This document shows, piece by piece, positions 1-64,000 of a DNA stretch of 64,000 nucleotides. The DNA is from Pseudomonadota bacterium (GTDB lineage Bacteria; Pseudomonadota; Alphaproteobacteria; Paracaedibacterales; CAITNM01). Made by a program: the position numbers and the translations under genes. The notes under the pieces were generated by a model, which searched no databases, was not told the origin of the DNA, and saw only the letters and a program-made list of their open reading frames with translations. The stretch lies in assembly GCA_046309815.1 (NCBI GenBank), contig JBKCOJ010000015.1:43-64042 (forward strand). Direction: 5' to 3'. Every line of letters begins with the position of its first letter. Position 1 is the stretch's first letter.

Positions 1-10
1 GTTATTATTT

Positions 11-25
11 ATAACAAAAGGTTAA
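11..25. promoter_or_regulatory. CtrA-like box (ATAA-N7-TTAA), possibly for a minus-strand gene starting just left of the window
   Basis: ataa-caaaagg-ttaa; nearly identical to the box at 2795-2809 (taacaaaa[a/g]gttaata). Confidence 0.35.
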
Positions 26-100
26 TAAGAAATACCAAACAAGTATTACTTCACGACAATACTTATTTTTTTATTTAAAATTAAAATGGTTATGCGGGAG

Positions 101-139
101 AAAAAAAGAATGCACTGTTTACTTTAGTAAACAGCGCAT
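101..139 (-). terminator. Rho-independent terminator of the 169..861 gene
   Basis: stem atgcactgtttac/gtaaacagcgcat (the one mismatch is a G-U pair on the minus strand), followed by a T7 tract on the minus strand. Confidence 0.75.
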
Positions 140-168
140 CTCAGGAAGGAAAGATTAGAATTTATTCT

Positions 169-861
169 TTATTTGTGTACTTTAGGGTCAAAGTGCATAT
201 CTGCGCCATTTCTAAGTACTATTGTAGCGCCATCTTCATAGCTCCATTTACCTGAAGCAGCAACATCACCTTCACCAACCGAAAGTCCGGAACCAAGCTC
301 TACTTTAGAATCAGCCGCAACAGCGATTGTCCCTGCGGGTAATTTATTGCTGAGCGATGCAACCTTCAAACCACCTGCTCCATTTACATTCACGTTACAT
401 GAGCTTGTTCTTGAATTCTTGGTTGTTGTGAATTGACCTGGACCATCAAGACTTAAATCATGAGATCCAGACACTAGACCTAAATTCACATCTGCATCTG
501 CTGTTACGGTGCCGTTAGCATCCATTGTTAGATCAGGAAGATCCATTGCGGCTATGGCTTCTAAGCTACGAGGCTTACCAGCACCATCCTCTGAAAAAGT
601 TACGAGATGAGGACCAAACGAATCAGGTGAAGCAGCCTGCACATTTCCAGATGTAATTTTTACTCGGCCTTCCACAGTACCGCTTAAAATACAATCATCG
701 CTACCATTTTGCCCGACAAAGTTAGCATGACCCTTAACAGTTGAAGCTAACTCTCCACCATCGGTAAATCTTATGACAATCTCAGGATCCGAAGCCGCTA
801 AAAAATTTGAAGAAGATAACATTCCAATGAAAAACAAAACGTTTTTATTAACATTTATCAT
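169..861 (-). CDS. secreted beta-solenoid-like hypothetical protein (paralog 1)
   Basis: 230 aa, N-terminal signal peptide, SD aaggag; G/A/S/D/V-rich; shares FxxGEL, GSxDC, GNVQ and LPxLxM motifs with neighbours. Confidence 0.8.
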   Translation of the reverse strand: MINVNKNVLFFIGMLSSSNFLAASDPEIVIRFTDGGELASTVKGHANFVGQNGSDDCILSGTVEGRVKITSGNVQAASPDSFGPHLVTFSEDGAGKPRSLEAIAAMDLPDLTMDANGTVTADADVNLGLVSGSHDLSLDGPGQFTTTKNSRTSSCNVNVNGAGGLKVASLSNKLPAGTIAVAADSKVELGSGLSVGEGDVAASGKWSYEDGATIVLRNGADMHFDPKVHK

Positions 862-918
862 TTATTTGCTCCTTATTTTAAATAAAAAAATATGTATTAT
901 TTTATAATACTTATTCTC

Positions 919-933
919 TTATAATGAGGTTAA
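919..933. promoter_or_regulatory. CtrA-like box upstream of paralog 1
   Basis: ttat-aatgagg-ttaa, 58 bp upstream of the ATG. Confidence 0.35.
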
Positions 934-1016
934 TAAAGATATAATTTTAAAAAAATAAAATTAATTATTTAATGAATATTTATTTAGATGATTATTGTGA
1001 ATTAATGTGTTTATAC

Positions 1017-1049
1017 AAAAATTCCCCAGTCAAATTCCTGACCGGGGAA
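1017..1049 (-). terminator. Rho-independent terminator of the 1061..1789 gene
   Basis: stem ttccccagtca/tgaccggggaa (G-U on minus strand) plus T tract. Confidence 0.75.
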
Positions 1050-1060
1050 ATATAAAAATT

Positions 1061-1789
1061 TTATCTAGCAGAAACTGGGACTCTCCAGATGCTATCAGAA
1101 CTCAAATTGATTTCGTTTGTTTTAACAGCACCTTGGAAAAGATTACTTCTAACTTCACCGAAACCATTAGCTACATAAAATGCTGCAGCAGTTAATGTTT
1201 TACCCGCAGAGTCATATTTATTTGGAGTGGTGCGAGGTGCACCTAGGTATACAGCGCCATTAAATGTGTTGTCAGCATTAGGAAGAACTGTTGTCGCAAT
1301 AAAGTGCGCACTTAAGTCTGGGCCCATCTCAAGACCACCAGTATATCCGCTTAAATCACCATCAAACGATACGCCTGTGCCTTCGCCGTCACCTAAAATC
1401 GTTAATTTACCATCACCATCAACAGCAGCTAATATTGCACTTTTATGAATAGTAATAGTGCCAGCAGTATCCATATGCAATGATGGAATTGTAACGTTAG
1501 TATTATCTTCTGCTGGATGCAGCTCATCATCAGCAAGAAGCTCCAATGTACCGCCACTCATTGCGATATCCCCGCCGAAACGATCCATATTATACACTTG
1601 CACATTGCCTGCGTGCAATTCTGCCTCGCCAGTAAGTGAACCTGTGAAAAGACAGTCACCCGAACCGTTAAAGATAATACCACCAGTAATTGGAGCATCA
1701 AGCTCACCGTTATTAAAATTATACTCAACAGCAGAGAAAGCGGTAGAAGTACCTAGTGCTGCAAGTAGCATTAGTTTGTGAATTTTCAT
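1061..1789 (-). CDS. secreted beta-solenoid-like hypothetical protein (paralog 2)
   Basis: 242 aa, signal peptide MKIHKLMLLAALGTSTAFS, SD aaggag; DLSGYTGG resembles an autotransporter passenger repeat. Confidence 0.85.
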   Translation of the reverse strand: MKIHKLMLLAALGTSTAFSAVEYNFNNGELDAPITGGIIFNGSGDCLFTGSLTGEAELHAGNVQVYNMDRFGGDIAMSGGTLELLADDELHPAEDNTNVTIPSLHMDTAGTITIHKSAILAAVDGDGKLTILGDGEGTGVSFDGDLSGYTGGLEMGPDLSAHFIATTVLPNADNTFNGAVYLGAPRTTPNKYDSAGKTLTAAAFYVANGFGEVRSNLFQGAVKTNEINLSSDSIWRVPVSAR

Positions 1790-1847
1790 TATAAACTCCT
1801 TTAGAAAAATTGTGTTTCCCTCTAAAGATGAGTGTAAATTTCTTTAT

Positions 1848-1862
1848 TTAAGATAAGATTAA
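1848..1862. promoter_or_regulatory. CtrA-like box upstream of paralog 2
   Basis: perfect ttaa-gataaga-ttaa, 59 bp upstream of the ATG. Confidence 0.45.
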
Positions 1863-1924
1863 TATTTTATATTAATAATTGATTTTTTTATGCCGAATTA
1901 TGAATTTTATATTTTATTTTGCGT

Positions 1925-1955
1925 AAAAAAATCCAGCCAGAAAAATCTGGCTGGA
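1925..1955 (-). terminator. Rho-independent terminator of the 1985..2728 gene
   Basis: perfect 10-bp stem tccagccaga/tctggctgga plus T7 tract on the minus strand. Confidence 0.8.
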
Positions 1956-1984
1956 AATTACAAACGCTAAATCATTAGCTAGGT

Positions 1985-2728
1985 TTAGAGTTCACCGTAA
2001 GTACCAACAATGAAACCTTGTGACCATTTTGTGCTACCAATGTTAATTGTGCTATTAGGAGTTACGTACATATCAGTAGCAGCAGCCAGGACACCAGCAT
2101 CAACATTCACACTAGCTGTTATGTTGTTAAACTGTAATTTATTACCAGAACCAGCACTAGCATGAGATGTAGGAGCTACACTTACAGTTGCTTCGCCACC
2201 AAATGTAGAAAGAGCAGCAACTGGGAATTTTGTAGCCGCAGCGATTTTTACAGCTGCAGAAGCATCAACTCCACCAGTGTTAGCGCTTAAGTCTTTTAAT
2301 GTGAATTCCGAACCAGTTAAAGTAACAAGAGCAGAACCTGAAAGAGCGTCTAAGTCTACATCAGCTGTTGCAGCAATTTCAGCAGCATCAGCATCAGCAA
2401 AAATTGGCTCAGGGCTAACGCTTACGTTTAGCTTAGAACCTGATTTTAATTCAATATGCTTACCTGAACCCACCAAACTAGCATTACTATAATCTGCAAC
2501 ACCATCTGCATCCAGAACAACGTGACCATCAGAGTGAGCAGATGACCCAAGAGTAATTTTAGCGTTCTCGCTAGTAGGGTGCAAAACAACTGCAGCTCCT
2601 GAAACGCCAGAAATAGCAGAATCCCACTCAGCACCGTCAGCAAAATTGATTGTTACATTATCGCCTACAGAAAAAGCTGTTGAAGAAGCAAGAGCAGCAA
2701 CTGCCAATAACATTTTTAAATTTTTCAT
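1985..2728 (-). CDS. secreted beta-solenoid-like hypothetical protein (paralog 3)
   Basis: 247 aa, signal peptide MKNLKMLLAVAALASSTAFS, SD aaggag; very Ala/Ser-rich; ATADVDLDALSG matches ADADVNLGLVSG in paralog 1; DLSANTGG. Confidence 0.85.
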   Translation of the reverse strand: MKNLKMLLAVAALASSTAFSVGDNVTINFADGAEWDSAISGVSGAAVVLHPTSENAKITLGSSAHSDGHVVLDADGVADYSNASLVGSGKHIELKSGSKLNVSVSPEPIFADADAAEIAATADVDLDALSGSALVTLTGSEFTLKDLSANTGGVDASAAVKIAAATKFPVAALSTFGGEATVSVAPTSHASAGSGNKLQFNNITASVNVDAGVLAAATDMYVTPNSTINIGSTKWSQGFIVGTYGEL

Positions 2729-2794
2729 TTTAATACTCCTTTAAGTAATAAAAAAATATAAATTGATAACAAAATATAATTTACGTTAATAACG

Positions 2795-2809
2795 TTAACA
2801 AAAAGTTAA
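2795..2809. promoter_or_regulatory. CtrA-like box upstream of paralog 3
   Basis: g-ttaa-caaaaag-ttaa; reads as the full TTAA-N7-TTAAC consensus on the minus strand, 67 bp upstream of the ATG. Confidence 0.5.
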
Positions 2810-3003
2810 TATACCGCAATAAAAGGGGTGTTTTATTTGCTATTATTGATACAAGCCGTTAACGCTATCAACAATTGTTATATTATTTGTTTCTGTTTAA
2901 TAAACAGTAAATATAATTAAATAAAAAAAAAATAATAAATACATATTATTTATGTATTTAATGTATATCCTCGCACTAGACCCTCACACCTGCTTCGCAC
3001 GCC

Positions 3004-3074
3004 AGGATGACAGAAGGGGAAAATACAGGCTTAGGATGAAGGAAAGGAAAAATACAGGATCAAGATGACAAGGA
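3004..3074. repeat. degenerate 29-bp tandem repeat (~2.4 copies), RPE/WPE-like GGATGAC ends
   Basis: aggatgacagaaggggaaaatacaggctt / aggatgaaggaaaggaaaaatacaggatc (23/29 identical) / aagatgacaagga. Confidence 0.6.
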
Positions 3075-3116
3075 ACGAGATCACGTTCGTACCAATGGGC
3101 AGTTAGCTCTCTCAAC

Positions 3117-3223
3117 GTCTCCCTGGAGCACAGCTCCCGTCATGGTCCAGTTCTATAATATCAATAGCTATGCACTGGACGTGTTCCCGTTCTTCAACGG
3201 GACTTCGTTTTCAACGGGGTGTC
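3117..3223. repeat. multi-hairpin palindromic element (REP/RPE-like)
   Basis: imperfect terminal IR gtctccctg...cggggtgtc enclosing hairpins ggagc/gctcc, gtccagt/actggac and tcccgtt/aacggga. Confidence 0.5.
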
Positions 3224-3245
3224 TATTTTTTATGTTACGGAGTAC

Positions 3246-3326
3246 CTACTGCAGGTTGCCAAATTGTGTGTGTTTGCCGTCGAAGAAGAGTTTGACAGCA
3301 CCAACAGGGCCTTGACATTTCTTAGC
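3246..3326 (-). pseudogene. dnaB: remnant of the 3' end of replicative helicase dnaB
   Basis: translates AKKCQGPVGAVKLFFDGKHTQFGNLQ*, matching the DnaB C-terminal AKQRHGPxGxVxLxFxxxxTxFxNL* motif with decay; no start codon or upstream homology. Confidence 0.7.
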
Positions 3327-3352
3327 TTTTTTGGAGCCAGTTGTGGAATTAT

Positions 3353-3385
3353 AAAAAAACCTCGATCAGAAAATCTGACCGAGGT
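3353..3385 (-). terminator. Rho-independent terminator of the 3409..4266 gene
   Basis: stem acctcgatcaga/tctgaccgaggt (G-U on minus strand) plus T7 tract. Confidence 0.8.
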
Positions 3386-3408
3386 CTAAAGCGAGGCATA
3401 ATAGTCAA

Positions 3409-4266
3409 TTAGTTAGCAACACCCGCACCTAAAATGTCACGATCCCAAACAACATTGTTACGTAACCATAGAGTAGAGTTGTTTTCGAACATCAAGGTAC
3501 CTGTGAATACATCACCTGCGTCACCTTGAGCTGGAATAGTTGTATTACCGGCAACTTCTAGAATAGCGCCATTTTCTACAACAACTGCACCAGGAGCTGC
3601 ACCAGCTGTAGCCGCAACAACTTCTAACAAACCACCGTCTTTTACTGTTGTTTGACCAGTTGTTAGCTTACTTAATGCTGAGGCACCAAAGTGTGTTTCA
3701 CCATAAACGTTGATAGGATTTGACGCAGTTGACAAATCAGCAGGAACAGTAACACCGATATAGTCAGGATCTGTAACATCACCTGAATACAAATTCAATG
3801 CACCACTACCGCAACCAAGGCCACTTATTGTTACAACTGTGTTGCTGTTAGCAATAACATAACCATCTGTTTGCATGTGCAAAGTAGGAAGTGTAATGTT
3901 GTGAAGATTATCATGTGCTGCCCCATTAGTTAGAACTTCTACCACTACATGATCACCGTCAACCACATCACCTTCTGGGGTTACATCAAATTTAATTGCT
4001 TGAGGCATTTCGTCAGTAGGCCCGTTAAATTGAGCTTTACCACCTTTAATTTTCAAACAAGTCATTCCTGATTCATTACCAGTAAATTTTACTGTACCGG
4101 CATATATCTTATGATAATTACCTGAGTACGCAGCACTGACCTCAGAAGATTCCCCACCATCAACACGGATGTTCATATGATCACCTTCACAAGCAGTCAT
4201 AGTATTGCAGTTTGATACCGCTATCAAAGAAAGCAAAGACAAACTTAATTTTTGAATTTTTCTCAT
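3409..4266 (-). CDS. secreted beta-solenoid-like hypothetical protein (paralog 4)
   Basis: start moved to ATG 4266 (SD aggaagg, signal peptide MRKIQKLSLSLLSLIAVS); DGGE; NITLPTLHM matches NVTIPSLHM in paralog 2; C-terminal LWLRNN matches IVLRNG in paralog 1. Confidence 0.8.
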   Translation of the reverse strand: MRKIQKLSLSLLSLIAVSNCNTMTACEGDHMNIRVDGGESSEVSAAYSGNYHKIYAGTVKFTGNESGMTCLKIKGGKAQFNGPTDEMPQAIKFDVTPEGDVVDGDHVVVEVLTNGAAHDNLHNITLPTLHMQTDGYVIANSNTVVTISGLGCGSGALNLYSGDVTDPDYIGVTVPADLSTASNPINVYGETHFGASALSKLTTGQTTVKDGGLLEVVAATAGAAPGAVVVENGAILEVAGNTTIPAQGDAGDVFTGTLMFENNSTLWLRNNVVWDRDILGAGVAN

Positions 4267-4336
4267 ATTTATTTTCCTTCCTAAATATTTTTGTTGAAAA
4301 TTCAATAAACCATTTGATTTATTAACATCTATCAAC

Positions 4337-4365
4337 TTAACGGATATTTATTAAGAAAAAGTGAA
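4337..4365. promoter_or_regulatory. two overlapping near-consensus CtrA-like boxes upstream of paralog 4
   Basis: ttaa-cggatat-ttat (4337-4351) and ttaa-gaaaaag-tgaa (4351-4365). Confidence 0.3.
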
Positions 4366-4632
4366 TATAAATTTAATAGAGATTTAATAAAATTTTTTTA
4401 TTTTTTTAGAAAAATGTCTTCTATTAATATTTGATTAAGAAATAGACATATCAAATACTTTGAATGCTCTTTTCTTAGGAAAATTTCTGTATCACTATGA
4501 ATCTGCGCGATTCTCGTATGCGAAAGCGTAAATATTCATTTTCATATGAAATTTTGCAATTATTATCGCTGTAAATAATTTTTTAATTACTTCATGAAAT
4601 AATTTAATTGCTAATTATAAATTTATGAATTC

Positions 4633-5196
4633 ATGATGCGACAATTATTTTTTGTATTGCTAATTATCTTGATGGGTACCGACGTGAAATTAGCAAGTGC
4701 TAGCCTTGAAGAAGGCGATGTTATTCTAGGTTCAGAAAGCCAACGACAAGCACATCCCGCCCCACCTTCAACTACAAGTTCTCAAATTAGTAGCCCTGCG
4801 CTTGAATTATTTAATAATGATTACGTAAGTAACGTTAGAGATTTGTTGAATGCTCGCTGGTTTTTTAGAAAAGTAGCAAACTGCAATGAAGCTGCCGGAA
4901 ATACATGCCTATATTGTAGCGCTGGGGCTCCAGCTGTTGCTGCGGCTATTAACCCTTTTTCCCTGCTAGCGTCACATGTTATTACTTGCTTTGGGTTAAG
5001 CGCTCTTGGCGTACACGTAACCCTTATCGGCATTGCAAAATGCAGTGCGCGCGAAGAAACAGAAAGAGAAGCACAACTTAGTGATTTAGCAAAAAGAGTA
5101 GGTTTTCAAGTCGTGTCCTTACAACCAACTATAACTGACGATAGCAATGATCAAGCACAGATTGGCGGTATTAGTCCACAGAATATGATACGATAA
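4633..5196 (+). CDS. hypothetical exported/membrane protein
   Basis: 187 aa ORF, hydrophobic N-terminus, Pro/Ser linker, Cys-containing hydrophobic hairpin. Confidence 0.65.
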   Translation: MMRQLFFVLLIILMGTDVKLASASLEEGDVILGSESQRQAHPAPPSTTSSQISSPALELFNNDYVSNVRDLLNARWFFRKVANCNEAAGNTCLYCSAGAPAVAAAINPFSLLASHVITCFGLSALGVHVTLIGIAKCSAREETEREAQLSDLAKRVGFQVVSLQPTITDDSNDQAQIGGISPQNMIR

Positions 5197-5259
5197 AAAT
5201 CAACGGCTTTTCTTTTGATAAAGCAATAAAGTAAGAAAAAAGTTAGTTTTTAAACGCCC

Positions 5260-6318
5260 TTATTGCAGAAATTTTTTAACAACATCGACTTCCTGAGGAG
5301 GTAGAGCCGGATATGTTATCGCATCTGGCGTTTGCGGCCATGACGTTGTAAGGTTTGCTTGCACAAGCTGATCAACAAATACTTTATGCATCGCATTCAT
5401 TGCATCGTTGTTATAAATAGCAGCTGGAAGCACGGAAAGAATTTCTGAAATGGAACTTGTGGATTCGCCCGGAACGATCATGAAGCCTTTATTCGCTTGT
5501 ATTATTTTTATAACAGCTTTTAGAGCTGAAGGTTGTCCAAACTGAAAATCGAAGAACTCAAAGTCTTTATCTTTTTCTAGACCTTTGTCTTTTAATACTC
5601 TTAAGAAAGCATTGGAGACAAAATCTAGCTTGCTGTTTTTATGCGCATTTGGGGCACGTCCTGTGCGCGGACCATTGGTGATGAGAAGCTTATATCCGGT
5701 ACGCTTTTGAAATTCAGCTATTTCTTCTGCTAATTTTTTTGCATTGCGCGTGCTAAATGTCTTCCAACCACCATTAGGTAGTTCGGCATCACCCGCTAAA
5801 ATAACACCAACCTTGGCATCGTTTAAACGAACAGCTGATGCATCTTCCTTTTCTAGTGCTTCAAAAGACATTGTATGTAGCACACCAAGTGTTGGCAGCA
5901 GGGTTAAGTGATTTTGCTGAGCAATATGTTGGATTTTTTCATCAATCGTGTGCTGAGGCATTGTGATATATATGTTGTGAAGGCTTTTCATTGAGTCAAA
6001 CCACTGGTGCACACACAGCAATACTTTTACGTGTTGAGGAACCTCTGACTTAGCTAAAGAGATACCAAATTGACCTGCCGTTATAATTGAACAAGGTTTA
6101 TTAAGATCTAAATCTTGTATCTTGGCGTTAGGTTTCTCAATGACATTTATTTCGGGATAGTTGGACGCGATTTCGTTAACAAGAGCGTTAATCATCGCCA
6201 TCTCACCAACTTTGCTTTTATCATAAACCGCGTATATCGTGTGGCGATCTTCATTATCTATTGATGCACATCCAATGAGTACAAAACCAAGAATAAGAGT
6301 AAGAATATTTTTAATCAT
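5260..6318 (-). CDS. ELM1/GtrOC1-family putative glycosyltransferase-like lipoprotein
   Basis: ITNGPRT and VPGESTSSISE resemble ELM1-family motifs; lipobox LIGC; SD gaggtg before ATG 6318. Confidence 0.6.
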   Translation of the reverse strand: MIKNILTLILGFVLIGCASIDNEDRHTIYAVYDKSKVGEMAMINALVNEIASNYPEINVIEKPNAKIQDLDLNKPCSIITAGQFGISLAKSEVPQHVKVLLCVHQWFDSMKSLHNIYITMPQHTIDEKIQHIAQQNHLTLLPTLGVLHTMSFEALEKEDASAVRLNDAKVGVILAGDAELPNGGWKTFSTRNAKKLAEEIAEFQKRTGYKLLITNGPRTGRAPNAHKNSKLDFVSNAFLRVLKDKGLEKDKDFEFFDFQFGQPSALKAVIKIIQANKGFMIVPGESTSSISEILSVLPAAIYNNDAMNAMHKVFVDQLVQANLTTSWPQTPDAITYPALPPQEVDVVKKFLQ

Positions 6319-6326
6319 AACACCTC

Positions 6327-6776
6327 TCACTTTTTATTGGGTTCTAAACTTTTTCCAAATCCTCCGAACACATCACGCATCACTGAACTTTCATAACCAG
6401 TGGTTGGCGTGCGTTCTTTTGATACTTTAACTTCTTCTCCTTGCACACCTTTTTGCTGTTCAAGTTCTCGCACAATGCCCTTTTCATCTAATACTACTTT
6501 TATGATCAATTGATCAACCACCTTAGGCATGAAAAAAGATGTTGTTTCCGTTTTGCGGTAAATGTAATACCAGTTGCTCCACTTCTTTCCCTCTACTGGG
6601 AATAAAGAAGTGGTGGATGGGCTGCCTAACACATCTTGGACTGTTTCTTGAGTGCTAACATCAACTTTGATTTTATCAACCTGTATTTCTTCGGGATTAA
6701 ATCCACGATGGTCAATGGTAGGGTAACAACCTGCCAAAATAAGGATCAGCATCCCTAACCAAAAATATGATCGCAT
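6327..6776 (-). CDS. bamE: outer membrane protein assembly factor BamE (SmpA/OmlA)
   Basis: lipobox LAGC; VQDVLGSPS and WYYI motifs. Confidence 0.9.
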   Translation of the reverse strand: MRSYFWLGMLILILAGCYPTIDHRGFNPEEIQVDKIKVDVSTQETVQDVLGSPSTTSLFPVEGKKWSNWYYIYRKTETTSFFMPKVVDQLIIKVVLDEKGIVRELEQQKGVQGEEVKVSKERTPTTGYESSVMRDVFGGFGKSLEPNKK

Positions 6777-8771
6777 TTAACCCTCCAGTTTAGAAAAATT
6801 AGCAAACGCATTCAGCGTTGCTTGCAACATGCCCAACAAATTTAATCGATTTTGCTGGATATTTAAATCATCGTCCATGACTTTAGCGTGATCGAAAAAG
6901 TTATCAATTACTGGCTTTAGGCTAGCAACTAATGTCATTGCTTCTTTAAACGCAAACGTTTTTAAGTGTGCATCAATTTTAGGCATTGTCTGCATTAGTT
7001 CAGCATAAAGAGCACGCTCAACATCAAGAACAAAAAACTTTTCATCAGGCTTATTAATTTGTGTGCCTTTTAAAATACCAATAACACGACGGTAGGCACT
7101 AAGAAGAAAAGTACCTGTTTCGCTTTGCAGCAAATCTTTTAGTGCACGGGCACGCTCAACTGTTTGCCAAATATCATCTAAAGGTTTATCTAGCACCGCA
7201 TGCACATGATCAGCTGGCATTTCAGCTTTCAAAAAGGCAGACAAACGCTCTGTAATAAAAGATGCAACGGTTTCAATAACATCTGACTTTAAAGAAACTT
7301 TTTGCTGTTGGTATGACTGCACTGACTTTTCTAGCCAGTTTCGCAAAGAATTGGGGGTATTTTTTTGCAACATTAATCGAATGATACCCAGCGCACTACG
7401 ACGCAACCCATATGGATCTTTAGAGCCTGAGGGCTTCATACCGATGCCAAAAAATCCGACGAGATTATCCACCTTATCTAACAACGATAACGTCCAACTT
7501 ATGTCATCCACTGGACATGCATCGTTCGCACCTTGTGGTTGATAATAACCTTTAAGGGCAATCGCTATATCTGCAGGCACACCTTGCGCTTTGGCATAAA
7601 TTTCGCCCATAACGCCTTGAAGTTCAGGGAATTCACCCACCATTTGCGTTAGCAAGTCACACTTAGAAAGCATCGCTGCTTGCTGTACTTTGGGATCCGT
7701 TGCGCAATATTCTAAGCGTTGCACTTTTTGATATACGGAACCTAAATCAGCGTGGAAAATGATATTTTTTAGAGCATCAAGACGGCTTTCCAAGGGCGCT
7801 TTCATATCTTGATCATAAAAGAATGCGGCATCACTGAGGCGCGCACGCAAGACTCGTTCATAGCCAGCTGTCATATGCTCATTAATAGGAACATTAGCAA
7901 CGAAGCCAAAATGCGGAGCAAATGTATCTTTCTTTAGGATAGTGAAATATTTTTGATGCACACGCATGGACGTGCTGAGAACAGCTCCTGGAAGATGCAT
8001 AAATTTATCATCGATTTTTCCAAGCCCGACAAAAGGATATTCAACAAGGCCAGCAACTTCGTCTAGCAACGTTTCATCAGCCACAAAGGTTAACTGATTT
8101 GTTTGGCAAATTTTTTGCAGATCGTTTTGAATAGCGAAGCGACGTTCTTCAAGATCAAGCATCACATGAGCTGCATTCAAGCTTTGGCGATACTGCGCAA
8201 AACTGGTTACTGTAATTTGCTGTGGATTTAAAAAGCGATGACCAAAGGTGAGATTATTTGTTTTTAAACCTGCCGCTGGCACGTCAAAAATAATTTCTTT
8301 TCCATCTAATACACAGCAAATATTACGAATAGGACGAACCCAAGTATGTTCAGCGCCCGGCCATCGCATAGATGTAGGCCAAGGCATGGAGCGTAATACC
8401 TTATCTAGGATGCTTGGCAATAATTCCTGAAGAGGTTTTCCCTGTTGCTGAATTTTTGCAAACCAATAGCCATTTTCCTGAATCAGTTCATTTTGAGGAA
8501 CGCCAGATGATTTTAAAAATCCTTGCAACGCTGCATCTGGAGCGCCCACTTTAGGACCGCGACGTTCTTCTAAAATTGTTTCCGAAGACGCGGCGATATC
8601 TGCCGCGTGAAGCGTCATGCGTCTTGGACCAATGAATGCTTCAGGATTACTGCTGCATTTTAATTTAAGACTTTCAAATTCTTGAACGAATAATTGTAGA
8701 AAATCAATCTTTGCTTGGCGCTGCATGCGCGCTGGAATTTCTTCCATAAAAATCTCAAGACATAGTTCCAT
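6777..8771 (-). CDS. glyS: glycine--tRNA ligase beta subunit
   Basis: LEIFMEEIPARMQ, VRPIR, EFPELQG, GSKDPYGLRR; follows glyQ. Confidence 0.97.
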   Translation of the reverse strand: MELCLEIFMEEIPARMQRQAKIDFLQLFVQEFESLKLKCSSNPEAFIGPRRMTLHAADIAASSETILEERRGPKVGAPDAALQGFLKSSGVPQNELIQENGYWFAKIQQQGKPLQELLPSILDKVLRSMPWPTSMRWPGAEHTWVRPIRNICCVLDGKEIIFDVPAAGLKTNNLTFGHRFLNPQQITVTSFAQYRQSLNAAHVMLDLEERRFAIQNDLQKICQTNQLTFVADETLLDEVAGLVEYPFVGLGKIDDKFMHLPGAVLSTSMRVHQKYFTILKKDTFAPHFGFVANVPINEHMTAGYERVLRARLSDAAFFYDQDMKAPLESRLDALKNIIFHADLGSVYQKVQRLEYCATDPKVQQAAMLSKCDLLTQMVGEFPELQGVMGEIYAKAQGVPADIAIALKGYYQPQGANDACPVDDISWTLSLLDKVDNLVGFFGIGMKPSGSKDPYGLRRSALGIIRLMLQKNTPNSLRNWLEKSVQSYQQQKVSLKSDVIETVASFITERLSAFLKAEMPADHVHAVLDKPLDDIWQTVERARALKDLLQSETGTFLLSAYRRVIGILKGTQINKPDEKFFVLDVERALYAELMQTMPKIDAHLKTFAFKEAMTLVASLKPVIDNFFDHAKVMDDDLNIQQNRLNLLGMLQATLNAFANFSKLEG

Positions 8772-8773
8772 GG

Positions 8774-9637
8774 CTATCCTATCCACGCTTCACAAGAGGA
8801 CTTTGCAAGATTACGTACGCGCGCCATATAAGCGGCTCTTTCAGTAACGCTAATCACGCCGCGTGCATTCAACATATTAAATAAATGGTTAGCTTTTAAG
8901 CATTGTTCATAAGCCGGCAAAATAAGCTTTTTATCAAGCAAGCTTAAACATTCTTTTTCGGCATCACTAAAATGACGCAGCAACATTTCCACATCTGCAT
9001 GCTCAAAATTGTAAGCTGAAAATTCTTGTTCTGACCTTAAAAAAACATCACGATAAGTAAGACATTCAGCGCCGGACTTACCGTTCCAATTAATATCAAA
9101 ATGGCTTTCAACGCCCTGAACAATCGTTGCAATTCTTTCTAATCCATATGTAAGCTCGACAGGCACAGGATCACACACGATGCCACCAACCTGTTGAAAA
9201 TAGGTATATTGGGTAATTTCCATTCCATCACACCAAACTTCCCAACCAAGGCCCGCCGCACCTAAAGAGGGGTTTTCCCAATCATCTTCAACAAAGCGCA
9301 TATCATGGCGATTTAGATCAAAGCCTATCGTCCTTAAGCTTTCGAGATATAGCTCCTGAGGATTTATGGGACACGGCTTCAACAAAACTTGAAACTGATA
9401 ATATAATTGAGTGCGGTTTGGATTTTCGCCATATCTACCATCGGTTGGTCGACGGCAAGGTTGTACATATGCTGTATTCCAAAGATCAGGGCCAAGAGCA
9501 CGAATTAGCGTTGCTGGATGGGAGGTACCTGCACCAACTTCGAGGTCATATGGTTGCAAAATAACACAACCATAATTTGCCCAATATTGCTGTAAACGAA
9601 GAATAATTTCTTGAAATGAGATAGGTTGATTATTCAT
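8774..9637 (-). CDS. glyQ: glycine--tRNA ligase alpha subunit
   Basis: [33 protein letters not shown]. Confidence 0.98.
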
Positions 9638-9656
9638 GCATCATGCTTTCGTCGAA

Positions 9657-10856
9657 TTAACTATTTTTATCATTTAAAAACTTTAAAGCCAAGACTTTAC
9701 CTTCTTCAACTGCAGGTTGATCGAATGGATTTACTTCCCAGATTTGAGAGACGACTAGTGTTTCGAGCACGGCATTTATCATTAATTGACCTAAATAATA
9801 GGTATTAATTGTTGGTATAGTAACCAATCGCAAAGGCAAATTATGGGCACGCATTGTTTCATAAGTTGCACGCATTTCTGCATTTAATAATTGTTTCAAA
9901 CTATGATGACGCAGCGGTTGATAAGAAGGGTGATCAATACCTAAATCAACCACCTCAAAATCTGCTTTTTCTTGTGTTTCTAAAAAGGTAAAAAATTTAT
10001 CTTGCGGGCCGTCTAAATATAGCTGTAATTGGGAATGCTGGTCGGTAGCGCCCAAAGCTTGAATAGGCGTTGAACCAAAACGAGCACCATCTTTATTCTT
10101 TTTTCCTAAGCTTTCTCCCCATAACTGAGCAAACCAAGCGCCATATAATTTTAGTTTATCTGCATAGGAAAAAACCACAGGATGCAATTTAGTTTCCGCG
10201 AGGAAGCATGCGGTATCCATAACTGCACAAGAGGACCCAACTTCAAATGTTTTTAATGCATCTTGTGCGCCTCGTGTGAAGGCTGACATGTCTAAGCCTG
10301 CCAATAAACCTAGAAGCATACCAACTTCTGCAAACACAGCAAAACGTCCACCTATTTGTGTATGATGAGGCACCACCAGAGTGGCGTTATTCTGAGCAAA
10401 GGTATGCAAAGCATTGCCATCTGTTTGCGTGATGATAACAAGATGATCTTGCAGATTTAGTTTTTTCTTATCATAAATTTTTTTGAGCGTTGCAAGTTGC
10501 ACCAATGTCTCAGCTGTATTCCCTGATTTTGATACAACTAAAAGGCCTGTTTTGCTGAAATCGATATTTTTTAGACGCTTTGTGAAAGTATCTGGGTCAA
10601 TGTTGTCAAAAAATATAACTTCTTTAGCTGGCTCATCGATTAAAGCATATAAAGCTTGAGGACCAAGGCTTGATCCGCCAGTTCCCAAATGAATAATTTG
10701 AGGAAATTTGCTTAATTTATTAAGAGCATCTTTGTAAGAATCAGGAGAAAATTCGGCCTGAAGATAATTATATAAAGGGAGGGATTTTACAAAATCTTTA
10801 AAATCATTAGATAAACTAGATTCTTTTTTAGAGAAACTTAAACAATAATTTAACAT
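9657..10856 (-). CDS. pgi: glucose-6-phosphate isomerase
   Basis: GTGGSSLG, SKSGNTAET, QLWGESLGK, DQHSQLQ, NPFDQPAVEEGK. Confidence 0.95.
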   Translation of the reverse strand: MLNYCLSFSKKESSLSNDFKDFVKSLPLYNYLQAEFSPDSYKDALNKLSKFPQIIHLGTGGSSLGPQALYALIDEPAKEVIFFDNIDPDTFTKRLKNIDFSKTGLLVVSKSGNTAETLVQLATLKKIYDKKKLNLQDHLVIITQTDGNALHTFAQNNATLVVPHHTQIGGRFAVFAEVGMLLGLLAGLDMSAFTRGAQDALKTFEVGSSCAVMDTACFLAETKLHPVVFSYADKLKLYGAWFAQLWGESLGKKNKDGARFGSTPIQALGATDQHSQLQLYLDGPQDKFFTFLETQEKADFEVVDLGIDHPSYQPLRHHSLKQLLNAEMRATYETMRAHNLPLRLVTIPTINTYYLGQLMINAVLETLVVSQIWEVNPFDQPAVEEGKVLALKFLNDKNS

Positions 10857-12202
10857 TACAGACCTAGAACTTCTTGATAATTACGCTTGGGCATTTTGCC
10901 TTTAGGATAAAAACGAGCAATAACAATGGGAGGCTTTTCCAAAACAAGATGAAGCATTTCATGAGTTTGCTTAACTGTTATACTTTGGAGAAAATCCTCG
11001 TATTTAGAAATTGCCTCCACTGGAAAACCGGATAAAACACTATTTGCCAAAGCCATTAGGAAGGCTTCTCCATCCATAGAAAAGGCAAATATATTGCATG
11101 CTTCTTTCTTTGCTTTATTAAAGTCTTTCTCAATTAACCCTTTTTTCAAAAATTTATGAAGCTGCTCAAATAAAAATTTTTCGGCTTTTTCAACATTCAT
11201 CTCTGGAGAAAGAATAAGATTAAAGGTAAACTCCATGTCATTTCTTCCGCAAGAGTAATCACACTCAACTCCTAGCGCTAATCGCTTTTCTTTAACCATT
11301 TGCTTTGTAAGTAATCTTGAATCAGAGCCAGTTAACGTAGCCTCTAACATGCGCATTGCTAAATATGCTTCAGGTTTTTCTATAAGCGTAGGAACACGAT
11401 ATGCTATTTTTATATAAATGTTCTCAGCTTTCGGATTTTCCTGTTCGATTGTTGTTGTTAACCCTTCACGATCTGGTTCAACGGCACGGTCTACTACAGG
11501 TAATTCTTTTGCGTTAATGCTTAAAAATTTTTTTTCAACTAAAGGCAAAACATACGCCAAATCATATGGGCCCACCACAACTATTGTTGCGTTATTAGGT
11601 ATGTACCATTTTTTATAATGGTCTTTCAGTGCATCGATTGTATATGCCTTGATATGCGATTCATAGCCTATCGGAAAAATACCATAGGGATGCGCTGTAT
11701 ATAGCGCTCTTCTATAGATTTCTGAGCTTTTTCCTAAAGGATGATTACCTAAGCGCATCTTACGTTCTTCTAACACTACTTTTTGCTCAGGCAAAAAATC
11801 TTCTTCTTGTAATTCTAAATTTTCCATACGATCAGCTTCTATATCCAAAATCGTTTCTAGATATTCAGCAGGCAGAGAAAACGTATAAACGGTTGTATCA
11901 AAGTTCGTATGAGCGTTTAAAAAACCTCCACAGCTATTAATAATTCTATCAAGAGAATCTTTAGGGTACTTAGAAGATCCTTTAAACATCATATGCTCTA
12001 GCATATGGGATAATCCTAACAAGTAAACAGGATCGTCAGCCGTGCCAACGCCATATTTTGTGAGAACAGTCACTGATGGCAAGATAGGATTTTGAAAAAC
12101 AATTACTTTCAAACCGTTTGATAATGTTGCTGTTTGAGGAGCAATCTTTGAATGCAACGGACAAAGAAAAAAACCTATAAGTAATATAGCAATATATTTC
12201 AT
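10856..12202 (-). CDS. M16 family zinc peptidase (active subunit)
   Basis: HMLEHMMFKGS inverted zinc motif; signal peptide. Confidence 0.92.
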   Translation of the reverse strand: MKYIAILLIGFFLCPLHSKIAPQTATLSNGLKVIVFQNPILPSVTVLTKYGVGTADDPVYLLGLSHMLEHMMFKGSSKYPKDSLDRIINSCGGFLNAHTNFDTTVYTFSLPAEYLETILDIEADRMENLELQEEDFLPEQKVVLEERKMRLGNHPLGKSSEIYRRALYTAHPYGIFPIGYESHIKAYTIDALKDHYKKWYIPNNATIVVVGPYDLAYVLPLVEKKFLSINAKELPVVDRAVEPDREGLTTTIEQENPKAENIYIKIAYRVPTLIEKPEAYLAMRMLEATLTGSDSRLLTKQMVKEKRLALGVECDYSCGRNDMEFTFNLILSPEMNVEKAEKFLFEQLHKFLKKGLIEKDFNKAKKEACNIFAFSMDGEAFLMALANSVLSGFPVEAISKYEDFLQSITVKQTHEMLHLVLEKPPIVIARFYPKGKMPKRNYQEVLGL

Positions 12203-13506
12203 TCACCCACCGCAAACACAACAAATTGATCTAATTTTAAGAATCGTTTTAATGCTTCATTCACCTCATCAGCCGTTAATGCAGATATTTTTTCAATAAT
12301 TACATTATGAAAATCAACTGGACGACCATCACGTTGATATTTTGTTAGTCTTGCTGCTATGTGCTGTGTTGAAGCAAAAGAACGTTTATAGTTTCCGAGA
12401 AAACTTTTCTTCACTGTTTCTATTAACTCTGCGGGAATGCCATTTTGGTAAGTATCTGCTAGCACTTCTTTAATAGCTTGTAGCGTTTGATTAACTGTTT
12501 CTGTTTGGGTAGAAGTTTGAATACAAAAAGCCTTAAAATGATCTTGCTGAGTAAAACCAGCCCCAATACCATAAGTTAAGCCTTTTTCTTCTCGAATTTT
12601 TTTCCACAAAATGCCTATACCCGGATTACTTAAGCATCCCATAGCAATTTGCAGGGCAAAAAAGTCAGGGTGGTTTATATCTATTCCTTCATGCATCATA
12701 CGGATAACCGTTTGAGGTACGGAAAATTTTCGCGAATGCATCTCATACGGTCCAGTTATTTTATGATCTGCCGGTAAATTAATTTTCCCTGTCTTTGGTA
12801 AAGCCTGCACAATGCTAGAAAGCTGGTTTATAAAAACTTCTTCATCAAACTCACCACATACTCCAATAATAAGATTTTCTTGAGAAAAATATGCCTTCAT
12901 ATACGATTTTAAATCACTACCCTTAATATTCTTTAGACTTTTAAGATATGTTGCCTGCAAAGCGCCATAAGGATGATTTGCCAATAGTGTTTCTTTTATG
13001 AATTCTCCTAATTGAGCATCTGGTGATTGCAGCGTTTGCATAGCTACTGCTGTTATTTCGTTTTTAAACCGCGTTAAGTCTTTTTCAAGAAAGCGAGACT
13101 CTAAAAGAAGTTCTTTCAATAAAGAAATAAGTTCCGAGAGTTTATTTGATGGACATCTCCCCATAATGACAAAATCATCATCATCAGAATTGCACGACAC
13201 GGCAACATTATGTTCAGACGCGTAATCTTGCAGTTGCTCACGAGTTTTTTTATTTGTAGCTTCGCCTATGGATTTAGAAAGCAAAGCAACCAAGGCCTCT
13301 TTGTTTTTAGGAGATAATTTTTCTCCAGCATTTTTAAAGCACAATTGAATTGTAACGACGCCCACTCCTTGAAAAGGAGATACTCGTACTGTTTTATCAG
13401 CAATTTTTAGATCTTTAACAATAACGTTAAAGCTAGTTGGCTGTTCAGATCGTAAAAGCGAAGAGGCTACAACAACGCAGAAAATGATACTTTTTATTAG
13501 TCTCAT
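12199..13506 (-). CDS. M16 family peptidase, non-catalytic partner
   Basis: IREEKGLTY motif, no HXXEH; signal peptide; overlaps the active M16 gene. Confidence 0.85.
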   Translation of the reverse strand: MRLIKSIIFCVVVASSLLRSEQPTSFNVIVKDLKIADKTVRVSPFQGVGVVTIQLCFKNAGEKLSPKNKEALVALLSKSIGEATNKKTREQLQDYASEHNVAVSCNSDDDDFVIMGRCPSNKLSELISLLKELLLESRFLEKDLTRFKNEITAVAMQTLQSPDAQLGEFIKETLLANHPYGALQATYLKSLKNIKGSDLKSYMKAYFSQENLIIGVCGEFDEEVFINQLSSIVQALPKTGKINLPADHKITGPYEMHSRKFSVPQTVIRMMHEGIDINHPDFFALQIAMGCLSNPGIGILWKKIREEKGLTYGIGAGFTQQDHFKAFCIQTSTQTETVNQTLQAIKEVLADTYQNGIPAELIETVKKSFLGNYKRSFASTQHIAARLTKYQRDGRPVDFHNVIIEKISALTADEVNEALKRFLKLDQFVVFAVGE

Positions 13507-14120
13507 CTATGTTCTCTGAGTTGCTCTATTCTATCCGCATTAATGATACCCTTTTCATCCTCTAACTCTACAGCCTGCTGCTTTTCATCAACTTCTGCGC
13601 GTTCTGCTGATGTTTCGTGATGTTCAGCTGATTCGTGCTTTAGCTGCTCTTTTAATTTTTCAACAGGTCTTTCTTTATTTTTGTTTGAATTGATAGATTT
13701 TGCGTTTTTAATAAATTCTTTTTTCCAAGCGTTAAGTTTATTTTCTGCATCGCTATCCCCACCTTCTTTTGCTTCTTCATCTATTTTTTTACGAATAGAT
13801 TCATCTGCTGAACCGGTTTTGTCTTTTAAATCTTGTTTACTTGTTTCAGAAAGAGCTGCTTCTGATGCATCGCCACCTATAACTTTTTGGGCTTTAGCCG
13901 CAGATGCATTTAGTGGAATACTTTTACCGTCTTTGTCTTTTGTTCTAGGAGGCATCAGTTTATAATTTGGCGGCACTTCCAATGGATCATTTTGTTTAAT
14001 GTTGAACTCATCTGCTTGATAGTGATCCATACCCAAAGTGCTTTTCACGCTTTCGCACGCAGTTAGAAGTAACGGTATTCCAATTAGAGCAAGAAATTTA
14101 TGCATATAGCTTAATGTCAT
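13503..14120 (-). CDS. DUF3035-like lipoprotein with charged C-terminal tail
   Basis: lipobox LTAC; DEF...PLEVPPNYKLMPP; typical position upstream of an M16 pair. Confidence 0.75.
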   Translation of the reverse strand: MTLSYMHKFLALIGIPLLLTACESVKSTLGMDHYQADEFNIKQNDPLEVPPNYKLMPPRTKDKDGKSIPLNASAAKAQKVIGGDASEAALSETSKQDLKDKTGSADESIRKKIDEEAKEGGDSDAENKLNAWKKEFIKNAKSINSNKNKERPVEKLKEQLKHESAEHHETSAERAEVDEKQQAVELEDEKGIINADRIEQLREHR

Positions 14121-14182
14121 ATTTACTGTCTACAATTTAAGAAAGGCTCACGAAAAAAGCAAGAAATTAACAAAAACTAAGA

Positions 14183-14638
14183 TCAATTATCATATAACTC
14201 GTCATTAACGCCATCAATTGTCTCAACACGAAGCTCATGCCTTCCGCCTGTTTCAAAAGTAGCAGATAGAAATATTTGGATCATTTCTTGCGCTTGCTCA
14301 AACGATGTGTAATCTGCAGCTATGCATAAAATATTTGCATTGTTATGAGTGCGCGCGCTCTGCGCCATGGATTTGTTAAGACACAATGCTGCATATACGC
14401 CTTTGTAGCGATTTGCCGTAATGGACACGCCAATACCGCTTCGACAAATAAGAATGCCAAAATCAACCGCACGATCTTGAACTTTTTTAGCGACTAAATG
14501 CGCAAATTCTGCGTAGTTTGAACTTTGCTGATCGAAGGCACCAACATCAACCCACTTAATTTTATCAGCACCTGATGCTTTAATTTTTTCCTTAAGCTCA
14601 AATCCTCCGTGATCTGAGCCAATGGCAATGTTTAACAT
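14183..14638 (-). CDS. rpiB: ribose-5-phosphate isomerase B
   Basis: IAIGSDHGG, CRSGIG, HNNANIL, FETGGRH. Confidence 0.95.
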   Translation of the reverse strand: MLNIAIGSDHGGFELKEKIKASGADKIKWVDVGAFDQQSSNYAEFAHLVAKKVQDRAVDFGILICRSGIGVSITANRYKGVYAALCLNKSMAQSARTHNNANILCIAADYTSFEQAQEMIQIFLSATFETGGRHELRVETIDGVNDELYDN

Positions 14639-14865
14639 CACATATACCCCCACAAACAATGCATAAAATTTTACAAAATATTTAAGTTTTTACAAGTAAA
14701 AATATTTTAAAATTTTAATAATTATCGAACTAAAAGACTAGGAGACAGCAAAAAATCAGGTTTGCGATTCAAGAAAATATCGTGTAATAATCAATTCGAA
14801 TACTTATATTTATGTATAACTCTTAAATTATAGAGTACTATACACCCTTTCAAGAATGGTCAGAA

Positions 14866-17742
14866 ATGCTAGATACAATTCGAATCCGTGGTGCTCGCGA
14901 GCACAATTTAAAAAATGTAAGTGTAGACATTCCGAGAGATAAGCTTGTTGTTATCACAGGGCTTAGCGGATCAGGAAAATCATCTTTAGCCTTTGACACG
15001 TTATATGCAGAAGGCCAACGCCGATACGTTGAAAGTCTTTCTGCTTATGCTCGTCAATTTTTGCAGTTAATGCAAAAACCCGACGTAGATTCTATAGAAG
15101 GTCTCAGCCCAGCTATTTCTATTGAGCAAAAAACAACTTCAAAAAATCCAAGATCAACAGTTGGAACAGTCACCGAACTATATGATTATCTAAGATTATT
15201 GTATGCCAGAGTAGGTGTGCCTCATTCTCCAGCAACAGGACTGCCTATTGAGGCGCAAACGGTAAGTCAAATGGTGGATCGTATTTTAGAGGCGCCAGAA
15301 AAAACCAAAATTATTTTACTATCTCCCATCGTGCGCGATCGAAAAGGTGAATATAAAAAGGAAATCGCTGATCTACAAAAAAAAGGATTTCAACGTATTT
15401 ATATCGATGGAAAAGTCTATTCCATTGAAGAAGCCCCTACCCTAAATAAAAAAATAAAACATACCATTGCGGTTGTCGTTGATCGATTAGTTATAACAGA
15501 TAGTATTGATCTAAAAACACGTTTAGCTGACTCGGTAGAAACAGCACTAAAATTAAGCGACGGATTACTTTGGGCACAAAATGCTGATTCAGCAGAAATC
15601 ACTACCTATTCTTCGAAGTTTGCTTGCCCAGTTTCTGGATTCACCCTGGAAGAGATAGAGCCTCGATTGTTCTCATTCAATAGCCCTCATGGCGCGTGCT
15701 CAACGTGCGATGGACTTGGCATGGAAATTATCTTCGACGAACAGCTCATCATACCTAATTCTGATTTAAGCTTACGTGAAGGAGCTATTGCACCTTGGTC
15801 CGGGCAGGAAAATGCAAGCAGCGGAAAAAAGGGGCAAATGACCTCTGAATACTATGCGCAAGTTCTAGATGGAGTCGCGCGTCATTTTAATGAAAGCACA
15901 AACATTCCTTTTAAAGAGCTCTCTGAAGATTTACAAAAGACAATTTTATACGGATCAGGCACTGAAATTATTCCCATAATATATAATGATGGCGTTCGTA
16001 AATATATTTCCAAAAAGCCATTCGAAGGAATCGTGCCAAATTTAAAGCGTCGCTGGCTAGAAACAGAAAGCGATTGGACTAGAGAATTCTTAAGACGTTT
16101 TCAAAATGAAACTCCTTGCCATGCTTGCAATGGACATAGACTTAAAGATGAAGCTCTAAGTGTGAAAATTGCACAACTCCATATAGGTCAGGTATGCGAA
16201 TTTTCCATTAAAAAAGCTCTGGAATGGTTTGAGAACTTAACTTTATCAAAAAAACATCAAGAAATTGCTGATAAAATCTTACGTGAGATTCGTAACCGCT
16301 TAAAATTCCTTATCGACGTAGGTTTAGACTACTTAACTCTTTCAAGAGCAGCCGGAACTCTTTCTGGCGGAGAAAGCCAACGAATTCGTCTGGCATCTCA
16401 AGTGGGATCAGGATTAACAGGGGTTCTATATGTTTTGGATGAGCCATCTATTGGGTTGCATCAACGCGACAATGACCGACTATTAGATTCTCTACGTAAT
16501 TTACGTGACTTAGGCAATACGGTTGTTGTGGTAGAGCATGATGAGGATGCCATACGCACGGCTGATCATGTTATAGATATGGGCCCTGCAGCGGGAGTAC
16601 ATGGCGGAGAAATTATTTCTCAAGGAACGCCTAAAGATATTATGGACTGCTCAAAGAGTTTAACCGGGCAATATCTAAAAGGAACAAAATCAATCCCTAT
16701 TCCTATTGATCGTCGCTCCGGGCATACAAATAAATTTTTAAAAATTACAGGCGCCAAGACAAATAACTTAAAAAATGTTGATGCAACCTTTCCTTTAGGA
16801 ACATTTACCTGCGTGACGGGCGTTTCAGGAGGGGGAAAATCTACTCTTGTTATTGAGACTTTGTATAAAGCTTTAAACCGCCAGTTTAATCATGGAAGAG
16901 AAGTACCTGGAATATACAAGACCCTAGAAGGAGTCGAATATTTAGACAAGGTCATCGACATTGATCAATCTCCCATTGGTCGTACTCCAAGATCCAATCC
17001 TGCTACCTATGTTGGATGCTTTACGCCTATTCGAGAATGGTTTGCCGGAATACCAGAAGCAAAGGCACGCGGTTATACTCCAGGTCGCTTTTCTTTCAAT
17101 GTTAAAGGCGGCAGATGTGAAGCGTGCCAAGGAGACGGTGTTGTTAAAATTGAAATGCATTTTTTGCCCGATGTATATGTAGAATGCGATCAATGTCATG
17201 GCAAACGATATAATAGGGAAACACTTGAAATAACCTACAAAAATAAGAGTATTGCCGACGTATTAGACATGACCGTTGAAGAAGCTGCAGACTTTTTTGA
17301 AAATAACCCAGCTGTTGTTGATAAGTTACGCGCCTTAAAACATGTAGGACTTGGATACATAAAAGTAGGTCAACAAGCAACCACCTTATCAGGAGGTGAA
17401 GCTCAGAGAGTAAAGCTGGCCAAGGAATTATCAAGGCGTGCAACGGGTAAAACTCTATACATACTTGATGAGCCTACCACTGGATTGCACTTTGAAGATG
17501 TAAGAAAACTCTTAGAAGTTTTACATCATTTGGTGGATCAAGGTAATACGGTTCTTGTAATCGAACATAACTTAGAAGTCATCAAAACAGCCGATTGGAT
17601 TATTGATATGGGGCCAGAAGGTGGTGAAGGTGGCGGAAGCGTGATTGCGACTGGCACTCCAGAAGAATTAGCTTGTGTTGCAAAGAGCTATACAGGAAAA
17701 TATTTGAAGCCATACTTAAAAATGAAGGCTGCTAGTGCATAA
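14866..17742 (+). CDS. uvrA: excinuclease ABC subunit A
   Basis: [22 protein letters not shown], two ABC domains, zinc fingers. Confidence 0.99.
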
Positions 17743-17923
17743 ATGTATCACTTATTAAGGTTGAATCAAAAATAGAAAAATATTCCACCGAAAAGAATTG
17801 ACAACCCGTAAGATGAATCTTCTATACTGAGATGAGAAATAAAAATACAAATAACCGATAAAAGCAATTTAAATGATGCCGAAAAATGAAATTTCACAAA
17901 CTAAAATTAAGGAAGGATTTGCT

Positions 17924-18592
17924 ATGACTCATTTTCCTATTCTCAGCAAAGAAGCAATTGAACTCTGCATCTCTGATTATCTAAAGATTACGAAACAAGA
18001 TGAAGCAACTCTTGTAGAATTAAATGGCTTTGCCTGTGCTAAAGAAATTTTAGACCAATTTGGTCCTTTTTCAAGTGATCATATTGTTGTATACGCAGGA
18101 CCTGCACAAAATGGCAAAAATGGCATCGCAACTGCATTATTTTTGGCAGCGCACACAAAAAAGATCACGATCTGCATGCCTTCTTTATCGGCAGAAGGTT
18201 CTGATGATTTTGATCCAAAACAGATAACAAAATTCTACCCAAACATCGAATTTACCAATACGCCGACGTTTGGGGACTTTTATATAGACGCCTTATTTGG
18301 AATCGAACTCAATCAAAAGCCAGACGATGTTTACGAACAAATCATTTCCATCCTTAATCAACAAGCGACCACCATTGTCTCCATCGATGTTCCAAGTGGC
18401 GTAGATGCTGACACATCAAGTTGTGCAGGAGAAGTTGTAAAGCCTAACTTGACTCTTGCGGTATCTTGCCTGAAGCCTGTTCATTGCACTGCATCTGCAA
18501 AAATGATTTGCGGTGATATAGCATGTGTTGACGCAGGGCTACCTAGAGAGTTTGTTGAAAAATATGCTGAAAAACAAAAACTCGCATGCTAG
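17924..18592 (+). CDS. YjeF_N / NAD(P)H-hydrate epimerase-like protein (stand-alone, degenerate motif)
   Basis: DALFG and SIDVPSG motifs; GPAQNGKNG in place of GxGNNGGDG; SD aggaagg before ATG 17924. Confidence 0.75.
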   Translation: MTHFPILSKEAIELCISDYLKITKQDEATLVELNGFACAKEILDQFGPFSSDHIVVYAGPAQNGKNGIATALFLAAHTKKITICMPSLSAEGSDDFDPKQITKFYPNIEFTNTPTFGDFYIDALFGIELNQKPDDVYEQIISILNQQATTIVSIDVPSGVDADTSSCAGEVVKPNLTLAVSCLKPVHCTASAKMICGDIACVDAGLPREFVEKYAEKQKLAC

Positions 18593-18625
18593 CATAGGCT
18601 TACTTACACATAACCAAACAGATAA

Positions 18626-19261
18626 ATGATCCTTTATTCTTTTCCAAGCTCCCCTTTTGGATGCAAAGTTAAAGCGGTCATTTTAGCCTGTGAAGAAAAA
18701 GATATTACTACCGAACATTTTCATCCCTGGCTTGAAGATCCTTCTTTTCGGGCATTAAATCCTTTAGGCAAAATTCCTGCTCTCAAAATAGATGAAAAAG
18801 AAGCCATTTTTGATTCCCCTGTTATCTGTGAATACATCATGGAAAAAGCAGGAAAAATCACCACTTTAATGCCCAACCGATTGAAATCTTTAAAAGTTCA
18901 AGCATTAGTAGATGGCATGGCAGATGCCGCCGTTTCAATGCGTTATGAACACTTCTTCAGGCCAAAAAAATTACAGTGCGAAGATTGGTATAATAGGCAA
19001 TACAACGCCTTAACAAGTGGCCTGTCTTATCTGGAATTTCATTTTGATGATTACTTAAGTAGTGGTGTATTTTTTGAAAACTTATGCGCTTTTACTTTCC
19101 TTTCATACCTGGATTTACGATTCGTCGACACACCCTTTCATAAAAAAAATAAAAAGCTTTATAGGTGGTACTTAGAATTTATGCAAAGACATCCATTTTT
19201 AGAGCCTTCTCTGGCAAAAGATCATCCCATTCCAGACAACATAACGCGTTTGCAAAAGTGA
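18626..19261 (+). CDS. glutathione S-transferase family protein
   Basis: SSPF, NPLGKIPAL, FDSPVICEY. Confidence 0.9.
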   Translation: MILYSFPSSPFGCKVKAVILACEEKDITTEHFHPWLEDPSFRALNPLGKIPALKIDEKEAIFDSPVICEYIMEKAGKITTLMPNRLKSLKVQALVDGMADAAVSMRYEHFFRPKKLQCEDWYNRQYNALTSGLSYLEFHFDDYLSSGVFFENLCAFTFLSYLDLRFVDTPFHKKNKKLYRWYLEFMQRHPFLEPSLAKDHPIPDNITRLQK

Positions 19262-19989
19262 TTTTTAACATTCCCTTTTTACAAAATATCGTTAATTTCT
19301 TGCTTCCTCCTCAATGCGCTTTATGCCGAGAGACTGTTCAAAAGTCTTACACACTGTGTGCCAGCTGTTGGCTGCAACTTAAATTCATTACCTCCCCAAA
19401 ATGCTTATCTTGCAGTATCCCACTGGAAAATGTGGATCACGATATGACCTGTATAGATTGCCTGAAAACTCCGCCTCTTTTTACCAAAGCATACTCTCCT
19501 CTTGCTTATAACCACGCTATTAAAAAACTTATTTTACAATATAAAAATCACGATGCTCTTCATTTGGGCCCCATGTTTTTGCAGTGGATTCAACATCACA
19601 TACCCGAGAACATCGACATTTTGATTCCTGTGCCTTTACATTGGTGGCGATTTTTTATTCGCCAATACAATCAAGCAGCAGAACTTGGGAAGCTTATTGA
19701 AAAACAAAAAAATATTCCGATGAACACAAGAATTTTAAAGCGAATCCGCGCTACGTCTTCACAAGGCCATAAGAGCAAAATCTTACGTTACCAAAATCTT
19801 GAAAAAGCTTTCACGGTAACTGATAAAAAACACCTCCTGAAGAATGCTAATGTGCTATTGATTGACGATGTGCTTACAAGTGGCGCAACAGCAAATGCTT
19901 GTGCGAAATCTTTAATTGAGGCAGGCGCCAAAAAAGTAGAGGTATTAACTATTGCTAGAGCCACAAAAGGACATGATGGAACAGCTTAA
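19258..19989 (+). CDS. comF: ComF family protein (zinc ribbon + phosphoribosyltransferase)
   Basis: CxxC motifs, PVPLH, YNQA, LLIDDVLTSGAT; GTG overlaps the GST stop codon. Confidence 0.88.
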   Translation: MIFNIPFLQNIVNFLLPPQCALCRETVQKSYTLCASCWLQLKFITSPKCLSCSIPLENVDHDMTCIDCLKTPPLFTKAYSPLAYNHAIKKLILQYKNHDALHLGPMFLQWIQHHIPENIDILIPVPLHWWRFFIRQYNQAAELGKLIEKQKNIPMNTRILKRIRATSSQGHKSKILRYQNLEKAFTVTDKKHLLKNANVLLIDDVLTSGATANACAKSLIEAGAKKVEVLTIARATKGHDGTA

Positions 19990-21250
19990 ATCTTTAAAAA
20001 GACTCTTTGATGTTGGAACAACCGTAACTGGCATAGGTGCTCGTCTTGGCGCCAAAGAATACTTGGGGGTAAACGTTAATGACGAAATATATGCGCAAAA
20101 ATTAAGACATGCTTTTGGAAATTTAAAAGGACCGTTTATGAAGATGGCTCAATTTTTGGCAACGATTCCCGATGCTTTACCGCAAGAATTTGCCAAAGAG
20201 TTTTTAACGTTGCAATCAAACGCCCCTTCAATGGGCGAAGGATTTGTAAGGCGTCGTATGGCAGGAGAATTAGGATCCAATTGGCGTAATTCATTCCAAG
20301 AGTTTTCATTGCAAGCAGCTTATGCCGCTTCCTTAGGACAAGTGCATCAAGCCTTTAATAAAGAAGGTCAAAGACTTGCTGTAAAATTGCAGTACCCAGA
20401 TATGGAAACAGCGATCAGTGCTGATTTAAGGCAAGTGAATATGATTCTGGGAATTTATCACTCATTCAATAAATCCATAAACACTCAAGATATTGTCAAT
20501 GAAATTAGCGATCGACTTTATGAAGAATTAGATTATGTTCAAGAAGCAGAAAATATGGAGTATTTCAGAAGTATTCTTTCCCATAACCTTGATTTCGTAG
20601 AGATTCCTAAAGTATATCCCGAACTTTCCACCCAACGCCTTTTAACGATGCAATGGCTGGAGGGAAATTCTATTCTCAAATATGTAGATCACGAACAATC
20701 ATTGCGCAATGATCTAGGGAAAAAGCTTTTCCTTGCCTGGTATTGGCCCTTGTATAGATTTGGCTTGCTTCACGGAGATCCTCATCCTGGGAATTACTTA
20801 GTACTGAATGATAAAAAGATTGGATTACTTGATTTTGGCTGCATTCGAAAATTTGAAAAAACATTCTTGCAAGCTGTGATAGATCTTTACGTAGCTTTAA
20901 GAGACAATCATCGGGATCTAGCGGTTGACGCATATAAGCGCTGGGGCTTTACCAACATTAACAATGAACTTATTGATGTATTAAATCAGTGGGCAAAACT
21001 TTTATATGATCCGCTTCTGGAAGATAGAGTTCGCCCCATTCAAGATAGCAGAGGAGGCAAAAAAGGTTGGGAGATAGCGAGAAAAGTGCATAAACAATTG
21101 CATGAATTAGGAGGCATTAAACCTCCAAGAGAATTCGTGTTTATGGACCGTGCTGCTGTTGGTATAGGATCAGTTTTAATGCACCTTGGCGCAGAGCAAA
21201 ATTGGCACAAACTTTTTGAAGAAATTATTGCAAAGGACTATGTTAGATAA
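19973..21250 (+). CDS. AarF/ABC1/UbiB family atypical kinase
   Basis: AASLGQVH, AVKLQYP, HGDPHPGN, LLDFG. Confidence 0.92.
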   Translation: MMEQLKSLKRLFDVGTTVTGIGARLGAKEYLGVNVNDEIYAQKLRHAFGNLKGPFMKMAQFLATIPDALPQEFAKEFLTLQSNAPSMGEGFVRRRMAGELGSNWRNSFQEFSLQAAYAASLGQVHQAFNKEGQRLAVKLQYPDMETAISADLRQVNMILGIYHSFNKSINTQDIVNEISDRLYEELDYVQEAENMEYFRSILSHNLDFVEIPKVYPELSTQRLLTMQWLEGNSILKYVDHEQSLRNDLGKKLFLAWYWPLYRFGLLHGDPHPGNYLVLNDKKIGLLDFGCIRKFEKTFLQAVIDLYVALRDNHRDLAVDAYKRWGFTNINNELIDVLNQWAKLLYDPLLEDRVRPIQDSRGGKKGWEIARKVHKQLHELGGIKPPREFVFMDRAAVGIGSVLMHLGAEQNWHKLFEEIIAKDYVR

Positions 21251-21289
21251 AAAGCCTGACAATATTAGATAATGTCAGGCTTTTTATCT
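21245..21289. terminator. bidirectional Rho-independent terminator
   Basis: agataaaaagcctgaca...tgtcaggctttttatct inverted repeat between convergent genes. Confidence 0.85.
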
Positions 21290-21296
21290 TTAGATT

Positions 21297-22133
21297 TTAA
21301 TGATGTGATACAGTAACGTGATGAGCCGCAGATTTGTGATTTATATTCTTAGCTGAGCTAGCATCTTCAAGTAGCATTACGTAAAAGATAATAGCTGTCT
21401 TAAAAATAACAGACATGATAAATAGGGAGTAGTTATTTGATTGGTTAATAATATCAAACTCATTTTTAATAACAGCAGTAAGAATCATACCTATAACAAA
21501 AGCCTGCGTTAAAAGAGTAAAGACGGTGCTTTCCTGTTTGAAAAAGCCAACACCTAACCCTAATCCTATTAAAATTGCAAGCATCACTATGTATCTACCA
21601 ACTTTGGAGTATAGTGTTTTAAAGTGCTTTACCAATGCTATTTCTTCCAAAAATATTTCAAAAAAACCTAACACGCACACTATGAAAATTGCATAAGTAC
21701 TAGAAGCTAAAGCAGGAAAAGCACTTGTTAAAGCGATTAGCATCGCTCCCAATACAGCCATGTGAAAATAAAACACAAAGCTATCTGGTTTTGCCTTCTT
21801 TTTGGTTCTATCAAGAGCTATTTTTTCCAAAGCGTACATTAAGCAAAATGCAGCCAAAAAGGTTATGAAAATTACACACATCAAATGATGTTCTTGTTGT
21901 AAAAATTTTATACCCGTATGAGCAGACACAGGTTTAATTTTTGCGATTACATCGGGAACCATAAAAACAAAAACAGCTGCAATAGCCATACCTCCACCAA
22001 CAGAGGCTATCTTTGACACATCAACCCCGGAGAATTTTCTTATTATGGGCAACACCATAGGGGCAAGAAGCAATATTAAGCTAGCAACTACCGGTGTAAA
22101 GTAATTACAATGGGTTAAGCAATTCATATCCAT
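21297..22133 (-). CDS. multi-pass membrane protein, possibly ZIP-like metal transporter
   Basis: about 8 hydrophobic segments; SVGGGMAIAAVFVFMVPD resembles a ZIP-like TM2. Confidence 0.55.
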   Translation of the reverse strand: MDMNCLTHCNYFTPVVASLILLLAPMVLPIIRKFSGVDVSKIASVGGGMAIAAVFVFMVPDVIAKIKPVSAHTGIKFLQQEHHLMCVIFITFLAAFCLMYALEKIALDRTKKKAKPDSFVFYFHMAVLGAMLIALTSAFPALASSTYAIFIVCVLGFFEIFLEEIALVKHFKTLYSKVGRYIVMLAILIGLGLGVGFFKQESTVFTLLTQAFVIGMILTAVIKNEFDIINQSNNYSLFIMSVIFKTAIIFYVMLLEDASSAKNINHKSAAHHVTVSHH

Positions 22134-22224
22134 GAAAATAAATCATATTGAAGTTTACATATATAGTATTTCATGAAGGAATATATGTAGTAAATATATT
22201 AAATAGCATGTATAAAAACTTAGT

Positions 22225-23145
22225 ATGCAAATAGAGCTATTCCTTGAATCCCAAGTAGCTGATCGTAATGCTTCATTAAATACTCTTGAAGCATATAATC
22301 GCGACTTACATCACTTCATGAAGTGGCTAGCGAAGCCTTTGAATGACGCAACAAAATCAGATATAGAGCAATACATACAATATCTGCGCACAAATGAATT
22401 CAAAGCTAGTACTATCAACAGACGCATATCTGCCTTAAAGCAATTTTATTTGTTTTTATTCAATGAAGAAATAATTACAAGTAATCCCTGCTTGCATATT
22501 AAGACGGCAAAAAGTCCAGCTATCTTACCAAAAGTATTAATTTCAGACGAAATAGCAGAATTTCTAGATTTTTTGAATAATGCTAAAGATCCTGGCCATA
22601 TTAGAGTAAAAGCTATTTTAGAGTTATTGTACGCTTCTGGCCTTAGAATCAGCGAGCTCATAAAATTACCTGTTAATTGTATCGTTAAAGGAAACCAAAC
22701 CCCGCAACCCATGATTTTAGTTAAAGGAAAAGGAAATAAAGAGCGCTTAGTGCCTTTGAATGAAACGTGTATTGATGCCTTGTTAGCTTATCTGAATGTT
22801 CGAGAAATTTTTGTAAGCACTGATAAAAGCTCACTTTTTCTTTTTGCATCAAGAAGCAAAGAGGGTTGCTTAACAAGACAGCGTATCGGTCAGCTTATCA
22901 AAGAAGCTGCTATAGACTTTGGCCTTGATCCTAGCGTTATCTCCCCTCACGTTTTTCGCCATAGTTTTGCCACTCATCTTTTACAAGGAGGGGCCGATTT
23001 ATTAACCATTCAAAAGCTACTTGGCCACAGTGACATAGCAACCACACAAATTTATACGCATGTTATGCCTACTTCGGTTTATAATCTGGTACAAAAGCAC
23101 CATCCCATTACAAAACGTAATAAAAAACTTGAAATCATCAAATAA
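22225..23145 (+). CDS. xerD: tyrosine recombinase XerD
   Basis: NTLEAYNRDL, LYASGLRISEL, KGNKERLVP, SPHVFRHSFATHLL, LLGHSDIATTQIYTHV. Confidence 0.9.
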   Translation: MQIELFLESQVADRNASLNTLEAYNRDLHHFMKWLAKPLNDATKSDIEQYIQYLRTNEFKASTINRRISALKQFYLFLFNEEIITSNPCLHIKTAKSPAILPKVLISDEIAEFLDFLNNAKDPGHIRVKAILELLYASGLRISELIKLPVNCIVKGNQTPQPMILVKGKGNKERLVPLNETCIDALLAYLNVREIFVSTDKSSLFLFASRSKEGCLTRQRIGQLIKEAAIDFGLDPSVISPHVFRHSFATHLLQGGADLLTIQKLLGHSDIATTQIYTHVMPTSVYNLVQKHHPITKRNKKLEIIK

Positions 23146-23182
23146 AATACCTACCTTACCGATAGAAAGTAAGGAAAATTAT

Positions 23183-23656
23183 ATGCAGTTAGTAGATTCT
23201 CTTCACGATAAGTTTGATACCATTATTAATCCAATGGGTTACGGAGTTGTGCGCGTTCAAATAACGGGAACAATTCGAAAAACTCTGCAGGTGATGATCG
23301 AACGATTAGACGAAATGCCTATAAATGTGGATGATTGCGCACAAGTAAGCAGAACGCTTTCGGTACATTTAAATGTGGAAGATCCTATTGCGGGCGCATA
23401 CGTTCTCGAAGTGTCTTCTCCTGGCCTTGATAGGCCCATTACAAGACAAAAAGATTATAAACGTTTCCTTGGTTCAGAAATTATGATAAAAACAATATTG
23501 CCTGTTGAAAATCGTAAGAATTTCCAAGGGTTTTTAGAAACAGCCTCAGAAGAGTGCGTTTCTTTACACCTAAAGCACCCTCTAGATAGTGGATCAGATC
23601 GTATCGACATTCGCTATGGCGATATTCGCCAGGCAAATTTAGTGAGTTCTATTTAA
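23183..23656 (+). CDS. rimP: ribosome maturation factor RimP
   Basis: VDDCAQVSR, YVLEVSSPGLDRP; upstream of nusA; SD aagga. Confidence 0.95.
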   Translation: MQLVDSLHDKFDTIINPMGYGVVRVQITGTIRKTLQVMIERLDEMPINVDDCAQVSRTLSVHLNVEDPIAGAYVLEVSSPGLDRPITRQKDYKRFLGSEIMIKTILPVENRKNFQGFLETASEECVSLHLKHPLDSGSDRIDIRYGDIRQANLVSSI

Positions 23657-23683
23657 TTAAAGAAAGATTAACGTAGGGATACC

Positions 23684-25207
23684 ATGGCAAGTAGAAAATT
23701 AAAGCCTGTGGAAGATACAGTTCAACACCCAAGGCATGAATTAATACAAGTAGCTGACGTAGTTGCTCGTGAAAAAGGTATTGATCGAGAAGAAGTCATT
23801 GTAGCTATGGAACTTGCAATGCAACGAACTGCAAAGCAAAAATATGGAATGGACCATGATATTCGCGCCATCATTGATCGTGAAACAGGTCATGTACAAA
23901 TTATTCGCTGTTTAGAAGTTGCAGAAGAAATTGAAGACCCTATTAATCAAGTCACTATTGAAACGGCAAAATTAGATTATCCTGATGCTAAAATCGGTGA
24001 TGTACTTGAAGAAGAGCTTCCTCCTCTCGAGTTTGGAAGAATTGCCGCTCAAAGTGCTCGCCAGATTATATTTCAAAAAGTTCGCGATGCCGAAAGATCA
24101 CGTCAATATGAAGAGTTTAAGAATCGACTTGGCGATGTAGTAAATGCTCTAGTTAAACGAGTTGAATTTGGGAATGTTGTTGTTGATTTAGGCAAGGCCG
24201 AAGGTATCTTAAAGAAAGATGATTTAATACCAAGAGAATCTTATCGCGTTGGCGATCGAGTGCGAGCAATCATTCATGATTTAAAGCCAGATTCTCGCGG
24301 TCCAATGGTCATTTTATCCAGAACTCACCCTAAATTCATGGCTAAGCTTTTTGAGCAAGAAGTTCCTGAAATTTACGATAATGTTATTGAGATCAAATCT
24401 GTTGCTCGTGATCCGGGTAGTCGTGCAAAAATGGCTGTATACACTACAGATCCTAATCTTGACCCTATTGGATCATGTGTTGGTATGCGTGGTAGCCGAG
24501 TACAAGTTATTGTGAATGAGCTACAAGGAGAAAAAGTAGATATCATCAACTGGACAAATGACCCTGCAACATTCGTTGTCAATGCTTTGGCACCAGCAGA
24601 AATTTCAAGAGTTGTTATTGATGAAGATCAACATCGTATAGATGTTGTTGTCGCCGAAGAACAATTAAGCCTAGCTATTGGCAGACGAGGTCAAAATGTC
24701 CGTCTCGCTTCTCAATTGACCGGTTGGAAAATTGATATCATCACCGAAAATGATGATATTAGTCGCCGAGCACAAGAAAACGAGAGCAAAATGAACTTAT
24801 TTATTGAAGCTCTTGATATTGATGAGATGTTTGCTCAATTGTTAATTTCTGAAGGGTTTGAAACTATTGAAGAAATCGCCACTATCGATATCGATGAATT
24901 TTTACGCATTGATGGAATTGATGAGGACACAGCAAACGAGCTACAAGCTCGAGGCAAAACATATCTTGAAAATTTCAGCAAGAGAATGCTGGAGAAATGT
25001 AAAGAGCTAGGCGTCGAAAAAGATATGTATGATCTTGGGTTGACCCCTCAAATGCTTGTAAAGCTTGCGGAAAAAAGTATAAAAAACCGCGAAGAACTTG
25101 CAGAGCTCGCAGGTGATGAGCTACAAGAGACGATAGGTGCTGGAATAATTGATATTGATGCAGCAAATGCTGTTATTATGAAGGCGCGTGAGCACTGGTT
25201 TAACTAA
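23684..25207 (+). CDS. nusA: transcription termination factor NusA
   Basis: FGRIAAQ, ARDPGSRAK, SLAIGRRGQNVRLA. Confidence 0.98.
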   Translation: MASRKLKPVEDTVQHPRHELIQVADVVAREKGIDREEVIVAMELAMQRTAKQKYGMDHDIRAIIDRETGHVQIIRCLEVAEEIEDPINQVTIETAKLDYPDAKIGDVLEEELPPLEFGRIAAQSARQIIFQKVRDAERSRQYEEFKNRLGDVVNALVKRVEFGNVVVDLGKAEGILKKDDLIPRESYRVGDRVRAIIHDLKPDSRGPMVILSRTHPKFMAKLFEQEVPEIYDNVIEIKSVARDPGSRAKMAVYTTDPNLDPIGSCVGMRGSRVQVIVNELQGEKVDIINWTNDPATFVVNALAPAEISRVVIDEDQHRIDVVVAEEQLSLAIGRRGQNVRLASQLTGWKIDIITENDDISRRAQENESKMNLFIEALDIDEMFAQLLISEGFETIEEIATIDIDEFLRIDGIDEDTANELQARGKTYLENFSKRMLEKCKELGVEKDMYDLGLTPQMLVKLAEKSIKNREELAELAGDELQETIGAGIIDIDAANAVIMKAREHWFN

Positions 25208-25220
25208 AGAATAGGATTTT

Positions 25221-27758
25221 ATGTCACAGGAGTCGCAAAAGAGCCAAGAAGCAGAAAGTGCAGAAGCTCAAGCAACAGATCAACATAGCGAGCCAGTTAA
25301 GAAGAAGACTCTTACTCTTGGAAAGCGACTAGATATTAAGCGCCCGTCAGAAGCTCAGGTGCAGCAGAGTTTTACACACGGACGAACTAAAACTGTAGAC
25401 GTTGAAGTCAAAAGAAAGAAGATTAATCCTCAAGCTGAAAAAGCATCGGACCAAGTTGTTTCTGATCCCCAAATGCCAGAAACTTTACGCGGACTAACTC
25501 ATGGTGAGCTTGATGCTCGACTAAAAGCTGTTAAATCGGCCTTAGAGGAGCAGGCTAAGCAAGGTGAAAAACGCTCACGAAAGAGAGATAATGACACTCC
25601 TGTTGAGTCAGAGGTTCTAGAACAAACACGAATTGAGCTTGTAAGCGTTGAGACACCAGCTCCTGTCCTACCAGCCACTCCTGGAGAGCTTGTAAAATCT
25701 TCACCTCATCGTCATGAACCAAAGCATCCGCACAAAATTAAGGATGATTTTGTTGACGATGAAGACGCAGCAGCAAGCAAAAGAAAGTCTGTTGTATATC
25801 GCGCTGAAGTTGTAAAAAAAGTACCATCCCCCGTAAAAAAGACTATGGTTGAGGGGCCCAAAAGGCTTGATAGAAATACCCAAGCTAGACTTTTAGATGA
25901 CGACACCGAACAACGCTCACGTTCTGTTGCTTCTTTGAGACGCCTAAACCAAAAGAAAATTCGCCAACAACATGCTACCGATCAACAGGAAGCGCAAAAG
26001 ATTGTACGAGAAGTCATTATTCCCGAAATAATTACTGTAGGAGAACTTGCCAACCGTATGGCGGTTCGCTCTGGCGATGTTGTAAAATCTCTCATGAAAT
26101 TAGGTATGTTGGTAACCATCAACCAAATTATTGATGCAGATACGGCTGAGTTAATTTGTACAGAATTTGGTCATACACCAAAGAGAGTTTCTGATTCAGA
26201 TATTGAAATTGGATTAAAAGGACCAGATGATGTGTCTAGCGATTTAAGCCCTCGCGCTCCTATTGTGACGGTAATGGGTCACGTAGACCACGGAAAAACT
26301 TCTCTTCTCGATGCATTACGTAAAACTGATATTGTCTCTGGAGAAGCCGGAGGCATTACCCAGCATATAGGTGCCTATCAAGTAACAATGGCGTCAGGCA
26401 AGAAAATCACTTTTATTGATACGCCAGGCCATGCTGCCTTCAGCGAAATGCGTGCTCGAGGCGCTAACGTAACCGATATCGTCGTGCTTGTTGTAGCAGC
26501 AGATGACGGCATTATGGAGCAAACTATTGAGGCAATAAGCCATGCAAAAGCTGCAAAAGTTCCTATTGTTGTCGCTATTAATAAAATGGATAAGCCAGAA
26601 GCAAATCCAAGTCGCGTACGCAATGAATTACTTAACCATGACATTATTTTGGAAGAATTCGGTGGAGATGTTCTAAGTGTTGAAGTTTCCGCAAAGCAAT
26701 CTTTAAATCTTGAAAAACTAGAAGAAAGTATTCTTTTGCAAGCCGAAGTCTTGGAACCAAAAGCAAACCCTAACCGTAAAGCTTACGGGGCTGTTGTTGA
26801 AGCTAAGGTTGATCGTGGTCGGGGTACGGTAGTAACCCTTTTGATTCAAAATGGCACATTGCAAGTTGGTGATATCGTTGTTGCTGGCTCAGAATGGGGT
26901 AAAGTACGCGCAATGGTAAATGACCATGGAAAACATATTAAATCAGCTGGCCCTTCTGTTCCGGTAGAAGTACTTGGATTTAATGGTGTGCCAACCGCAG
27001 GTCAAGAATTTTTAGTAGTCGAAACCGAAGCACATGCTCGTGAAATTGCAGAATCTCGCGCACATCGTAGAAGAGATCAAATAGCACAAGCTCGCGTGAA
27101 AACGTCGATGGAGTCTATTATGAATCAAATTGCAGCGGGAGATATAAAAGAATTTCCTATTGTCATTAAAGCCGATGTGCATGGTTCATTAGAAGCAATC
27201 ACTTCTAGCTTGCAAAAATTAAGCGGTGAGGAAGTTGCACCGCGAATCCTACATGGTGGCGTTGGCGGAATCAATGAAAGTGATGTTACTTTAGCGCGTG
27301 CATCTGGAGGAATCATCGTAGGATTTAACGTGCGTGCCAATCCTCAAGCAAGAGATCTTGCAAAGCGTGATGGTGTTGATATTCGGTACTATTCCATTAT
27401 TTATGATGTCATTGATGACGTAAGAACCATGCTAAGCGGGCTTCTCGCACCTACTCTTCGCGAGAAATATCTTGGAAATGCCGAAATACGAGATGTGTTT
27501 AACATAACCGGCGTTGGAAAAGTTGCAGGATGCTATGTCACAGAAGGTGTTGTAAAACGTGGAGCAAAAGTACGATTATTACGTGACAATGTGGTTATTC
27601 ATGAAGGCACCTTAAAAACTCTTAAACGCTTTAAGGATGAAGTCAAAGAAGTTAAAGATTCATTTGAATGCGGTATGGCCTTTGAAAATTACAATGACAT
27701 TCGCAATGGAGACATTATTGAGTGCTTTGAAATCGAATCAATTGCTCGCCAATTATAA
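25221..27758 (+). CDS. infB: translation initiation factor IF-2
   Basis: [31 protein letters not shown]. Confidence 0.99.
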
Positions 27759-27759
27759 G

Positions 27760-28299
27760 CTATCGTCTAACTTTCTGTGCTTTGCGGATTAACATATCAC
27801 GTTTAAGTGCAGAAAGATAATCGATGAATAACTTCCCATCTAAATGATCTATCTCATGCTGAACGCAGGCTGCCTGTAAGTTCAAAAATGTGGTTTCGCA
27901 AAATTTTCCTGCTTTATTTAAATAACGGACACGTACTGAATCAGGGCGAATAACTGGAGCATACTGTCCAGGCACAGACAAACAACCTTCGTTGCATGCC
28001 ACTAACGTATCACTTGCCCACACAATTTCAGGATTTATTATATGATAAAGGTCTGGATTGGAATTCATGCCTTCTATTTGTTCCCCATTGACTGTTACAT
28101 TGGCAGGAACATTCATAACCAGTATTCTTTTTGGAATTCCGACTTGAGTAGCAGCAAGACCTATTCCATCTTCTGCAATCATTGTTTCTTCCAGGTCTTC
28201 TAGTAATCTTTGTATCTGACTATCTACTTCCTGCACAGGAAGAGCTTTCTTACGAAGCAATGGATTCGGAGCTACTAAAATTGGTAAGACGGTCATCAT
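27760..28299 (-). CDS. def: peptide deformylase
   Basis: GIGLAATQ, EGCLS, QHEIDHLDG. Confidence 0.97.
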   Translation of the reverse strand: MMTVLPILVAPNPLLRKKALPVQEVDSQIQRLLEDLEETMIAEDGIGLAATQVGIPKRILVMNVPANVTVNGEQIEGMNSNPDLYHIINPEIVWASDTLVACNEGCLSVPGQYAPVIRPDSVRVRYLNKAGKFCETTFLNLQAACVQHEIDHLDGKLFIDYLSALKRDMLIRKAQKVRR

Positions 28300-28373
28300 T
28301 TCTTTATTTGCTGTTCTCTCAATACAGTATATAGTGCAATTATGAGTAAATTTTAAGGCCTAATGAATTTTTT

Positions 28374-29084
28374 ATGTCAAATAATTTCGATCAGTTCATA
28401 CAAGAAGTGGAAAGTGACCTTCGCCAAGAAAAGTTTGAACAACTTTGGAAAAAGTATGGAAAATCAGTTTCAGTGGGATTTGGCGTTATTGTTGCATTGT
28501 CTTTAAGTTTTAATCTTTGGCAACATTACCAAGCTAAACAACGGGATATTATTTCTCAACAGTTTGTAAACGCACAAACTCTTATGTTTAGTAAAAATGT
28601 GAGTGATGCTCTGTCTGCAATGGAAGGCATTTCAAAGAGTTCTCATCGTACATACTCGACGCTCGCAAAGCTTAATGTCGCTTCGATTCTCCGCATGGAA
28701 ACTGGCCATAAAGATTTAAGCAAAGCAGAGACTATCTATAAAGAATTAATGGAAAACTCTAGCGTAGAACACATGTTTCGTGAGTTAGCCACTGTTCAGT
28801 ATGTTAGTTTATGCTTAGATAAAAGTACTAGCTCTGAAGAACTTCAGTCTTTACTTAAGTTACTTGATGTATGCACTAAAGAAGCAGCACCTTATCGTCA
28901 TTTAGCGCTCGAGTTAAAAGGTATGATTGAGCTGAAACAAAAGAATTATGAAAAAGCTTCGGAAATTTTTGTTGCGATAGCACAGGACGAAAAATCACCT
29001 AAAGATTTACGCTTAAGAGCGCAGATAATAGCTCAAAACCTTGCAAGTCAATTGATTGATCAAGCCTCAAAGGATCATCAATGA
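28374..29084 (+). CDS. YfgM-like TPR membrane-anchored protein
   Basis: FIQEVESDLRQE...LWKKYG then a single TM; context upstream of BamB-like gene and der. Confidence 0.8.
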   Translation: MSNNFDQFIQEVESDLRQEKFEQLWKKYGKSVSVGFGVIVALSLSFNLWQHYQAKQRDIISQQFVNAQTLMFSKNVSDALSAMEGISKSSHRTYSTLAKLNVASILRMETGHKDLSKAETIYKELMENSSVEHMFRELATVQYVSLCLDKSTSSEELQSLLKLLDVCTKEAAPYRHLALELKGMIELKQKNYEKASEIFVAIAQDEKSPKDLRLRAQIIAQNLASQLIDQASKDHQ

Positions 29085-30370
29085 AATATATTAAATGGTG
29101 TTTAATTGGGCTGTTGGCTTTAATTGGTTGCAGCGAAACAAAAGAGAAATTAAAAGGAACTCGTGAGCCTTTCATCATTGCAGGAAATGCCTTAAAACCA
29201 GATCCCTCGTTGAAAAACATCCATGTTCAGCTGCCTGCAGCGCAACATGTAAAAGATTGGAATCATGTTGGTGGAAATCCTAGCCATCTCGTACCACCAG
29301 TGCTTGTAAATAAAGATGTAAAAACCGTTTGGGAACATAATATTGGCGAAGGATCTGATACGCATCACCGGCTTATCACGCACCCCATTGTTCATAAAGA
29401 ACTTGTCTATTCAATGGATATTCAAGGACATGTGGAAGCGAGAAAAGTTAGCGATGGAACTCTTGTTTGGGAGATAGAGACCTCACCAGAAGAAGGTCAC
29501 AGTAACACCATGGGTGGGGGATTTGCAGCTGAAGATGATGTTTTATATATAACAACTTCATTCGGGGAAGTATGGTGTGTTGAAGCACATTCAGGAAAAC
29601 GTGTTTGGATCAAGAACTTAGAAACACCAATACGTGCTGCACCAACAGTTTTTGGCGGGCGCATTTATATTGTAACTGTAAACAATGAGATTTATGCTTT
29701 AGAAGCTAAGACTGGTGACGAATTATGGGATTATGCCGGCATTGTCGAGCCAAATTCGCTTCTTGGGGGTAGCGCGCCCGCTGCTTGTACACAAGCCGTG
29801 GTTGTTGCCTTAACTTCTGGAGAAATTTATTGCTTAAGCCCTGAAAGTGGTCATTTGCTATGGTCTGATACAATGACTCCGTCCTTAAGAATTGATACCG
29901 TTTCAAGCATTGCGCATATTAGAGCTAGACCAATTATTGAAAATAATGTTGTTTATATTGCAAGCCATGGTGGCCGTATCGCTGCCTATGAGCTGACAAC
30001 AGGCAAGAAAATATGGGCAAAAGAAATTGGTACATTACGCACACCAGCATTATGCGGAGATTTCCTTTTTGTCATTACGACCAACGATGATTTAGTTTGC
30101 ATCCTAAAATCCACAGGACAAGTTCGATGGGCTACATTATTACCAAGAAAGCGTGAAAGTGATGAAGTTATCACATGGGCTGGTCCTATTGTTGTAAATG
30201 ATCAACTGGTGATTGTTAGCACTAATGAACAAATGGCCTTTCTGAGCGTGCAAGATGGCAGCATTGATACAACCGTTAAATTAGAGGCGGGCTGTCAATT
30301 GTCTCCAATCGCAGCAGATAAAACCATTTTCACTTTAACCGACTCAGGCGTATTGCAAGCTTGGCGCTAG
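29081..30370 (+). CDS. bamB: PQQ-like beta-propeller lipoprotein (BamB-like)
   Basis: lipobox LIGC; repeated xxxGxxxW blades; yfgM-bamB-der order. Confidence 0.8.
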   Translation: MKYIKWCLIGLLALIGCSETKEKLKGTREPFIIAGNALKPDPSLKNIHVQLPAAQHVKDWNHVGGNPSHLVPPVLVNKDVKTVWEHNIGEGSDTHHRLITHPIVHKELVYSMDIQGHVEARKVSDGTLVWEIETSPEEGHSNTMGGGFAAEDDVLYITTSFGEVWCVEAHSGKRVWIKNLETPIRAAPTVFGGRIYIVTVNNEIYALEAKTGDELWDYAGIVEPNSLLGGSAPAACTQAVVVALTSGEIYCLSPESGHLLWSDTMTPSLRIDTVSSIAHIRARPIIENNVVYIASHGGRIAAYELTTGKKIWAKEIGTLRTPALCGDFLFVITTNDDLVCILKSTGQVRWATLLPRKRESDEVITWAGPIVVNDQLVIVSTNEQMAFLSVQDGSIDTTVKLEAGCQLSPIAADKTIFTLTDSGVLQAWR

Positions 30371-30371
30371 G

Positions 30372-31718
30372 ATGTTCACACTTGCATTAATTGGTAGGCC
30401 TAACGTCGGAAAATCGAGTATTTTCAACCGTTTAATCGGTAAAAAGCTTGCTATTGTTCATGAGCGACCTGGCGTCACAAGAGACTTTCAAGAAGCAAAA
30501 GCTTACTATGGCGATATGCCTTTTAGCTTATTGGATACACCTGGCTTAGCTGATCCAGAGACTTCTGTAATGTATCCCGAGCTTGCTAAGCAAATGCAGC
30601 AACAAAGCGAAGCCGCCATAGAAGAAGCTCAAATGGTTGCCTTTGTTATTGATGGAATTGCTGGCATTACTGCATTTGATGAGCAAATTGCAAAACTTTT
30701 GCACAAGCAAAATAAACCAGTGATTGTCCTCATCAACAAATGCGATAGCAAAAAAGCTTCACAGACAACGGAATATGATGTTTTCTCGTTAGGCTTTCAA
30801 ACAGTTATTAATATTTCTGCTGAGCATAATATTGGATTTGACGCGTTATATGAAGCTATTTTCCCTCATTTAAGTGAAGAAGAAAATTCTGCAACGGGTA
30901 AAGCTCTAAAATTAGCTATTATGGGGCGACCTAATGTTGGTAAATCTACTTTGGTAAATGCATTGTTTGGAGAGGAGCGTTTATTAACAGCTGATATGCC
31001 TGGCGTTACGCGTGATTCAGTAAGCCTTGCTTGGGAATATAATGGTCAAAAGTTTGAATTAATTGATACCGCCGGTATTAGACGAAAAGCAAAAGTTCAA
31101 GATACTGTTGAACAATTAGCAGTGCAAAGCGCGAATAGAACATTACAGTTTGCAGAAATTGTTGTTTTAGTAATTGATGCAACCATTCCTCTGGACGAAC
31201 AGCTAGAAAAACAAGATTTAGCGATTGCTCAACAAATTGTAGAAGAAGGAAGAGGATTAGTCCTAGCACTTAACAAAGTTGATAAAATCAGCCATTTACC
31301 ACAGCTGATGGAACACATCCGCAATCAATTAAACTACCAACTTGCACAGGTACGCGATGTACCAATGGTAGCAATTTCTGCCTTAAATAATACGAATCTT
31401 AATCGATTACTTGATGAAGTTTTAGCTCTTAATGCTTTATGGAATCTGCGTATTCCAACCGCCAAACTTAATGATTGGCTTCCATTTATGTTGGATAAAC
31501 ATCCAACACCAGCTGTTTCAGGCAGACGCATCCGTATTAAATACATGACGCAAATCAAATCCCGCCCTCCAACTTTTGCCTTATTTTGCACAAAAGCTGA
31601 TGAGCTGCCTGCCTCTTATATAAGATACTTAAGTAATGGGCTGAGAGACGATTTTAACTTACCTGGCGTACCTATAAGATTTATTATTAAAGGTATAAAG
31701 AATCCCTATACTCAGTGA
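30372..31718 (+). CDS. der: ribosome biogenesis GTPase Der
   Basis: two GRPNVGKS G-domains, PGVTRD, RPPTF. Confidence 0.98.
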   Translation: MFTLALIGRPNVGKSSIFNRLIGKKLAIVHERPGVTRDFQEAKAYYGDMPFSLLDTPGLADPETSVMYPELAKQMQQQSEAAIEEAQMVAFVIDGIAGITAFDEQIAKLLHKQNKPVIVLINKCDSKKASQTTEYDVFSLGFQTVINISAEHNIGFDALYEAIFPHLSEEENSATGKALKLAIMGRPNVGKSTLVNALFGEERLLTADMPGVTRDSVSLAWEYNGQKFELIDTAGIRRKAKVQDTVEQLAVQSANRTLQFAEIVVLVIDATIPLDEQLEKQDLAIAQQIVEEGRGLVLALNKVDKISHLPQLMEHIRNQLNYQLAQVRDVPMVAISALNNTNLNRLLDEVLALNALWNLRIPTAKLNDWLPFMLDKHPTPAVSGRRIRIKYMTQIKSRPPTFALFCTKADELPASYIRYLSNGLRDDFNLPGVPIRFIIKGIKNPYTQ

Positions 31719-31724
31719 AGCACT

Positions 31725-32300
31725 ATGCACCATATTTCAGAGCAAGATTTTGCTAAATTTCCAATTTGTGTTGATCTTGATGGCACCTTATGGGATGGAG
31801 ATTGTTTATGGATGTGTATGAGTGATTTTTTGAAGCGCTATCCTTATCGTATTTTCCAGATGCTTTTTTGGTGGTACCAAGATAGAACCTATTTAAAACA
31901 TAATCTTTTAAAATTCATTTCCTTTAGTCCTGAAAAAATATCGTTTTTTCCAGAAATATTAGCGTATCTACATGATCTAAAAAAACAAGGCGCAACGATT
32001 TATCTTATTACGGGATCAGATCAAAAAATTGCAGATATGGTTTCTGCGCACCTAAATATTTTTGAAAAAGCTTTTGGAAGCACAATCGGCTGCAATTTAG
32101 TTGGTCAGAATAAAGCAAATCTACTAAACAAAATTTTCGGGAAGAAAAATTACGTGTATTTTGGTAATGAATGGAAGGATCGTTTTATTTGGGAGAATTC
32201 TATAGCGGCAGTCGCGGTAGATATTGATCAAAAAACTTTTAATTGGCTAAAATCTCAACCTATATATACCCGTAGGTTTATTTGTAAATCATCTATATAA
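31725..32300 (+). CDS. HAD-like hydrolase
   Basis: PICVDLDGTL motif I; NLVGQNK; YFGNEWKD. Confidence 0.75.
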   Translation: MHHISEQDFAKFPICVDLDGTLWDGDCLWMCMSDFLKRYPYRIFQMLFWWYQDRTYLKHNLLKFISFSPEKISFFPEILAYLHDLKKQGATIYLITGSDQKIADMVSAHLNIFEKAFGSTIGCNLVGQNKANLLNKIFGKKNYVYFGNEWKDRFIWENSIAAVAVDIDQKTFNWLKSQPIYTRRFICKSSI

Positions 32301-32324
32301 TTTAGAAAAAGCGCTAGATATCTT

Positions 32325-35300
32325 ATGTCCTCCAAAGAAATTCAAAAATCAGATTTTATACGTCAAATTCACTCAAAGAGCGATAAGAAAAATCCCATTC
32401 TAAAAGAATTTATTGAGAATTTCTACAAACATGTAAGCTTAGGATATCTAAAAAATTTAGCTGAGAATATCTCCCACGATATACTCACTGAAATTGCAAC
32501 TCTTGCTTTTGAAGTTTTTAATACTTCCCCCACCCCTGGAGTCTTTCATTTAAAACATCATGTTTTAGAAAAAGAAAAACTGCAATTATTAATTTTTCAT
32601 AGCATTCATCAGCGATTTATTATGCGCAGCTTGAAGGTATGGCTGACAGCACAACGACTACCTATCGATGAACTTATTCACCCTATATTTTCTCCACAAC
32701 GCTCAAACGCTGGCATATTCAGCTGTGTTGGGGGAACAAATCCAGAATCACTTATCGTTGCCGTGTTGCCAAGCTCATTAGAGATTCCAAAGAATTACGA
32801 AAAATCTTTGCAGGATCTTTATAAAAAATTAACACACGTGGTCAATGATTTTTCCCCCATGCAAAAATGGGTAGACGATATATCCAACAGCTTTTTGGAA
32901 CAAGATAAAAAGGATATAAAGCAGGCCGGCGCATTCCTGCAGTGGTTAAAAAAGGAGCATTTCGTCTTTTTAGGATTGCGCCGTTATCAAGCTAATGATT
33001 CTTCTAATAAAAATATTAATTTTGATAATCAAGTAACCCACGGATATGGGTTATTTAAGATGGAAGATATTCTAGAATCAAAAGATTTTTCTTTAGAATT
33101 AGGCAAGCCTTTTGAGCAACTCTTTCAGCAACATTTAATGCACATAAAAAAAGAGCAACCACGGTCTGAAATTTATCGAAACTCTCGTATCGATTCTATC
33201 ATTGCTTTGGATATTGATAAAAATGGAAAAATTAAAGGAATTGTTCAAATTATTGGTTTATTTACCTCTAATTTCTATAAGACATCCCCCCTAGATATCC
33301 CTTGGCTAAAAGATAAAGCCCTTAATGTATGTCGTACGTTTGGATTTGCTGCTACTTCTTACGATGAAAAAATGCTCAAAAATATTATTGATAGCATTCC
33401 CTTAGATGAATTTTACTATTTATCAGAAGAACAATTGTCAGAGCTTATTGAGCGTATTCTTAATATGTATGATCGCAATGCCATTTCTGTGCGCGTTGAT
33501 AATGTTAGTAATTCTTTATCTCTTCTCCTTTATATGCCTAAACATCGCTACAGCGAGAAATTACGCGCCGAACTTGGTAAATTTATTGCAAGAGAGATTG
33601 GAGTAACTCTTACATCAACGCATGGTCAAGTTGGGGAAACACCCTTTGCTCGTTTAATTTTTATGTTTAATTTTAGTCCCGAGACAAAAATAAAAATTGA
33701 TATCGAGGCATTAGAAGAAAAAATATGGATGGCTTCCCAGACATGGAGAGAAAAATACACATTATTTAGCAAGAAGAAATTGATTACATCTTCTGCTATA
33801 TTTTCTGACATATATCCAAAAGTTCACACACCTGAAATTGCCGCTGAAGATACATCAACTCTCCTTCAATGGCTACAAAAAGACGAATCTATTTATTTTG
33901 AAGCGATACAACGTAATGGGCGAGAAATAATCAGAGCATTTCAAAAAAATGAGCCCATTACTCTAGGGCAAATTATTCCGGTATTTACAAACTTTCAACT
34001 TAATATACAAGCAGAGCAGACTTTTTTTGCAGACATTAATGGGCAACGAGTATGGCTGCATTATTACGATATCTCGAATTTAAGTAATCTAAAATTATCT
34101 TCAGCTACTTTAGAAAAGTTAGTAGAAGGACTAAAAGCTGCTTGGGTTGGATTAATAGAAGTTGATCCATTCAATGGTTTAACAATAAATTGTGATCTCA
34201 ATTTTAAAGAAATTATTATCCTCAGAGCATATGGTCGCTTTTTAAAACAATTAGGATTTAATTATTCACAAAAATCTCTAGCGGATTGTTTGAGCACATA
34301 CCCTGCTATTACTCAGCTTTTGATAAAATATTTTGATTGTTTATTTGCATTAGATTCTTCAAAAGAAAAAGATTCGTTGACTAAAGCTAAAAATCTTAAC
34401 ACTGAAATCATTGAATCATTTTCTTCAATTAGTCGTCTCGATCATGATCGCATTATGCGAAGATTTCATAATGTTATCAGTGCAACTCTGCGAACCAATG
34501 CTTATCAGTCAGGAGATTTTAATCCCTATCCGTGTGTAAGCTTTAAGGTAAATTCTTCTCAAATCATAGATATTCCTAGCCCATCGCCACTCTTTGAAAT
34601 TTTTGTTTACTCGACAACTGTGGAAGGTTGCCACTTAAGAGGTGGAAAGATTGCTCGTGGTGGAATTCGTTGGTCAGATAGACCTGAAGACTTTAGGTCT
34701 GAAGTTTTAGGGCTTATGAAAGCCCAAATGGTAAAAAATTCAGTCATTGTTCCTCTTGGGTCAAAAGGTGGATTCGTTGTAAAAAATTATAATGCCCTCC
34801 AAGAATCGGGATACACATCTCAAGATCTAAAGTTAGCAGTTATTAATGCCTATAAATCATTTATAGAGCAACTCTTGACGCTTACTGATAATCTCGTGGA
34901 GAGTGAAATTAAACCCCCAAAAAATCTTGTGCGCTACGACAGTGACGACCAATATTTGGTTGTTGCGGCTGACAAGGGAACAGCAACTTTTTCGGATATT
35001 GCCAATGAAATTGCTGAAAAGAAAAATTTCTGGCTTGGAGATGCATTCGCATCTGGAGGATCAAAAGGCTACGATCACAAGAAATTAGGAATTACCGCAA
35101 GAGGTGCCTGGATAGCTGTACGCCGCCATTTCTGGGATATGGGAATAGATTGCCAAACAACTGCTATTACAACAGTTGGTGTTGGCGATATGGCGGGCGA
35201 TGTGTTTGGAAATGGCATGCTTCAATCAACAAAAATTTGTCTGATTGGGGCTTTTAACCATAAGCATATTTTTCTAGATCCACACCCGGATCCAGAATCA

Positions 35301-36866
35301 AGTTATCTAGAAAGAAAGCGTCTATTTAATGAATTAGGTGATTGGGGCTCTTATGATTTATCAAAAATATCAAAGGGCGGCGGAGTATACAACCGGTCAG
35401 AAAAATCTATTAAAATCACTTCGGAAGTCGCAAAGCTACTCGGAATAAAAGAGGCTGAACTTTCACCAGATGATTTAATTACCAAGCTATTACAAGCATC
35501 TGTCGATTTATTATTTTTTGGCGGCATTGGAACTTTTATTAAATCCCAAAATGAGGGACATATAGCAGTCTCTGACAAGGCCAATGATGCTATTCGTGTT
35601 GATGCACGCATGATTAACGCAAAAGTTATTGGGGAAGGCGCAAACCTTGGAGTTACTCAATTAGGGCGCATTGAATATGCTTTAAATGGTGGACGCATTA
35701 ATACGGATGCAATAGATAATTCTGCTGGAGTTGATTGTTCTGATCATGAAGTAAACTTAAAAATCATGTGTCAGATTTTATTACAAAATACCATTATCGA
35801 TACAAAAAAGCGCGATGAACTATTAGCGAGCTTAGCTGATGAAGTGAGTGAACTAGTGCTTAATGATAATTGGTCACAAACATTGGCTCTCACCAGAATG
35901 CAACAAGAGTCGAATACCGATGCAAATGCTTATATAAACTTGGTAAGAAATCTAGAAGATCATCATGATTTACCACTGAAAAGAAATGTAGAAAATATTC
36001 CTTCAGAAGAAGATCTCTTAAAACGAAAAAGCCAACAGCAAGGATTTACACGCCCAGAGCTTGCTGTTTTGCTTGCTTATTCTAAAATTCATCTTTATCA
36101 AGATATGCTGCATGCATTACAAAACACAGCCTGTTTTGGAGAAGTTTTTTATACAGAATATTTCCCAAAGCGCTTCCAAAAAGAATACAGTGATTATTTA
36201 AAATTGCATCCATTAAAAGTAGAAATTACCGCAACCGTTCTTGCAAATCTTATTATTAACACAATGGGCCCCTGCTTTGTTGGGCAAATGGCTGAAGCGT
36301 TCGATGTTAATTCATTGGATGTGGTAAGGGCATTTGTGGAAGTTTTAGAGCAAACAAATTTTTATGAACAACTCTTGAATTACAAAGCTCTTGAACATGA
36401 TCAGATAAAAACTTTACAAGCCTTGGAAAGTATCACGCAAAATATTGCTCAATGCGTAATGATTCGATTGTCTTCACCTCAACATATTTTTTCGGCACAG
36501 TTGAAAGATGTTCCTGAATCTCTAGTGCCATTTTCTATTTTATTTGCGTATCAAGTTGGACATCAAAAAAATATTGATATCCAACATGTAAATGCAATGT
36601 ATAAGAAATTAGACCTGGCTTATATTTGGGAATGGGCAACTACTATTTGCCCAAGCTCTTCGTGGCAAAATTCATCTTGGCTGTTATTGCAGCATGATCT
36701 CATTCAAGCAATCACAAAACTGTGCCTGAACAATTGGTCTAAGGAGAGCATCGATATGTATCATGTGCTTTATGATCAAATTAAAAAGAATGTCTCAGTT
36801 GCGGCTGACTCCAGCCAGCATTTGCTGCTTTTAGATTTCGTCATTAGGCAATTTCAGAGGTTATAA
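32325..36866 (+). CDS. large NAD-specific glutamate dehydrogenase
   Basis: HLRGGKIARGGIRWSDR, AADKGTA, GVGDMAGDVFGNG, GEGANLG. Confidence 0.95.
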   Translation: MSSKEIQKSDFIRQIHSKSDKKNPILKEFIENFYKHVSLGYLKNLAENISHDILTEIATLAFEVFNTSPTPGVFHLKHHVLEKEKLQLLIFHSIHQRFIMRSLKVWLTAQRLPIDELIHPIFSPQRSNAGIFSCVGGTNPESLIVAVLPSSLEIPKNYEKSLQDLYKKLTHVVNDFSPMQKWVDDISNSFLEQDKKDIKQAGAFLQWLKKEHFVFLGLRRYQANDSSNKNINFDNQVTHGYGLFKMEDILESKDFSLELGKPFEQLFQQHLMHIKKEQPRSEIYRNSRIDSIIALDIDKNGKIKGIVQIIGLFTSNFYKTSPLDIPWLKDKALNVCRTFGFAATSYDEKMLKNIIDSIPLDEFYYLSEEQLSELIERILNMYDRNAISVRVDNVSNSLSLLLYMPKHRYSEKLRAELGKFIAREIGVTLTSTHGQVGETPFARLIFMFNFSPETKIKIDIEALEEKIWMASQTWREKYTLFSKKKLITSSAIFSDIYPKVHTPEIAAEDTSTLLQWLQKDESIYFEAIQRNGREIIRAFQKNEPITLGQIIPVFTNFQLNIQAEQTFFADINGQRVWLHYYDISNLSNLKLSSATLEKLVEGLKAAWVGLIEVDPFNGLTINCDLNFKEIIILRAYGRFLKQLGFNYSQKSLADCLSTYPAITQLLIKYFDCLFALDSSKEKDSLTKAKNLNTEIIESFSSISRLDHDRIMRRFHNVISATLRTNAYQSGDFNPYPCVSFKVNSSQIIDIPSPSPLFEIFVYSTTVEGCHLRGGKIARGGIRWSDRPEDFRSEVLGLMKAQMVKNSVIVPLGSKGGFVVKNYNALQESGYTSQDLKLAVINAYKSFIEQLLTLTDNLVESEIKPPKNLVRYDSDDQYLVVAADKGTATFSDIANEIAEKKNFWLGDAFASGGSKGYDHKKLGITARGAWIAVRRHFWDMGIDCQTTAITTVGVGDMAGDVFGNGMLQSTKICLIGAFNHKHIFLDPHPDPESSYLERKRLFNELGDWGSYDLSKISKGGGVYNRSEKSIKITSEVAKLLGIKEAELSPDDLITKLLQASVDLLFFGGIGTFIKSQNEGHIAVSDKANDAIRVDARMINAKVIGEGANLGVTQLGRIEYALNGGRINTDAIDNSAGVDCSDHEVNLKIMCQILLQNTIIDTKKRDELLASLADEVSELVLNDNWSQTLALTRMQQESNTDANAYINLVRNLEDHHDLPLKRNVENIPSEEDLLKRKSQQQGFTRPELAVLLAYSKIHLYQDMLHALQNTACFGEVFYTEYFPKRFQKEYSDYLKLHPLKVEITATVLANLIINTMGPCFVGQMAEAFDVNSLDVVRAFVEVLEQTNFYEQLLNYKALEHDQIKTLQALESITQNIAQCVMIRLSSPQHIFSAQLKDVPESLVPFSILFAYQVGHQKNIDIQHVNAMYKKLDLAYIWEWATTICPSSSWQNSSWLLLQHDLIQAITKLCLNNWSKESIDMYHVLYDQIKKNVSVAADSSQHLLLLDFVIRQFQRL

Positions 36867-36924
36867 TTCTTAAATATCCTACTATTGATGTTTTAGGCAA
36901 AACGGACAATAATGTGCCATACAA

Positions 36925-38265
36925 TTGTTTAGGCTATTAAGTGTGAGTAAGCTTTCTAAAACTACAGAAAGTGTAGTTGTTTTTTTTATTTTTCTTTCTA
37001 TTTTAGTGCTTAGCTTTATTAAAGGTCCTAACTTCTTACCTGATAGCGAATCCTACGAAAGCAATTCCATTCTGCGAATTGGCATGTACCCGATGATGAT
37101 AGGGTTCTTTAAGTTTATTTTTAAAGAACAAGCTTTTAAATATCTTGCCCTTTTTCAAACACTATTTTCTTTAGGCTCAATCTATTATTTGTCAGCATTT
37201 TTGCGCACATATTTTAAATTATCCTTTTTTGTATTTATCATAATAATTTCCATTTTCATATTTCCAATGCTATCTCATTCAGCAGCTTGGAATATATTAA
37301 GTGAAAGCGTTGCCTACCCCTTATTTTTATTAACCACATGTTTCTTTTTTAAAGCATGCATTTATAAAAAAGGGAGTGACTTAACTATGTTCAGCGTGTC
37401 GCTTTTTATACTTTGTTTCACAAGACAACAGTTCGTATTTTTCTACGTCGTGTCTTTTATCTATGGATTTTATGTATTGATTTTTGAAAAAAATGCATAC
37501 TTTTCGATACACTGTTTACTAAAAACTCTTTTATCTTTGTGCATTTTTTTTATAGCAGAACGAGGATATCACCTCGCATATCATGGACATTTTGCAGGCA
37601 CACCTTTTGTTGGAACTCAATTCTTAATGCGCCCTTTGTTCGTTGCATCAAGTAGTGCTTTGAAAAGCATTGATGAGCCCTTGCAAAAAAAATTCATATC
37701 TGAAGTAACAGAAGAACTAAAAAGAAATGAAATAATTGATCCTGATCAGCCTGCAAAAGAACTTTATGCCTACGAATATTTATACAATACGATGTATCAT
37801 AAAATCTCTTCAAAAATTTGGAGCAAAGTCTGGGCCAAAGAGATTTTGGAAAAAACTCTTTCAAAGCAACTTAGCCCTTTTCAAGCGCAACAAATTATTG
37901 ATAAAAATGCTCTTGATATGGGTCTGCAATTAATTCAAAAAAACTTCATACCCACAGCGATTTATTATATTAAGGACACCATAAGAGGCGTGGGCGGATA
38001 TTCGTGTTTCTTTTTCATGTTTCTTTTGAGTCTTTCTTGTATCATTGCTGCGTTTAAAAGCAAAAAGTTAAATCCTCTTTATACGTGCACTTTAACCTCA
38101 ATCATTATGCATTTAGGAAACTCTTCTCTTGTTTGTTTATTTGAGCCTCCATTAACGCGCTATGTTTATACAACGAATGCTTTATTTTTTGGGATGCTTA
38201 TTATTTTCTTATCAAAATTATGGCCATATTTGCTAAAGCAAAATGAGAAATTATGTGCGCAATAG
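36925..38265 (+). CDS. polytopic membrane protein, putative GT-C glycosyltransferase or polymerase
   Basis: about 10-11 TMs; PDSxSY...RxxxYP and ILSES motifs; C-terminal RY; sits in a glycan cluster. Confidence 0.6.
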   Translation: MFRLLSVSKLSKTTESVVVFFIFLSILVLSFIKGPNFLPDSESYESNSILRIGMYPMMIGFFKFIFKEQAFKYLALFQTLFSLGSIYYLSAFLRTYFKLSFFVFIIIISIFIFPMLSHSAAWNILSESVAYPLFLLTTCFFFKACIYKKGSDLTMFSVSLFILCFTRQQFVFFYVVSFIYGFYVLIFEKNAYFSIHCLLKTLLSLCIFFIAERGYHLAYHGHFAGTPFVGTQFLMRPLFVASSSALKSIDEPLQKKFISEVTEELKRNEIIDPDQPAKELYAYEYLYNTMYHKISSKIWSKVWAKEILEKTLSKQLSPFQAQQIIDKNALDMGLQLIQKNFIPTAIYYIKDTIRGVGGYSCFFFMFLLSLSCIIAAFKSKKLNPLYTCTLTSIIMHLGNSSLVCLFEPPLTRYVYTTNALFFGMLIIFLSKLWPYLLKQNEKLCAQ

Positions 38266-40139
38266 CTGGTGTTCTGGCATGGAATAATGAAAATAGTGCG
38301 GGCCTTTTAAAAAAAATCACAAGCTCCATGAGCCATAGAGGTACGGATGCTTATGGCGAGTGGAATACTGACTTTATTTCTCTTGGCCATCAACGTTTAT
38401 CTATACAGGATACATCTTCCATAGCAAATCAACCGATGCATGATGCGTCAGGTAGATATGTTATTGTTTTTAATGGGGAAATATATAATTTTAAGAAGCT
38501 TCAACAACATCTTTCTCAACATGGATATCAATTCAAAACACATGGTGATACTGAGGTTATTTTAGCTGCATGGAATCATTGGGGTGTAGAAGCTTTATCG
38601 CATATCGAAGGAATGTTTGCGTTTGCTTTATGGGATAATGCTTTAAAGGAGCTGTACTTAGTAAGAGATCGTTTCGGTGAAAAGCCTTTATATTATTTTA
38701 ATTTGCCTAATGGAGGCGTTGTTTTTGCTTCTGAATTAAAAGCCTTACTACATCATCCGAAATGCCCAAAATCATTAAATCCTAAAGCCATCTCTCAATT
38801 TTTATCGCTTAATTATATTTTGACGGAGCAAAGCATTGTTGAAGGTATACATAAACTAGCTCCCGCACATTATATGGTTTTGAGGAATAATCAAGAACCA
38901 ATCACAAAAGCCTACTGGTCTTTGGCTGATTCCTTTTATGCCCCTAAATGGGAGATTTCTGAAAGCGATTTAATCGAGCAGTTTAATACGCTTTTCACAG
39001 ATACCGTTAAAGATTGTTCTCTTTCAGATGTACCGTTAGGAATTTTTTTAAGCGGAGGGATAGATTCATCTGCTATCGCGACGGCTGTAAAAAATGCATC
39101 CATTAATGAGTATTTGCAAGCTTTTACCATAGGATTTACTGAAGCATCTTATAACGAATTGGATAAAGCAAAATTCGTCGCAGAACATATGCAACTTAAG
39201 CATATATGGGAAGTTGTAGATCCAGAAAACATAACATGTGTAAAAAGAATTGCGGAAAATTTAGATGAACCTTTCGCAGACACCTCTATGATTCCTATGT
39301 ATACTCTTGCAAAACTTGCTAGAAAAAGCGCAACAGTTTGCCTATCAGGCGATGGAGGAGATGAACTCTTTGGTGGATATGAGACATATCGTGCTGATAT
39401 ATTGCATCAATTTTTTAAATACTTACCCTTTAAGAATATGCTATCAACAGCAGTTGATCATATCCCTGTAAATTATAATAAGGTCTCATTCGATTACAAA
39501 TTGAAACAATTTACCAAAGGACTTTGTCTATCACCACAACATGCGCATTACAGTTGGAGAACTATTTTTTCTGATTCCGAAAAACAATCTATTTTACACG
39601 ATCGTTATAAAGATAAAGTGTTGCATCATAATCCTTTCGAAACTTTCGATAGATTTTATCAAGATGTAAAAAACTGCGATATGTTAGAGCAACATTTTTA
39701 TGTTGATTTAAAAACGTGGATGGTTGATGACATCTTAGTAAAAGTTGACCGCGTTAGTATGATGCATTCTTTAGAAGTAAGAGCGCCATTTTTAAATCAC
39801 AAGCTAGCCGAATGGATTATCAGATTACCGACAAAATATAAAATACGCGCTATGCGTACAAAATACCTATTAAAGAAAAGCTTAGAGAAGGACCTCCCCC
39901 GCTCCATACTTTTTGGAAAAAAAGAAGGATTTAGCTCTCCTGTGTCTAAGTGGTTAACCAACGATGCTATAGAAGAAGTATTAGAAAATCCTCACATGAA
40001 TGAGTGGTTTGATAAAAGGGCATTGGAAAAATTGTGGAAAAACCATCGTGACAAAAGAACTGATTGCAGCTATAAGCTCTTTGGTTTATTCTGCCTAAGT
40101 TCATGGATGAATACGTTTTTTGAAAAGCAGACGCTCTAA
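38253..40139 (+). CDS. asnB: asparagine synthase (glutamine-hydrolysing) family amidotransferase
   Basis: N-terminal Cys (MCAIAG), FNGEIYN, LSGGIDSS, SGDGGDELFGGY. Confidence 0.93.
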   Translation: MCAIAGVLAWNNENSAGLLKKITSSMSHRGTDAYGEWNTDFISLGHQRLSIQDTSSIANQPMHDASGRYVIVFNGEIYNFKKLQQHLSQHGYQFKTHGDTEVILAAWNHWGVEALSHIEGMFAFALWDNALKELYLVRDRFGEKPLYYFNLPNGGVVFASELKALLHHPKCPKSLNPKAISQFLSLNYILTEQSIVEGIHKLAPAHYMVLRNNQEPITKAYWSLADSFYAPKWEISESDLIEQFNTLFTDTVKDCSLSDVPLGIFLSGGIDSSAIATAVKNASINEYLQAFTIGFTEASYNELDKAKFVAEHMQLKHIWEVVDPENITCVKRIAENLDEPFADTSMIPMYTLAKLARKSATVCLSGDGGDELFGGYETYRADILHQFFKYLPFKNMLSTAVDHIPVNYNKVSFDYKLKQFTKGLCLSPQHAHYSWRTIFSDSEKQSILHDRYKDKVLHHNPFETFDRFYQDVKNCDMLEQHFYVDLKTWMVDDILVKVDRVSMMHSLEVRAPFLNHKLAEWIIRLPTKYKIRAMRTKYLLKKSLEKDLPRSILFGKKEGFSSPVSKWLTNDAIEEVLENPHMNEWFDKRALEKLWKNHRDKRTDCSYKLFGLFCLSSWMNTFFEKQTL

Positions 40140-40148
40140 GGGAAAATT

Positions 40149-41018
40149 ATGTTTAGTATTGTTATTCCGGCTTACAATGAAGAAGATGCAATTGAGCCAA
40201 CTGTTGAATACATAAAAAAAACACTTGGAGAACTTAAGCTTAAAAAATGGGAGCTTGTCATCGTAGATGATGGTTCAGAAGATAAAACTTTTGAACGCTT
40301 AAAGAAATACGACAAAGACTCTATAAAAGTTGTGCGCCATCCGCATAATTTAGGATACGGCAGATCATTAAAAGATGGAATTGATGCAGCAACACATGAC
40401 ACTATAGTGATTATTGATTGCGACTTAACATACCCCTTTGAAAAGATTGGTGATTTACTTGATCTTTATAAGAAGGGTTTTGATATGGTAGTGGGAGCAA
40501 GAACAGGAAAGTTTTACAAAGAGTCCATACTTAAATCTCCTTTAAGAAAAATACTGAGATTTTTGGTTGAATTTACGGCAGGAAGATCAATTCCAGACAT
40601 CAACTCTGGATTTAGGGTTTTTTCAAAGCAAACAGCAAAAAAATATTTTAAACATCTTTGTGAAACATTTAGCTTCACGACTTCTATAACTCTAGCGTAC
40701 ATGATGACAGGAAAAACTGTTAAGTACACTGAGATCCCTTATCATGCGAGAGAAGGTAAAACAAAGGTAAAGCTTTTTGCTGATTCTTTGAGAACGATGC
40801 AATATATTGTTCAAGCTATTACGTATTACAACCCTCTAAAGATATTCCTATTATTTGCAATTTTTTGCTTCCTGTGTTCTATTTTAGGATTTTTGGCGTC
40901 AGCACTTCTTGGTCTCAGAAGTGGATTTTTATTAGGCATAGGTGGATTATTAACGTGCTTAGTTATTATGTGTTTTGGCTTAATAGCTGATTTGCTAAAA
41001 CAAATAATGGATAAATAA
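40149..41018 (+). CDS. GT2 glycosyltransferase (polyprenol-phosphate sugar synthase-like)
   Basis: IPAYNEE, DDGSED, DCD, DINSGFR, two C-terminal TMs. Confidence 0.9.
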   Translation: MFSIVIPAYNEEDAIEPTVEYIKKTLGELKLKKWELVIVDDGSEDKTFERLKKYDKDSIKVVRHPHNLGYGRSLKDGIDAATHDTIVIIDCDLTYPFEKIGDLLDLYKKGFDMVVGARTGKFYKESILKSPLRKILRFLVEFTAGRSIPDINSGFRVFSKQTAKKYFKHLCETFSFTTSITLAYMMTGKTVKYTEIPYHAREGKTKVKLFADSLRTMQYIVQAITYYNPLKIFLLFAIFCFLCSILGFLASALLGLRSGFLLGIGGLLTCLVIMCFGLIADLLKQIMDK

Positions 41019-42376
41019 TGAAAATAACAGTTGTTGGAGCAGGATACGTTGGTCTAGTAAGCGGAGCTTGCTTTGCTGAATTTGGCTTTGAAGTCATCTG
41101 CGTTGATAAGGATCGCCTCAAAATAGATAATCTTAATGAGGGGAAAATACCCATTTATGAACCAGGTCTTGATTCATTAGTTAATCAAGGTGTTAAAGCT
41201 AAACGATTAAAATTCACAACAGATTTAAAGTCTTCTATCGAGGGGTCTGATGTTGTCATGATTGCTGTAGGCACTCCTACAAGGCGTGGTGACGGTCATG
41301 CTGATTTAACATACGTGTATGAATCTGCAAGGGAAATCGCTCAAGCTTTAGATGGATACGCCGTCATCGTTAATAAATCCACTGTTCCTGTAGGAACATC
41401 GCGTAAAGTTGCTGAAATCATACAAAATACTAGACCAGATTTCATTGAAGGAACCTCTTTTGACGTTGCTTCAAATCCTGAGTTCTTACGAGAGGGCTCT
41501 GCGATTAATGATTTTATACGCCCTGATCGTATTGTCATTGGTACTAATAGTGAAAAGGCACAAAAGATCTTACAGAAACTTTATAGGCCTTTATATCTGA
41601 TTGAAACACCTATTGTGTTCACAACACCTCAAACAGCTGAGCTAATTAAATACGCAGCTAATGGATTTCTAGCAATGAAAATTTCTTTCATTAATCAGAT
41701 GGCTGATCTGTGCGAAAAAACTAATGCGGATGTTCAGGTATTAGCGAAGGGAATAGGCCTCGATAAGAGAATAGGTGGAAAATTCCTGCACGCCGGCCCT
41801 GGTTATGGTGGCTCTTGTTTTCCAAAAGATACACTAGCCCTCAGTCAAATTGCGGCGAGCTATAATGTAAAATGTTCGTTGATTGATGATGTTATTCAAT
41901 ATAATGATCAACGTAAACTTGATATGGCTGAAAAAATTATTCAAGCAATGAAAAGTGTAACAAATAAAAAAGTAACTATTTTAGGACTGACTTTTAAGCC
42001 AAATACGGATGATTTAAGAGAGGCACCAAGCATCGCCATCATTCCTCAAATTCTCAAGAATAATATTGCCGTATCTATTTATGATCCTCTTTACTATTTG
42101 GGTAGTGAACGCTTGCAACATGCCTTAGATTACGAACCAGAACTGAAAAAAACACAATTTGAAAAGTCTGCATATGATGCTGTTAAAGATGCTGGATGTG
42201 TTGTCATATTAACCGAGTGGAATGAATTTAGAGCGCTCGATGTTGAGAAAATTCATAAACTTATGAATACAAAAACTACCCCGCTATTTATGGATTTCAG
42301 AAATATTTATCGCCCTGAGGATATGACTGCCTTTAAATACTATGGCATTGGAAAAACATCTATAGAAACACTTTAA
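41018..42376 (+). CDS. ugd: UDP-glucose 6-dehydrogenase
   Basis: GAGYVGL, NPEFLREG, GYGGSCFPKD. Confidence 0.95.
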   Translation: MKITVVGAGYVGLVSGACFAEFGFEVICVDKDRLKIDNLNEGKIPIYEPGLDSLVNQGVKAKRLKFTTDLKSSIEGSDVVMIAVGTPTRRGDGHADLTYVYESAREIAQALDGYAVIVNKSTVPVGTSRKVAEIIQNTRPDFIEGTSFDVASNPEFLREGSAINDFIRPDRIVIGTNSEKAQKILQKLYRPLYLIETPIVFTTPQTAELIKYAANGFLAMKISFINQMADLCEKTNADVQVLAKGIGLDKRIGGKFLHAGPGYGGSCFPKDTLALSQIAASYNVKCSLIDDVIQYNDQRKLDMAEKIIQAMKSVTNKKVTILGLTFKPNTDDLREAPSIAIIPQILKNNIAVSIYDPLYYLGSERLQHALDYEPELKKTQFEKSAYDAVKDAGCVVILTEWNEFRALDVEKIHKLMNTKTTPLFMDFRNIYRPEDMTAFKYYGIGKTSIETL

Positions 42377-42383
42377 ATAGTAA

Positions 42384-43106
42384 CTATAGTTTTTCGCATG
42401 CTGTTTCTATGCGTTCTTGCAGTAAATGCATGAATTCGTCTCTTGGCAAACCTTCTGGAATTGCATCTAAAAATTGAAGCGTAATACAGCCTGGTTTTTT
42501 GAAATTTGACCGTCTGGCCCAAAACTTACCTGAATTGAGAGCTATGGGGACCACAGGTACTTTTAGCTCCTGGTATAAAACACCAATTCCTGGTTGATAT
42601 TCCCCTTTTTCTCCATGCACACCACGTCTACCTTCTGGGAAAATAAGAATTGAGAAATTCTTATTGATAGCATCTTTCCCCTGTTTTAAAAGAGACTTCA
42701 GCGATTTAATGCCACTAGATCTATCTATTACGATGCTGTTAAGTTTCAGCAGATAGTTTCGATATGCAGGGATATATAAAAGGTCTTTTTTAAGAACAAT
42801 CACAAATCTATCAACCAGAGTAGAAAAAATTAATGTTTCCCAGGCGGACTGGTGCTTACATGCCAAAATTACCGGACCATTTTTTAGAGCTTTATCTAAT
42901 TTTTCTTTTCCGATGATCTTATAATCAAGACCGACACAGCTTTTTAAAACAAATAGTACTATATGTGTCCATACCTTATAAAAAAAAGCACAAAAAGCTC
43001 TTGGCGAAACGATCATCGGCACCCACAAAGATATGAATACAAAAGTTGAAAAAATATAAAAAAATACATCAAAAATAAAAGAACGAGCTCGCCCAAAAAA
43101 ATTCAT
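42384..43106 (-). CDS. plsC: 1-acyl-sn-glycerol-3-phosphate acyltransferase
   Basis: KHQSAWET, IFPEG, VVPIALNSG. Confidence 0.88.
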   Translation of the reverse strand: MNFFGRARSFIFDVFFYIFSTFVFISLWVPMIVSPRAFCAFFYKVWTHIVLFVLKSCVGLDYKIIGKEKLDKALKNGPVILACKHQSAWETLIFSTLVDRFVIVLKKDLLYIPAYRNYLLKLNSIVIDRSSGIKSLKSLLKQGKDAINKNFSILIFPEGRRGVHGEKGEYQPGIGVLYQELKVPVVPIALNSGKFWARRSNFKKPGCITLQFLDAIPEGLPRDEFMHLLQERIETACEKL

Positions 43107-43113
43107 ATTGACC

Positions 43114-46100
43114 CTATATATTACTTAATAAAGTTATATTGCCTCCACACGCGGTGAGGTTTTGTGTGAAAGTTCTCTCATGCACAAAACGAAGCAAGTA
43201 ATTTGGACCACCAGCTTTAGGACCTGTACCTGATAATCCTTCCCCACCAAAGGGTTGCACGCCCACCACTGCACCTATCATATTACGATTCACGTAAAGA
43301 TTTCCAACCTTTGCAAGACGTTCAGCTGTCGCTATGGTTGATTCTAAGCGACTATGAATGCCCATAGTGAGCCCATATCCTGTTTTATTTAATTGAATAA
43401 AGACTTCATCGAGATCACTTTCTTTAAAGCGCACGACATGCACTATAGGACCAAATACTTCTTCTTTTAATAAATTAATATTTCGAATTTCCCACAAGGA
43501 TGGCGCAAAAAAACAATCACCTTTTGGGGCAATGCAAGCGTATATCTTTTTAGCCAAACCCTTACTTTCAAGTTCTTCTAAATAAGATACATGATTGTCC
43601 AAACTTTTTTTTGCCGGATTATCAATAAGAGGTCCAACATCTGTGCTTAACTGATTAGGTAATCCAACCTCAATTTCTTTCATCGCATCACTTAGCATAT
43701 GTAATAAATTATCTACCACTTCTTCTTGAACGCAGAGAATACGAAGAGCAGAACAACGTTGTCCAGCGCTTTGGAAAGCAGAAATAATGACATCCGTTAC
43801 TACTTGTTCATGCAAAGCGGATGAATCGACAATCATGGCATTCATTCCGCCCGTTTCTGCAATGAACGGTATAATAGGACCCTTTCGACTTGCCAGCACC
43901 TTATTGATTTGCATCGCAGTGTCCGTAGCTCCTGTAAAAACAACGCCTTTTACACGTTCATCCGTCAAGAGGTATTTAGAAACATCTAGACCCTTGCAAT
44001 GAATAAATTGAAAAACATCTTTTGGAACACCCGCTTTACAAGCTAGTTTCACTGCAAGTTGGCCTATTCTTGGTGTTTGATGAGATGGTTTAACAAGTAC
44101 TGTATTTCCAGTTACTAATGCAGCTACAGCCTGTCCTAGAAAAATAGCCAACGGAAAATTCCAAGGCGCAATACACACAAAAACACCACGCGCGTGATAT
44201 GATAAATTATTCAGCTCACCTGTCGGACCAGGTAATTGCACTGGAAATTCTAAAAGAGAACGAGCTTGCTGAGCATAATAGTAGCAAAAATCGATAGCTT
44301 CTCTAATCTCTGCTATACAATCGTTAATGGTTTTTTTAGCTTCAGCACAGAGGAGTTGCAGTAATTCATCACGATGATGATCTAGGAGGTCACCTAATTT
44401 CTCAATAATGTCCGCTCGTTTTTTAACTCCATACTTTTCCCAAGTACTTTGGGCATGATGCGCATGGCCTAATAATTTTTCCAAATCTTCACCCGATAAA
44501 ATAGAAACGTCTTCTAAAGAAAAATCACTTAATAATTTGCGCGTATGTTGTAAAAAATTGTAAGACGATACATCAGAGCCCTTAGAATTACGCCGATAGG
44601 TCCCATACATTGCTTCAGGAAGATTAATGTTTGGATGTAATTTTCCTTTGGTTTCTTGGCAGTGTGTTCGAATATTTTTTGTAAGTGCTGCGATAGGAAT
44701 TGAGGCATCATGGATTTGATGAACAAAACTGCTGTTAGCGCCATTCTCTAATAGTCTTCGTACTAAATAGGCTAATAGATCTTTGTAAACACCCACCGGA
44801 CCATAAATACGATGGCGAGCTGGGATATGTTCGTATAACGAATCACCCATTCCATGCAAACGTTGCAATTCAAAATTCACTGCAGATTTCTTTGCTGCCA
44901 TCTCCACGATAAATGATGCGGTGTAAGCGTTATGCGTAGCGAATTGTCCATAAATTAGAGAAGAAGCGCTTAAGATTTTTTCAGCGCATACTGCATAGGA
45001 AAGGTCAGTGTGAACTTTTTGTGTGAAAACTGGATAATTACTTAATCCACGTTCTTGGCACCATTTTATTTCGCTGTCCCAGTATGCCCCTTTTACAAGT
45101 CGGATATGCATATGTTCATTTGTTGCTTTTGCTAACGCTATAAGCCAATCAATAACAACATGAGCACGTTTTTGATATGCTTGCACCGCCAAACCAAAAC
45201 CGCCCCATCCTTTTAATGAAGCGTGTGTAAATACATCGTGAATAATTTCCAATGATAGTTCTAGTCTTTCTGTTTCTTCAGCATCCACAGTCAGCATAAT
45301 TTCGGCTGCTTTCGCAGCTTGGCATAATTCCAGCAAGGTCTTTCCAAGCTCTGACTTAACTTTTTCTCTTTTAAATAACTCATAACGGGGATGAAGTGCC
45401 GATAATTTAATGGAAATACTTGATTTTTCTGTAATATCGCCTGGTTGACCTTTAAGTATTTCAATGGCATTTAAATACGCAGCAAAATAACGCTGTGCAT
45501 CTTCATGGGTTTTTGCTGACTCCCCCAACATATCAAAGGAATAAAGGTTTTTTCCTTTTTTTGCACTTGCTTCCTCTATTGTTTCTGCGACAACAAATTG
45601 ATTTCCCATAATATGAATAATCTTTGCCATGATTTGGCGAATAAGGGGTTCACCAAATCTTCGAACTAAACCTGGAATATGACTTAAAAAGGAATTAGAA
45701 GATCCTAGCGATAAAAATTTACTTGTCTGCGCAAGGCTAAAATTTGCAAGCTTTTCTACCCAATTTGCTTCATCTGTATTTTTCCAAGATGCAAGATTGA
45801 GTTTATCTCTTACTAATTTGCTTTTTGTGGAGTTGTCGGGTATTCGCAGAAACGCTTCTGACATACACATCAATGCTAAACCTTCTTGGGTACTTAAGCG
45901 ATATGTTTGCAACAAATTTTCGATACGTAAGGGACTTGATTTTGCATTTCTTAATTGATGTATAATCCCTTGCGCTTTCTGGGAAGCTAAATCATGGCAA
46001 TTTGAAACTGGCTGATTTAAGAGAAATTCAACTGCGCTTTCCTCATCTAATCGATACCATCTTTCGAAATGGTTCCATAAGTGATGTAATTCGGTACTTA

Positions 46101-46119
46101 TAAACGAGGGCGCAAACAT
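43114..46119 (-). CDS. putA: bifunctional proline dehydrogenase / P5C dehydrogenase
   Basis: [39 protein letters not shown]. Confidence 0.97.
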
Positions 46120-46135
46120 AATTTCTCCAGCAAAA

Positions 46136-46212
46136 TGGTCGGAACGGCGGGATTCGAACCCACGACCCCTATCCCCCCAGAATAGTGCGCTACCAGGCTG
46201 CGCTACGTTCCG
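46136..46212 (-). tRNA. tRNA-Pro (GGG)
   Basis: CGGAACG acceptor stem, anticodon loop CT-GGG-GG, TTCGAAT T-loop, encoded CCA. Confidence 0.97.
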
Positions 46213-46247
46213 AATGTGAAAATAACTGTAAAGTTATCGTTTAAGAT

Positions 46248-46682
46248 TTAACCGCGACGTATCCGTTCTATTTCTTTTTCCACTATTGTTTCAACAATTT
46301 TTTTTAAATTCTGGTCTATCCAATTTTTAATCAATGGAGTCGCTAGTTGATTTAAAAGATCATCAACAGAAAGATTCGCAGGAGCCGGAGTAGATGCTTT
46401 AATTTCACTTTGCAAGCGATTAAATGGATTTTCAAATGATTCCTGTTTCACTTCTATTTCTTTTTCTGTAAGAAGCACTGGAGAAACTTTTGAGGAGCTC
46501 ATCTGAACATCAATAGTTTGGATAGGAATCACTTCTTCTGTCAACTGAATAACTCGGGCGTTAGGAAGATCTTCTTTGTCTTCTGTTGTTTCTTTTGGAA
46601 GACTCTGTCCTTCTGCAACGTAACTGCGTATAGATGCTAAAATCTCATCCATGCTCATATCTTGTTTAGCTGTTGAAGACAT
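46248..46682 (-). CDS. popZ: polar organising protein PopZ (DUF2497)
   Basis: N-terminal SMDEILASIR; C-terminal PLIKNWIDQNL...VEKEIERI. Confidence 0.9.
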   Translation of the reverse strand: MSSTAKQDMSMDEILASIRSYVAEGQSLPKETTEDKEDLPNARVIQLTEEVIPIQTIDVQMSSSKVSPVLLTEKEIEVKQESFENPFNRLQSEIKASTPAPANLSVDDLLNQLATPLIKNWIDQNLKKIVETIVEKEIERIRRG

Positions 46683-46768
46683 ATCCTAAACCGGCTCCTT
46701 TTTTGATACTTTAGCAAAGATATCATTATTTGGAAAAGAGAGATTGCTTAGACGATTATTAACTTTAA

Positions 46769-49474
46769 TTAATCGCCTTGTGCTGGTATCTCTTCTTCAT
46801 CTTCTTCCACTTTGCTAACGGAGACAACTTTTTCATCATTATCAATTCTGAAAATGATCACGCCCTGAGTACGGCGGCCTGTAATACGCACATCAACTAT
46901 TGGGCAGCGTATCAATTGACCGCTTGTTGTTACCAGCATAATCTGATCTTTTTCTTTGACAGGAAATGCTGCTATCACACCACCATTGCGAACGCTTGTA
47001 ACAATGCTATCAAAACCAACGCCGCCACGTTTCGTTGTGCGATACTCGTAAGCAGAGCTACGTTTTCCGAAACCATTTTCTGTAACAGTTAAAATGAATT
47101 CTTCTTGAGCCTGAAGCTCTTCAAAGCGTTCATTTGTTAATGTAATCGCTGCAACTTCCTCTTCTCCTTCAATAACTTCAGGCTCGTCTGTTATTCCTTG
47201 GCGAGCGGCTTTAGCCATTTTTAAGTAAGCGTTGCGCTCTTCGATGCTTACTTTTCCGGGGTTCAGAATAGTCATACTAATTACATAGTCTTTTGGTTGT
47301 AATTTTATACCGCGAACACCATTCGAATCGCGCCCAGCAAACACACGCACGTTATCAACTACATTAAAGCGGTTACACAAACCACTCTTTGTAAATAGCA
47401 TAACGTCGTCTTTTTCGGTACATAGCTTAACAGCGATTAGCTCTTCGCCCGCATCATCTAACTTCATAGCGCGTTTACCATTGCTTGGAATGTTTGAAAA
47501 ATCCTCAAGCTTGTTACGACGCACGTTACCCGTATTCGTTGCAAACATTAAGAATACTTCTTGTGCGGTTCTTTCCGTTGTTTCAGGAAGCACCAAGACC
47601 GTAGAAATCGTCTCATTAGCCGCTAGAGGCAATAGGTTAATCATTGCCCTTCCACGCGATTGAGGTGTAGCCAAAGGAAGATCATATGCTTTCATTTGAT
47701 AGACTTTTCCTAGGGTGGAGAAGAACAATACATGACTATGAGTGTTAGCAATAATGATGTCGCATACAACGTCTTCGTCTTTAGTAGTCATTGCCGAACG
47801 GCCCTTGCCACCACGCTTTTGTGCACGATAAGTCGATAATGGCACACGCTTAATGTAACCACCTAGACTTACAGTAATAACCATATCTTCGCGTTGAATT
47901 AAATCATCCAACTCAAGCTTTGTTACCGCTTCTTCTATAGCGGTACGTCGTGGGCTTGGGAAAATTTCCTTAATGCCATTTAATTCTTCTTTTAAAATAT
48001 CCAGCACACGTTGACGCGAACCCAAGATATCAAGATATTCTTGAATGTCTTTTGCGATATCATCCAAATCTTTTAAGATTTTTTCACGCTCTAGGCCTGT
48101 TAAACGGTGTAAGCGTAAGTCTAAAATTGCATTCGCTTGCAATTCGGATAAGCGGTATTGACCATCACCGCTAAGAGCGCTTGTGTCTGTTTCAACAAGT
48201 TTAACGTAGGATTCAACCGATGCGCTATTCCAAGTGCGCGCAAGTAATTGCTCTTTTGCCTCATTGCGATCTTTTGAAGCGCGGATCAATTCAATAACCG
48301 GATCAAGATTAGCAACCGCGACAGAGAAGCCTAATAATAAATGGCTTTTTTCACGCGCTTTGCCCAACAAATACTTAGTACGGCGAATAATGACATCTTC
48401 ACGAAAATCAATAAAATGCTGCAGCATTTCAATTAAGGAAAGTTGCAATGGTCTACCGTGCACCAACGCCAACATGTTATAACCAAAGCTTATTTGTAAT
48501 TGGCTATGACGGTAGAGTTTATTCAAAATTACTTCAGTATTCACATCTTTTTTAAGCTCAATAACAACTCGAACGCCTTCACGGTTTGATTCATCACGAA
48601 GATCTGAAATTCCTTCAATTGTTTTATCGCGCACAAGCTCCGCAATTTTTTCAATCATACGAGCCTTGTTTACTTGGTAGGGAATTTCATGAATGATGAT
48701 CGCTTCACGATTTCCTGAGATGCTTTCCACCGATGTCTTGGCGCGGATGGTAATAGAACCACGGCCTGTTGTGAACGCATCAATAATTCCTTTACGACCT
48801 AGAATGCTTGCGCCAGTTGGAAAATCTGGACCCGGTATGTATTGCATTACTTCTTCTAGAGTTAAACTAGAATTATCAATTAACGCGCAGGTAGCATCGA
48901 TAACTTCACCTAAGTTATGCGTTGGGATATTTGTGGCCATACCTACCGCAATTCCGCTGGTACCGTTTACTAGAAGGTTTGGAAATTTAGCTGGCAAGAC
49001 AATAGGTTCAAGAGCCGTGTCATCATAGTTCGCACGAAAATCAATGGTGTCTTGATCGATATCATCAAGTAAGGAATGCGCGACTTTGCTTAAACGAGCT
49101 TCTGTATAACGTTCAGCCGCAGGCGGATCACCGTCCATCGAGCCGAAGTTTCCTTGCCCATCTACCAATGGTGCACGCAAACTAAACGGTTGCGCCATTC
49201 GAACCATCGCATCGTAAATCGCAAGGTTACCATGAGGGTGGTACTTTGCCATCACGTTACCAACAACGTTAGCTGACTTCTTATGAGGCTTGTTATATTC
49301 CAAGCCAATTTCTTTCATCGTATACAAAATACGACGATGTACTGGTTTTAAACCATCACGCACATCAGGAAGAGCACGAGAAACGATTACACTCATCGCA
49401 TAATCGAGGTATGACCTTTTCATTTCCTCTTCTAAAGAAACCGGTTTAATATCTGTGGTCGTTTGCGCGCTCAT
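46769..49474 (-). CDS. gyrA: DNA gyrase subunit A
   Basis: [16 protein letters not shown] catalytic Tyr, GyrA-box QKRGGKG. Confidence 0.98.
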
Positions 49475-49568
49475 AATTTAACAATTCAAAAAAATTAGAT
49501 AAACCTTAGCATTCTTTCACAAAATTCGCATCAAAATAGTTTAATGATGTTTTTACTGGCCGAAATAC

Positions 49569-50474
49569 TTAACTCTTTAAATAGTGCAGTCTTAAGATTT
49601 CTCGGCGCTGGTTGGCTATACTATCGAGAATTAAACCGCAGGCGAAACTTAAGAAGCCCATGACGAGCAAACCAATGCAAAGCACAGCACTTGGGATCTT
49701 ATAAACATAACCGGTGGCGAGGAATTCTTGTGTTACTTTGATGCCCAAGTAAAGACCAGAAGTTATAAGAATTGATGATATTATTGAAAATAATAGAAAA
49801 GGGCGAAAATCCTTAAATAAGTTAAACATGCGCAACCCTATTTTAAATCCATCCTTAAAAGTAGATAATTTGCTTTGGGTGCCTGCAATGCGATCAAAAA
49901 AGTCTGTTTCTATTTCTTTAACTGGAAGTTTGAGATTCAAAGCATACACGGAAAGCTCAGTTTCAATATCGAATCCGCTTGAAATAGCAGGAAAGCTTTT
50001 GACTAAACGACGAGAAAACACCCGATAACCGGAAAAGATATCCTTGAAGTTACTTTGAAATAAGATTTTTAAAGCAAAGTTAAACAGCTGATTGCCAAAC
50101 TTGTGGCCAGTACGATGAGCGGTTTCTGTTTTTTCAACACGCGCTCCAATAACCATATCGAGCTCTTCATGAACATGTGTATCTACCAGTTCACGTGCAC
50201 GAGAAAAATCATAAGTCCCATCGCCATCAACCATAAGATAGATATCGGCGTCAATATCAGAAAACATACGACGCACAACATAACCCTTACCTTGACGAGG
50301 CTCAAATTTAACGATTGCCCCTGCTCGCTTAGCTTCAGCTGTTGTATTATCGTTCGAATTATTGTCGTAAACATAAATTTCTGCATCGGGCAGCTGAGAC
50401 TTAAAATCTTTCACCACCTTATAAATAGCTTTTCCTTCATTATAACAAGGAATAAGTACTGCAATTTTACTCAT
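49569..50474 (-). CDS. GT2 glycosyltransferase (DPM1/polyprenol-P sugar synthase-like)
   Basis: IPCYNE, YDNNS, QGKG, DGD, DIFSGYR, C-terminal TMs. Confidence 0.9.
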   Translation of the reverse strand: MSKIAVLIPCYNEGKAIYKVVKDFKSQLPDAEIYVYDNNSNDNTTAEAKRAGAIVKFEPRQGKGYVVRRMFSDIDADIYLMVDGDGTYDFSRARELVDTHVHEELDMVIGARVEKTETAHRTGHKFGNQLFNFALKILFQSNFKDIFSGYRVFSRRLVKSFPAISSGFDIETELSVYALNLKLPVKEIETDFFDRIAGTQSKLSTFKDGFKIGLRMFNLFKDFRPFLLFSIISSILITSGLYLGIKVTQEFLATGYVYKIPSAVLCIGLLVMGFLSFACGLILDSIANQRREILRLHYLKS

Positions 50475-50583
50475 ATTTTACGCTCATAATCACTTAAAGG
50501 TTTTTATACAGGATTTAACGTTATAAGATAAGAGTGTTGATATTGTCATAACTCTTAATAAACACGCAACCCTAGCGAGAAAA

Positions 50584-51639
50584 ATGAAGAAATATAGTGT
50601 ATTTATTTGGACTTTTATTATTTGTACGCAGCTTTTTGCAAGCAACCTGGAAGTAAAAACTATCTTTGGCTCATTAACGCTTGAAAATGAATTGCTTAAA
50701 ATATACAACCTACAGCATATACAACGCCTAAAGAGTTTGGATCAAACTGGATCTCCAGCTTATTGGAATGGCACGCCCAAAATTAGTAGACTGGATAATG
50801 GGTTGGCAATGCTTTGGCTTGTGCAAAAATTTGGCGGAGATCTTCAAGAACAAATATCTGCTTTGACTTGTGATATTTCACAAACTGTTTTCTCACAAAC
50901 CGCTGACGTTGTTTTTGGGAAAGCAAATTATCAAGAAAGCATTCGAGAATGGTTTTTACATCAAACAACAATTCATGAAATTATTAGTGGCCATGATTGG
51001 GCTGAGAAAGATATTATTTCTACAAATCCTAAATTTAAACGCCTTTTGCCACAATCACCAGATGATATGTGTGCACGCAATATTGCGTATATATTAAATA
51101 CTTCGTTGATTTTTAAAATGATCACCGAAAACGATGTGCAATTTATCATCAGCAAGCTGCGCTTTGAAGAAGACAAATGGTGCTTTATCAACAAAAAAGC
51201 TGCTAAAAAGTTCGCAAGTCTTTCCCTGGCTTTAACAAAGGGGTTGTTGGGTTCATCTGATATGCTTGTCATTTATCATATAACCAGCAGAACTTTAAAA
51301 CGCGCAATACAACTACAACGTATTACAGAAAACGAAGTGCATTTTGGAACAGACAAACAAATCTTGGATAAACTAAACGCGTGCGATGATAGAGAAATTA
51401 CGCGCTTAATCGCAAAAGCAAAAATCCCTAAAACAGCCTATCGTGTTTTAAAGGATGGTGAAGGTACTCCTGATTTTGTCCCAAAGCCAACGTTTAGTGG
51501 TATTGATCCCTGGATATATAATAAATTTTCTAAGAAATTTAAGAGACTTTCAGAGACAGATGGGAAATTTAAAAAACAATTTTTTAAGGTCAAAGAATTC
51601 TGTGCAAAGGGATATAAAATCCAGCTGAATATAGATTGA
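50584..51639 (+). CDS. secreted HD-domain (dNTPase-like) protein with degenerate metal site
   Basis: signal peptide; QRLKSLDQ, SRLDNG, EQISALTCDISQTVFSQ and CARNIAY align to the HD family but without its His residues. Confidence 0.7.
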   Translation: MKKYSVFIWTFIICTQLFASNLEVKTIFGSLTLENELLKIYNLQHIQRLKSLDQTGSPAYWNGTPKISRLDNGLAMLWLVQKFGGDLQEQISALTCDISQTVFSQTADVVFGKANYQESIREWFLHQTTIHEIISGHDWAEKDIISTNPKFKRLLPQSPDDMCARNIAYILNTSLIFKMITENDVQFIISKLRFEEDKWCFINKKAAKKFASLSLALTKGLLGSSDMLVIYHITSRTLKRAIQLQRITENEVHFGTDKQILDKLNACDDREITRLIAKAKIPKTAYRVLKDGEGTPDFVPKPTFSGIDPWIYNKFSKKFKRLSETDGKFKKQFFKVKEFCAKGYKIQLNID

Positions 51640-51691
51640 CTTTTTTGTCAGCTTCGTTAGCCTTAGAGAAACTTTCTTATACCTTACCAAT

Positions 51692-53110
51692 ATGCGAGCA
51701 TTCTTTGATTTTCTAAAGCACCACCAAATTGAATTTATTGATTTTAGATTTACCGATATACGTGGCACTTGGCACCATATGACCTATCCTACAAGCGCTG
51801 CAGATGAAGATCTGTGCATGAACGGTATACTTTTTGATGGATCATCCATTGCTGGATGGTGCGCAATTAATGAATCTGACATGTTATTAAAGCCAGATTT
51901 TGGCGCTGATTTAAGCGATGTGCGTTTGGACCCATTTTCGTCTTACCCAACCGCGATTGTTGTTTGTGATGTATATCACCCTCAATCAGGAAAGCCTTAT
52001 GAAAAGGATCCAAGCCAAGTGGCGAAAAATTGCATGAAATACTTGCAAAGCACTGGCCTTGCGGATGAAGCATTTTTTGGCCCAGAAGCAGAGTTTTTCA
52101 TTTTTGATGGCGTAAGATTTCAAGCATGCGCAGAGAAAACATTTTACGAACTTCAATCTGATGAATTCCCTAGCCAAAATGGAGCATCATTTGAAAAAGA
52201 TTTGATACAAAATCATGGCTATCGCCCTGGACCTAAAGGTGGCTATTTTCCTGTTCAGCCAGTAGATTCTGTGCAAGATATGCGCTCTGAGATGTTGCTT
52301 AAATTAGCTGAAATGGGTTTAAAGGCTGAAAAGCACCATCACGAAGTTGCACCAGCTCAACACGAATTAGGAATTGTCTTTAACACCCTTGTAAGGATTG
52401 CTGACGAATTGCAAATTTACAAATACGTGGTACGAAACGTTGCGCATTTATACGGAAAAACAGCTACGTTTATGCCGAAACCTGTGTTTGGTGATAATGG
52501 TTCGGGTATGCATGTGCATCAAAGCCTGTGGAAAGGCTCTCAACCTTTGTTTAGCGGAGACAAATACGCAGGGCTTTCTGAGACAGCATTGTTTTATATT
52601 GGTGGTATCTTAAAACATGCAAAAAGTTTAAATGCATTTACCAACCCAACAACAAATAGTTACAAGCGCCTTGTTCCAGGGTATGAAGCACCTGTTATTT
52701 GCGCCTATTCCGCGCAAAATCGTTCAGCCGCTTGCCGTATTCCGGTGGTGAGTTCACCAAAGGCAAAGCGTGTTGAAGTACGTTTCCCTGATGCAACAGC
52801 GAATCCTTATCTTGCGTTTTCAGCAATGCTATTGGCAGGTCTTGATGGTATTCAAAACAAGATTCATCCAGGTGATTCTCATGATATTGATTTGTTTGAG
52901 GAAAAAGATGTGGCAAAGAAATTGCCAACGGTGAGCGGAAGTTTATGCGAATCATTAAAAGCATTAGAAAACGATCATGAATACCTAACAAAGGGCAATG
53001 TGTTTTCTAAAGAATTGATTGAGTCACATTTGGAAATGAAGTGGAAGGAACACTATCGCCTTGCGCACCATCCGCATCCGTTGGAATTTGAATTGTATTA
53101 TAATTCGTAA
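51692..53110 (+). CDS. glnA: glutamine synthetase type I
   Basis: FDGSSI, HHHEVA, FMPKP, NGSGMH, RLVPGYEAP. Confidence 0.98.
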   Translation: MRAFFDFLKHHQIEFIDFRFTDIRGTWHHMTYPTSAADEDLCMNGILFDGSSIAGWCAINESDMLLKPDFGADLSDVRLDPFSSYPTAIVVCDVYHPQSGKPYEKDPSQVAKNCMKYLQSTGLADEAFFGPEAEFFIFDGVRFQACAEKTFYELQSDEFPSQNGASFEKDLIQNHGYRPGPKGGYFPVQPVDSVQDMRSEMLLKLAEMGLKAEKHHHEVAPAQHELGIVFNTLVRIADELQIYKYVVRNVAHLYGKTATFMPKPVFGDNGSGMHVHQSLWKGSQPLFSGDKYAGLSETALFYIGGILKHAKSLNAFTNPTTNSYKRLVPGYEAPVICAYSAQNRSAACRIPVVSSPKAKRVEVRFPDATANPYLAFSAMLLAGLDGIQNKIHPGDSHDIDLFEEKDVAKKLPTVSGSLCESLKALENDHEYLTKGNVFSKELIESHLEMKWKEHYRLAHHPHPLEFELYYNS

Positions 53111-53113
53111 GAT

Positions 53114-53623
53114 ATGCAGTATTCCATACGTCCTTCTACACTTGATGATGCAAAAGATATTGTTGGTGTGCAAATTCGTGGTTGGAAACACACTTACAAA
53201 GGAATCATTGACCAAAGTTATCTAGACAATATTTCCCCGCAAAAGCGACTTGAAGGAAGAATTCAATACAGCCAAAAATCCACATTCTGGGGCTTTGTTG
53301 CAGTGCACGATGAGAAAATTATTGGCATGTGCGATGTTGGGTATTCTAGACATTCTCAATTTGGCAAAGGTGAAGTATTTGCCATGTATGTAGATCAAGA
53401 GCATCAGCGAAAAGGGGTGGGCAAACTGTTGTGGGAAGCTGCTGCCCACAAACTTCAAGAAGAAAATCTTATTCCGTACATTGTGATAGCATTGGAGAAA
53501 AATCTTGCTGCACGAAATTTTTATGAAAAATTAGACGGCCGTATTTGCGGAAATATCAAAACAGAAATTGATGGAAAACTTTATGATGAAGTTGTGCATC
53601 GGTTTAGTACGATAGTATCGTAA
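53114..53623 (+). CDS. GNAT family N-acetyltransferase
   Basis: YVDQEHQRKGVGKLL, NLAARNFYEK. Confidence 0.9.
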   Translation: MQYSIRPSTLDDAKDIVGVQIRGWKHTYKGIIDQSYLDNISPQKRLEGRIQYSQKSTFWGFVAVHDEKIIGMCDVGYSRHSQFGKGEVFAMYVDQEHQRKGVGKLLWEAAAHKLQEENLIPYIVIALEKNLAARNFYEKLDGRICGNIKTEIDGKLYDEVVHRFSTIVS

Positions 53624-53628
53624 AGCTA

Positions 53629-54246
53629 ATGATTAAATTCATCACTGCAGATACACAAATAGAATACTCAGACGCTGTGCATTTCATGCAGAAAACTATT
53701 GAGGGTATTCGTCAAGGCAATGTGGAAGTGATTTGGTTTTTGGAGCATCCGGCCTTGTATACGGCAGGAACGAGCGCTAAAAATGAAGATTTGTTAAATG
53801 CTTCTTTGCCTATTTTTGAAACACAACGCGGTGGTAAGCATACGTATCATGGCCCCGGGCAGCTTGTTGTGTATGTGATGCTCGATCTTAAAAAACGTGG
53901 TAATGATGTGCGCTTGTTTGTGCAAGCGTTGGAAGAGTGGATCATCAGTACTTTAAAAACTTTTGGATTATGTGGCGTTAGAAAGCCAGGACGAATTGGC
54001 GTTTGGTTAGATGATGAAAAAGGTGAGAGCAAAATTGCTGCCATTGGTGTTCGCGTGACTCATGGCATTACCTGGCATGGATTATCGCTTAACGTACATC
54101 CTGATCTTATGCATTATCAAGGAATTGTCCCATGTGGATTAAAAGAATTTCCGGTAACGTCTTTGAAAGCAGAAGGCATCGATGTTCCCATATCAGAAGT
54201 TATTGAAGCTATGCAACGTAATCTTCCAGATTTTTTTCACGCTTAA
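53629..54246 (+). CDS. lipB: lipoyl(octanoyl) transferase
   Basis: LEHPALYTAG, RGGKHTYHGPGQ, KIAAIG, IVPCG. Confidence 0.96.
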   Translation: MIKFITADTQIEYSDAVHFMQKTIEGIRQGNVEVIWFLEHPALYTAGTSAKNEDLLNASLPIFETQRGGKHTYHGPGQLVVYVMLDLKKRGNDVRLFVQALEEWIISTLKTFGLCGVRKPGRIGVWLDDEKGESKIAAIGVRVTHGITWHGLSLNVHPDLMHYQGIVPCGLKEFPVTSLKAEGIDVPISEVIEAMQRNLPDFFHA

Positions 54247-54358
54247 AAATTCAAAAAAATCACTGTATAATGAGCGCATAAGAAATAACGCATAATTTAG
54301 CAGTCTTGCTTTATTGCTAAAATTATAGTAATTAAAAAGCGATTTTAGGTAATTTTAT

Positions 54359-54790
54359 ATGCATATCAATATTAAGAATTTAAAAAATGTTCCTCTACCT
54401 ACTCATGCAACTGATGATAGTGCGGGAGTAGATTTAACAGCAGCCATTGATGCTCCGATTATTTTAGGACCAGGTAAAAGAACGCTTGTACCAACAGGTC
54501 TTGCTATTGGCCTACCAAAAGGATATGAGGCGCAAATCCGCCCGAGATCAGGACTTGCAATAAAGCATGGTATTTCGATTTTGAATACACCAGGAACAAT
54601 TGATGCGGATTATCGTGGTGAGATTATTGCGATTGTCATTAATCATGGCGAAGAATCTTTTGTAATTGAGCCAGGTATGCGTATTGCGCAAATGGTAATT
54701 TCAGCCTATGAACGCATTTCTTGGAATGAAGTGGAAGATCTCGATGATACTACACGAGGTCACAATAGATTTGGCTCAACAGGATGTTAA
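54359..54790 (+). CDS. dut: dUTP diphosphatase
   Basis: [31 protein letters not shown]. Confidence 0.97.
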
Positions 54791-55260
54791 CCCGTTTTCT
54801 TTTTGTATTAATTTTTAGCACCTCTTGGGCAAATCAACCACATCCCTTACCAAGATTTGCGTCATTACGCTCAAATTCAGCACATATGCATGTAGGACCC
54901 GGGAATAATTACCCTATTGAATGGCGATTTGTGCGCCAAGGTCTACCGATAGAAATCATTGCAGAGTTTGATACATGGCGGCGCATTCGTGATCATCAGG
55001 GAACAGAAGGATGGGTACATCAAAGCCTTCTTAGTGGAAAGAGAACCATTATTATTATGGGGAATGTGCAAAATATTTATTCTAAACCTGATGAGCAATC
55101 GGATATTGTTGCACGCGCTGAGCCTGGAGTTGTCGCAACCGTCATTGAAACACAAGCCAATTGGTGCAAAATCGAGGTTCGTAATGATCAAGGCCGTTTT
55201 AAAGGCTGGGTGTCTCGCCAGCAAGTCTGGGGCCTCTATGCAAATGAGATAAAGGTTTAA
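54784..55260 (+). CDS. bacterial SH3 domain protein
   Basis: [11 protein letters not shown]...[23 protein letters not shown]. Confidence 0.88.
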
Positions 55261-55263
55261 AAG

Positions 55264-56940
55264 CTAAATTTTACCCAACTTCACAACGGAGAAGTTTTTA
55301 AAATCATCTTCATGTTGATGAGAAATAATTAACATTGCTACTGCCGGTAAAGATTCTTGTAAAATACCCATTAGATGAATAGCTGTTTTATGATCAAGAT
55401 TAGATATTGGTTCATCCATAATAAGCCATTCAGGCTTATGTAGCAGAACACGCACAAAATTTACCCGCTGTTGCTCGCCGAGTGAAAGGCGATTTTGCCA
55501 ATCATCTATTTCTTCTAATGAATCTATTAAATGATCTAATTGACAAGCTTTCATCGACTCTTTTAAAGATTGATCATCAAAAAATTCACTTGGATAACTT
55601 AGAACTTGTCGCAAAGAGCCTAAAGGCATATACGGACGCTGAGGCAAAATAAACAATTCATTAGCACTAGGCGCAGTAATCCTTCCCCTGAAATATGGAT
55701 AAATTCCTGCAAGCACTCTAACTAGACTGGTTTTTCCTAGACCAGAAGCACCTTTTAATAAAACACGATCACCTCTATTAAGAGTAAAATTTGCTAATTT
55801 CAATATAATAGACTGATTAGGGCTTAGAATAGTTAGGTCTTTAATCTGAATATTGGTGCCAGCTTGAGGTTTATTCACATAAGTACTTTTTACCTGAGTT
55901 AAGCTATCTTCAAAGGTATGTATCCGTTTTATTGATGCTAACCATCCTGCAATCTGTATATATGACTGCATAAATAAATTAAGGGACCCAACAACTTCAG
56001 CAAACACGCCACGAATTTGCATCAATATACCAAGCGTTATAGCACCGGAAAAATATCTACTTCCGACAATCATTAAAGGTATAAAAAGCTGACCATTAAG
56101 ATGAAAATTTTGAAATATATTAATATAAATGGTTTGTTGTAAAACTTTATAAAAGTTGGCAGTTATTGCGGAGAAGCCTTCTTTTAAACGATTTTTTTCA
56201 AATAATTCTCCCTGAAGCTTTACAATTTCTTCTCGGCGTTCACGAATACGTACTAAATGATAGCGAAAATTTGCTTCTAGCTTTTCAGATATAATATCAA
56301 AACCAATAAGAGGACGACCAACTTTCAGTACCACGATAATCCCAAATAATGCATACAAAAGTGCAGCCCAAACTAAGGAACCATAGACAGGAAGAGAATA
56401 ATTAAAAATTTTAAAATAGATTATATCGGAAAGATTCCACAAGATAATAGCGAACGTAACAAAATTAATTCCTTCTCTAAAGAAGTTCATAAATAAAGTT
56501 ACTGTTAAATTTGTATATTGGTTAATATCGTGCGCAATTCGCTGATCTGGGTTATCTGTATCCCCTGATAAAAAATGGATTTTATAATAGGCATTTTCCT
56601 CGAACCATTGATTAGATAATTTTTCTGTTAACCAACGACGCCAACGAAAACCGTACCACATAACAAAATATGCACGAGTACATGCCTCAAAGAGAAAGAT
56701 AGCAACAAGAATAAAAAATACACGAATTAAACGAAAAAATTCCGGTAAATTTTTCTGCTCAAGCGCATTAAAAAAATCTCTCGACCAGTCATTTAGAATT
56801 ACCCCGATATACACCGACAGAATGCTGAGAATTACTAAGAAAAGTACTCCAACCCACGCTAATTTTTTTTCTTCTGATCTCCACCAAGGTTTTATTAATG
56901 ACCAGACTTCTTTAAATCCAACATTTGAAGACGATGTCAT
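55264..56940 (-). CDS. ABC transporter permease/ATPase fusion (YddA/BclA/ABCD-like)
   Basis: DNPDQRI, EANFR, GASGLGKT, LSLGEQQR. Confidence 0.9.
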   Translation of the reverse strand: MTSSSNVGFKEVWSLIKPWWRSEEKKLAWVGVLFLVILSILSVYIGVILNDWSRDFFNALEQKNLPEFFRLIRVFFILVAIFLFEACTRAYFVMWYGFRWRRWLTEKLSNQWFEENAYYKIHFLSGDTDNPDQRIAHDINQYTNLTVTLFMNFFREGINFVTFAIILWNLSDIIYFKIFNYSLPVYGSLVWAALLYALFGIIVVLKVGRPLIGFDIISEKLEANFRYHLVRIRERREEIVKLQGELFEKNRLKEGFSAITANFYKVLQQTIYINIFQNFHLNGQLFIPLMIVGSRYFSGAITLGILMQIRGVFAEVVGSLNLFMQSYIQIAGWLASIKRIHTFEDSLTQVKSTYVNKPQAGTNIQIKDLTILSPNQSIILKLANFTLNRGDRVLLKGASGLGKTSLVRVLAGIYPYFRGRITAPSANELFILPQRPYMPLGSLRQVLSYPSEFFDDQSLKESMKACQLDHLIDSLEEIDDWQNRLSLGEQQRVNFVRVLLHKPEWLIMDEPISNLDHKTAIHLMGILQESLPAVAMLIISHQHEDDFKNFSVVKLGKI

Positions 56941-58749
56941 CTAATCATCATCCATCTTCAGCGCTGCAATAAAGGCACTTTGTGGAATTTCAACGTTTCC
57001 AAACTGTCTCATACGCTTTTTACCCGCTTTTTGCTTATCAAGAAGCTTACGTTTACGACTAATGTCACCGCCATAACATTTAGCTAACACGTCTTTACGA
57101 AGCGCCGAAACAGTTTCACGAGCAATAATTTTTCCACCAATAGCTGCTTGAATAGCGATTTTGAAAAGTTGGCGTGGAATCAAATCTTTTAATCGCGTAC
57201 ATAATACTCTTCCACGACTTTCTGCGCGGGATTTATGGACGATCATGCTAAGCGCATCAACTGGTTCTGCGTTTACTAAAATAGAAACCTTTACCAATTC
57301 TCCTTCTCGGTATTCTTCCATTTGATAGTCAAAAGATGCATAACCACGACTAATAGACTTTAAGCGATCATAAAAATCAAACACGATTTCATTTAATGGC
57401 AGACGATACACAACCATCGCGCGATTGCCTGCATAAGTTAAATCAACTTGCTCACCGCGACGCTCTGAACATAATGTTAAAACAGAGCCTAAAAATTCAT
57501 CAGGAACCATTATTGTTGCTTTAATCCAGGGTTCTTCAATAAGCTCTATTTTTACGACATCTGGCATATCGGTTGGATTATGCAGCTCTAAAATCTCACC
57601 ATTTTTCATGTGAATTTTATACACAACACTTGGAGCCGTTGTAATAAGATCTAGATTAAATTCGCGTTCCAGACGCTCTTGAATAATTTCAAGATGTAGT
57701 AAGCCTAAAAAGCCGCAACGGAACCCATAGCCTAATGCTGCTGATGTCTCCGCTTCGAAATGAAAACTTGCATCATTTAAATGAAGTTTGGCCAAGCTGT
57801 CACGCAAATGCTCAAATTCGGCCGCATCGGATGGAAAAAGACCACAAAAAACAACAGGCACTGAAGGCTTGAAGCCAGTTAAGGCTTCTGATGTAGGTTT
57901 TTTTTCATCGGTAATTGTATCACCCACCTTACAATCAGCCACGCTTTTTATACTAGCTGTAATAAAACCAACTTCTCCTGGGTGAAGTTCTTTTATAAGC
58001 TCTTGCTTTGGCGTAAAAAAACCAACGCGATCAACATCGTAGGCTGCATTAGCATTCATCATTTTAATTTTTTGACCAACTTTTAGCACGCCTTCCATAA
58101 TACGCACTAAAATAATCACTCCCAGATATGGATCGTACCAACTATCAACTAGCATCGCCTTTAAAGGTTTATTGATCGCATCGGTATCATTGGCATTACG
58201 TGGAGGAGGTAGCCTGTGCACGATAGCCTCTAAAACATCTTGGATTCCTAAACCGGTTTTTGCCGATATAAGCACAGCTTCCGAAGCATCTAGGCCTATG
58301 ACGTCTTCAATTTGCTGTTTCACACGCTCTGGCTCTGCTGCTGGTAAATCTATTTTATTAAGAACCGGTACAATTTCATGATTGTTATCAATAGCTTGAT
58401 AAACGTTCGCAAGTGTTTGTGCTTCAACGCCTTGGCTTGCATCAACCACTAACAGTGATCCCTCACAAGCAGCCAAAGAACGGCTCACTTCATAGGCAAA
58501 ATCCACATGCCCTGGGGTATCCATTAAGTTAAGAAAATACATCTGACCATCTTTGGCTTTGTATTTTAACCGCACGGTTTGTGCTTTAATTGTGATTCCA
58601 CGCTCTCTCTCGATATCCATGGAATCAAGAATTTGATCTTTCATCTCACGTGTTTCAACGCCACCACAAAATTCAATGATGCGATCTGCCAGGGTTGATT
58701 TTCCGTGATCGATGTGAGCAACAATTGAAAAATTTCGAATATTTTTCAC
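56941..58749 (-). CDS. lepA: elongation factor 4
   Basis: [30 protein letters not shown]. Confidence 0.99.
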
Positions 58750-58937
58750 TTCATTAATAACAATAATAGAAACAGCATAATACTAAGGCCTTGCAACGCA
58801 ACACGCAAGCGCATAAAACGATTGCTAAGCTGCACATGGTTTGTTTGTTTCAAAAACATTGTTCTTAAACCAAGCAATAATGCTAAAATAGTACCCGTTA
58901 ACGAAATAAAAAATAAAATTTCTATCATGTCCTTCAT
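58746..58937 (-). CDS. HIG1-domain small twin-TM protein
   Basis: GLRTM...[12 protein letters not shown]. Confidence 0.8.
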
Positions 58938-59135
58938 AGTAAAACCTTACCACGCATACGTAGTATTAGCCATAAATTCAATGATCGTTCAAAAATAATA
59001 CTTTTTATTGTAATTAAAAACTTAACAACGCATAAATTAAGAAACTTCCGTTAAGATTATTTACTTTTTGATTAACTTTATCATTGTGTGCTAGTATTCC
59101 CTGGTTATGTTGAAAAAAGTAATTTTGGAAAGTTC

Positions 59136-60443
59136 ATGTCATCAGCATTAAATAAAGTCAAAAACCAAAATATCAAGGATACAAATTCGGAAGAATTTTC
59201 AGGATCCCCTAAAGCTTGGTTTATATTGGCATGTGGCTGGGCATTTTATCTCTACGAATACATTTTACGCGCATCAACAAGCGTAATCACCAATGAACTT
59301 ATGGTTGATTTTGGAATTTCTGCTAGTGCGGTAGGTGCTTTAGCTGCTTTTTATTACTTCGCTTATGTACCTCTGCAAATCCCTTGCGGGGTTATTGCAG
59401 ATAAGTTTGGACCACGAAAAGTTGTGACAACTTCTGCATTACTATGCATTTTAGGCTCTATCATATTTGCAAAAAGTACAACCATAGCAAATGCGCAAAT
59501 CGGACGATTTATGATAGGTGCAGGATCTGCATGCGCCTATATTTGTTGCATGAAAATAGCTTCTGTTTGGTTTAGAAAATCAAGCTTCGCTTTTATTGCT
59601 GGAATTTCCATGATGATGGGAACATTTGGCGGCATTTTTGGAGGCAAGCCTTTTGCACATCTTGCTAACACGCAAGGTTGGCGATCAGCAATGATCATTG
59701 CCGCTATTGTTGGATGCGTTGTAATGGTAATAGCATGGCTTGTGATACGCGACAAGCCGGAAGGAAAAAAATCAATCCCGCATGAAGGTGGATTGCTAGA
59801 TGGTCTCAAAATCATTGCAGCAAAACCTCAAAATTGGTTGATTGGATTATATGGCTGCATGATGTATTTGCCTTTATCTGCATTTGCTGAATTATGGGGC
59901 GTACCTTATTTAATGCAACGTTTTTCAATAACTAATGAGACAGCTTCTTATGGTTCAATCATGGTATTTATTGGATATGCTGTTGGGTGTCTTTTTAGTG
60001 CTAAACTTTCAGATCGTTGGCATAGCCGTAGAAAAGTAATGGCTTTGTCCGCTAGCGGTACATTTATTGGATTTTCGGCGGTGCTATTTTTACCTAACTT
60101 ATCCTTTGATGCAATTTTAGGCGCGTTATTTTTATCTGGTGTCGTTTCAGGCCTTTCAATTTTGTATTTCCCCGCTGCAAAAGAAAATAATCCAACAAAA
60201 TACAGCGCGACTTCCGTTGGGTTTACCAATGCTTTTGTGATGGTTAGCGGTCTAGTTTTTCAGCCATTGCTAGGTGCATTAATTGACTATTCATGGGATG
60301 GAAATTTTGATGCAAGTGGAACACCCGTTTATGCTTTTAAAGATTATCAATTTTCTTTAACCGCCGTTATATTTGCTTTATTAATTGGCCGCATTATTGT
60401 TTTCTTCATTCAAGAAACTTACAAAAAAGAAAAGCTCTCATAA
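59136..60443 (+). CDS. MFS transporter (paralog 1)
   Basis: about 12 TMs; motif A GVIADKFGPRK; FYLYEYILR. Confidence 0.92.
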   Translation: MSSALNKVKNQNIKDTNSEEFSGSPKAWFILACGWAFYLYEYILRASTSVITNELMVDFGISASAVGALAAFYYFAYVPLQIPCGVIADKFGPRKVVTTSALLCILGSIIFAKSTTIANAQIGRFMIGAGSACAYICCMKIASVWFRKSSFAFIAGISMMMGTFGGIFGGKPFAHLANTQGWRSAMIIAAIVGCVVMVIAWLVIRDKPEGKKSIPHEGGLLDGLKIIAAKPQNWLIGLYGCMMYLPLSAFAELWGVPYLMQRFSITNETASYGSIMVFIGYAVGCLFSAKLSDRWHSRRKVMALSASGTFIGFSAVLFLPNLSFDAILGALFLSGVVSGLSILYFPAAKENNPTKYSATSVGFTNAFVMVSGLVFQPLLGALIDYSWDGNFDASGTPVYAFKDYQFSLTAVIFALLIGRIIVFFIQETYKKEKLS

Positions 60444-60492
60444 TATCTGTGTTGCTTTACCATCGCTATAGATAATTAGGAAAGAGTGATCC

Positions 60493-61779
60493 GTGGCAAA
60501 AAAAATTAATAAAGAAAATGTGAAAAATCAAAAAAAAGCACTTCTTGCGCAAGCATGGGCAATCCTTAGTTGTGGTTGGGCGTTCTACTTATACGAATAT
60601 ATCTTAAGAGTTTCCCCAACGGTCATTACCAATGAGTTAATGTCCCAATTCAACATTACTGCTTTTACGGTTGGCTCCCTAGCTTCTTTTTATTATTGGT
60701 CATATGTTCCCATGCAAATTCCTTGTGGGGTTATTGTTGATAGACTAGGGCCTAGAAAGGTTGTTACTTTTTCAACAATACTCTGTGTGCTTGGGACAAT
60801 TTTATTTTCGCAAAGCGATTCTCTAACCATTGCTTATATCGGGCGCTTTATTGTTGGAGCTGGCTCAGCTTGTGCCTATTTATCGTGTTTAAAAGTTGCT
60901 TCTGATTGGTTTAAGCCTTCTTATTTTCCTTTAATTGTAGGCGCTTCCATGATGATGGGAACGCTAGGAGGCATTTTCGGAAGCAAACCTTTTGCGATCT
61001 TAGTAAACGACTTTGGTTGGCGTCATGCTATGCTTATAGCGGCAGCTATTGGAGCTATTATTGGAGTAATTTGCTGGTTTGTTATGCATGACAAAGTAGA
61101 TGAAAAGCAAAAAAGTAAAGAAACAGAGCTTTTAATTGGCATAAAGAATATCTCTCGCAAATCACAAAATTGGCTAATTGGTTTGTATGGCTGTCTTGTA
61201 TATATTCCTCTGGCTGCGTTTGCAGACTTATGGGGCGTACCTTATTTTATGAAGCGTTATGGCCTAAATAATGAAGCAGCATCTACAGGCACCATTGTTA
61301 TTTATCTTGGAATAGCGTTAGGCTGCTTAGCCACTGCTGCTTTATCAAAAAAATTAAGAAGCAGAAAAAGGGTTATGTCTTTTTCATCAACCATCACTTT
61401 TCTTGGCTTTGTAGCAGCACTACACTTTCCTGGTTTGTCATACAATGAGGTTCTGTGCGTGCTGTTTATCACTGGGATAGCTTCTGGCTTATCAATTCTT
61501 TATTTCGCCGTAGCAAAAGAGAGCAATTCACTAAAATATACAGCAACCACTGTCGGTTTTATTAATGCACTTGTTATGATTTGCCCGATTATTTTTCAGC
61601 CATTACTAGGAGGCTTGATTGATTATTCTTGGGGCGGATCGTTTCATTCAGATGGAACCCCTGCTTATTCCTTAGAAGATTACAGCTTCGCCTTATCTGC
61701 TGTTCTTTTCGGCTTACTACTCAGTAGAATTCTTGTCTTTTTCATTCACGAAACATACACAAATACACAGGAGGCTTAA
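60493..61779 (+). CDS. MFS transporter (paralog 2)
   Basis: GVIVDRLGPRK; FYLYEYILR. Confidence 0.92.
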   Translation: MAKKINKENVKNQKKALLAQAWAILSCGWAFYLYEYILRVSPTVITNELMSQFNITAFTVGSLASFYYWSYVPMQIPCGVIVDRLGPRKVVTFSTILCVLGTILFSQSDSLTIAYIGRFIVGAGSACAYLSCLKVASDWFKPSYFPLIVGASMMMGTLGGIFGSKPFAILVNDFGWRHAMLIAAAIGAIIGVICWFVMHDKVDEKQKSKETELLIGIKNISRKSQNWLIGLYGCLVYIPLAAFADLWGVPYFMKRYGLNNEAASTGTIVIYLGIALGCLATAALSKKLRSRKRVMSFSSTITFLGFVAALHFPGLSYNEVLCVLFITGIASGLSILYFAVAKESNSLKYTATTVGFINALVMICPIIFQPLLGGLIDYSWGGSFHSDGTPAYSLEDYSFALSAVLFGLLLSRILVFFIHETYTNTQEA

Positions 61780-61781
61780 AA

Positions 61782-63095
61782 GTGAAACGTTTAGGAGTTG
61801 ATAAATCCTTTAAACAAAAAATCCAGCCAACGAACACAAATCGGAAACCTATAACTATTAATGCTTGGGCCGTTTGGGTGGCTGCTGCAATTTTTTATTG
61901 GTACGAAATGATACTGCGAGCTGGCGCCAGCGTTATGGCACAGGGCATTATGGATACCTTTACCATTAATGCTACTCAGCTAGGGTTACTGACCTCTTTT
62001 TATTATTACTCATATGTCTTATTGCAAGTTCCTAGCGGCATGCTACTTGATAAAATTGGCCCCAGGTTTGTTATTACATTTTCATGCATTCTATGTACGA
62101 TTGGGAGCTGGTTTTTTGCCACAACCACAAGTCTCGCAACTGCTGAAATCTCCAGATTTGTAGTAGGCGCTGGTTCTGCGTGCGCTTTTGTTGCCTGCTT
62201 AAAACTGGCTAGTGATTGGTTTTCGCCAGCACGCTTTGCATTCATCGCAGGGTTAACAAATATGCTTGGCACGTTGGGAGGAACATTTGCTGGCGTCCCA
62301 TTAGCGAAGCTGGTTAATCATACAACTTGGCAGCAAGCAACAATATGGCTTGCCTATGCGGGCGTCATTGTAACAACTCTCTGCTGGGTGCTTATTCGCA
62401 ATAAACCAAAAAATAAAAACGCAGATACACTAGAACCAACAGTTCGCTTACGGAAATCTTTAATGATTCTAGCGTTTGATAAACAAATAATTTTGGCAGC
62501 AGCTATAGGTGGATTAATGTATGTGCCTGTTTCTTCCTTTGCAGAACTGTGGGCCGTTCCTTTTTTGATGAATTCCCTTGCCATAAATAATGAGTGGGCT
62601 TCTTTTGCGAATACGATGATATTCATTGGTATGGCTGTTGGCAGCCCCATTATTGCAAAGTTAGCTTTCAAACAAAAAAGTTATATCAAGCTTATGAAAG
62701 TATCAGCAATTGCTTGTGCTGTATGTTTCTTGATAGGGTCTTATGCGCAAAGCATTGGATATTTTCCAACTCTTATTGCATTATTTGTAGGTGGACTTTG
62801 GCTTGGTGGTCAAGTTTTGTGCTTTAGCGTTGTAAAAGAACGCGTACCCAATCAAGCAAGCGGCACAGCAATGGCGTACACTAATGCGATTGTCATGCTA
62901 AGCGGGGTTATATTTCAACCTATGATGGGATGGCTTTTAGATAGAGGCTGGACAGGTGATTTAGATGGAGCTGGTACAAGAATTTATTCTGCTGCAGATT
63001 ATCATCAAGCAGTGCTAGCTGTTCCCGCTTGTTTAGCGCTTAGCTGGCTGTTATTAAAATTGTGTAAAGATACTCACCCAAAGCTTAACTACTAA
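61782..63095 (+). CDS. MFS transporter (paralog 3)
   Basis: GMLLDKIGPR; FYWYEMILR. Confidence 0.92.
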   Translation: MKRLGVDKSFKQKIQPTNTNRKPITINAWAVWVAAAIFYWYEMILRAGASVMAQGIMDTFTINATQLGLLTSFYYYSYVLLQVPSGMLLDKIGPRFVITFSCILCTIGSWFFATTTSLATAEISRFVVGAGSACAFVACLKLASDWFSPARFAFIAGLTNMLGTLGGTFAGVPLAKLVNHTTWQQATIWLAYAGVIVTTLCWVLIRNKPKNKNADTLEPTVRLRKSLMILAFDKQIILAAAIGGLMYVPVSSFAELWAVPFLMNSLAINNEWASFANTMIFIGMAVGSPIIAKLAFKQKSYIKLMKVSAIACAVCFLIGSYAQSIGYFPTLIALFVGGLWLGGQVLCFSVVKERVPNQASGTAMAYTNAIVMLSGVIFQPMMGWLLDRGWTGDLDGAGTRIYSAADYHQAVLAVPACLALSWLLLKLCKDTHPKLNY

Positions 63096-63793
63096 GACAA
63101 CCCAAGGTATTGTTTAATCTTTATCATGTCATGCCAAACTTGAGCTTTTTGCCCCGGCGAACGCATTAAGTAAGCAGGATGGTACGTCGCAAAGGAAGAA
63201 ATTGTCTCCCCTTGATGTGTTTTATACTCATGGAAGCGTCCTCGCAATTTCGTTATACCCTCTGTCGTTTTCAAAAGAGTTTTTGCAGATACTCCACCTA
63301 AAAAAATCAATAATTTTGGCCTTATCAATTGAATATGTTGCTCAACAAATGGCTGGCACATAGCAATTTCTTCATTTGTTGGTGTACGATTTCCAGGCGG
63401 TCGCCAAGGCAAAATATTCGCTATATATAGTTTAGTGCGATCTAAACCAATAGCTTGAAAAATTTTATTAAGAAGCTGACCGCTTTGCCCAACAAAAGGT
63501 AATCCTTGCGCATCCTCGTCTGCACCAGGCGCCTCTCCAATAAGCATGACATCTGCTTGAGGATTACCATCACAAAATACAGTGTTTAATGCAGTTTTTT
63601 TTAAGGCGCATTCATTAAAAGAAAGCATTGCATTTTTAAGCTCTTCTAATGTTTTGCAAGCGTAAGCTGGGTGCTCAGTTTTAATAATGGCAGCAATATG
63701 CTTCTCTCTCTGAATTTGTAGAGAAGAAGTTACATCTATAGGCGTGTCTTGGTAAATATAATCACAGCCCAAAGCCTTTAATGTATTACGCAT
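63092..63793 (-). CDS. uracil-DNA glycosylase, family 4
   Basis: GEAPGADED, PFVG, RPPGNRTP, YHPAYL. Confidence 0.93.
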   Translation of the reverse strand: MRNTLKALGCDYIYQDTPIDVTSSLQIQREKHIAAIIKTEHPAYACKTLEELKNAMLSFNECALKKTALNTVFCDGNPQADVMLIGEAPGADEDAQGLPFVGQSGQLLNKIFQAIGLDRTKLYIANILPWRPPGNRTPTNEEIAMCQPFVEQHIQLIRPKLLIFLGGVSAKTLLKTTEGITKLRGRFHEYKTHQGETISSFATYHPAYLMRSPGQKAQVWHDMIKIKQYLGLS

Positions 63794-63855
63794 ATGTTAT
63801 TGATTTATATACTGAAAGAAATGTACCAGTTTACTAGGAAAATTCCCAGCCAAAT

Positions 63856-63884
63856 AAAAAAAGCCTCATCAATATTGATGAGGC
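63856..63884 (-). terminator. Rho-independent terminator of tuf
   Basis: gcctcatcaat/attgatgaggc palindrome plus T7 tract on the minus strand. Confidence 0.85.
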
Positions 63885-63908
63885 CCAAAAATTTAAATAA
63901 TAGGTTAC

Positions 63909-64000
63909 TTATTTTTCAATTTTAGCGACGACGCCGGCACCAACCGTACGTCCACCTTCACGAATCGCAAAGCGTAATCCTTCATCCATCGCAATCGGTG
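63909..64000 (-). CDS. tuf: elongation factor Tu (3' end, partial)
   Basis: translates PIAMDEGLRFAIREGGRTVGAGVVAKIEK*. Confidence 0.97.
   Translation of the reverse strand, partial: PIAMDEGLRFAIREGGRTVGAGVVAKIEK

Follow-up and report, generated by a model that had tools for sequence, protein, structure and literature searches.

The four genes p1 to p4, at one end of the 64,000-nt stretch of alphaproteobacterial DNA analyzed here (the window), encode homologous all-beta proteins, each with a single beta-helix-like domain and no autotransporter barrel. It is reasonably likely that they are separately transcribed, Sec-exported, single-unit beta-helices of the PATR type, non-enzymatic modules for binding or anchoring that come from autotransporter passengers. 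Their domain belongs to a larger family, of which the array (Table 1) is one part.

Table 1. Positions of the array genes and associated features in the window.
Feature	Position	Strand	Description	Basis
p1	169..861	-	230 aa; signal-peptide-like N-terminus and one family domain of ~200 aa	ORF list
p2	1061..1789	-	242 aa; signal-peptide-like N-terminus and one family domain	ORF list
p3	1985..2728	-	247 aa; signal-peptide-like N-terminus and one family domain	ORF list
p4	3409..4266	-	285 aa; a family member, diverged furthest among the four	ORF list
Terminator-like hairpin	109..140	-	29 nt past p1 stop; 14 pairs, then T run	
Terminator-like hairpin	1022..1049	-	12 nt past p2 stop; 12 pairs, then T run	
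Terminator-like hairpin	1932..1955	-	30 nt past p3 stop; 10 pairs, then T run	
Terminator-like hairpin	3357..3387	-	22 nt past p4 stop; 14 pairs, then T run	
A+T-rich region upstream of p3	2729..2940	-	kept upstream of family genes in congeners	blastn

The preliminary description had proposed four same-strand genes with signal peptides and a set of shared motifs, and both proposals hold. All are minus-strand ORFs, with N-termini that are signal-peptide-like by a heuristic measure (one to three Lys or Arg, a hydrophobic 10-residue window with a Kyte-Doolittle value of 1.9–2.4, and a small-x-small site); the heuristic n-region/h-region/small-x-small pattern was found in 4 of 4 array proteins and in 11 of 11 own-genome members among those listed. 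The mature proteins have a pI of 4.3–4.7, and G, A, S, T, V, and D together make up 52–64% of their residues. Every one of the motifs is readable in the translations: RFTDGGE, NFNNGE, NFADGAE, and RVDGGES near the mature N-termini of p1–p4; GSDDC and GSGDC; GNVQ in p1 and p2; LPDLTM, IPSLHM, and LPTLHM in p1, p2, and p4; ADVNL..SGS and ADVDL..SGS in p1 and p3; DLSGYTGG and DLSANTGG in p2 and p3; KLP, VLP, or KFP; and a Trp located 8–23 residues before the C-terminus of each protein. At the extreme C-terminus, most family members have a motif of the type L-x-L-G-x-x-x-W. The p4 ORF as listed runs from 3409 to 4335; the internal ATG at 4266 was taken as its start, giving 285 aa, and the orthologue of p4 at the congener locus L032 begins at the equivalent Met.

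The genes are separated by gaps of 196–680 nt. The single match to Rfam models in the array stretch, a weak one, is the p4 terminator hairpin. By blastn, the A+T-rich region upstream of p3 is 68–70% identical over 232–264 nt to the regions upstream of p3 orthologues (L032/L119 and L024/L116), and, over 97 nt, 79% identical to the sequence preceding the next L032 family gene. The top match of a sigma-70-like scan falls inside it, at 2871–2842, and it is probably the promoter and 5' leader of p3. Exact metatranscriptome contigs cover p4 at 3747–3995 and 3966–4031, although evidence of expression is thin: such contigs are few and come from two libraries of a single study, and DNA can be present in libraries of this type.

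That the four are true paralogs had been put forward from shared motifs, and is borne out at several levels of sensitivity. The p1 and p2 proteins match each other directly (BLASTP E 7e-10 over 114 residues); p1 matches the family profile at E 1e-63, being itself a seed member. A profile built without p3, on seven other family copies in this genome, finds p3 at E 1.1e-12 (2838 ORFs). It misses p4, which is found at E 1.4e-13 (376 ORFs) with the subsequent profile, whose 34 sequences did not contain p4. As a query, p4 matches the same congener ORFs as family profile A1, and hhalign of A1 against p4 alone gives only 50% probability and E 1.6e-4. By these sequence comparisons, all four array proteins are homologous. 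None has a match in Pfam or NCBIfam, and relatives are few, with 33 clusters at E≤1e-3 among 1.84 billion representatives and, in a second search, seven matches among 5.8 billion proteins, in keeping with the idea of a lineage-specific, nameless family.

The beta-helix first suggested by the sequences is also what the structural models of p2 and p4 indicate. AlphaFold2 models of the mature part of p2 (pLDDT 94.1, pTM 0.90) and of p4 (pLDDT 85.2, pTM 0.82) are confident and all-beta, with short strands only. Foldseek matches to them are weak, none of them significant (best E 0.29 for p2 and 0.083 for p4), and mostly to beta-helices or solenoids, including tapirin, a C-terminal fragment of the IcsA passenger, VacA p55, Ag43, TibA, Hbp, and pectate lyases; the look-alikes are right-handed beta-helices and autotransporter or PATR passengers. 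In the ESM Atlas, structural look-alikes of p2 have TM scores (by query) of 0.63–0.72 and belong to PATR, ShdA, Vat, and pertactin/Pmp clusters (0.71 for the last of these), while the best row by features (0.90) is an autotransporter cluster with PATR in 13% of its members.

Sequence searches lead to the same class of proteins. The distant matches of profile A1 are the PATR proteins P0016, then P0034 and P0036. P0016 (3393 aa, 22 PATR stretches) reaches a full-sequence E of 5e-35 because 20 or more repeats are summed, its single stretches being weak (best E 3.5); P0036 matches by a single stretch at E 7.7e-5. The tail of this search also holds a helix-hairpin-helix protein, P0035 (E 5e-5), probably a false positive. 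Among 15 fetched barrel-bearing open frames from eight genomes of the genus, including G000, the iterated family profile matched one at E<1e-3: a 2561-aa frame in congener G012 (contig C6) with a PF03797 barrel and PATR, in which about nine tandem stretches were recognized (full-sequence E 1.8e-23, best stretches 7e-8). Profile A1 alone does not find it. In another congener, G001, a stand-alone family member of 244 aa (family E 1.3e-28) passes NCBIfam TIGR02601, with 24.7 bits against a cut-off of 19.85, and adjoins, upstream on the same strand, a 940-aa PATR-plus-barrel autotransporter. The PATR cut-offs (PF12951, TIGR02601) are met by these relatives only, namely the G001 stand-alone member and the autotransporters of G012 and G001; p1–p4 fall below them, and PF12951 finds nothing genome-wide at E≤1. 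On this evidence the family domain is a diverged copy of the ~190-residue PATR-type unit that builds type Va passengers in the genus. The G-Y-T-G-G type motif initially compared with passenger beta-helices is autotransporter-related as proposed, and can now be described more exactly as part of a diverged PATR unit.

The description of the array proteins as stand-alone is accurate for p1–p4, which are single-domain proteins with no NHL repeat (PF01436) above cut-off, but does not extend to the family. Profile A2 has 15 matches in the genome, corresponding to 14 genes because one gene, interrupted at a 127-nt overlap between contigs, accounts for two of the matches. They comprise the array, a few scattered stand-alone genes, and seven NHL beta-propeller proteins, in which the family domain is a C-terminal module with the NHL repeats on its N-terminal side. 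Six of these seven have NHL repeats above cut-off; those of the seventh (C14:121567-122529) were recognized by eye from the translation. Long members from congeners have the same arrangement, with the family domain after the propeller and NHL above cut-off in 9 of 9. Profile A2 matches 10 of 13 congeners and not the one genome of the sister genus, and in a GlyS tree the ten genomes with barrel-less members form one clade. As far as the sequences sampled go, the family is confined to one subclade of a genus of uncultured freshwater alphaproteobacteria. The locus itself is present nearly unchanged in 18 water and fungus metagenome runs, at 0.96–0.99 of sampled words.

The array is intact and in the same order in G006 and G010, where it is followed by pyk-miaA-mutY; glyS-bamE and pyk flank it in the present genome and in congeners, where the locus contains no barrel gene. 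At the start of contig C1 of the present genome, a further family gene precedes pyruvate kinase; going by synteny, it is probably the fifth gene of the array, in addition to the genome-wide copies that the preliminary description had proposed counting. In a FastTree topology each of p1–p4 has a clade of its own, which also contains intact orthologues from G006 and G010. The positional orthologues (among them that of p1 at L032:9128-9817, 41% identical, and that of p3 in L032, 43% identical) share only 32–43% identity, compared with 84% for GlyS, 76% for BamE, and 61% for an ELM1-like protein, identities by which the family is fast-evolving.

In the reading favored here, each protein would be exported by Sec and be made up of just one domain, a right-handed beta-helix of about 200 residues, which would fold in the envelope after export and serve as a stalk for adhesion or a module for attachment. 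The fusions would use the beta-helix to hold the NHL propeller, and stand-alone copies might bind the same envelope or host-side partner as the fusion copies; the rapid sequence turnover would then reflect exposure to a host or predator. The window had been described as having no barrel, TPS domain, or partner transporter, and this is correct: no Pfam autotransporter barrel and no ShlB/TpsB occur in it, p1–p4 have no match to PF03797 at E≤1 and no haemagglutination/TPS domain in Pfam, and the genome has no match to the ShlB/TpsB transporter (PF03865) at E≤0.01. The genome as a whole does encode one autotransporter barrel, a 392-aa protein on contig C5, outside the array contig, which contains the sole PF03797 match of the genome (C5:283299-284051). 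It is conceivable, as something of a long shot, that the beta-helix and C-terminal Trp motif make up a new barrel-independent surface-display module for NHL cargo, which would attach or export this cargo by docking onto an envelope component (possibly the single conserved 392-aa barrel, in trans), with the cargo-less copies as a base layer. If so, the autotransporter would have been divided in this lineage, with passenger and translocator encoded by different genes.

The proteins could instead be abundant periplasmic ones, envelope-filling or stage-specific, that never cross the outer membrane. Periplasmic proteins of this kind are described from the infectious forms of Holospora, and GlyS relatives at ~41% identity carry the label Holosporales. 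The Sec-type N-termini without a recognizable outer-membrane translocator of their own would fit such a location, as would the rest of the secretion inventory, with no TpsB, no VirB4 found in the genome, and one orphan secretin and one T2SSF-like gene without a T2SS cluster around either. Fast divergence relative to GlyS, a family grown to 14 genes, and fusions with NHL propellers are nevertheless better suited to exposed interaction proteins, and a purely periplasmic role seems unlikely. If it were the case, the finding would be a well-delimited new domain family deserving a Pfam entry.

Self-assembly into a surface layer or appendage, the helices packing into a lattice or filament decorated by the NHL versions, would account for the C-terminal module being present in several copies without cargo as well as in copies with it, for conservation of the C-terminal Trp motif, and for four orthologue groups kept in fixed order. 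Independent terminators argue against the stoichiometric co-expression of such subunits, and this possibility is decidedly doubtful. Secreted carbohydrate-active enzymes with a pectate-lyase-type beta-helix are very improbable: pectate lyases, alginate lyases, and phage depolymerases do appear among the weak Foldseek rows, but p1–p4 have no Pfam lyase or hydrolase match, and the sequence links lead to adhesin-type PATR passengers. An alignment of 56 family sequences has no invariant column and no invariant or nearly invariant polar residue, the columns conserved at ≥90% being three Gly only; since only glycines and hydrophobic positions are kept, a structural or binding module is indicated rather than an enzyme. 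Finally, it is scarcely credible that a single classical autotransporter has decayed into a pseudogene, with stop codons breaking it into the four ORFs: the domain is related to passenger units, the contig ends 210 nt past p1 with the downstream sequence absent from the assembly, and some bma loci of Brucella are described as split (PMC8111173), but each ORF has its own signal-peptide-like start and strong terminator hairpin, the intergenic gaps measure 196–680 nt, the four clades have intact orthologues, and pyruvate kinase, miaA, and mutY, with no barrel, follow the array in both congeners, as pyruvate kinase follows the fifth member on C1.

The favored reading, of barrel-less PATR-type binding modules, would make the family a good candidate for a host or habitat interface, since some 14 genes of a 1.55-Mb genome are given over to one unnamed, fast-evolving module. 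The interface in question is that between uncultured freshwater alphaproteobacteria, with relatives labelled Holosporales-like, and whatever they inhabit. Among characterized proteins, the tapirins of Caldicellulosiruptor (PDB 6n2b, 6n2c, 4wa0) have C-terminal beta-helix adhesin domains and are not autotransporters. They head the Foldseek list for p2 and are within the top four rows for p4, at E 0.1–0.4, TM ~0.2–0.3, and 11–13% identity, so the resemblance is one of fold class only; they come from Gram-positive bacteria, unlike the present family. The chlamydial Pmp and rickettsial Sca proteins, expanded and fast-evolving autotransporter families of intracellular bacteria, are similar in being divergent beta-helical proteins of the envelope, encoded in multiple copies by small genomes. 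They have kept their own barrels, whereas here there is one 392-aa barrel gene for 14 family genes. Barrel-less multi-PATR environmental proteins, which are distant profile matches of the family, share a PATR beta-helix without a barrel. These are long and multi-repeat, some with a PEP-CTERM-type end (P0034, of 1110 aa, has nine PATR stretches and a weak PEP-CTERM match), while members of the present family have one unit and lack PEP-CTERM, and their distribution is limited to one subclade of one genus.

The closest comparison is with the PATR-type passengers of type Va autotransporters (PF12951, TIGR02601), such as IcsA and Brucella BmaA-C. A Sec signal and right-handed beta-helix look-alikes are common to both, and the motif ..SG.G.LT..G....DLS..TGG.. 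in the family is the equivalent of the PATR unit. Among the matches of the family profile are PATR proteins and a single congener passenger, and one member passes TIGR02601. The family differs in having no beta-barrel, one unit rather than many, and a conserved C-terminal Trp motif; its array proteins are below every PATR threshold, and half of its members lie behind NHL propellers. Within one genus, the same passenger unit thus occurs in a classical autotransporter, beside one, alone, and behind NHL propellers, a natural experiment for asking directly if display of a PATR-type helix requires a barrel of its own.

The window spans nearly the whole of contig C15, in a genome of 1.55 Mb (16 contigs, 38% G+C), and its left 4.3 kb hold four minus-strand genes, p1 to p4. 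All of the motifs listed for them in the preliminary description were found in their translations, and by heuristic criteria each protein begins, as had been stated there, with a Sec-type signal peptide (one to three basic residues, a hydrophobic core and a small-x-small site). In their mature form the proteins have an acidic pI of 4.3–4.7 and a G/A/S/T/V/D content of 52–64%. On its own strand, 12–30 nt past its end, each gene has a hairpin of 10–14 pairs followed by a T run, so the four look like separate transcription units; terminator-like sites numbered seven in the scan vs. 2.8 ± 1.4 in shuffled sequences. Exact contigs from two metatranscriptome libraries of a single study lie on p4, and also on the p3–p4 spacer. 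Since such libraries can carry DNA, these would be weak evidence of transcription, and uncovered bins in the RNA runs carry no meaning as absence.

Positions and characteristics of features in the window and elsewhere in the same genome (window coordinates unless a contig or locus is named)
Feature	Position	Strand	Length	Remarks
p1	169-861	-	230 aa	
p2	1061-1789	-	242 aa	
p3	1985-2728	-	247 aa	
p4	3409-4266	-	285 aa	From the ATG matching the orthologue's start
dnaB-like stretch	3003-3326		~325 nt	86% identical to G000:C7:60431-60755
Tandem repeat in dnaB-like stretch	3004-3061			29-nt unit
Exact metatranscriptome-library contigs, spacer	2961-3151; 3298-3460			
Exact metatranscriptome-library contigs, p4	3747-3995; 3966-4031			
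187-aa protein	4633-5196	+	187 aa	Signal- or anchor-like N-terminus, hydrophobic segment, no family match; 54% identity in congener locus L032
356-aa protein	5260-6330	-	356 aa	Lipoprotein-like; adjoins bamE and glyS; 61% identity in congener
Family gene without NHL	start of C1		303 aa	
Family gene without NHL	C14		346 aa	Additional 120-residue tail
Family gene without NHL	C10		419 aa	N-terminal half without family match
Autotransporter barrel gene	G000:C5:283236-284432 (L132:3237-4412)	-	392 aa	~120-residue low-complexity passenger rich in Ala/Gly/Ser/Thr

The paralogy proposed for the four was borne out by methods of increasing reach. BLASTP sufficed for p1 and p2 (E 7e-10), and p3 matched a profile of seven copies from its own genome (E 1.1e-12, among 2838 ORFs). 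Iteration of the own-genome profile did not pick up p4, which was reached with the next profile, of 34 sequences with congener copies included and p4 itself left out (E 1.4e-13). A search with p4 as query and one with the family profile (A1) match identical congener ORFs (e.g., on G005:C9, G002:C26, G011:C24, and G009:C1), and a direct hhalign comparison of A1 with p4 alone is modest (50% probability, E 1.6e-4). In a FastTree topology of 45 domain copies p1–p4 belong to four separate clades that all include orthologues from congeners G006 and G010; by this tree the duplications are older than these species. Sequence identity between positional orthologues in this genome and the G006-like MAG is 41% for p1, 32% for p2, 43% for p3, and 40% for p4; the neighbours in the same comparison stand at 84% (GlyS), 76% (BamE), 61% (ELM1-like protein), and 54% (small membrane protein).

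Gene order is kept in the congener locus with the 84% identical GlyS (L032), as glyS-bamE-ELM1-like-small membrane protein-p4-p3-p2-(201-aa ORF)-p1, and pyruvate kinase, miaA, and mutY come next. This arrangement recurs in G010, where pyk is preceded by a 314-aa member. Contig C1 of the present genome starts with a family member, then pyruvate kinase, and on the strength of this synteny C15 probably joins C1, which would give an array of five members; no sequence overlap between C15 and C1 confirming the join was found. The possibility that p1–p4 are remains of a broken autotransporter is all but ruled out, as the syntenic congener array runs into pyk-miaA-mutY with no barrel. The absence of a nearby translocator noted in the preliminary description likewise holds: in the congeners the array is flanked by glyS-bamE and by pyk, with no barrel gene present.

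Between p4 and glyS, the 187-aa protein adjoins p4 in divergent orientation, and could be connected with the array or independent of it. The 356-aa protein scores below threshold against the mitochondrial fission ELM1 family (25.5 bits vs. a cut-off of 27). Part of the 680-nt interval that separates p3 from p4 duplicates the dnaB 3′ end together with its downstream spacer; this copy is absent from the corresponding place in L032, and its minus strand reads ..QGPVGAVKLFFDGKHTQFGNLQ and then a stop, resembling the DnaB C-terminus. The interval has no Rfam family at gathering score (at E ≤ 1 the p4 terminator alone was matched) and no family pseudogene in six frames, and its folding is not unusual (z +0.49 and +1.77).

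This genome has a single autotransporter barrel gene, on C5. Across the genus, all 14 genomes have at least one barrel, and most have a barrel gene of ~390–430 aa. Neither TpsB nor VirB4 was found in the genome. There is one secretin (PF00263), amid mreBCD, PBP2/rodA, and transporter genes without adjoining T2SS genes, and one T2SSF-like gene, after which come three ORFs that match no family.

Matches to the broader profile (A2) number 15 in this genome, two of them halves of one gene divided by a contig overlap, so that the further paralogs looked for genome-wide bring the family to 14 genes. Half of these, p1–p4 included, have no NHL part. The other seven encode NHL beta-propeller proteins (436–1315 residues) in which the family domain forms the extreme C-terminus; NHL is confirmed by Pfam in six, and assigned in C14:121567-122529 by reading the translation only. 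The same combination was found in all nine of the long congener members tested, and in one congener protein (P0032) the family domain is N-terminal to a PEBP domain. Family genes also lie at or near six contig ends (C3/C4, C4/C14, C1, C10). The left end of C3 and the right end of C4 overlap by 127 nt, cutting across one NHL-plus-domain gene; the left end of C4 and the right end of C14 carry two different genes that share 90% identity over their final 537 nt, which accounts for the assembly breaks. Gene conversion may occur among such near-identical domain copies.

Ten of the 13 congeners have A2 matches and the one sister-genus genome has none; elsewhere in the order the matches are mostly within very long open frames. 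With the sister genus as root, a GlyS tree unites all ten genomes that have barrel-less members, this one included, in one clade (SH-like support 0.94–0.97, for a single gene), and the four outside it lack the family except for an autotransporter in G012. GlyS relatives at ~41% identity include MAGs labelled Holosporales, and the organism itself is an uncultured alphaproteobacterium. Barrels number three to five in the four far-clade genomes without barrel-less members and one or two in nine of the ten family-bearing ones. An inverse relation of barrel number to family presence, as if one replaced the other, was dropped: G001, nested in the family clade, has nine barrels as well as family members, so the pattern is largely phylogenetic, on one gene tree. 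Within the species the array locus is stable, with 0.96–0.99 of its sampled words held by 18 metagenome runs, 16 from lake, fresh, drinking, or other water and two labelled fungus metagenome; 14 of the 18 may be the source.

The family had not been recognized from sequence, and p1–p4 indeed have no substantial Pfam match and no NCBIfam match, apart from a marginal Shr-like Pfam match of p3 (E 1e-4) overlapping its signal peptide. Searched with A1, a set of 1.84 billion representatives gave 33 clusters at E ≤ 1e-3 and one of 5.8 billion proteins gave seven; against the PDB the sequence profile found nothing better than E 0.33. Neither single-unit PATR proteins without a barrel nor Holosporales NHL proteins were the subject of any paper found in an abstract-level literature search. 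AlphaFold2 gave confident models for p2 (56 sequences, pLDDT 94.1, pTM 0.90) and p4 (44 sequences, pLDDT 85.2, pTM 0.82), both all-beta with strands of 3–9 residues in runs. Foldseek returned no PDB rows at E ≤ 1e-3; beta-helices and solenoids make up most of the weak rows (tapirins, an IcsA passenger C-terminal fragment, VacA p55, Ag43, TibA, Hbp, HMW1, and pectate lyases). Neighbours of p2 in the ESM Atlas, which contains it, are right-handed beta-helix, PATR, ShdA, Vat, and pertactin/Pmp clusters (TM by query 0.63–0.72). The predicted structures and their look-alikes thus favour the proposed beta-helix, of the right-handed kind. A complex prediction for self-association of mature p2 (two copies, alignment A2) gave “no answer” (score 0.00 vs. 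a mark of 0.42), which counts neither for nor against it.

Only glycines and hydrophobic positions are conserved in the family alignment, which fits a scaffold or binding surface rather than an enzyme. A module derived from autotransporter passengers and exposed for interaction or attachment would fit the constant C-terminal place on NHL propellers, the conserved Trp motif at the terminus, the rapid turnover, and an expansion this large within a small genome. A less probable, though substantial, alternative is that the proteins are periplasmic and never cross the outer membrane.

Derivation of such an exposed module from passengers is suggested by the distant A1 matches, which are PATR proteins: P0016, with 22 PATR stretches, then P0034 and P0036. 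(The tail of the list includes one helix-hairpin-helix protein.) In P0016 the aligned unit, G.v.v.s...G.g..l.lnGG.L....a..lp..vm...gt....g..v.L..lsG.G.Lt, recurs in some twenty copies, the single stretches being individually weak. A passage in PMC8111173, citing Doyle et al. (2015), presents PATR, the passenger-associated transport repeat, as belonging to one subtype of classical autotransporters. The 2561-aa open frame of G012, with a PF03797 barrel and PATR, aligns with the iterated family profile about nine times in succession, over nearly its full length each time (full-sequence E 1.8e-23). In G001 a 244-aa stand-alone member scores above the TIGR02601 cut-off; together with a second member beside it, it immediately precedes, in the same orientation, a 940-aa autotransporter with PATR and a barrel. 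Against the link, only one of 15 fetched barrel-bearing frames has a family-profile match; the weakness of the single P0016 stretches and the helix-hairpin-helix match count against it too. The core of the preliminary description, a lineage-specific family of stand-alone small beta-helices, is supported and extended, in that the family is larger, includes NHL fusions, and is linked to PATR; it is a sharply delimited version of the PATR beta-helix theme and not a new kind of system.
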